Shown one piece after another: positions 1 through 16,673 of a stretch of DNA of 16,673 nt. The stretch is from Candidatus Micrarchaeia archaeon. Its GTDB lineage: Archaea; Micrarchaeota; Micrarchaeia; Burarchaeales; JACRGF01. Where the stretch lies: the NCBI GenBank assembly GCA_038870455.1, contig JAWCPB010000026.1, positions 1 through 16,673 of the forward strand, in the 5' to 3' direction. The notes below the pieces were generated by a model. It did not search any database. It had not been told where the DNA came from and saw nothing but the letters and a program-made list of their open reading frames with translations. The translations under genes were made by a program, and so were the position numbers. How positions within the stretch are numbered: the stretch's first letter is position 1; each line of letters opens with the position of its first letter.

Positions 1-671
1 CCCCGCTGGTGAGGATTCTCTCCGTAGCGGAGCTCCTGCACTTTCTCAAAGTAAGGAGAATAGACTGAAGGAAAGCCGGGCTTGCCCAAGCCCTCGAAGT
101 AAGCTGCTATGACCGCGTCGTAGTGCGCGGTGTGCGCGAACGCCTCGAGCGCGAGCTCCCTCCGCGTGTGCTCGCTGAGCCGGCATCCGTGCAGGCGAAG
201 CTCGCTGAGCACCTGCGCGTAGCGCACGGGGTTGCACACGGCCGCGACCGCCTTGAAGTTTTTTGCGGCGGCGCGCAGGAGGGCTGGCCCGCCGACGTCA
301 ATGTTTTCGAGCGCGTCGTCGAGCGTTGCGCGCGGGCTTGCGATCGTCTTCTCAAATGGATAGAGATTCACGCACACGAGGTCGATGGGCTTTATTCCCT
401 GCTGCCGCAGCTGCCTCTCGTGTTCCTTGTTTCCCCTCAGCGCGAGAACGCCCCCGTGGATTTTCGGGTGAAGGGTTTTGACGCGGCCGCCGAATAGGTC
501 TGGAAAACCCGTTATTTCGGAGACGTCGGTGGTGGGCACGCCCGCCTTCCTGACGGCTTCGGCCGTTCCTCCCGTGGATATGAGCTCAACGCCGAGATCG
601 TGAAGCCCCCTTGCAAAATCAGCTATGCCGCTCTTGTCCGCCACGCTCAGCAGCGCTCGCGTGATTTTCAT
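1..671 (-). CDS. purH: Bifunctional AICAR transformylase/IMP cyclohydrolase, N-terminal part (runs off the left edge)
   Basis: Manual translation from ATG at 671: MKITRALLSVADKSG...STGGTA...GGRVKTLHPKIHGG...IDLVCVNLYPF...ENIDVGGPALLRAAAKN...LRYGENPHQ. The frame stays open to position 1. It is absent from the ORF track because it has no stop in the window. Confidence 0.96.
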   Translation of the reverse strand, partial: MKITRALLSVADKSGIADFARGLHDLGVELISTGGTAEAVRKAGVPTTDVSEITGFPDLFGGRVKTLHPKIHGGVLALRGNKEHERQLRQQGIKPIDLVCVNLYPFEKTIASPRATLDDALENIDVGGPALLRAAAKNFKAVAAVCNPVRYAQVLSELRLHGCRLSEHTRRELALEAFAHTAHYDAVIAAYFEGLGKPGFPSVYSPYFEKVQELRYGENPHQR

Positions 672-689
672 GCAGAACCAGTTGCAAGT

Positions 690-712
690 ATTAGATTATA
701 AAACATTAAAAG
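690..712 (-). promoter_or_regulatory. Putative archaeal TATA box for purH (probably leaderless)
   Basis: AT-rich TTTTATAA on the minus strand about 25 nt upstream of the purH ATG, in a GC-rich background. Confidence 0.45.
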
Positions 713-715
713 CTT

Positions 716-1285
716 TTAGCGCGCGAGCGAAAGAAAGTTGGCGAGAATGCGCTCGCCGCCCTCGGTGTGCCACACCTCGGGGTGAAACTGCACGCCGAAG
801 AGCGGGCGGGACTTGTGTTTCATGGCCTCTATTCTGCAGGTTGCGGAGTGCGCGAGGGAAACAAAGTCTGGCGGAAGCCGCTTCACCTCGTCAAAGTGCG
901 ACACCCACGCGTTGAAGGAAGAGGGAAGGCCCTTGAACAGGAGATCGGGCTCATCAACAGCGATGCGTCCTATGCCGTACTCCGCGCTTTCCCCTCTCCC
1001 CACTTTTCCCCCCAGATAGTGCGCGATGAGCTGGTGTCCCTGGCATATGCCTAGAACGGGCTGGGTGAGAATGCCGCGCGCTGCCCCGAGAATGATGTCC
1101 TTATTCACGTAAAACTCGTCCTTGTAGGCCGAGCCCGGCCCTCCGCTGAGAACGAATGCCTTTGGAGTGGGAAGCGAGGCAAAAGGCGTTTCTTTCGGGA
1201 ATATTTTTGCCTCAAAACCCAGGTCGCGGACAGACCTCCAGATCACGTGCGTGTATTGGCCCCCGTTATCAATAACCGCGATCAT
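716..1285 (-). CDS. guaAA: GMP synthase, glutamine amidotransferase subunit A
   Basis: IDNGGQYT, SGGP, GICQGHQ (catalytic Cys) and GVQFHPE class I GATase motifs. ATG at 1285 preferred; GTG at 1294 is an alternative start. Confidence 0.93.
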   Translation of the reverse strand: MIAVIDNGGQYTHVIWRSVRDLGFEAKIFPKETPFASLPTPKAFVLSGGPGSAYKDEFYVNKDIILGAARGILTQPVLGICQGHQLIAHYLGGKVGRGESAEYGIGRIAVDEPDLLFKGLPSSFNAWVSHFDEVKRLPPDFVSLAHSATCRIEAMKHKSRPLFGVQFHPEVWHTEGGERILANFLSLAR

Positions 1286-1294
1286 CCTTTTCAC

Positions 1295-2254
1295 TCACTC
1301 CAGCTCGATTGTGCCGGGAGGCTTGTTGGTGATGTCGTAAAGCACCCGGCCGACTTCCCTGACTTCGTTTGTGATGCGCGTGGAAATGCGCTCCAAGACG
1401 TCTGCCGGGAGTTTGCTGAAGTTCGCGGTCATGCCGTCAAGCGAGCGCACTGCCCTGACCACTACCGTGTATTGGTAAGCGCGCTCGTCGCCCCTCACGC
1501 CGACAGTCCTCGCCGGGAGAAGCGCGGCGAAGTACTGCCAAGGCCGCTCTATCTCGCCTTTTCGGGCAGCCGCCTCGAGCTCTTCCTCGACGATCCTGCA
1601 GGCTCTGCGGACGACTGCAACGCGCTCGCGCGTGACCTCGCCCACCACCCGGACAGCGAGGCCGGGGCCGGGGAAGGGCTGGCGCTCGCTGACAGCCGGG
1701 GGAAGGCCCAACGCACGGGCGACCTCCCTCACCTCGTGCTTGTAGAGGTCGCGCAGGGGCTCCACGAGACGGAGCTTCATTCCCCCCGGCAGGCCGGCCA
1801 CGTTATGGTGGCTTTTTATCCTCTGCGTGCCAGCGCCCACTCCGCTCTCAATCCAGTCCGGCGCGAGCGTGCCCTGCAGGAGGAAGGTGGCTTTAACCTC
1901 CCGCGCGACTTCCTCGAAAATGCGGATGAAAAGCTCGCCGATGATTTTCCTCTTCTGCTCGGGCTCCTCCACGCCCTTGAGCGCGGTGAAAAAGCGCTCG
2001 CTTGCCTCAATGTGCCTGAGGTTGATGCCCGCTTTTTTCGCTATTTCCCTCACTTGCTTGCTCTCGCCTTCGCGCATGAGGCCCGTGTCGACGAACACGG
2101 CGGTGAAGCTCTTGCCCAGCGCGCGCGCGGCGAGCACGGCGGTCACGGTGCTGTCCACGCCGCCGGAGAGCGCGATGACGGCGTGCCCTCCGCCCACTTC
2201 TTTCTTTATTTGCTCAACTGCGCGCTCGGCGAATTTCTTGGCGTCGAAAGGCAT
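1295..2254 (-). CDS. guaAB: GMP synthase, ATP pyrophosphatase subunit B
   Basis: ALSGGVDS PP-loop, DTGLMR, IKSHHNV, RQPFPGPGLAVR and C-terminal YDITNKPPGTIELE. Start set at ATG 2254 (MPFDAKKF). Confidence 0.95.
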   Translation of the reverse strand: MPFDAKKFAERAVEQIKKEVGGGHAVIALSGGVDSTVTAVLAARALGKSFTAVFVDTGLMREGESKQVREIAKKAGINLRHIEASERFFTALKGVEEPEQKRKIIGELFIRIFEEVAREVKATFLLQGTLAPDWIESGVGAGTQRIKSHHNVAGLPGGMKLRLVEPLRDLYKHEVREVARALGLPPAVSERQPFPGPGLAVRVVGEVTRERVAVVRRACRIVEEELEAAARKGEIERPWQYFAALLPARTVGVRGDERAYQYTVVVRAVRSLDGMTANFSKLPADVLERISTRITNEVREVGRVLYDITNKPPGTIELE

Positions 2255-2318
2255 GGTTTTACTTTGGCGCAAAGGCTTTAAAGCGCTGGCTTCAAAAGCT
2301 AGCAAAACGGGTGGGGGA

Positions 2319-3446
2319 TTGATTTCGGGGAAGGAAATTCAAGAGGTTATCCGAAGGCACAGGTATTCCAGGCCCTGCATCGCGACCCTCGGCTCCCACT
2401 CCGCGCTGGATATCTGCTTGGGGGCAAAGAAGGAAGGCCTGAAAACCATTGTCGTTTGCCAGAAGGGAAGGGAAGAGACTTACGCGAGGTTCTACAAGTC
2501 GGACGGCAAGGCGGGCGTAGTGGATGAAGTCATCGTGCTCGACAGGTTTGCCGACGTTGTCAAGGATGAGGTGCAGGAAAAGCTGAGGAGGGCGCAGGCG
2601 GTGTTCGTGCCCCACAGGTCTTTCGAAGTTTATGTGGGCTTCGACAGGATTGAGAACGATTTTCTAGTGCCGCTTTTCGGCAACCGCGCGCTGTTGAGGG
2701 CTGAAGAGCGCGACGCACCGCGCAACCAGTATTTCCTGCTCGAGAAAGCCGGCATCCGCACGCCCAAGCGGTTCGCCTCGCCGAAGGACATTGACAGAAC
2801 CGTGATCGTCAAGGTCGCGGAGGCCAAAAGAACTTACGAGCGTGCTTTCTTTTTCGCCCACGACCTCGAGGACTATACGAGGGAAAGCACCCAGCTGATT
2901 GCGAAAGGAGTTATCACGAAAGAGGGGCTGGAGAAGGCTGTTATCGAAGAAGTCGTGTGCGGGGCGCAGTGCAATTTCAACTTCTTCCACTCGCCTCTCA
3001 CAGGCAGGCTTGAATTGCTCGGGACTGACGTGAGAAGGCAGACAAACCTAGACGGCGTGTTACGGCTGCCAGCGGACGAGCAGCTGGAGCTGCTGAAGCG
3101 CATCAGGCTGACAACCATCGAGGCAGGCCATGTGGCAGTCACCTTACGCGAGTCGCTTCTCGAGAGCGTCCTGAAGATGGGCGAGGCGTTTGCGAAAGCA
3201 TCCAAAGAAGAGTATCCCCCGGGAGTCATAGGGCCATTCGCGCTGCAGGGCGCGCTCGTGCCAGAGGAGGGGAGGGAAGAGCCCGTGGTGTTTGATGTGA
3301 GCCTCCGCATGCCGGGCTCGCCGGGAACGCGCTTCACGCCGTACAGCGAGTACCTGCACGGGGAGAGCATGAGCGTCGGCCAAAGGGTGGCGAGGGAAAT
3401 AAAGCAGGCGGCAAGGCAAGGAAGGATAGAGAAAGTGGTGACATGA
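2319..3446 (+). CDS. purP: PurP-family ATP-grasp protein (FAICAR synthetase-like), paralogue 1
   Basis: IATLGSHSALDI, FVPHRSF, LFGNR, GPFALQG, DVSLRMPGSPG and GQRVAREIK motifs. Likely TTG start at 2319 after GGTGGGGGA; the ORF track's upstream extension is antisense to guaAB. Confidence 0.88.
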   Translation: MISGKEIQEVIRRHRYSRPCIATLGSHSALDICLGAKKEGLKTIVVCQKGREETYARFYKSDGKAGVVDEVIVLDRFADVVKDEVQEKLRRAQAVFVPHRSFEVYVGFDRIENDFLVPLFGNRALLRAEERDAPRNQYFLLEKAGIRTPKRFASPKDIDRTVIVKVAEAKRTYERAFFFAHDLEDYTRESTQLIAKGVITKEGLEKAVIEEVVCGAQCNFNFFHSPLTGRLELLGTDVRRQTNLDGVLRLPADEQLELLKRIRLTTIEAGHVAVTLRESLLESVLKMGEAFAKASKEEYPPGVIGPFALQGALVPEEGREEPVVFDVSLRMPGSPGTRFTPYSEYLHGESMSVGQRVAREIKQAARQGRIEKVVT

Positions 3447-4519
3447 TCAAAAAAGAGGAGATAGAGCTCATCCTCAAGAAATACGACAGGAAGAAGTTGC
3501 GCATAGCCACGCTGTGCTCCCACTCCTCGCTCCAGATTTTCAACGGTGCGTGGGAGGAAGGGTTCAGGACAATCGGCATTCGTGTGGGCGAAAACCGTGT
3601 CACCTATGATGCATTTCCATACGCCAAGCCCGACATGTTCATCACTGTTGAGGAGTTCAGGGATGTGGAAAGATTCCAGGAGCTTCTCATTGAGCACAAC
3701 GCCATTCTCGTGCCGCACGGCTCGCTCATTGAATTCGTGGGGAGGAGGATAGAGGAGCTGGCAGTACCAATTCTCGGAAACAGAAAGGCCTTGTTATGGG
3801 AGAACGACAGACAGAAGATGATTAAGTGGATGCAGAAAGCAGGCCTCAGGATTCCAAAGACGCTCGAGCCGGGCAAAATAGACAGACCCTGCATTGTCAA
3901 ATTTCCGGGCGCAAAAGGCGGGCGGGGGTATGTGGTTGTGAAGAACGAGGCTGAGTTCGAGCGAAAGATGCGCGAGAGGGGCATAACTGATGAGATGCTG
4001 GCCAAATCAGTCATACAGGAGTACATTGTCGGCATACGCTTCTATCCCCACTACTTCTACTCGCTGTTCCACGACGATGGATTCCGCGTGGGCGAAGGGC
4101 GGCTTGAGCTGCTTGGCATGGACCAGAGGGTAGAAGATAATATAGATGAGATTTACAGGGCGAACACTTTCGGCTATTCGCCGGAACCGCAATTCACAGT
4201 AGTCGGCAATGCCCCAATTGTCGCGCGTGAGTCGCTGCTGGACCAGCTGCTGACCATAGGGCAGAAGACTGTCGATGCGAGCATCGAGCTGTTCGGAGGC
4301 ATTCCGGGCCCATTCTGTGTGGAGACCACGTGCACTGAGAACCTCGAGTTCTATGTATTCGAAATATCCTCGCGTATCGTGGCCGGCACAAATCTCTTCC
4401 CCCGTGGCTCAACCTATTCGTGGTTCACCTTCAACGAGCCAATGAGCATGGGCAGGAGGATTGCGCGCGAGATAAAAATTGCGGCGAAGAAAAACGCGCT
4501 GGAAAAGCTCGTCTACTAG
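3443..4519 (+). CDS. purP: 5-formaminoimidazole-4-carboxamide ribonucleotide synthetase (PurP), paralogue 2
   Basis: IATLCSHSSLQI, VPHGS, GAKGGRGY, GPFCVET, FEISSRIVAGTN and MSMGRRIAREIK motifs. ATGA overlap with the upstream paralogue. Confidence 0.92.
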   Translation: MIKKEEIELILKKYDRKKLRIATLCSHSSLQIFNGAWEEGFRTIGIRVGENRVTYDAFPYAKPDMFITVEEFRDVERFQELLIEHNAILVPHGSLIEFVGRRIEELAVPILGNRKALLWENDRQKMIKWMQKAGLRIPKTLEPGKIDRPCIVKFPGAKGGRGYVVVKNEAEFERKMRERGITDEMLAKSVIQEYIVGIRFYPHYFYSLFHDDGFRVGEGRLELLGMDQRVEDNIDEIYRANTFGYSPEPQFTVVGNAPIVARESLLDQLLTIGQKTVDASIELFGGIPGPFCVETTCTENLEFYVFEISSRIVAGTNLFPRGSTYSWFTFNEPMSMGRRIAREIKIAAKKNALEKLVY

Positions 4520-4768
4520 ATTTTCATATGCTGGATGTTGAAAAAGAAAAAGCGCTGGAAAGAATTAAGAATTATGTGAGCGAGAAAGCGCGAAGAAGTT
4601 GGCCGAGCTCATGCCTGAGAGAGTGTACGTGTGCGGCCCCCAGCCGGAGAGAACGTGCTGAAGGCGCTTGAAATATTTAAATGACGACTCAGGGCGCGGG
4701 CAGCCACTTCCAGCTCACCAACCCTCTGCTCGAATTCATTCACGAGTAGTTCTTGTGATCGGCTTTTT

Positions 4769-6169
4769 TTATCTTTTCCGGTGCAGCAAGAGCCAGGCAA
4801 GCGCGGCGAGTGCAGCGCTCGCCACCACCCACGCGCGCCAGTCAAAACCGCTTTTCTTCCGCCTTTCGGGGATGTAGCTCGATGGCAGGCCTGCGGGCGC
4901 GGGCTGGCCGGCAGACAGGGCGGACTCGAGCGTCGCAAGGGCATTCTCCACCGCGTCGAGCTCGGAAGAGCTGGCGGCTTTGTCGAAATCATGTATTATG
5001 AGAAGGAGAGTTGCGTTGAGTTCGGTTGCGTTTTCACCGAGCGAGGCACGTGCCGCGAGCGCATCGCGCACAGCAGCAATGCGCGCCTCTACTGCGGCCA
5101 GGCGCTGGAGGAGGGCGTCTGCGGCTTGCGTGGCGTTCGCGTAGAGCAGAGCGAAGTCGACAAAAGCCTGGTCAGAGGCATCGAACGCATGCTGTCTGCA
5201 CGAGCCGTCAATTTTGTCGGCGGCCTGCTCGAGCTGGTCGGTGAAGTTTCGGATTTCGGAAAATCTCTGAAGTTGAGCGAAGCGCGTGGCAAAGGCAGAG
5301 ATGTTGGCTATTGCGGCTTCTGTGTTGTTGGCGCAGGCCAGCAGGCGCGCCCGCCAGCCCTCCCTCCTTTCAGTTTCGGCATAGACCTGCGCGCTCACGT
5401 TTTCGGGCGCGAGAATGAGAAGGAGCTTTGTCCGAGCCAGCCCAACCTCCTGCTCGGCTTCGGCGAGCGCGGAATAGTTGAATGCTGATAGAGGACAGAA
5501 GTAATAGCCGGCGGTAAGAAAGAGTGGATTGAGCGAGATGTTCAGCGCGAGCGCGCGCAGGGAGGCGAGGGAGGAGAGCGCGCGCTCAAGCTGACGGGAA
5601 GCGGGCGTTGTGGCGTTGGGGAGGTTACGGATGGCATCGAGCGCGGCATTGAGCTCCGCATCCATGGCCGCGAGCGCGAGCGAGTAATCCACGATGGTGT
5701 GAACGAAAGGCTGGCCGGCGTCGAGCGCGAGCCCACGACAGATTGGCGTGTAGCAGGAAAGCAGGCAGGCATCGAAGTCGCTGCAGGGATACCTGTCTAT
5801 GCCGATGAGCCGCCGGCACTCGCTCTCGGCGGGCTCGCGCGAGGCATTGAAGGCCAGCAGAAGGGCGGCGAGGCGCGCGGACTGCGCGGGCGCGGGAAGG
5901 ACGAGCGAAGGCGAGAGGTTGGCAGTGTGCGAGTAGGCAGACAGGCGCGCGCGAATTTCGCTTTCCGCTGTGACGAGCGATGCGTTCCCTCCCGCATCCG
6001 TAACTGCGATGAACGAGGGAACGCCGTTGATGAGAACGAGAGAGGCGTTGTCATCGAGGAAAAGCGCCTGCGCGCTCTCGTTGAAGTCCAAGTAGCCGCT
6101 GATGAGCACGTCGGGGGAAACCGCGTGCGCCGCCAAGGCGAGAAGTAAGAGCGCGGCGATAGGGCGCAT
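4769..6169 (-). CDS. Secreted, C-terminally membrane-anchored protein with Cys-rich motif and helical/coiled-coil stalk
   Basis: N-terminal signal peptide (MRPIAALLLLALAAHA), Cys cluster CRRLIGIDRYPCSDFDACLLSCYTPIC, several N-x-S/T sequons, and a C-terminal hydrophobic helix followed by HRKR. Confidence 0.8.
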   Translation of the reverse strand: MRPIAALLLLALAAHAVSPDVLISGYLDFNESAQALFLDDNASLVLINGVPSFIAVTDAGGNASLVTAESEIRARLSAYSHTANLSPSLVLPAPAQSARLAALLLAFNASREPAESECRRLIGIDRYPCSDFDACLLSCYTPICRGLALDAGQPFVHTIVDYSLALAAMDAELNAALDAIRNLPNATTPASRQLERALSSLASLRALALNISLNPLFLTAGYYFCPLSAFNYSALAEAEQEVGLARTKLLLILAPENVSAQVYAETERREGWRARLLACANNTEAAIANISAFATRFAQLQRFSEIRNFTDQLEQAADKIDGSCRQHAFDASDQAFVDFALLYANATQAADALLQRLAAVEARIAAVRDALAARASLGENATELNATLLLIIHDFDKAASSSELDAVENALATLESALSAGQPAPAGLPSSYIPERRKKSGFDWRAWVVASAALAALAWLLLHRKR

Positions 6170-6186
6170 GACACCATTTTTCCGGG

Positions 6187-6225
6187 GTATTTAAAGGCGT
6201 TATCGTCGGGCGAAACGTATTTAAA
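6187..6225. promoter_or_regulatory. Divergent promoter region with two GTATTTAAA TATA-like boxes 30 bp apart
   Basis: GTATTTAAA at 6187-6195 and 6217-6225 between divergent genes. The second copy is preceded by a BRE-like CGAAA. Confidence 0.55.
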
Positions 6226-6279
6226 TCAGGGATGTAAACCACCTCCGAGGGCGCCCACGCGCCGTGTGAGGTGGATTGA

Positions 6280-6495
6280 ATGGGACAGAGAATAGGAAAA
6301 GAAAAGATTGAGAGGGAGGAAGGGTATCTGTACTACATCGGAAAGGATGGCTATGTCTGGCGCGCGCCGATGAGGAACAACCCCAGGGGAACCAAGAAGA
6401 GGGTGGGAAACGAAAAAATCACCAAGGAAGCCGGCTGGATGTACTACTTGGACAAGGCCGGCTATGTCGCGCGCGCGAAGCTGAAGAACGCGTAG
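6280..6495 (+). CDS. Small basic protein (71 aa) made of two tandem ~29-aa repeats; putative nucleic-acid-binding protein
   Basis: GAGGTGG Shine-Dalgarno sequence at 6268-6274. Repeats RIGKEKIEREEGYLYYIGKDGYVWRAPM and RVGNEKITKEAGWMYYLDKAGYVARAKL. Followed by a hairpin and T-tract. Confidence 0.85.
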   Translation: MGQRIGKEKIEREEGYLYYIGKDGYVWRAPMRNNPRGTKKRVGNEKITKEAGWMYYLDKAGYVARAKLKNA

Positions 6496-6509
6496 CTGTT
6501 TTGAAGAAA

Positions 6510-6541
6510 AGGGCACGCTTTGTGCCCTCCTTCCTCTTTTT
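6510..6541 (+). terminator. Hairpin plus pyrimidine/T-tract terminator between convergent genes
   Basis: AGGGCAC-gcttt-GTGCCCT stem-loop followed by CCTTCCTCTTTTT. Confidence 0.55.
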
Positions 6542-6589
6542 GTTAGACCTCGAAGCTGCGCGGGAGTTTCTGAAGAGCATCCAGTAGTT

Positions 6590-7927
<1,338 letters not shown>

Positions 7928-8095
7928 CAGACCACCCGTTTTCTATTTTTGGAAAGCATATTAATATAGTTTATCCCAAACGTGCGAATGTTCGATGAAT
8001 AAAGCAAAATTGGCTTAAATAATGAACAATGTTCAACAGCCTGGGCAGGCGCGGCCGCCGGGCAAGTTTTTAAACAGGCAATCGGATATGCAGGC

Positions 8096-9082
8096 ATGCG
8101 CGTGCTTGACTTGGGAAAATGCACTGAAGTCCCCCAGCCGAGTGCAGAAAAATGCAGGGGCAGAGCGGCTTGGGCCGATTTTTCGGAGGAAGAGGCGCGG
8201 GAGGGGTTGGCTTCTCTCGAGATTCCGCTTGAAGTCTTCGAGAGGCTTGAGGAGGCCGAATACCCTTCGTATGAGGAGCTCGAGGCTTGGACGGGCGTGG
8301 TCTTCATCGACCTTGATTACAAGGAGGGAATAAAGAAACGGCGCGTATACGCTTTCTTTAACGAACGCACGCTCGCAACGGTCGGCGCGGGCGAGATTTT
8401 CGCTTCTTTCCTGAAGACTGCTGGAGAAAAGCGCTTGCGGGTTGTGAAAAAAGAGGCCATTATAGTCTACCTCCTGCAGGAACTCACAAAGAAATTCGAG
8501 TACCTTGCGAACAGGCTGGAGGACGAGGTGGAAGGGATTGAGGAAAGGGTGGTCAAAGAGGCTGGCGGGTTGGTGATAAGCAACCTGCTTGACCTCAAGC
8601 GCGCCCTCCTTGTGGCCAACAAAGTATTCTGGCACACGCGCGAATTTGCCTTCGACCTGAAGGTGCACAGAGTGAAGTTCCTGCGTGTGGACGAGAGGAT
8701 TGGGCACGCACTGGACGACATAAGCCACGCGCTCATCTACCTCATCGACCTCAATGCCACTTACCGTGAGGTGCTCACCGACTCGCTGGATGTGCATCAC
8801 GCGGCGATAAGCAACAGGATAAACGAGAAGATAAAGAGGCTCACTGCAATAACCATCCTCCTCGCAATACTCGCCACGGCCAGCGTCGTGCCGAACACAG
8901 TGGCCACGATTTTCGGCATCCCGTATTTCCCTATTCAGAGCGACAGGATAATCGCAACGCTCGCGGGCTTCAGCCTCTTCCCGTGGCACGTCATCCTATT
9001 CCTGATTCTCGCAAGCGTGGTAATCCCCGCGGCGTGGATGCTGTGGTGGTGGCAGGGCTTCAAACCGGAGGCCGAGGAGTAA
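8096..9082 (+). CDS. CorA/ZntB-family divalent cation transporter with a non-canonical signature
   Basis: Helical funnel region (LANRLEDEVEGIEE...LLDLKRALL), SNRINEKIKRLT and two C-terminal TM helices. The usual GMN motif reads GIP. Confidence 0.82.
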   Translation: MRVLDLGKCTEVPQPSAEKCRGRAAWADFSEEEAREGLASLEIPLEVFERLEEAEYPSYEELEAWTGVVFIDLDYKEGIKKRRVYAFFNERTLATVGAGEIFASFLKTAGEKRLRVVKKEAIIVYLLQELTKKFEYLANRLEDEVEGIEERVVKEAGGLVISNLLDLKRALLVANKVFWHTREFAFDLKVHRVKFLRVDERIGHALDDISHALIYLIDLNATYREVLTDSLDVHHAAISNRINEKIKRLTAITILLAILATASVVPNTVATIFGIPYFPIQSDRIIATLAGFSLFPWHVILFLILASVVIPAAWMLWWWQGFKPEAEE

Positions 9083-9118
9083 ATATTTAAAGCGCGACAC
9101 AAAGCGCAATTTGAGGTG
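9083..9118 (+). promoter_or_regulatory. TATA box and Shine-Dalgarno sequence for the DUF350/Hint-Tim44 operon
   Basis: ATATTTAAA at 9083-9091 and GAGGTG at 9113-9118, before the ATG at 9124. Confidence 0.55.
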
Positions 9119-9123
9119 GTCTG

Positions 9124-9390
9124 ATGGTGTTGAGCGCTACAGTGACCGAAAACATGACCCTTGCAGTGCTGTACACACTGCTGGGAGGAATTCTGGGAAT
9201 CTTTTTGATAGGCATTGCGACCTTCATCGTGCCGAAGATAGTGGACAGGCTCACTCCGAGAATAAACGACGAGAGAGAGCTCGCGCGGGGAAACCTTGCA
9301 GTGGCAAGTTATGTGGGGCAGATAACGCAGGCAGTTATATTGGGGATAAGCATAATCATCGCAGCTGCGATAATATCCGGAATATTCTGA
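9124..9390 (+). CDS. DUF350-family (YjfL-like) small membrane protein
   Basis: Two hydrophobic helices flanking DRLTPRINDERELARGNLAVA, matching the family LTP..D..E...GN.AVA pattern. Good SD. Confidence 0.8.
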   Translation: MVLSATVTENMTLAVLYTLLGGILGIFLIGIATFIVPKIVDRLTPRINDERELARGNLAVASYVGQITQAVILGISIIIAAAIISGIF

Positions 9391-9402
9391 AGGGGCAGAC
9401 GA

Positions 9403-12273
9403 ATGCTCCGGCCCGGCGTTTTGCAACGCCTTTTTCTCATCCTCGCACTCTCGTCCCTGGCAGCGGCAAGAGGAGGCGGCGGGTGCTTCCTGCCGGACAC
9501 GCTCGTGCTGACAACAAGCGGGGAAAAGCCCATCAAATCGGTTTCTGCTGGAGAAGAGGTTGTCACGCCGGATGGGATCGCGCGCGTCGTTGTGCTGTAT
9601 GCCACTAACGCATCAAAATACTACGAGATAACCACTGCGACCACATCGGTGAATGTGACCGGAGAGCACCTCTTGTACATAGGGGACGGCAGGTTTAAGG
9701 AGGCGGCAAAGCTCGCGGCAGGCGACACAGTGGTGGTCTATTCCAACAACACTGCCGAGCTTGACCGCGTTGTTTCCATTGTTCCACACAAAAAAGAGAC
9801 TGAAGCGTACAACCTGCTTGTGGACAGCAAGGGCATTTTCCTCGCGAATTCCATCATCGCGCACAACAAGGGCTCTTTCCTGCCGGACACGCTCGTGCTG
9901 ACAGCTGACGGCTCGTGGAAGAGGATAAGCGAGGTGAAGCCGGGTGACGTGCTGAAGGCTTTCACTTACGAGGGCGAGGTGATCAACGCGAGCGTGATCG
10001 AAGTGTATACGGCGAGCGCGCGTGAGTATTACGTAATCAGGACGGAGAGCTATGAGGTGAACGTCACTGCAGAGCACCCGTTTTACTTGGGCGACGGCGT
10101 GTTCGTGACTGCCGAGCGGCTGGAGCCCGGCGACAGAATATTCGTTTTCAATGGAAGCGGCCTCTCTCCGGAGAGAGTTGTTTCAAAGGAGACGGTGCTT
10201 GCGAACGTAACAACGTACAACCCGAGGACGGAATGGCCGAACACGTATTTCGCAAACTTCATCGCGGTGCACAACAAGGGCGGCGGGTGTTTTGCAGCAG
10301 GGACACGGATAGCTACGCCTGAGGGCGAGCGGCACATTGAGGCGGTAAAGGCGGGGGACATGGTGACCGCGGTGGCGCCTGACGGCTCTGTGAAAAAGGC
10401 GGTTGTGCGCGGCGTGTTCACGACCAGAACGCGCATGCTCCAGCTCCGCACGGAAAGAAGAGCGGTAAACACGACAGCCGAGCATCCTTTCCTCACTCCG
10501 GGCGGGAGTTTTAAGGAGGCGTCTGAGCTTTCTGCCGGCGATGTGGTGATGGTGATTGGCGAGAACGGAGAATTGCGGGAGGAGAGGATAGTTTCCGCAA
10601 CCTATCTTGGGGAGGAGCGTGTGTATAATTTGGAGATTGAGGAGCCGTTCACGTTTATTGCAAACGGTTTTGTTGTGCACAACAAGGGAGGCGGAGGAGG
10701 CAGCGGAAGCACGCCTTACACGCACGCGACGATGTGCGGCCTGCCCACGCGCCTGAGGTTGACCAACGGCTCTTACGCGAACGGAACCCAGTGCATCTAC
10801 GTGTATTTCCTGAAAACCAACATAAACAGCGCGCGTACGCTTGAAAACTGCGTGAAGGCAACACAGGAGGCATGGCGCTGTGCAAACCTAACCAATTTTG
10901 CAATATCGAGGGAGCTTCGGTTCGAATGCGCGACGCGCGAGGAGTGCCTGGGCTACAGCGAGATGAATGTATCCGGAATCGGAATGGTGAAAATCGTCGT
11001 GCCCCCTTCGCTGGAGGAGCAACTTTGTGGGATGGCCATTTCGCTACTGATGTTCGGAGTAGTGACGTGCGGCCTTTTCTGGATAATACGCCGGAAAAGC
11101 CGCCTAAGCGCAGACCTCGATTATTGTTATCCCTCTTCGCAAGTGGATGCAAAGGCAGCCAAAACCGCAAAGCTCTTGGCTTACCTCAAAAGCATAGACC
11201 CGCGGTGGGATCCCGATGAGCTGAAGAGGATCGCGAGAACTACTTTTTTCAAACTTCAAGAGTGCTGGCAATCGCGCGAGTACGCCCCCATGCAGCCGTT
11301 GCTCATGCCTAACCTCTATGCGCAGCACGTCAGCCAGCTTGAATCGCTTAAGAGGAACCACGAGATAAACAAGCTGGATGACCTCCAGTTGAGGAAGCTG
11401 GAAATCGTGCACCTCAGGCACTATGCAAAGAAAGACCAGCAAGAGTTCACCGTCCTTGTGGAAGCGAGCGCGAGGGACTACTACGTGGATGACAGAGATG
11501 GAAGGTTCTTGAGGGGCGACTCCAAGCCAGTGGTTTTCCAAGAATTCTGGGTATTCCAGAGGCAGGGAAACAACTGGCTTTTGCGGGAAATAAATCAGAC
11601 GCGCGAGTCGGATGCGCTCGCTGAAGAAAATTTTGTGGAGGAGCTGACGCCCTGGCAGCTGAAAAACATTTACGGTGCGCTCGCGGCACCCCCCATTGAA
11701 AAAGCGCCTTGGCTCGATGAGGCGCTTAGAAAAAAGGCGGACAGGGTTCACCGCATGCTGAATTTTCTTTCCTCTACGGACAAGAGCTGGGACGAGGATT
11801 TCATGAAAATGCGCGCGAGAGAAATTTTCGTGCGCGTGCTCACAGCATTCGAAAAAAGGGATCTGACTGCCGTCGAGCCTTTCCTACTGCCCGAAGCCGC
11901 TTCGCATTTCCGTAGCCAGATTGATGCAATGAAGAAGGAGAACAGAAAGGTGGAGTACAGGAATATGTGCGTGAGGAAAGTCGACATCGTCCTCGTCAAG
12001 AACTACAACGACAGGGATAGGGATGAGTTCACCGCGCGCATAAGCGCGCATGCGCAGAGAATAGAGTACAAAGGGGAAAAAATTACGAGGAAAGACGAGT
12101 ACGTCACCCCCTGGGAGGAATACTGGAGTTTCAGGAAACAAAACGGGGAGTGGATGTTGGTTGAGGTTGTCCCGCCAGCGCGCACGCGCTCAATAATCGA
12201 AGAAGAGAATATCGATGAAGAGGCTGCGAAAGGACAAGTGCAGTGGTACTACACGAAAGACAGGGCGCTGTAG
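9403..12273 (+). CDS. Membrane protein: signal peptide, 3 tandem Hint (intein-like/BIL) domains, Cys-rich ectodomain, TM helix and 2 Tim44-like domains
   Basis: Three C/S-F..(G/D)T starts, three TxEH block-B motifs and three HN ends. TM helix at ~11029-11088. Duplicated WD..(E/D)...AR..F...Q/T...R...EFT...A...E(F/Y)W.F.(R/K)...W.L Tim44-like units. Confidence 0.9.
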   Translation: MLRPGVLQRLFLILALSSLAAARGGGGCFLPDTLVLTTSGEKPIKSVSAGEEVVTPDGIARVVVLYATNASKYYEITTATTSVNVTGEHLLYIGDGRFKEAAKLAAGDTVVVYSNNTAELDRVVSIVPHKKETEAYNLLVDSKGIFLANSIIAHNKGSFLPDTLVLTADGSWKRISEVKPGDVLKAFTYEGEVINASVIEVYTASAREYYVIRTESYEVNVTAEHPFYLGDGVFVTAERLEPGDRIFVFNGSGLSPERVVSKETVLANVTTYNPRTEWPNTYFANFIAVHNKGGGCFAAGTRIATPEGERHIEAVKAGDMVTAVAPDGSVKKAVVRGVFTTRTRMLQLRTERRAVNTTAEHPFLTPGGSFKEASELSAGDVVMVIGENGELREERIVSATYLGEERVYNLEIEEPFTFIANGFVVHNKGGGGGSGSTPYTHATMCGLPTRLRLTNGSYANGTQCIYVYFLKTNINSARTLENCVKATQEAWRCANLTNFAISRELRFECATREECLGYSEMNVSGIGMVKIVVPPSLEEQLCGMAISLLMFGVVTCGLFWIIRRKSRLSADLDYCYPSSQVDAKAAKTAKLLAYLKSIDPRWDPDELKRIARTTFFKLQECWQSREYAPMQPLLMPNLYAQHVSQLESLKRNHEINKLDDLQLRKLEIVHLRHYAKKDQQEFTVLVEASARDYYVDDRDGRFLRGDSKPVVFQEFWVFQRQGNNWLLREINQTRESDALAEENFVEELTPWQLKNIYGALAAPPIEKAPWLDEALRKKADRVHRMLNFLSSTDKSWDEDFMKMRAREIFVRVLTAFEKRDLTAVEPFLLPEAASHFRSQIDAMKKENRKVEYRNMCVRKVDIVLVKNYNDRDRDEFTARISAHAQRIEYKGEKITRKDEYVTPWEEYWSFRKQNGEWMLVEVVPPARTRSIIEEENIDEEAAKGQVQWYYTKDRAL
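9484..9867 (+). other. Hint domain 1 (128 aa, CFLPDT...TGEH...YNL...AHN)
   Basis: Cys1, TxxH block B and terminal His-Asn; next residue is Lys. No endonuclease insert. Confidence 0.9.
9874..10275 (+). other. Hint domain 2 (134 aa, SFLPDT...TAEH...YNP...VHN)
   Basis: Ser1, TAEHPF and terminal His-Asn; next residue is Lys. Confidence 0.88.
10288..10683 (+). other. Hint domain 3 (132 aa, CFAAGT...TAEH...VYNL...VHN)
   Basis: Cys1, TAEHPF, VYNLEI and terminal His-Asn; next residue is Lys. Confidence 0.92.
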
Positions 12274-12274
12274 G

Positions 12275-13471
12275 CTAAAGCCTCGCCTCCTTCAGGTTCT
12301 TTATCCTTTTTATCGCGCCTTGGTAGCGGCCGATAACCGCATCGGGGTCTTTGAGGCCATTGCCCGTGCAGACGCACGCGACAGAAGCGTCGGCGGGCAG
12401 CTCGCCGCTCTCGCGCAGTTTCTTCACCCCTGCGATGCTGGCCGCGCTCGCGGGCTCGATGAAAATGCCCTCCCGAGAGGCGAGCAGGGACTGCGCGCGG
12501 AGGATCTCCTCGTCGCTGACAGCGATGATTTTGCCCTTGCTTTCCCTGGCCGCGCGAATCGCCTTTTTCCATGAAACGGGATTGCCTATCTGGATGGCGC
12601 TCGCTACGCTCTTTGGGTTTGGCTCTGGCTTGAAGTCTTCTGAACCGCGGGCGAAGAGGCGGGCGAGCGGAGCCGCGCCTTCGGCCTGCACGCCAATCAT
12701 TTTCGGAAGAGACTTGATGAGGCCTGCTTCCCGGAATTCCTTGAAGCCCTTCCACAGCGCGCTGATGTTCGCCGCGTTGCCTACGGGAATGAAGATGTAG
12801 TCAGGCACGTTGAAGTTCAGCTGCTCTGCGATCTCAAACGCGATAGTCTTCTGGCCCTCGCCCCGGTAGGGATTGATGGAGTTCAGGAGATAGATTTTTC
12901 CTTGTCTGCTGAGCTCGAGCACGGCGCGCATGGCGTCGTCAAAATTCCCTTCAAGCGCATATACTTCTGCGCCATAAACAAGGGCTTGGGCGAGCTTGCC
13001 CATGGCTATTTTGCCCGCAGGCACGAACACGATGCAGCGCAGGCCGGCCCGAGCGGCGTAAGCCGCGAGCGATGCGCTCGTGTTTCCCGTGCTGGCGCAC
13101 CCGACGCTCTTCGCGCCGAGCGACCGCGCCTTTGTTATGCCCACAGTCATGCCCCTGTCCTTGAATGAGCCTGTCGGGTTTTCTCCCTCGTTTTTCACGC
13201 AGAGGGGCTGGGAGAGGCCGAGCTCTCTGGAAAGGCTTGGGCAGGCGTACAGGCCCGTGTCGCCCTCGCCGAGTGAGACTATGTTCCCTGCATTGTCGAG
13301 CGGGAGGAAGTCGCCGTACCTCCACACCCCCGGAATCCTCTCGCGGATGCGCGGGGGCTTCTTGTGTTCGTACCGGACATCGAGGAGGTCGCCGCATTCC
13401 CTGCAGGCATATACGATGTCGCTCGCCTCGTACCTTTTGCGGCAGGCTATGCACTCAAGCCAGTAGGGCAT
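12275..13471 (-). CDS. thrC: Threonine synthase
   Basis: N-terminal CxxC...CxxC, SLGEGDT, NPTGSFKDRG (PLP lysine), ASTGNTS, NSINPYRGEGQKT and TGNGLKD motifs. Confidence 0.96.
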   Translation of the reverse strand: MPYWLECIACRKRYEASDIVYACRECGDLLDVRYEHKKPPRIRERIPGVWRYGDFLPLDNAGNIVSLGEGDTGLYACPSLSRELGLSQPLCVKNEGENPTGSFKDRGMTVGITKARSLGAKSVGCASTGNTSASLAAYAARAGLRCIVFVPAGKIAMGKLAQALVYGAEVYALEGNFDDAMRAVLELSRQGKIYLLNSINPYRGEGQKTIAFEIAEQLNFNVPDYIFIPVGNAANISALWKGFKEFREAGLIKSLPKMIGVQAEGAAPLARLFARGSEDFKPEPNPKSVASAIQIGNPVSWKKAIRAARESKGKIIAVSDEEILRAQSLLASREGIFIEPASAASIAGVKKLRESGELPADASVACVCTGNGLKDPDAVIGRYQGAIKRIKNLKEARL

Positions 13472-13490
13472 GAAAATGCTTCGCGCGGGA

Positions 13491-13503
13491 AGTTTATAAA
13501 TAT
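13491..13503. promoter_or_regulatory. Shared TATA element between divergent thrC and leuA
   Basis: TTTATAAATA lies about 22-30 nt from both the thrC ATG (13471) and the ATG at 13523, consistent with leaderless divergent transcripts. Confidence 0.5.
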
Positions 13504-13522
13504 GAAACAGCAGTGTGTATGC

Positions 13523-15106
13523 ATGCCAGCCAAATTCTATGTCAGCGCGTACAACAGGGAGGCCAACAGGCGCTTCCGCGACATGCGCAGGAGGATAAAG
13601 ATCTTCGATACCACGCTGCGGGATGGCGAGCAGCTGCCGGGCGTGACTTTCAAGAGCGAGGAAAAGATTGAGATAGCCCGCGCGCTGAGCGAACTGGGCG
13701 TCGACACCATTGAGGCTGGCTTTCCAATCAACTCAAAGCCCGAGTTCGAGACCGTTAAGAAAATAGCCGACCTGGGGCTGGCCAGCCGCGTGTGCGGGCT
13801 GGCGCGCGTGCTCAAGCCCGACATCGAGGCATGCATTTCCGCGGATGTTGATGTCGTGCATACTTTCATCTCCACTTCGCCAATTCACTTAAAGTGGCAG
13901 ATGGGAAAGACGCAGGAGGAAGTGCTGAGGCTGGCTGTCGAGGCGGTCGAGCTGGTCAAAAGCCACGGCCTGCCATGCATTTTCTCGCCCATGGACGCCA
14001 CCAGGACGCCGCTGCCCTATCTGCTGAAGATATGCAAGGCAGTCGAAAAGGCAAAGGCTGATGCGATAAACATTCCGGACACCGTTGGGGTAATGCACCC
14101 GAGCGCGATGAGGGCGCTGATTGCGAGGCTGCGGCCCCAGCTGAAGTGCGACATACAAGTTCATTGCCACAACGACTTCGGCCTGGCCGTGGCCAACACG
14201 CTGGCAGCGTGCGAGGCGGGCGCGGACGAGGTGCACGTCACGATAAACCAGCTGGGGGAAAGGGCGGGCAACGCGTCCCTCGAGCAGGTTGTGATGAGCC
14301 TGCACGCACTGTATGGGGTAAAGACCGGCATAAAGACGGAGAGATTGACTGAAGTGTCGCGTCTCGTGGAAAAGTACAGCGAGGTGTATCTCATGCCCAA
14401 CTACCCCATAGTGGGCAGCACGGCTTTCGCGCACGAGAGCGGGATACACACGCACGCAGTACTCAAGGCGGCCATGACGTTCGAGCCTTTCGCGCCCGAG
14501 CTCGTAGGGCAGAAGAGGCGCATCGTGATTGGCAAGGACACCGGAAAGGCTGCCATAGAAGCCGCGCTGGCCGACCTGGGGTACAAAAATGTTGCGAAAG
14601 AACTCGTCATTGATATCACGAACAAGATAAAAGAACTGGCCGAGGCCAAGAAAAGGATTTACAACGAGGATATCATCGCGATTGCGGAGGATGTGATCGG
14701 GCACGCGGTCGCGAGAAAGCCCGTCGTGACGCTGGAGGAAGTGACCGTTGTTACCGGAAACAAAATCACTCCAACGGCAAGCATTGTCGTCAAATACGGC
14801 GACGAGCTGCTCAAGGGCGCGAGCCAGGGAGTGGGGCCCGTGGATGCGGCCAGCAAAGCCATTCAGAGCGTGCTGGGGCCAGAAGCCAAGATAAAGCTCA
14901 CCGAGTACAACCTGAGGGCGATCACGGGCGGAACCGACGCACTGGCGGACGTGACCATCAAAGTGATGGATGAGAAGGGCAATGTCTTTGCAGCGAACGC
15001 CGTGAGCGGCGACATCGTCATGGCCAGCGTGCTGGCGCTCATCCGCGCAATCAACGACGCTGTGAATTACAAGAAGAGGCTCGCGGAGGGAAAGCAACCT
15101 AGCTAG
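13523..15106 (+). CDS. leuA: 2-isopropylmalate synthase (LeuA/CimA family) with C-terminal regulatory domain
   Basis: [57 protein letters not shown] and GVGPVDA motifs. HTFI and INIPD favour LeuA over CimA. Start at 13523 chosen from TATA spacing; 13502 is an alternative. Confidence 0.8.
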
Positions 15107-15420
15107 CCGAACAGCGAGCCGAACCCGCTCTCGGCGGCGCTCTCTTCTTCCTCAATTACTTTGATGATTTTTTCCTCCATTTCTTTTGGCGCGCGCTTTA
15201 CATTCGGAAGCTCCTTGAACTTTTCTTCAGCCCACTTGAAGAAATCGGCTTCCCCTTTGAGCTGGACATAGTACTTGCCGGCCTCTCCGCCCACCGCCTT
15301 ACCTTCCTTGAGCACGTATCCCTGCCGGGCAAAACTCACCGGAGCATAAGGGTCTTTTCCGAGCAACGTCTTGAGCCTGCCGAAATCGGCAGCAGGGCAC
15401 TCGTAGACGCGTTTTTCCAT
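15103..15420 (-). CDS. Archaeal hypothetical protein ending in an acidic EEEE..GFGSLFG tail
   Basis: Clean 105-aa ORF with a TATA-like TTATAATA about 25 nt upstream. Its C-terminus resembles the tails of ribosomal stalk proteins P0/P1. Confidence 0.82.
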   Translation of the reverse strand: MEKRVYECPAADFGRLKTLLGKDPYAPVSFARQGYVLKEGKAVGGEAGKYYVQLKGEADFFKWAEEKFKELPNVKRAPKEMEEKIIKVIEEEESAAESGFGSLFG

Positions 15421-15450
15421 GTAGCGTTTTACACAGTCAAATATTATAAG

Positions 15451-15730
15451 TCAGCGTTTTTTCGCCGCCGGCTTTTCGAGCGCTTCAATCTGTTCAACAA
15501 GCTTTTTCCTTAGCTCGAACGGGCTCCTGCCGAGAAAGCCCTGGTCCACGCTCACGCCTTCCACGTGAGACAAGACGATTTCAATGGACTCCTGCGCAGC
15601 ACGCCCATTTTGACGAGCACGCGCTTGTTGGTCACGCCAAACTCAGTGGTGAAATACGCGGCCACCGCCTTTGCCACGTCGTAAAGCACGAGAAGGATGC
15701 AGAGGGCTGAAAGCAACACGGCCCCACAAC
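15451..15730 (-). pseudogene. Degraded bacterial-PH-domain (bPH_2/YdbS-like) membrane protein
   Basis: Reads ...AVLLSALCILLVLYDVAKAVAAYFTTEFGVTNKRVLVKMGVLR, then after a frameshift near 15593 QESIEIVLSHVEGVSVDQGFLGR-SPFELRKKLVEQIEALEKPAAKKR*. The segment that usually follows LGR in this family is missing, and an in-frame TAG at 15732-15734 cuts off the upstream part. Confidence 0.7.
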
Positions 15731-15779
15731 GCTAACCCACGCGCTCAATTCGGCCGCTGGCTTAATTAGTTTTGCGGAG

Positions 15780-16107
15780 AGCCCCCGGAGGGATTTTCAA
15801 GCCCTTTTCCGCCAACGCTTTTCGGCGCGCCGGAAAAGGGTTTGCGCCGTCAGGCGCTCCTTTTTCCGCCAACGCTTTTCCGAAGCGTCGGAAAAGGGTT
15901 GTTTGAACCCTCGACCTACCGCTTTCTTTCCCTTTCCAGAGGAGGAAAGGTCCGTAACCCCTTCCCAAAGAGGGGGGAAGGTCCAGGACGAAGGGGGAAT
16001 ACCACCCTTTGTCTTACGAGGCGGTCGCTCTCTAGCTAACCACTTTTCCGCCAACGCTTTTGCCGAGCGAAGCGAGGGAAAAGGGTTGACCGCTGAGCTA
16101 CGGAGGC
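15780..16107 (-). tRNA. tRNA-Thr(CGU) with three introns (positions 20/21, 37/38, 59/60)
   Basis: Exons 16107-16089, 16031-16015, 15923-15902 and 15793-15780 join to GCCTCCGTAGCTCAGCGGTAGAGCGACCGCCTCGTAAGCGGTAGGTCGAGGGTTCAAATCCCTCCGGGGGCT (72 nt). This folds into a full cloverleaf with a U73 discriminator and no encoded CCA. Confidence 0.93.
15801..16088 (-). repeat. Three copies of a ~45-55 nt hairpin element inside the tRNA introns
   Basis: Identical 18-mer TTTTCCGCCAACGCTTTT (+ strand) at 15805-15822, 15862-15879 and 16044-16061. Each copy is followed by GGAAAAGGGTT, giving a self-complementary unit. Confidence 0.85.
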
Positions 16108-16157
16108 TATATATTTTTGCACCAAAGCTTTTAAATTCAGTTTGCAAAAAAGCCCAC

Positions 16158-16643
16158 ATGGATGAAGGAGAATGGAAAAAATATGAGCGTGAGCTTAGGC
16201 GAAAGGAAGAGAAGCAGCTCATTTCGATTTACAACTCACTTGCTGATTTGATGAAAGTGTTTATACCACCGGAAGCGTTTGACAGGCTTAATAACCCCCA
16301 GGGATGGTTTGAGCGTTTCATGAAATGGAGCAAGCTTGATTTCATCATACGGAGAAACTTCGGAACAGCGAACAATATGTTCTTCGAAATGGTTGAGCGA
16401 CTCGGGGAAGAAGAGAGGAAACATCTGGAGAACGTGGCGGCCGCGTATCCGGGCGGGATTGCCAGCCAAATGATTCAACGATACGTAGAGCTGGCTAGGG
16501 AGAAAGGGAGGAGCGAGGAGTCCGTACTCAAAATGTTTCCAAGCCTGAAAAAGAAGGAGAAAAGGGAGAGGGAGAAAAAGGAACCGCTCAAGGAACCAGG
16601 AATCCAAAAGGGAAAGCGCGGGGCAAGAAAGGTGCCCGCATAG
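16158..16643 (+). CDS. Hypothetical protein (161 aa) with a charged, Lys-rich C-terminus
   Basis: ATG at 16158 lies about 25 nt after TTTTAAAT. The ORF track's upstream extension from 15903 overlaps the tRNA and is spurious. No recognisable motif. Confidence 0.65.
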   Translation: MDEGEWKKYERELRRKEEKQLISIYNSLADLMKVFIPPEAFDRLNNPQGWFERFMKWSKLDFIIRRNFGTANNMFFEMVERLGEEERKHLENVAAAYPGGIASQMIQRYVELAREKGRSEESVLKMFPSLKKKEKREREKKEPLKEPGIQKGKRGARKVPA

Positions 16644-16673
16644 CCCCAGAGCCACATTTAATAGCCTGTTTTT

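Follow-up and report, generated by a model that had tools for sequence, protein, structure and literature searches.

Hint domains drive protein splicing, the maturation of Hedgehog proteins and the release of toxins, and protein engineers rely on them heavily. The locus described here raises the question of what three such domains do when they stand back to back on the outer side of a prokaryotic membrane protein. The protein is encoded by an open reading frame at 9403..12273(+) in the window, by which we mean the whole stretch of DNA analyzed, 16,673 nucleotides of contig JAWCPB010000026.1 from a Candidatus Micrarchaeia archaeon. A first description made from the letters alone (hereafter the sequence-only reading) had seen in it an exported, self-processing array of intein-like domains and could assign the architecture to no described system; our search of the literature likewise found no published description of a Tim44-like/Hint architecture, although the supplements of the PSP paper may list the neighborhood. 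Serial extracellular Hints with an invariant Gly, an invariant Lys-Gly pair and a five-residue N-flank are unlike any described use of the fold.

Layout and fold of the Hint-Tim44 protein

Translation of the 956-residue frame gives the layout MLRPGVLQRLFLILALSSLAAA-RGGGG-C28..HN155-KG-S158..HN291-KGGG-C296..HN427-KGGGGGSGS, followed by a Cys-rich segment, one transmembrane (TM) helix and two Tim44-like repeats, all on the plus strand; translation, Pfam and structure models agree on this order, which is the one that the sequence-only reading had given. Residues 1-22 (9403..9468) read as a signal peptide with a predicted signal-peptidase I site at AAA-R, and we infer that the protein is exported and cut before Arg23. 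RGGGG (9469..9483), the five-residue N-flank, leads into Hint A (residues 28-155, 9484..9867; from translation, Pfam, AF2 and Foldseek), which begins at C28, carries TGEH and ends at HN155 with K-G directly after it. Hint B (residues 158-291, 9874..10275) runs from S158 through TAEH to HN291 and is followed by KGGG, and Hint C (residues 296-427, 10288..10683) runs from C296 through TAEH to HN427 ahead of KGGGGGSGS, both from translation and Pfam. All three keep the nucleophile (C, S and C), the TxEH motif, the terminal HN and a Lys at +1, and at only 128, 134 and 132 residues (A, B and C) they do not accommodate a homing endonuclease, again as first described.

Beyond the Hints lies a Cys-rich alpha/beta ectodomain (about residues 439-532, 10717..10998), delimited from its Cys positions, six of which fall within 445-515, and from the AF2 tail model, where it occupies residues 12-105 at a pLDDT of ~80-89; an ESM Atlas search with residues 436-545 returned no usable match. 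The TM helix (residues 541-562, 11023..11088) lies at the hydropathy maximum and corresponds to a helix that the tail model places at its residues 110-139; RRKSR comes directly after the TM segment. Sequons (N-x-S/T) number 12 in the 518-residue outer part vs. 1 in the 386-residue inner part, an imbalance that agrees with an N-out, C-in topology.

Hint profiles match the protein well above their cut-offs in Pfam: PF01079 (4.9e-20; 72.5 bits vs. 29.7) and PF07591, or PT-HINT (6e-20; 72.3 bits vs. 27.7), each over three stretches, and PF14890 (1.7e-17; 64.1 bits vs. 35.8) over four, while NCBIfam TIGR01445 scores 73.7 bits against a cut-off of 24.5. For residues 23-436, AF2 predicts three all-beta modules (pLDDT 86), for which Foldseek finds 66 matches in the PDB at E ≤ 1e-3, with bacterial intein-like (BIL) domains, mini-inteins and the Hedgehog Hint among the matches listed. 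The top match is Tetrahymena BIL2 (6y75, 3e-9), at an identity of only ~21%; the BIL 2lwy of C. thermocellum (TMt 0.84) and mini-inteins of DnaB and RecA also rank high, and the closest PDB chain by sequence is 2lwy_A, a bacterial intein-like domain (1.6e-9, with Hint C). The three domains thus belong to the Hint superfamily by HMM and by fold, and HMM and fold searches also recovered the Tim44-like domains proposed by the sequence-only reading.

Type-A BILs, as characterized in PMC4031507, end in His-Asn and lack Cys, Ser or Thr at +1, a description with which the earlier type-A BIL-like assignment agrees. As far as sequence can tell, all three domains are of this type: each starts with Cys or Ser, ends in His-Asn and has a +1 residue other than Cys, Ser or Thr. 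They share with the C. thermocellum type-A BIL (2LWY) the mini-Hint size, the Cys/Ser start, the block-B TxxH, the His-Asn end and the missing +1 Cys/Ser/Thr, and, like type-A BILs, they occur in a protein that is predicted to be exported. To our knowledge, however, known BILs are single domains within variable secreted proteins, whereas the present Hints form runs of one to four at the very N-terminal end of a membrane protein that is itself conserved, show an invariant -1 Gly and +1 Lys/+2 Gly, fall into position-specific subtypes and are found also in archaea.

Several other identities do not fit. A canonical (class 1) intein would have Cys, Ser or Thr at +1 where these Hints have Lys, and here the N-flank is only RGGGG, the Hints are back to back and there is no conserved host site to rejoin. 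PT-HINT polymorphic toxins share the HMM match over the cut-off and the predicted export; here, by contrast, the Hints are followed by a Gly linker, a Cys-rich domain, a TM helix and the Tim44-like pair, and by no toxin domain. In a Hedgehog-type Hog domain, a sterol-recognition region comes after the Hint and a terminal His-Asn is missing, whereas each Hint here ends in HN with K-G directly after it. The likeness to the BIL of BUBL proteins is one of fold only, as the Pfam scan shows no ubiquitin-like domain. In our own reading, GGGG-C with an Arg before the glycines is no lipobox, so the protein is not a lipoprotein. A PADLOC scan of this protein and its upstream neighbor gave nothing relevant, apart from one chance match to a homing-endonuclease tail (E 0.018).

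Junctions and Hint types across the family

Among 120 homologues we surveyed the junctions of 323 Hints that are complete; between orthologues, the number of Hints varies from 1 to 4. The pattern G-C(S)...HN-K-G is present in all 323: the -1 Gly, the terminal HN, the +1 Lys and the +2 Gly are each found in 323/323, 321 Hints begin with Cys and 2 with Ser, and the block-B TxxH occurs in 319. Upstream of the first Hint, RGGGG is present in 100 of 103 proteins, and the family consensus reads ..WA-RGGGGC.

This invariance bears on a reading in which the Hints are noncatalytic structural or binding modules of a permanent ectodomain, with intein-like residues kept for folding alone. Conservation does extend beyond the catalytic residues to the whole Hint, where the mean column identity is 63%, and most bacterial proteins have no folded outer part other than the Hints; the positions that never vary, however, are the chemical ones and the flanks, and neither the terminal Asn nor the -1 Gly has an obvious structural role. 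Inactive Hint relatives usually lack these catalytic positions, and a purely structural array appears very unlikely.

The Hints fall into three position-specific types, of which B is the most conserved and is one that the bacterial proteins have too. The order A-B-C(-C), with A-B counted in, holds in 84 of 95 complete proteins, and the C type is doubled (A-B-C-C) in 26 of the 95. Identity between the window protein and the bacterial rows is 37-42% in the Hints and 41-50% in the cytoplasmic part. Because the type order is fixed and conservation is near that of the cytoplasmic part, the Hints appear to evolve with the gene and not as mobile inserts, which upholds the earlier view that they are not selfish inteins; the three types are old paralogues. 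Selfish mini-inteins or BILs that had inserted into a Tim44-like membrane protein and then spread into a tandem array, with no benefit to their host, would account for the variable Hint number between orthologues and for the occasional doubling of C. They would not account for the same site and the same order of three anciently diverged types across at least eight phyla, nor for archaeal Hints that cluster apart in parallel with the archaeal Tim44 parts, which form a clade of their own; in addition, a homing endonuclease is missing and the N-flank is just five residues long. We regard such an invasion as highly improbable.

A Hint-less form would have favored invasion, and none was verified among the shorter relatives on long contigs. 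The search for shorter relatives gave 159 proteins, most of which are fragments, since they lie on contigs of 1-3 kb. On longer contigs, one relative (P0153) starts inside a Hint and another (P0143, locus L067) is interrupted after its second Hint by a frameshift within the poly-G stretch; two short homologues (P0171 and P0186) may lack Hints, which would count against the reading favored below.

The sequence-only reading had described the architecture as that of an archaeal membrane protein; the family is instead widespread and mainly bacterial, with 276 relatives among species-representative genomes, nearly all of them bacterial, and the archaeal copies form a small clade. In the window's own class, Micrarchaeia, 4 of 301 genomes carry it, and the gene in this genome looks like a bacterial module acquired by a small group of Micrarchaeia. 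The Cys-rich segment, correctly noticed at first, is restricted to this archaeal clade, a point that had been missed: the tail after the last Hint measures 493-555 residues in the proteins P0001-P0009 vs. ~440-450 in most bacterial proteins. The archaeal version thus looks like one with an added Cys-rich, probably glycosylated, stalk.

Fate of the Hint array

We propose, with a probability of roughly 0.6, that the Hints are active type-A BIL-like domains: once outside the cell they would excise themselves and probably join the Gly linkers through the +1 lysine. The signal peptide would export the large protein, and the three mini-Hints would fold outside as single-turnover enzymes, each forming a (thio)ester at its Gly-Cys(Ser) junction and then releasing itself by cyclization of its terminal Asn. 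The +1 lysine would then accept the glycyl (thio)ester, through its epsilon-amine or through the alpha-amine that the cut exposes. As the Hints departed one by one, the linkers would become an outward tail, RGGGG-KG-KGGG-KGGGGG..., on the Cys-rich stalk; inside, the TM helix and the two Tim44-like (NTF2-fold) membrane-face domains would act together with the DUF350 protein encoded upstream. Cleavage alone would not require the five-residue flank and the +1/+2 pair to be invariant, and their constancy therefore seems to point to ligation.

The sequence-only reading had suggested a cassette that cleaves, sheds or remodels the outer end of the protein, which may well be so, and one form of this would be cleavage at one or both ends with no ligation. 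The array would then be shed and a new KGGGGG N-terminus would remain, either as a one-way maturation or as a conditional release (by redox state, metal ions, pH or heat). All cleavage residues are retained, the hot-spring metagenome source would imply high thermal rates, and PMC4031507 describes type-A BILs as giving more cleavage than spliced product, so that ligation may be minor in the present proteins. Cleavage alone, however, leaves unexplained why a discarded RGGGG should be fixed in 100 of 103 proteins and why +1 Lys/+2 Gly should be present in every Hint, and we consider it unlikely.

In one form of the ligation that we favor, the epsilon-amine of the +1 lysine would take the place of the intein Cys/Ser/Thr, and Asn cyclization would leave Gly linkers joined by isopeptide bonds. 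The analogy is with BIL2 of Tetrahymena thermophila BUBL1 (6Y75, 6TMM), a precedent for a lysine-directed Hint; according to PMC8616854, it yields a Lys epsilon-isopeptide and conjugates its N-flank to lysines of other proteins. BIL2 differs from the present Hints in being eukaryotic and cytoplasmic, in lying between ubiquitin-like domains and in having its nucleophilic lysine in the downstream ubiquitin-like domain rather than at +1. Judging from the invariant +1 Lys, isopeptide formation is possible in the present family, and we hold this particular route to be doubtful. If this is so, a new mechanistic class would be added to protein splicing, repeated one to four times in each protein and conserved across hundreds of species of bacteria as well as in a few DPANN archaea, with the DUF350 and Tim44-like parts using or sensing the product at the membrane. 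More generally, a lysine acceptor would mean a new splicing chemistry in prokaryotes, with ready parts that should be thermostable because this copy comes from a hot-spring organism.

The acceptor might also come from elsewhere. The Hints could serve as a transfer device in which the (thio)esters are resolved by an amine or hydroxyl from outside, such as that of a polyamine, a lipid head group or a lysine on another surface protein, much as Hedgehog is joined to cholesterol or the BUBL cargo to a target lysine; a Hint could act only a single time, and an array would allow several rounds. This reading takes strength from the top fold match, BIL2, in view of the conjugation to other proteins reported in PMC8616854, from the polyamine-metabolism genes that accompany DUF350/YjfL in PspA operons according to PMC11237479, and, on chemical grounds, from the invariant -1 Gly, which would give the least hindered thioester. 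The cargo would nevertheless be odd, being only RGGGG, KG, KGGG or the upstream Hints; the window contains no polyamine genes; and the +1 Lys-Gly of all 323 Hints is better explained by participation of that very lysine. Such a transfer seems improbable.

Three further points weigh against self-removal with ligation. A KG dipeptide linker with a free amine and a thioester could, by chemical reasoning, cyclize on itself instead of being ligated. Once the Hints are lost, most bacterial proteins would keep no folded outer part, so that it is hard to see what the array is for, and the Hints may instead stay on and serve another function. The nucleophile of Hint B in the window, Ser158, is weaker than Cys, which counts against the preferred reading; its codon is TCT, and Ser is found there also in a sister genome, 99% identical.

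The Tim44-like part and its DUF350 partner

The cytoplasmic part matches PF04280 (3.1e-35; 121.9 bits vs. a cut-off of 29.6) in two stretches, Tim44-like domain 1 at 11167..11598 (78.6 bits) and domain 2 at 11773..12168 (55.4 bits). Foldseek with the tail model finds the Tim44 C-terminal domain (3qk9, 2cw9, 2fxt), mitoribosome chain d, which we take to be mL45, and NTF2-like proteins. The NCBIfam TimA and Tim44_TimA models (NF033779, NF033778) stay below their cut-offs (71 vs. 80 and 20.8 vs. 200 bits), and a PDB profile search with the Tim44-like part returned only two rows at chance level (E 0.29 and 0.58). An HMM score over the cut-off and a modeled NTF2-like fold together identify the part as Tim44-like. 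It shares with the Tim44 C-terminal domain, mL45 and TimA-type proteins the two PF04280 matches, the fold and a predicted place on the inner membrane face beside a TM anchor; it differs from them in being doubled and fused to an outward Hint array, and in having no sequence relative in the PDB.

Directly upstream, at 9124..9390(+), lies a gene for a small membrane protein of 88 residues with two hydrophobic segments, identified from translation and Pfam as DUF350 (YjfL family), whose stop codon is 12 nt 5' of the ATG of the Hint gene. The match of the window gene to PF03994 is marginal (4.1e-6; 27.3 bits vs. a cut-off of 26). Across the family, a homologous same-strand upstream ORF is present at 70 of 80 related loci, and since the other 10 have no upstream DNA, this amounts to 70/70; Pfam finds DUF350 in 49 of 51 homologous upstream ORFs (E ≤ 0.01), and two further archaeal orthologues also have DUF350 upstream. 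The locus is thus a two-gene module of DUF350 and the Hint-Tim44 protein, the latter a predicted type-I membrane protein. Here the sequence-only reading was borne out in part: the Hint/BIL nature of the protein stood, and the module had escaped it. Complex prediction between DUF350 and the TM helix plus Tim44-like part (residues 532-956), each as an alignment, scored 0.00, which is no answer in either direction.

In PMC11237479, DUF350 is reported as an uncharacterized TM component of envelope-stress operons, known in 4-TM and 8-TM forms, and DUF350/YjfL genes are said to occur in PspA operons alongside genes of polyamine metabolism. The present protein has the PF03994 match in common with the YjfL-family DUF350 of those operons but consists of just one 2-TM unit of ~89 residues and has a Hint-Tim44 protein as its partner, and no PspA or polyamine genes lie near the locus in the window. 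Because of the company of DUF350 and LemA, our guess for the role of the module would be envelope or membrane maintenance. The strict gene pair offers a handle on DUF350/YjfL and Tim44-like domains, both of which are widespread and whose prokaryotic role is uncharacterized.

For 9100-12273, no matching RNA datasets were listed. The source of the DNA is a hot-spring metagenome; two runs of a single study contain at least half of its sequence words, and one of them is possibly the source.

Domain organization and predicted folds

The open reading frame at 9403-12273(+) encodes a 956-aa protein in a genome of 1.04 Mb (90% complete); the sequencing runs that contain the window stretch all carry a hot-springs metagenome label and belong to one study, and one of these runs may be the source. 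The translation begins with a signal peptide (residues 1-22, ending in LAAA before an Arg), followed by RGGGG, Hint A (C28...TGEH...HN155, then KG), Hint B (S158...TAEH...HN291, then KGGG) and Hint C (C296...TAEH...HN427, then KGGGGGSGS). Next come a Cys-rich segment (six Cys at 445-515; window 10717-10998), a hydrophobic helix (residues 541-562) with RRKSR behind it, and two Tim44-like domains. Pfam assigns three Hint stretches (PF01079, 4.9e-20; PF07591, 6e-20; PF14890, 1.7e-17) and two Tim44 stretches (PF04280, 3.1e-35), and NCBIfam finds three intein N-terminal regions; a profile search of the rest of the genome gave no further Hint or Tim44 matches. Twelve N-x-S/T sequons lie ahead of the helix versus one behind it, a split consistent with an N-terminal part exposed outside the cell, in an archaeon with surface-protein glycosylation.

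AF2, run on residues 23-436 with a 30-row alignment, predicts three all-beta modules (pLDDT 86). Foldseek returned 66 PDB matches at E<=1e-3, led by BIL2 (the bacterial intein-like domain of the Tetrahymena BUBL1 locus; 6y75, 3e-9), mini-inteins of DnaB and RecA, and 2lwy, a BIL of C. thermocellum; a Hedgehog Hint also matched at ~5e-6, and by sequence 2lwy is the closest solved relative (1.6e-9). The Hint assignment is thus borne out by HMMs and predicted structure alike. In a second model (residues 428-956, pLDDT 88), a small Cys-rich domain of alpha/beta type, itself confidently modeled (pLDDT ~80-89), is followed by one long helix and by two helix-plus-sheet domains with matches to the Tim44 C-terminal domain, mitoribosome chain d, and NTF2-like proteins. 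Every detail of the arrangement recognized in the sequence-only reading (signal peptide, three Hints, Cys-rich segment, TM helix, two Tim44-like repeats) therefore holds.

Hint junctions and proposed processing

We scanned the best 120 homologues with a profile made from the window's three Hints and obtained 323 complete and 31 partial domains. At the junctions of the complete Hints, the -1 residue is Gly, the final two residues are His-Asn, the +1 residue is Lys, and the +2 residue is Gly, each in 323/323; the first residue is Cys in 321 and Ser in 2 (Hint B of the window protein and Hint B of its homologue P0009), and the block-B TxxH is present in 319. The RGGGG flank precedes the first Hint in 100/103 proteins, and the linkers are a K and then 1-7 Gly, apart from a single KGGGSG (KG 97, KGGG 68, KGGGGG 41, others 19). 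Proteins carry one (8 proteins), two (23), three (56), or four (33) Hints; these figures also take in truncated proteins and a small number of split domain hits. The 288 Hints of the 95 complete proteins fall into three types by position, with A first, B second, and C third and fourth; architectures are A-B-C (47), A-B-C-C (26), A-B (11), B-C (5), and seven others. The window protein is A-B-C, and the orthologues in two other archaeal genomes are A-B-C-C (G008, 1104 aa) and B alone (G010, 717 aa).

As set out in the review by Mills, Johnson and Perler (PMC4031507), type-A BILs end in His-Asn and lack a +1 nucleophile; they can splice by thioester formation, Asn cyclization, and attack by the freed amine, although cleavage products predominate. 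Every sequence feature of that class is present in these Hints, in agreement with the resemblance proposed earlier. They differ from canonical inteins in the missing +1 nucleophile, from the PT-HINT cassettes of polymorphic toxins in having no toxin, from Hedgehog in their terminal HN and lack of a sterol region, and from BUBL in lacking ubiquitin-like domains on either side. Despite its likeness to Tim44, the cytoplasmic part scores under the TimA cut-offs.

On a less likely reading, the Hints are non-catalytic modules whose intein-like residues serve folding alone; however, it is exactly the chemical positions that are strictly invariant, which argues that the chemistry is used. Nor is it likely that they are selfish elements. 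Identity between the window protein and bacterial rows is 37-42% in the Hint region and 41-50% in the rest of the protein, and this closeness indicates that Hint divergence has tracked that of the gene as a whole. We favor active autoprocessing, to which we assign a probability of roughly 0.6. Plain shedding of the array would suit the predominance of cleavage in type-A BILs; the invariant five-residue N-flank and the +1 Lys/+2 Gly argue, less strongly, that the flanks are kept in the product and not thrown away. Alternatively, the (thio)ester might be transferred to an outside acceptor. A lysine-directed Hint has a precedent in BIL2, the top fold match: according to the providers of its structure (PMC8616854, section 2.4), it becomes joined to the epsilon-amine of a lysine through an isopeptide bond.

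Under autoprocessing, the protein would be exported by Sec and its signal peptide cut before Arg23; the Hints would fold extracellularly and excise themselves in series, the Gly linkers being stitched via the +1 lysine amine. The outcome would be a Gly/Lys tail atop a Cys-rich stalk, while the Tim44-like domains would remain at the inner membrane face and act with DUF350.

The DUF350 partner and gene neighborhood

An upstream DUF350 gene had been overlooked in the sequence-only reading: an 88-aa ORF at 9124-9390(+), with two hydrophobic segments, lies 12 bases upstream and matches PF03994 at 27.3 bits (cut-off 26). Among 80 related loci from species-representative genomes, a small homologous ORF precedes the large gene on the same strand in 70; in the remaining 10 the large gene begins <=153 nt from the locus end, leaving no room for one. 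Pfam supports DUF350 in 49/51 of these upstream ORFs, and both other archaeal orthologues also have it. A same-strand LemA gene (PF04011, 1.5e-57; for example L024:1643-2197(+)) immediately precedes DUF350 in 41/79 bacterial loci (L019-L097), so many bacteria have a three-gene row of LemA, DUF350, and Hint-Tim44. PMC11237479 reports DUF350/YjfL in PspA envelope-stress operons, also with polyamine genes; together with the frequent LemA, this makes membrane maintenance a reasonable guess, no more, for the role.

In the window, CorA is upstream of DUF350, and the genome's LemA sits on a separate contig (G000:C2:1495-1941). By eye, the CorA-DUF350 spacer (9080-9123) contains an A/T-rich TATA-like run, TATTTAAA, at 9084-9091; GAGGTG lies 5 nt ahead of the DUF350 ATG and AAGGGG 6 nt ahead of the Hint gene ATG. 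The arrangement fits a single transcript with two ribosome-binding sites.

Other neighbors are housekeeping genes: purH and a split guaA (GATase 716-1294, ATP-PPase 1295-2305), with two PurP-type genes beside them, and also glnA, a LeuA-like synthase, and a PALP enzyme. The tandem paralogues at 2346-3446(+) and 3443-4519(+) overlap by 4 nt, and each combines DUF1246 and DUF1297, as in PurP-type FAICAR synthetases. A 466-aa Ala/Leu-rich protein with no Pfam match is encoded at 4769-6169(-); it has an N-terminal signal-like segment, many N-x-S/T sequons, and, at the C-terminal end, a hydrophobic anchor with HRKR behind it, and probably represents a surface glycoprotein. A 246-aa Lys/Glu-rich ORF (15903-16643(+)) has no Pfam match.

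Distribution and phylogeny

The architecture is not unique to this archaeon. Homologue counts were drawn from the best 120 homologues and best 80 loci; the cytoplasmic part alone, used as query, matches at least 711 protein clusters at E<=1e-3, with identity of about 50%. Precomputed Hint Pfam families are found on 113 of the best 120 homologues and are absent from the other seven, whereas our profile picks up one or more Hints in each of the 120, counting Hints truncated by the start of the protein. Source names include Thermodesulfobacteriota/Deltaproteobacteria, Verrucomicrobia, Tepidisphaeraceae, and Micrarchaeia. In one-genome-per-species contigs, 276/334 pattern matches encode a relative, and the best 80 loci are mostly bacterial, as is the family as a whole. 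These loci include Syntrophales, Desulfarculales, Desulfobacteraceae, Myxococcales, Verrucomicrobiota, Lentisphaerae, Kiritimatiellaeota, Planctomycetota, Terriglobia, Anaerolineales, and Auribacterota; their sole cultured carrier is Legionella saoudiensis LS-1 (L090, NZ_LN901324.1:873336-882526), whose 743-aa version has two Hints and DUF350 upstream. A literature search found no paper joining Tim44 with any Hint term, and database names for the homologues are generic only; the architecture is thus undescribed in print as far as searched, in line with the initial failure to assign it to a described system.

Within the window's class, carriers number 4/301 genomes, its own included (4/169 high-quality genomes), from three genera and three families of one order. 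An unrooted tree of the cytoplasmic part, obtained from 53 rows by a quick search with SH-aLRT support only, unites the three archaeal rows (100); their stem is long (0.6), and two Planctomycetota rows share their side of a starred branch (97). From the carrier counts, we infer transfer of the gene from bacteria into this archaeal order. The extra Cys-rich domain occurs only in the archaeal group (window, G008, G010, P0002-P0009), where 493-555 aa follow the last Hint, versus ~440-450 aa in most bacterial proteins. One catalogued "Hint-less" homologue of 406 aa (P0143) is a two-Hint gene at L067:2862-5185 with a frameshift in the poly-G run after its second Hint; poly-G linkers may often produce such miscalls in long-read assemblies.

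Follow-up and report, generated by a model that had tools for sequence, protein, structure and literature searches.

The window analysed in this work, that is, the whole stretch of 16,673 nucleotides of contig JAWCPB010000026.1 from a Candidatus Micrarchaeia archaeon, carries on its forward strand a gene (9403..12273, translated over 9403–12270 from the ORF list) that is present in a single copy in this archaeal genome and codes for a protein of 956 aa, hereafter referred to as Hint-Tim44. All the features described below lie on the same strand. The protein starts with a predicted signal peptide (aa 1–22, 9403..9468), recognised by eye, without a predictor, from its basic n-region, its hydrophobic core and its A-x-A (AAA) end. 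This is followed by the N-extein RGGGG (aa 23–27, 9469..9483), Hint1 (aa 28–155, 9484..9867), the linker KG (aa 156–157, 9868..9873), Hint2 (aa 158–291, 9874..10275), the linker KGGG (aa 292–295, 10276..10287), Hint3 (aa 296–427, 10288..10683) and the C-flank KGGGGGSGS (aa 428–436, 10684..10710). Hence, the exteins before and between the Hints contain only R, G and K, and the translation bears out the sequence-only reading, which concerned positions 9469–10710 (exactly aa 23–436), in that Gly stands immediately before each Hint and Lys-Gly immediately after it. Downstream of the array there are a Cys-rich and sequon-rich stretch (about aa 437–540, 10711..11022), a membrane helix predicted from the sequence (about aa 541–562, 11023..11088) and followed by RRKSR, and two Tim44-like domains (PF04280, E 3.1e-35, 121.9 bits versus a cut-off of 29.6). 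The first of these (aa 589–732, 11167..11598) is the best PF04280 stretch; the second, whose limits are approximate (about aa 785–945, 11755..12237), corresponds to the other PF04280 stretch, and the two-domain profile reaches the protein end. Twelve nucleotides upstream of the Hint-Tim44 gene lies a gene (9124..9390) for a small membrane protein of the DUF350 (YjfL) family (PF03994, E 4.1e-06).

The Cys-rich stretch, with Cys residues at positions 445, 464, 483, 493, 509 and 515 and four N-x-S/T sequons, is shared by the archaeal members L032 and L033 and is absent from the bacterial loci, which have a Gly/Ser-rich tail in its place; beyond the last Hint, the homologues read KGG and then a Gly/Ser/Arg-rich stretch of low complexity. 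In the whole protein, 12 sequons precede the membrane helix and only one follows it. This distribution and the signal peptide suggest that the Hint array is exported, and the positive residues past the helix suggest, in turn, that the Tim44 part is cytoplasmic. The signal peptides of the homologues end in W-A/G just before RGGGG.

Hint-type Pfam families (Hint, PT-HINT, Intein_splicing and Hint_2) matched the protein with E values of 1e-17 to 1e-20; five such families were above the cut-off, and the Hint module PF01079 reached 4.9e-20. The best PDB sequence match was the C. thermocellum BIL 2LWY (5.6e-10), and the Tetrahymena BIL2 entries 6TMM and 6Y75 gave weak matches (E 0.004–0.006). The AlphaFold2 model of Hint3 with its flanks (mean pLDDT 93.4) had mini-inteins, 2LWY and 6Y75 as its top Foldseek matches, with TM values of 0.8–0.88 and a probability of 1.00; as modelled, the modules belong to the HINT fold. 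Moreover, Hint1-KG-Hint2 was predicted as a single packed unit (pLDDT 91.5, pTM 0.88). The modules are 128–134 residues long, lack a homing endonuclease, and begin with the candidate nucleophiles C28, S158 (codon TCT, 9874–9876) and C296. According to the translation and the family alignment, all three carry the block B motif Thr-x-x-His (TGEH, TAEH and TAEH, respectively), whose Thr and His are kept by 90% or more of the 422 Hints aligned, and all three close with HN. No Cys, Ser or Thr is found at position +1, which is occupied by Lys at all three junctions. In the family clades, Hint2 is of the beta type (xFLP...AVHN) and Hint3 of the gamma type.

Taken together, Cys/Ser1, Thr-x-x-His, the final His-Asn and a +1 position other than Cys, Ser or Thr are the sequence features of type-A BILs, and we suggest that the three modules are type-A BIL-like, with intact catalytic residues and predicted autoprocessing. 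With the C. thermocellum BIL 2LWY they share the small HINT fold devoid of endonuclease, Cys1, T-x-x-H, His-Asn, the lack of Cys/Ser/Thr at +1, and a V-Y-N in the strand leading to the C-terminal H-N, where Mtu RecA has Y-D; as in type-A BILs in general, they reside in exported, variable protein regions. The family differs from type-A BILs in that Lys always occupies +1 and Gly +2, in that the Hints form tandem arrays of one to six copies per protein with a fixed type order, in that the exteins are only Gly/Lys linkers, and in being hosted by a membrane protein of the Tim44-like kind that has DUF350 as its partner. Class 1 mini-inteins (Npu DnaB, the Mtu RecA splicing domain) have the same fold (TM up to 0.88), Cys1, T-x-x-H and His-Asn. 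However, the window Hints are not canonical class 1 inteins: without Cys/Ser/Thr at +1 the branched ester intermediate is impossible, and they are exported rather than cytoplasmic and sit in a low-complexity Gly-rich leader instead of at a conserved position in a housekeeping enzyme. The cleavage site of Hedgehog proteins has the motif Gly|Cys-Phe, and G|CF also occurs in the window Hints, which likewise belong to a secreted protein with a putative non-canonical use of the thioester; in Foldseek, the Hint3 model matched the Hog entries 1AT0 and 6TYY. Yet a Hog domain has a sterol-recognition tail and no C-terminal His-Asn junction, whereas the modules described here end in His-Asn with no added tail, have both junctions intact, and give no indication of a lipid acceptor.

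A chemical parallel is BIL2 of Tetrahymena thermophila BUBL1, a tandem BIL whose thioester is reported to be resolved by a Lys epsilon-amine, giving an isopeptide to the C-terminus with no ATP (PMC8616854), and whose structure 6Y75 matches the Hint3 model (TMq 0.84). For the idea, raised by the sequence-only reading, that a Lys amine might capture a Gly thioester, the literature thus offers a precedent, by analogy, in this related domain. BIL2 differs in being eukaryotic and cytoplasmic, with folded ubiquitin-like cargo and the attacking Lys inside the next ubiquitin-like domain; in the window family the reaction would take place outside the cell, Lys occupies +1, and unstructured linkers form the flanks (RGGGG, KG, KGGG and KGGGGGSGS only, without any ubiquitin-like Pfam match), so that the cargo of a BUBL-type BIL is absent. 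Another likeness is the ‘clip-and-link’ activity of the RTX self-processing module, which is reported to cut autocatalytically outside the cytoplasm and to link the new carboxyl end to Lys by an isopeptide bond (PMC7078468); the fold is unrelated, the bond cut is Asp-Pro, and the reaction depends on Ca2+ and involves no thioester.

The matching flanks of three paralogous Hints within one protein are not independent evidence, and the informative test is the family-wide one. We used three partly overlapping sets, whose counts are not additive: 422 full Hints from 120 homologues (16 partial Hints being set aside), 198 full Hints from 77 of the best 80 species-representative loci, and 137 full Hints from 68 proteins taken as 50%-identity representatives. 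Among the 120 homologues, Gly at −1, the final HN, Lys at +1 and Gly at +2 each occur in 422/422 Hints, and the first residue is Cys in 420 and Ser in two, namely Hint2 of the window protein and a Hint of P0009. The species loci gave 198/198 for the same four features (Cys1 in 197, Ser1 in one), and the representatives 137/137 for HN, Lys+1 and Gly+2, with Gly at −1 in 135 and Ser in two. The conservation of G|C and HN|K, which the sequence-only reading named as its own check, is therefore found across the homologues. Since the codons at the flanks vary synonymously (Lys AAG in 121 and AAA in 77; all four Gly codons), this conservation acts at the protein level. At the sequence level, nothing in the family is as conserved as Gly−1, His-Asn, Lys+1 and Gly+2, the remainder of each module diverging to roughly 35–60% identity. 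In all three sets Lys+1 is never replaced by Arg, and Lys and Arg codons differ by a single base. By comparison, +1 is Cys (10), Ser (4), Thr (3) or Val (1), and in no case Lys, in a further 18 Hint/intein genes from this archaeal class. In the loci set, the first Hint comes after RGGGG in 62 of the 68 ORFs (after RAGGG in two), the linker before a beta-type (CFL/SFL-starting) Hint is KG in 59/63 cases, and all 121 inter-Hint linkers consist of K plus one to seven G.

Relatives devoid of Hints allow the leader itself to be compared, with the reservation that the arrangement of signal peptide, leader rich in Arg and Gly, and membrane helix ahead of the Tim44-like domain was observed empirically among the bacterial members examined here and does not come from a curated definition. 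Among gammaproteobacterial Hint-less Tim44-like loci, (K/R)R-x-GGG-(K/R/A/G)-S-x-G comes after the signal peptide in 13/16; those of the class of G122 show A|R-x-GGG-R-S in 12/14, and complete Hint-less relatives with two Tim44 domains begin with A|RGG(G/S).... The window protein reads A|RGGGG, and its linkers prolong the same pattern; this is in agreement with the Arg-Gly leader that the sequence-only reading described for such proteins. The Lys is another matter. After RGGGG, the two-Tim44 relatives have G or S and no Lys, and the single-domain ones have mostly Arg; indeed, the position matching Lys+1 is Arg in 12/12 readable leaders of the class of G122, and K (4), R (4), A (2) or G in Gammaproteobacteria. 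For this reason, Lys belongs to the Hint module and not to the leader. Hints are present at every one of the best 80 species loci, and true Hint-less two-Tim44 relatives were seen only among more distant representatives; some loci seemingly without Hints or with few of them (L078, L081, L097, L104 and L141) have additional Hints in a neighbouring frame, that is, frameshifted arrays. A pre-spliced allele (signal peptide, RGGGG, K-G... and no Hint) was found neither in 96 shorter homologues nor in the best 80 species loci, and 81 genomes of the family of one cultured carrier yielded, apart from the carrier, just one Tim44 protein, of a single domain, and no pair of orthologues with and without Hints.

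On these grounds we propose, giving the idea as a whole slightly less than an even chance, that the three type-A BIL/Hint modules of this single-pass membrane protein, embedded in its exported leader rich in Arg and Gly, excise themselves and that the amine of Lys+1 rejoins the linkers. All the steps are deduced from the residues involved. After Sec export, the Gly(−1)-Cys1 bond of each module would be converted into a thioester (into an oxoester on Ser1 in Hint2); the C-terminal Asn would then cyclise, cutting the Asn|Lys bond; finally, the invariant Lys+1, standing where inteins hold their Cys/Ser/Thr nucleophile, would use an amine to attack the Gly (thio)ester, which is unhindered. The attacking group could be either the freed alpha-amine, as proposed for the splicing route of type-A BILs (PMC4031507), or the epsilon-amine, as in Tetrahymena BIL2. 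The Hints would be excised outside the cell and released as free domains, and the Gly/Lys linkers would be joined by peptide or isopeptide bonds into a short Arg/Gly/Lys leader resembling that of the Hint-less relatives. As Gly(−1), Lys(+1) and Gly(+2) are fixed while the modules diverge, Lys is the prime candidate for resolving the thioester, and rejoining the linkers is the most likely use of its amine. Several points speak against this proposal. At neutral pH the Lys epsilon-amine mostly carries a proton, and it extends further than the Cys/Ser side chain for which the active site evolved; Lys+1 could instead be invariant because it assists Asn cyclisation or is recognised at a later stage; joining linkers with no folded extein brings no obvious benefit, and the upkeep of one to six modules of ~130 residues each is left unexplained. 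An oxoester is far less reactive with amines than a thioester, so that the Hint2 junction, at least, may only be hydrolysed. We can also speculate, more tentatively, on a further splicing class with Lys as the +1 nucleophile, a doubtful possibility at present, in which the epsilon-amine would attack the Gly thioester directly, a stable isopeptide would be the branched intermediate, and Asn cyclisation would free the Hint. The leader backbone would then pass through Lys side chains with the alpha-amines free, and bacteria and archaea would possess an ATP-independent, extracellular formation of Gly-Lys isopeptides with tandem modules acting as a relay; given that Hint1-KG-Hint2 is predicted as one packed unit, two active sites would adjoin.

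The proposal that Lys+1 rejoins the linkers has to be weighed above all against simple cleavage, somewhat unlikely in our view, in which the Gly (thio)ester would be hydrolysed and Asn|Lys cut, the array being shed as Hint domains and tiny peptides and the mature protein starting with Lys-Gly-Gly; here Lys+1 would aid Asn cyclisation or be needed N-terminally. Indeed, in characterised type-A BILs the cleavage products are reported to outweigh the spliced ones (PMC4031507, PMC7664689). The tolerance of Ser1 in Hint2 and in P0009 suits hydrolysis better than aminolysis, and the linker after most Hints ranges freely from KGG to K plus seven G, as if it were discarded. Nevertheless, cleavage does not explain why Gly−1, Lys+1 and Gly+2 are jointly invariant, why Arg, common at the matching position of Hint-less leaders, never appears at +1, or why the linkers rejoined in silico resemble those leaders. 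It is also conceivable, though improbable, that the Gly (thio)esters are taken by an outside nucleophile, such as a surface Lys, a lipid head group or a polyamine, and that parts of the envelope are tagged or cross-linked in this way. BIL2 is reported to attach ubl4 both to ubl5 and to a Ras GTPase (PMC8616854), Hedgehog to use its thioester for cholesterol modification (PMC7664689), and DUF350 to occur elsewhere in operons with polyamine-metabolism genes (PMC11237479), the last being a loose hint only. Yet RGGGG, KG or KGGG would be costly small tags, no result indicates an acceptor, and the invariant Lys+1 is a candidate nucleophile in cis, which points to an intramolecular acceptor; the tagging of surface molecules suggested by the sequence-only reading thus finds no support.

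The same reading considered a repeated insertion of Hints at one G|K site, and selfish or neutral mini-inteins might in principle have entered a permissive Gly-rich leader at such a hot spot and been kept by clean splicing. The leader is of low complexity and probably unstructured, the copy number goes from one to six, and the Hint-less relatives do without the modules. However, the Hints group into position-specific, ancient clades across phyla, Hint1 falling within a small clade of seven position-1 Hints, and because of this repeated insertion at one site is unsupported. Furthermore, modules of such a small size carry no homing endonuclease and lack the Cys/Ser/Thr at +1 required by canonical splicing, which true inteins of the same archaeal class possess; they persist at all the best 80 species loci, though a Gly run should readily allow them to be lost in frame, and the Hint part is conserved like the Tim44 part (46–52% versus 44–52% identity to bacterial homologues). 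We therefore consider mini-inteins very improbable: the array is host-kept and ancient and does not consist of mobile inteins. Its location inside the Gly run differs among members, being deeper in some, and the copy of the Micrarchaeia was probably acquired by transfer. The tree used in the analysis was a quick one with no rooting test. Even harder to sustain is the idea that the Hint folds are stable ectodomain, binding or spacer modules that are never cleaved; the confident packing of Hint1-KG-Hint2 would fit it, but the invariance of the catalytic residues for both junction reactions is unexpected for a structural role. On the whole, the sequence-only reading stands in its observation and, as an interpretation, in what concerns the flanks, the likeness of the leaders and the precedent, but not in repeated insertion and surface tagging.

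A literature search returned no paper describing the Hint-Tim44 family and none joining Tim44 with a Hint domain; the papers joining Tim44 with inteins were unrelated, judging by title and abstract. The role of BIL domains has been an open question since their description, and this family supplies hundreds of natural sequences on which it can be addressed. If Lys+1 does rejoin the linkers, protein splicing chemistry would extend to an amine nucleophile, and a compact, ATP-free Gly-Lys ligation module working outside the cytoplasm would be of interest for protein engineering; if the modules only cleave, they would represent an ordinary new BIL subfamily.

In either case, the family ties Hint processing to an unstudied prokaryotic Tim44-like/DUF350 membrane module that crosses between bacteria and DPANN archaea. 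DUF350 is the constant partner of the family. In Gammaproteobacteria, it was not found within ~1.5 kb of the Tim44 gene at 16 Hint-less loci, whose flanks are too short to infer absence, and the prediction of a complex between DUF350 and the membrane-helix region of the Tim44 protein (score 0.00) gave no answer and is neutral either way. Of the 69 related loci for which 300 nt or more is available upstream, 65 have DUF350 directly upstream and on the same strand, and in the remaining four a frameshifted Hint array stands between DUF350 and the Tim44 gene.

The single open reading frame at positions 9403 to 12273 of the window (forward strand), taken from the ORF list and its translation, encodes a 956-residue protein in which two Tim44-like stretches in the C-terminal half (Pfam, E 3.1e-35) are preceded, within residues 1-430, by matches to Hint, PT-HINT, Intein_splicing and Hint_2 (Pfam, E 1e-17 to 1e-20). 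In the translation, a predicted signal peptide (residues 1-22, ending in AAA) is followed, all on the forward strand, by the N-extein RGGGG (23-27), Hint1 (28-155; Cys first, TGEH), the linker KG, Hint2 (158-291; Ser first, TAEH), the linker KGGG and Hint3 (296-427; Cys first, TAEH), each Hint ending in His-Asn, and the C-flank KGGGGGSGS stands directly after Hint3. Positions 9469-10710 correspond exactly to residues 23-436. The sequence-only reading had seen a Gly before and a Lys-Gly after every Hint, and this is true for all three. The modules measure 128-134 residues, which leaves no space for a homing endonuclease. The initial Ser of Hint2 is encoded by TCT (9874-9876, forward strand), a single base from TGT. 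A Ser at this position is rare (2 of the 422 Hints of the best 120 homologues, the rest having Cys); the second case lies in P0009, a 65% identical protein with two Hints, and Ser1 has thus been kept in at least two lineages.

Three flanks within one protein are those of paralogues and prove little; hence, conservation of the junctions, which the sequence-only reading had proposed to check by alignment, was examined family-wide in three sets, which overlap and whose counts are not additive. Residues are numbered as the last before each Hint (-1) and the first and second after His-Asn (+1, +2). In a whole-protein search, 643 homologous clusters were found among 8000 scored candidates and the best 120 were taken, which unite Hint and Tim44 Pfam domains in every case but one, a partial sequence that lacks Tim44; with an HMM made from the three window Hints, 422 full Hints and 16 partial ones were located in these proteins, and, among the full ones, -1 Gly, His-Asn, +1 Lys and +2 Gly were each present in 422/422. 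When species-representative genomes were scanned with the two-domain Tim44 part only, 201 relatives were recovered, and the best 80 loci contained 198 full Hints, spread over 77 of them, again with all these residues in 198/198; every inter-Hint linker in these 80 loci consists of K plus one to seven G (121/121). A profile was also run against 1.84 billion 50%-identity representatives and matched 2809 clusters at E<=0.001 (210 at E<=1e-30); among the best 150 matches, 68 have Hints, and their 137 full Hints all keep His-Asn, +1 Lys and +2 Gly, with Gly (135) or Ser (2) at -1. The HN|K junction is therefore kept without exception in the three sets. At the junctions, Lys is encoded by AAG (121) or AAA (77), and all four Gly codons and both codons each of His, Asn and Cys occur; this synonymous variation shows that selection acts on the protein, and that neither gene conversion nor conservation of a DNA site accounts for the invariance. 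In a control set of 18 other Hint/intein genes of the same archaeal class, including one from a genome flagged as unpublished (G086), the +1 residue is Cys (10), Ser (4), Thr (3) or Val (1), and never Lys.

The Arg-Gly-rich leader that the sequence-only reading had attributed to Hint-less bacterial Tim44-like proteins does exist. In gammaproteobacterial Tim44 loci, the signal peptide is followed by (K/R)(K/R)-x-G-G-G in 13 of 16 cases (the others being one GG variant, one without leader and one unresolvable), the residue after GGG being K (4), R (4), A (2) or G. Single-domain genes of the bacterial class of genome G122, a class with many Hint-bearing members, show A|R-x-G-G-G-R-S-x-G-S-R-G-S-R-S in 12 of 14 loci, with one variant and one unreadable. 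Five complete Hint-less relatives with two Tim44 domains (P0287, P0336, P0280, P0271 and P0293) begin with A|RGG and continue Gly/Ser-rich, and none of the five has a Lys after RGGGG. The linkers joined by conceptual removal of the Hints do resemble such a leader, as had been suggested. Nevertheless, where these relatives have Arg (one base away), Gly or Ser, every junction of the Hint family carries Lys, and in some members a Hint lies further inside the Gly run, with K-G still after it; on this basis, +1 Lys and +2 Gly are part of the module and not an inheritance from the leader. A different conserved leader, A-Q-A-G-R-Y/F-I/V-P, followed by a Gly run and a membrane helix, was observed after the signal peptide of a group of short Tim44-like proteins (P0317, P0323, P0327, P0333, P0335, P0338, P0340, P0343, P0345, P0347, P0348 and P0352).

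As for the history of the array, the idea that Hints were inserted repeatedly at one G|K site does not agree with the comparative data. In a tree of 422 Hints (FastTree, midpoint root), the grouping follows the position in the array and not the parent protein: position 1 is occupied by an alpha type (102 Hints), position 2 by a beta type (CFLP...AVHN; 137, including window Hint2) and positions 3-4 by a gamma type (175, including window Hint3); window Hint1 falls in a small clade of seven position-1 Hints. Proteins of the family carry one to six Hints, and none of the best 80 of the 201 species loci is Hint-less. Five bacterial metagenome-assembled loci that had seemed so (L078, L081, L097, L104 and L141) proved on inspection to hold a Hint array divided between two reading frames, which may reflect misassembly of the repeats or true pseudogenes. 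Identity of the archaeal window protein to bacterial homologues is 46-52% in the Hint part and 44-52% in the Tim44 part. Position-specific clades, the lack of close Hint-less loci and this equal conservation point to an old tandem kept by its host, a pattern unlike repeated invasion of one site, and only a small weight is left to a selfish reading. Between alpha and beta Hints the linker reads KG in 59 of 63 instances (best 80 of 201 loci), and Hint1-KG-Hint2 (9469-10284, forward strand; residues 23-294) is predicted to form one rigid, confidently packed pair of domains (pLDDT 91.5, pTM 0.88), a model in which the C-terminal junction of Hint1 would be set beside the N-terminal junction of Hint2.

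The top solved sequence relative of the window Hints is a bacterial intein-like (BIL) domain of Clostridium thermocellum (2LWY, 5.6e-10), followed by the Mtu RecA and Npu DnaB mini-inteins; Tetrahymena BIL2 (6TMM/6Y75) is a weak match (E 0.004-0.006). Hint3 with its flanks was modelled confidently (AlphaFold2, pLDDT 93.4), and its closest folds are mini-inteins, 2LWY and BIL2, with Hedgehog ranking lower (TM 0.77-0.88). Unlike canonical inteins, the window Hints lack a Cys, Ser or Thr at +1. Type-A BILs are described as having the intein-like C-terminal His-Asn without a +1 nucleophile, and as able to splice, yet giving mostly cleavage products, by a proposed route in which a thioester forms, Asn then cyclises, and the amino group released by this step attacks the thioester (PMC4031507, PMC7664689). 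Judged by their sequence, the window Hints show every feature of this type.

The chemistry that we propose would begin at the Gly|Cys junctions with an N-S acyl shift (N-O where the junction is Gly|Ser), continue with Asn cyclisation at Asn|Lys and end with resolution of the (thio)ester by the amine of the +1 Lys. That the linkers are rejoined through this amine, alpha or epsilon, is a reading to which we give slightly less than an even chance, and about half of that falls to the isopeptide version. Lys is favoured as the nucleophile since it sits exactly at the intein nucleophile position, is invariant, being Lys and never Arg, and has the least hindered neighbours possible, Gly at -1 and +2. 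In ligations, thioesters of Gly are generally regarded as reacting fastest. On the other hand, known BILs mostly cleave, and Hint2 has Ser1, whose oxoester would react poorly with amines. That the Hints cleave without any rejoining is a weaker candidate and rather unlikely. A precedent for the isopeptide is found in a related domain, Tetrahymena BUBL BIL2, described as forming, without ATP, an isopeptide between Lys-epsilon and the C-terminal end of the ubiquitin-like domain before it (PMC8616854). Transfer of the activated linkers to an acceptor outside the protein appears improbable, and a non-catalytic role of the Hints has, like the selfish one, only a small weight. Our literature search found no publication on this Hint-array Tim44-like family; pairing "Tim44" with "Hint domain" gave nothing, with "intein" only unrelated work, and "Tim44-like" with "DUF350" nothing relevant by title or abstract.

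A predicted membrane helix (about residues 541-562, a hydrophobic stretch of the translation), followed by RRKSR, separates the Hints from the two Tim44-like domains. Twelve N-x-S/T sequons lie ahead of the helix (eight of them within Hints) and one beyond; this distribution, the signal peptide and the basic residues past the helix jointly suggest that the Hints are extracellular and the Tim44 part cytoplasmic. Where bacterial homologues have a Gly/Ser/Arg-rich tail, the window protein and the other Micrarchaeia locus L032 share a Cys-rich stretch (10711-11022, forward strand; residues 437-540) with six Cys and four N-x-S/T sequons in the window protein and no assigned family; the archaeal occurrence comes with a Cys-rich, glycosylation-type insert.

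An 88-residue DUF350 (YjfL-family) membrane protein (Pfam) is encoded 12 nt upstream of the Hint-Tim44 gene (9124-9390, forward strand). DUF350 is directly upstream in 65 of the 69 related loci with enough upstream sequence, from several bacterial phyla, and in the other four it precedes a frameshifted Hint array; it has been described in PspA/polyamine operons (PMC11237479). True orthologues occur in four of the 121 genomes of the window's class (G000, G012, G006 and G063), the remaining 21 matches being weak and to other Hints, and in 19 of 301 genomes of the class of G122. The sole cultured organism among the best 80 loci is Legionella saoudiensis strain LS-1 (L091; two Hints, DUF350 upstream); of the 81 genomes scanned from its family, it alone has a true orthologue with two Tim44 domains, a second genome being matched by a single-domain Tim44 gene only. 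When the Tim44 part was placed in a quick, unrooted tree, the Micrarchaeia sequences came out as one clade beside two Planctomycetota (SH-aLRT 96; loci concerned: window 9403-12273, L032, L033, L036 and L048). The gene has probably moved between bacteria and DPANN archaea, and the patchy archaeal and broad bacterial presence suggests the direction from bacteria to archaea.

The genome, of about 1.04 Mb, has archaeal-type neighbours here (Pfam): two PurP paralogues, a split GMP synthase, glutamine synthetase, a CorA-like gene and a threonine-synthase-like PLP enzyme. A 466-residue ORF with PurP on one side and glutamine synthetase on the other (4769-6169, reverse strand) has no Pfam match at E<=0.01. 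The PurP-type genes (DUF1246/DUF1297 ATP-grasp) form an adjacent pair (1827-4519, forward strand), and the first of these ORFs, listed with 539 residues, overlaps the opposite-strand GMP synthase gene, so that its true start is probably further downstream.

Follow-up and report, generated by a model that had tools for sequence, protein, structure and literature searches.

Within the window (the whole stretch of DNA that we analyzed, 16,673 nucleotides), a single tRNA-Thr(CGU) gene carries three introns, two of them built from the same hairpin unit, and the question raised by this locus is whether that unit spreads between tRNA positions, by what route, and how a tRNA gene that has received it would stay functional. 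The explanation that we favor, and to which we give a probability of about 70%, is that this is a tRNA-Thr(CGU) gene with three introns of the bulge-helix-bulge type, two of which are made of a dispersed, non-autonomous element (here called module A) that is copied without a dedicated transposase. The host is a small DPANN archaeon (Micrarchaeota) from a hot spring, with a genome of 1.04 Mb (G000).

A tRNA-Thr(CGU) gene with three introns

Neither ARAGORN nor Rfam detects the tRNA-Thr(CGU) gene in the raw window, where ARAGORN makes no tRNA call. In the genome, ARAGORN makes 25 calls, and no more than 15 sites score above the cut-off of the Rfam tRNA model. Only once the D-loop and T-loop introns have been cut at their best bulge-helix-bulge sites does ARAGORN call tRNA-Thr(cgt), with a canonical intron of 91 nt. 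Removal of the inserts restores a standard cloverleaf, as judged by ARAGORN and by the four exons, which are identical to those of the orthologue in a same-genus genome (G001) where two of the inserts are absent (Table 1). Genes of this kind escape standard tRNA finders.

Table 1. Features of the tRNA-Thr(CGU) gene; positions are those of the window
Feature	Positions	Strand	Details
tRNA-Thr(CGU) gene	15780..16107	(-)	ARAGORN after two-intron excision; exons as in the G001 orthologue; acceptor base 1 at 16107, discriminator (T) at 15780, CCA not encoded
Putative TATA-like box TTTAAAAG	16127..16134	(-)	lies 20-27 nt ahead of the first tRNA base; also conserved in G001
Exon 1	16089..16107	(-)	acceptor 5' strand, D-stem 5' strand, most of D-loop
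Intron 1, D-loop, 57 nt	16032..16088	(-)	20/21-type position; bulge-helix-bulge pairs: H 3/4, intron helix 4/4, exon helix 4/4
Module A copy of intron 1	16044..16087	(-)	5' arm AACCCTTTT, inner hairpin, 18-nt core
Exon 2	16015..16031	(-)	D-loop end, D-stem 3' strand, anticodon stem 5' strand, anticodon CGT, position 37
Intron 2, anticodon loop, 91 nt	15924..16014	(-)	canonical 37/38; ARAGORN i(37,91)
Module B (second dispersed hairpin repeat), inside intron 2	15975..16014	(-)	
Exon 3	15902..15923	(-)	position 38, anticodon stem 3' strand, variable loop, T-stem 5' strand, T-loop to position 59
Intron 3, T-loop, 108 nt	15794..15901	(-)	59/60; bulge-helix-bulge pairs: H 4/4 (TTCA with TGAA), intron helix 3/4, exon helix 4/4
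Module A copy 1 of intron 3	15862..15900	(-)	
Linker hairpin GCGCC-TGAC-GGCGC	15844..15857	(-)	between both intron 3 copies
Module A copy 2 of intron 3	15805..15843	(-)	
Exon 4	15780..15793	(-)	T-loop position 60, T-stem 3' strand, acceptor 3' strand, discriminator T

The assignment of the TATA-like box is an inference from sequence and position. The interval 15794-16088, bounded by the final base of the T-loop intron and the initial base of the D-loop intron, has the anatomy described in the first-pass annotation, with the hairpin unit present once in the D-loop intron and twice in the T-loop intron, and with the linker hairpin between the latter two copies. Both introns start with CAACCCTTTTCC, and their 3' ends, AGCT in the D-loop and TGAA in the T-loop, pair with the exon immediately upstream of the respective 5' splice site, again as had been described. 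The 18-mer TTTTCCGCCAACGCTTTT occurs at exactly three sites in the window (15805-15822, 15862-15879 and 16044-16061), with 0.04 matches expected from shuffling and four matches reached in 0 of 200 shuffles. A 215-nt contig of DNA run X2 spans 15687-15901, the T-loop insert included, with zero differences. Linkers like the GCGCC-TGAC-GGCGC hairpin also connect module A copies in other arrays, and the joined ends of the T-loop intron, as read from the sequence, would resemble a T-arm.

Predicted splicing and the host endonuclease

The hBHBh' form (two 3-nt bulges with a 4-bp helix between them) fits the junctions of both the D-loop and the T-loop intron. A fold constrained to the cloverleaf and two strict motifs has an energy of -142.1 kcal/mol versus -148.6 kcal/mol for the free fold, a cost of 6.5, and its forced pairs are all standard; in the free minimum-energy fold, the central helices of the bulge-helix-bulge junctions are not formed. 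Scoring of all module arrays for bulge-helix-bulge motifs against 3000 random segments had no power and is not used as evidence: with free boundaries, random segments reached 7-8 of 8 exon-side pairs in 1736 of 3000 trials, the best of ~286 boundary pairs being already 6-8/8 in random DNA. The splice sites therefore rest on the exon junctions of the G001 orthologue and on ARAGORN. All three introns of the gene are predicted to be of the protein-spliced, i.e., bulge-helix-bulge, type. In tRNA genes, the terminal copy of module A closes with a GGGTT-like strand and four exon-complementary bases.

A 387-aa ORF on contig C25 matches 4fz2, the epsilon2 EndA of ARMAN-2, over its full length (residues 3-387, E 3e-135). 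By this match, the genome encodes a broad-specificity splicing endonuclease of the epsilon2 type, which is a candidate for cleavage at the non-canonical positions; the ARMAN-2 enzyme cleaves both strict and relaxed motifs in vitro, as described in the text of PMC3239211. The earlier proposal that a host endonuclease excises the element is thus matched by an encoded enzyme, with excision itself a prediction.

Module A is dispersed within the genome and conserved across archaea

In module A, the 5' arm AACCCTTTT is followed by a variable hairpin, and this by the 18-nt core AAAAGCGTTNACGGAAAA. The arm is complementary at 8 of 9 positions to AAAAGCGTT, the first half of the core, with one constant C-C mismatch; the variable hairpin caps this arm-core stem and the tail NACGGAAAA comes after it, the inverted repeat being internal to the conserved unit and the tail lying outside the repeat. 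Arm and core covary, with arm bases 1-2 and core bases 9-8 reading AA/TT in 156 of 188 distinct copies (from G000 and other genomes), and with joint changes to GA/TC (8 copies), CA/TG (2), AG/CT (2), GG/CC (1) and TG/CA (1). The inner hairpins vary from copy to copy and keep their complementarity. Core position 10 is freely variable, and a G at core position 11 is rare (5 of 51 copies), yet present in all three copies of the tRNA-Thr(CGU) gene.

Our search of the host genome identified 51 copies of module A (≤2 mismatches to the consensus core; a reversed-pattern control gave 0), a number that may be wrong, as may some of the intergenic calls, since the assembly is a 90%-complete draft in 51 contigs with many copies at contig ends. 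A tRNA-Arg(CCG) gene that may be split (C11 and C38) and a paralogue on C28 are further uncertain points of this draft. Introns of ~20 tRNA genes hold 30 of these copies, all in the sense orientation and, as read from the listed loci, in the D-loop, the anticodon loop, the T-loop and at 53/54. The other 21 sit in intergenic modular arrays or in a C/D-box-like sRNA (also read from the listed loci), where they are nested in hairpins from which the two 3-nt bulges are absent; some module A copies are outside any tRNA transcript. The open reading frames flanking the arrays include many spurious frames, the genome being GC-rich. The second repeat, module B, gave 16 BLAST hits in this genome and many more in G001; it is in reverse orientation in the T-loop intron of tRNA-Pro(GGG), and both orientations are seen inside tRNA introns. 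The idea that a non-coding element spreads between tRNA positions agrees with this distribution, whereas a targeting of tRNA loops describes 30 of the 51 copies and not the remaining 21.

A search for the unit in other genomes, which the first-pass annotation had suggested, shows it to be dispersed across archaeal lineages as well. The 18-nt core is kept across archaeal phyla, and both parts of module A are present in 61 of 65 archaeal hits versus 0 of 18 bacterial hits, with the 5' arm present in 5 of 22 viral-contig hits. In ANME-1-like genomes, some copies lie inside IS200-type tnpA reading frames, in frame and with no stop codon when inspected by eye. Module A, by this sequence comparison, is far older and wider than one genome. 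Conservation of the core across phyla counts against the explanation favored here, being hard to account for in a purely selfish element with no dedicated enzyme, and suggests a conserved binding partner or a host function.

At its gathering score, Rfam gave no match in the window and only one flanking tRNA for 11 array loci, and the three matches in the window at E up to 10 were all at chance level. The core motif is not mentioned in the literature that we searched, and none of the papers listed for Micrarchaeota tRNA introns deals with repeats, judged by title and abstract; searches tying bulge-helix-bulge introns or archaeal tRNA introns to MITEs returned only unrelated papers. A CRISPR array, considered for the 57-61-nt spacing, was rejected on anatomy, in that the “spacers” consist of the conserved linker hairpin and module arms, with 2-4 units per array and many of these inside tRNA introns. 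A K-turn, C/D box or hammerhead core in the 18-mer was rejected by eye against the consensus motifs, because the would-be UGA base (core position 10) is freely variable.

Introns differ between orthologous genes

Comparison of orthologous tRNA-Thr genes, also suggested earlier, demonstrated that both the presence and the content of introns differ. In G001, the D-loop intron is filled, and the anticodon-loop and T-loop introns are absent; in G013 and G016, which belong to another family, the gene has the anticodon-loop intron only, and this intron carries module A. The T-loop intron, which is absent from all three of these orthologues, looks like a lineage-specific gain, because G001 keeps the D-loop intron only and G013 and G016 carry module A in the anticodon loop. 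By parsimony, the anticodon-loop intron was probably gained in the G000 lineage as well; gain and loss were told apart by parsimony alone, from four orthologues and one metagenome contig.

Turnover extends to other genes. Across the seven tRNA genes that we compared, 4 of 16 G000 introns are missing from G001, and of 13 module A introns, two have an intact core in G001, nine have a decayed, mini or unrelated filling, and two are absent. Copy number differs likewise, with 51 copies in G000 and 12 in its congener G001, and with a range of 0 to 51 among relatives.

Relationships between copies and the search for a mobilizing enzyme

Copy 1 of the T-loop intron is 38/39 identical to the copies in the introns of tRNA-Val(CAC) and tRNA-Pro(GGG), and is nearer to these than to the D-loop copy of its own gene; copies that are 38/39 to 39/39 identical are found in the T-loop of Thr, the anticodon loops of Val and Pro(GGG), and the D-loop of Ala. 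Copy 1 thus reads as a chimera, with a Val/Pro-type body and the Thr-specific G at core position 11, and this G, common to all three Thr copies, points to exchange inside the gene. The suggestion that the locus records transposition within a single gene is therefore consistent with the shared G but not with the closer kinship of copy 1 to the Val(CAC) and Pro(GGG) copies. The same composite, two copies joined by a linker, fills two T-loops, those of Thr(CGU) and Lys(CUU), as well as the Val(CAC) anticodon intron, and the flanks of the two T-loops are nearly identical (one mismatch in 20 nt upstream, 10/10 downstream). The junctions that we read show no consistent fixed-length target-site duplication or target motif. 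The T-loop inserts do show T-arm-like repeats, but the palindromic T-loop and the splice motif would yield them anyway.

No linked transposase or nuclease was found. Among five Pfam families tried on the 90%-complete draft, Y1_Tnp, DDE_Tnp_1, rve and RVT_1 had no match in G000, and the TnpB zinc ribbon scored below cut-off. Nine of 61 relatives have a Y1_Tnp match, but the seven genomes that contain 7-51 copies of module A (G000, G001, G013, G016, G017, G025 and G039), one of them 100% complete, gave none.

Proposed explanation and alternatives

We propose that module A multiplies where additional structured RNA is tolerated, i.e., in tRNA loops, pre-existing introns, C/D-like sRNA and intergenic leaders, and that in the leaders it builds up tandem arrays together with linker hairpins and further modules. 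At a tRNA gene, its junctions would fold into a bulge-helix-bulge that the host epsilon2 endonuclease can cleave, and this predicted cutting would keep the tRNA functional. Spread would occur at the DNA level, by tandem duplication and by copying guided by homology, i.e., ectopic gene conversion or template switching, either from one module copy to another or from one conserved tRNA arm to another, with no dedicated transposase. The sense orientation of all 30 tRNA copies counts against such a DNA-level model, being a prediction of an RNA-level route, and fits only through homology-guided copying or selection.

An RNA-level route, in which excised introns are circularized by tRNA ligase, reverse-spliced into bulge-helix-bulge-like RNA sites, and returned to the genome by reverse transcription and recombination, would account for this orientation (30/30), for insertion exactly at potential bulge-helix-bulge sites in four different loops, and for the T-arm-like joined ends of the T-loop intron. 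We nevertheless regard it as improbable, as no reverse transcriptase domain is found in the 90%-complete genome, 21 of 51 copies lie outside tRNAs in hairpins that do not have the two 3-nt bulges, module B occurs in both orientations within tRNA introns, and the tandem arrays with identical linkers resemble DNA slippage. Slightly less probable again is that module A is a non-autonomous transposon of a classical kind, MITE- or REP/REPIN-like, mobilized in trans by a transposase, e.g., of the Y1/HUH type, that is encoded elsewhere, unassembled, or viral or plasmid-borne. Its mismatched inverted-repeat arms and conserved single-stranded tail may resemble the hairpin ends read by HUH enzymes, and the copies inside IS200-type tnpA genes of ANME-1-like genomes, the viral-contig hits with a 5' arm (5/22) and the unequal copy numbers of congeners (51 vs 12) point the same way; Y1_Tnp, DDE_Tnp_1, rve and TnpB were not found in G000, however, Y1_Tnp is missing from all seven high-copy genomes, the complete one included, and the junctions read show no consistent target-site duplication or motif.

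Module A may instead be mainly functional rather than selfish: the host would retain it in pre-tRNAs, sRNAs and leaders as a conserved binding site or fold, for example one recognized by a processing factor or one in which CUUUU, AAAAG and GAAAA form three strands. This reading is unlikely, though it comes somewhat ahead of the two routes just described: it draws on the 17 fixed core bases over many archaeal lineages, on the presence of both parts in 61 of 65 archaeal hits, on an arm-core stem kept by covariation with a C-C mismatch that is never repaired, and on the mirror arrangement AAAAG...GAAAA beside CTTTT, a symmetry confirmed in the sequence. Against it stand copy numbers of 0 to 51 among relatives, orthologous sites in the sister species that are empty or hold decayed copies, in-frame copies within unrelated ORFs, and the fact that no one context is common to all copies. 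To a single old local duplication within tRNA-Thr(CGU), with no mobility, we give next to no credence: the G at core position 11 in all three copies of the gene would fit, but 48 more copies lie elsewhere in the genome, three orthologues have no T-loop intron, and T-loop copy 1 is nearest to copies of other tRNA genes. With 51 dispersed copies and differing orthologues, the scenario of one old local duplication fails.

Beyond the explanation of this gene by a dispersed element copied at the DNA level, we tentatively raise a wider possibility, which we think rather doubtful although less so than any of these alternatives, that module A is an undescribed archaeal mobile mini-element (9-bp stem, fixed C-C mismatch, exchangeable apical hairpin and fixed ACGGAAAA tail), moved by machinery common to archaea instead of a transposase of its own, which becomes a tRNA or sRNA intron wherever the flanks of a hairpin loop close a bulge-helix-bulge. 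If true, module A would be a living source from which non-canonical introns arise in archaea, and would account for their clustering in lineages whose endonucleases have broad specificity. This case gives a concrete handle on how archaeal tRNA introns arise and move, with a moving unit that can be written as ~30 conserved bases, for which two congeneric genomes show filled, empty, mini and decayed states at orthologous sites, and that connects tRNA introns with an interspersed repeat also living outside tRNAs.

Comparison with known systems

REP, BIME and REPIN elements are short, palindromic, non-coding bacterial repeats, often in intergenic tandem clusters, with tens of copies per genome and with RAYT Y1 transposases. 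Module A is likewise a short palindromic non-coding repeat with tandem clusters and tens of copies; it differs in that its high-copy genomes have no Y1_Tnp, in that it lies within essential RNA genes from which it is predicted to be removed as introns, and in that it is conserved across phyla rather than within a species. In-frame insertion into protein genes is known from Rickettsia palindromic elements and is seen, by eye, for some module A copies in IS200-type tnpA of other archaea, whereas the copies in G000 are in RNA genes and spacers. Unlike a MITE, module A shows no consistent fixed-length target-site duplication at the junctions read, and no related autonomous transposase element was found with the five Pfam families in the 90%-complete draft.

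Transposed bulge-helix-bulge tRNA introns were reportedly described in Thermoproteales by Fujishima, Sugahara, Tomita and Kanai in Mol Biol Evol in 2010. These introns differ between close relatives, and their transposition, the mechanism of which is unknown, is thought to occur at the DNA level under the bulge-helix-bulge constraint (PMC4090602; 10.64898/2026.10.13.758758). Like these families, G000 has highly similar intron sequences at different positions of non-orthologous tRNA genes, and G000 and G001 differ in intron presence (4/16 absent). Unlike them, the host phylum is the DPANN Micrarchaeota, the repeated unit is a defined two-part hairpin element of 30-45 nt rather than a whole intron, and module A, which refills existing introns, is also found beyond tRNAs, forms tandem arrays and extends over many archaeal lineages.

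In Candidatus Micrarchaeum acidiphilum ARMAN-2, tRNA introns are found at 59/60 as well as at 53/54, and the D-arm of a tRNA-Pro is odd, as given in the text of PMC3239211. G000 shares these features with it, along with the phylum and the enzyme type. The text of PMC3239211 mentions no repeat family inside the ARMAN-2 introns, although its supplementary intron tables could still bear on this point; in G000, introns of ~20 tRNA genes carry such a family.

Structure of the tRNA-Thr(CGU) gene

By reading the sequence, we identified on the minus strand of the window a tRNA-Thr gene with anticodon CGT, split by three inserts, which is invisible to both ARAGORN and Rfam in the raw window sequence. 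Excisions around the repeat copies were enumerated and scored on strict bulge-helix-bulge geometry, i.e., two 3-nt bulges flanking a 4-bp central helix, with cleavage following the second base of the bulge. The top-scoring excision removes a D-loop intron together with a T-loop intron, and ARAGORN then reports a tRNA-Thr(cgt) with a canonical intron. In this solution, the intron 3′ ends singled out in the first-pass annotation, AGCT in the D-loop and TGAA in the T-loop, are strands of the central helices. In a genome of the same genus (G001), the same gene, with the same upstream sequence, has an uninterrupted anticodon loop and T-loop, which fixes the exon junctions independently of the bulge-helix-bulge scoring. 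A fold constrained to the cloverleaf and both bulge-helix-bulge motifs has an energy of -142.1 kcal/mol, versus -148.6 kcal/mol for the free fold, in which the central helices are not formed. The anticodon intron is built on a second dispersed hairpin repeat, module B, at window 15975-16014. A further locus in the source genome (G000), on contig C28, is base-for-base identical to the first ~90 nt of this gene, including the D-loop intron; it has a different upstream sequence, terminates at the contig end, and may represent a paralogue, stub or strain variant of the gene.

Coordinates of the tRNA-Thr(CGU) gene and related features
Feature	Location	Strand	Remark
tRNA-Thr(CGU) gene	window 16107 to 15780	-	
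D-loop intron	window 16088-16032	-	57 nt
Anticodon intron	window 16014-15924	-	91 nt
T-loop intron	window 15901-15794	-	108 nt, position 59/60
Thr-like 5′ gene part	G000 C28:14100-14191	+	
Intergenic array	G000 C1:57100-57650		just upstream of gene start
Intergenic array	G000 C9:30900-31350		just upstream of gene start
Intergenic array	G000 C18:7650-8350		just upstream of gene start
Intergenic array	G000 C32:1-650		just upstream of gene start
Intergenic array	G000 C19:1000-1400		just upstream of gene start
Intergenic array	G000 C44:1-200		just upstream of gene start
Module B in tRNA-Pro(GGG) T-loop intron	G000 C39:4260-4295; G001 L249		reverse orientation
C/D-box-like sRNA	G000 C6:23090-23220 (L231)	-	
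Orthologue of C6 sRNA	G001 C2:20828-20990		
tRNA-Arg(CCG) 5′ half	G000 C11:9330-9560	+	
tRNA-Arg(CCG) 3′ half	G000 C38:1-190	+	
Endonuclease-domain ORF	G000 C2:67400-68460 (L044 1468-2526)	-	352 aa

Sequence and structure of module A

The earlier observation that one hairpin unit recurs in the D-loop and T-loop introns is correct and far from chance, with its 18-mer occurring three times in the window versus 0.04 expected. Across G000, this 18-mer has 50 matches at ≤2 mismatches (reversed control, 0), and the genome's own consensus core, with A at position 11, has 51. Alignment of the copies defines module A as an optional C, AACCCTTTT, a short hairpin with a stem that varies between copies while keeping its complementarity, and then AAAAGCGTTNACGGAAAA. 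Ten of the 18 core positions are invariant across the 51 copies, and position 10 is free. G at position 11 (G-11) is present in only five, i.e., the three of the window's gene, the paralogue-like 5′ gene part on C28 and a truncated C32 copy.

We analyzed covariation in 188 distinct copies from G000, its relatives and other archaea. In 156 copies, arm bases 1-2 combine with core bases 9 and 8 as AA/TT; in a further 14, both have changed jointly, with five different compensatory pair types (GA/TC 8, CA/TG 2, AG/CT 2, GG/CC 1, TG/CA 1), counts that overstate the number of events because related copies are not independent. One or both pairs are broken in 18 copies, some of which are probably wrong arm assignments. 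This covariation therefore indicates that AACCCTTTT pairs with AAAAGCGTT, in a stem whose C-C mismatch is never repaired; the tail NACGGAAAA shows conservation at the sequence level only. Intron-terminal copies in tRNAs usually gain GGGTT-like bases able to pair with AACCC instead, a pairing that supplies the helix on the intron side of the splice motif.

Location of module A copies in the source genome

Using our own reading of the loci to assign contexts, we place 30 of the 51 copies within tRNA-gene introns or immediately adjoining tRNA genes, all of them sense-oriented with respect to the tRNA. The hosts are Thr(CGU), the Thr-like gene part on C28, Thr(GGU), Lys(CUU), Val(CAC), Pro(CGG), Pro(GGG), Ala(CGC), Ala(GGC), Gln(CUG), a gene called Gln(UUG) by ARAGORN, Cys, Ser(GCU), Leu(GAG), Glu(UUC), Phe, Arg(UCU), Arg(CCG) and one unnamed tRNA gene; Thr(UGU) has a copy with three mismatches. 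Counted by intron, 11 are in D-loops, nine in anticodon loops, four at 59/60 and two at 53/54.

The remaining 21 copies are in intergenic arrays or, in one case, in a C/D-box-like sRNA. Array copies of module A are embedded in, or concatenated with, other repeated hairpins, namely module B, a long hairpin C, a module D and a GCGCC-loop-GGCGC linker. Rfam finds no family in the arrays apart from one neighbouring tRNA. Several arrays are at contig ends, so that some may belong to longer introns. Those tabulated hold modules A and B, a 15-bp hairpin GGAGGTATCGGAACCAACGAT...ATCGGTTGGTTCTGATG with loop inserts, and a GGAACC-rich module. Module B has 16 BLAST hits in G000 and many more (dozens) in G001, and both species carry it in the tRNA-Pro(GGG) T-loop intron.

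The sRNA (GTGATGA ... GATGATGA ... CTGA, with a TATA-like box upstream) contains module A between its two halves, where the G001 orthologue has only AACCC-TTTC-GGGT; an sRNA-like locus of a further relative (G017, L089) has module A at the same relative place. Downstream of the 5′ half of tRNA-Arg(CCG) (acceptor GCCCTCA, anticodon loop) are a module array and a T-run; the matching 3′ half (T-arm, acceptor TGAGGGC) lies behind a contig-initial module array. These halves represent a split tRNA gene or else a single long intron interrupted by an assembly break.

Intron turnover and origin of the T-loop intron

The G001 tRNA-Thr(CGU) gene has the D-loop intron, with a G-11 core and a diverged inner hairpin. 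The orthologues in another family of the order (G013 and G016) have neither D-loop nor T-loop intron, and carry an anticodon-loop intron with a long-form module A. Only G000 among these four genome orthologues has the T-loop intron, so parsimony favours a gain there. This intron also appears to be missing from a metagenome contig of DNA sequencing run X1, from the same study, which matches the window on either side of 15796..16089. The 36 other letters between the matches read as the central part of a Thr(CGU)-like tRNA, free of introns and with a different anticodon stem, so the habitat probably also contains a relative lacking these introns. Run X2 has a 215-nt contig spanning 15687-15901 with zero differences, which is not independent because it is also from the same study.

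In seven tRNA genes compared between G000 and G001, i.e., Thr(CGU), Lys(CUU), Val(CAC), Pro(CGG), Thr(GGU), Ser(GCU) and Pro(GGG), 4 of 16 G000 introns have no G001 counterpart (Thr(CGU) anticodon and T-loop, Ser(GCU) anticodon, Pro(GGG) D-loop). For the 13 module-A introns of these genes, G001 has an intact core at two (Thr(CGU) D-loop and Val anticodon loop), a decayed, miniature or unrelated filling at nine, and no intron at two. For example, in G001 tRNA-Lys the D-loop intron consists only of a AACCCTTT-GCC-AAAGGGT hairpin and the 24-nt T-loop intron lacks module A, and the Pro(GGG) anticodon intron is ~40 nt in G001 versus three intact module A copies in G000. This filled-versus-miniature pattern extends beyond tRNAs, to the sRNA on C6. 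Module A thus appears both to have created introns in the G000 lineage and to have refilled existing ones, and the copy numbers (51 in G000 versus 12 in G001) agree with a recent expansion.

Copy 1 of the T-loop intron is identical at 38 of 39 positions to copies in tRNA-Val(CAC), where it is also present in G001, and tRNA-Pro(GGG); its sole mismatch is G-11, common to the D-loop copy of its own gene. Copy 2 has ~90% identity to several copies. The same layout of two copies plus linker is present at Val (37/38), at Lys (59/60) and within several arrays, and the exon flanks of the Lys and Thr T-loop introns are nearly identical. We interpret the T-loop intron as an array copied from another locus, with subsequent or simultaneous exchange with the D-loop copy. 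The transposition within a single gene originally proposed keeps partial support from the shared G-11, but a pure intragenic jump fits less well, copy 1 being nearest to Val and Pro.

Predicted processing and proposed mobility

Contig C25 encodes a 387-aa protein with an end-to-end match to the ARMAN-2 epsilon2 splicing endonuclease (4fz2; E 3e-135), and a second G000 ORF, on C2, has a tRNA-intron-endonuclease domain. The N-terminal half of the C2 product is low-complexity and basic in appearance. Searches of G000 for Y1 transposase, DDE transposase, rve integrase and reverse transcriptase found none, and a TnpB zinc ribbon match was under the cut-off. Nine of 61 relatives have Y1 transposases, which are absent from the module-A-rich genomes. 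The first-pass view of a mobile element is largely right, except that the element is neither tRNA-specific, given the 21 copies elsewhere, nor confined to this gene, and no transposase is visible. Both the splicing and the mode of movement of module A introns are what we infer.

Distribution and comparison with known systems

Module A matches are present in 31 of the 61 genomes of the class, with at least three in 15, versus never more than two per genome in the reversed control; one family (f7) has the long form, with ~55 nt from arm to core. A prokaryote-wide scan with one genome per species found at least 118 stretches; among the 80 loci listed, record titles are archaeal for 62 and bacterial for 18. 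The 5′ arm lies ≤90 nt upstream in 61 of 65 archaeal and 0 of 18 bacterial matches listed, and as we estimate that 596 Gb would yield ~70 hits by chance, the bacterial matches are probably chance. Three Clostridia-type loci (L102, L126, L133) have the 18-mer with common flanks (…aacataag + core + gagta…atccagagagag…) and without the archaeal 5′ arm, which looks like an unrelated conserved bacterial leader.

Labels among the matches listed include Methanophagales/ANME-1, Bathyarchaeia, Thermoplasmata, Methanocellales, Methanosarcinales, Altiarchaeota, Aenigmatarchaeota, Woesearchaeota, Nanoarchaeota, Iainarchaeum, Undinarchaeota and Micrarchaeota, and their contexts include tRNA D-loops, anticodon loops, T-arms, tRNA flanks, spacers and IS200-type tnpA frames (ANME-1-like). 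Of the 65 matches listed, 11 have a T-arm-like motif within 160 nt on the same strand and 2 have one on the other strand, versus 36 of 1063 control positions. Five of 22 viral-contig hits have the arm, one doubtfully. In five ANME-1/Methanophagales-like loci (L091, L120, L147, L138, L100), a minimal module A of ~30-40 nt is embedded in IS200-type tnpA frames, with the frame preserved and no stop, at either of two codon positions; two of the three reading frames of module A are open.

Our literature search and Rfam returned no defined, phylum-crossing two-part hairpin element as a repeated unit, and nothing on such an element living outside tRNAs or on refilled introns. Parts of PMC3239211 describe the heavily disrupted tRNA genes of ARMAN-2 and its epsilon2 enzyme. 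For Thermoproteales, PMC4090602 describes tRNAs that share similar introns at differing positions, a similarity read as transposition by an unknown mechanism, probably at the DNA level.
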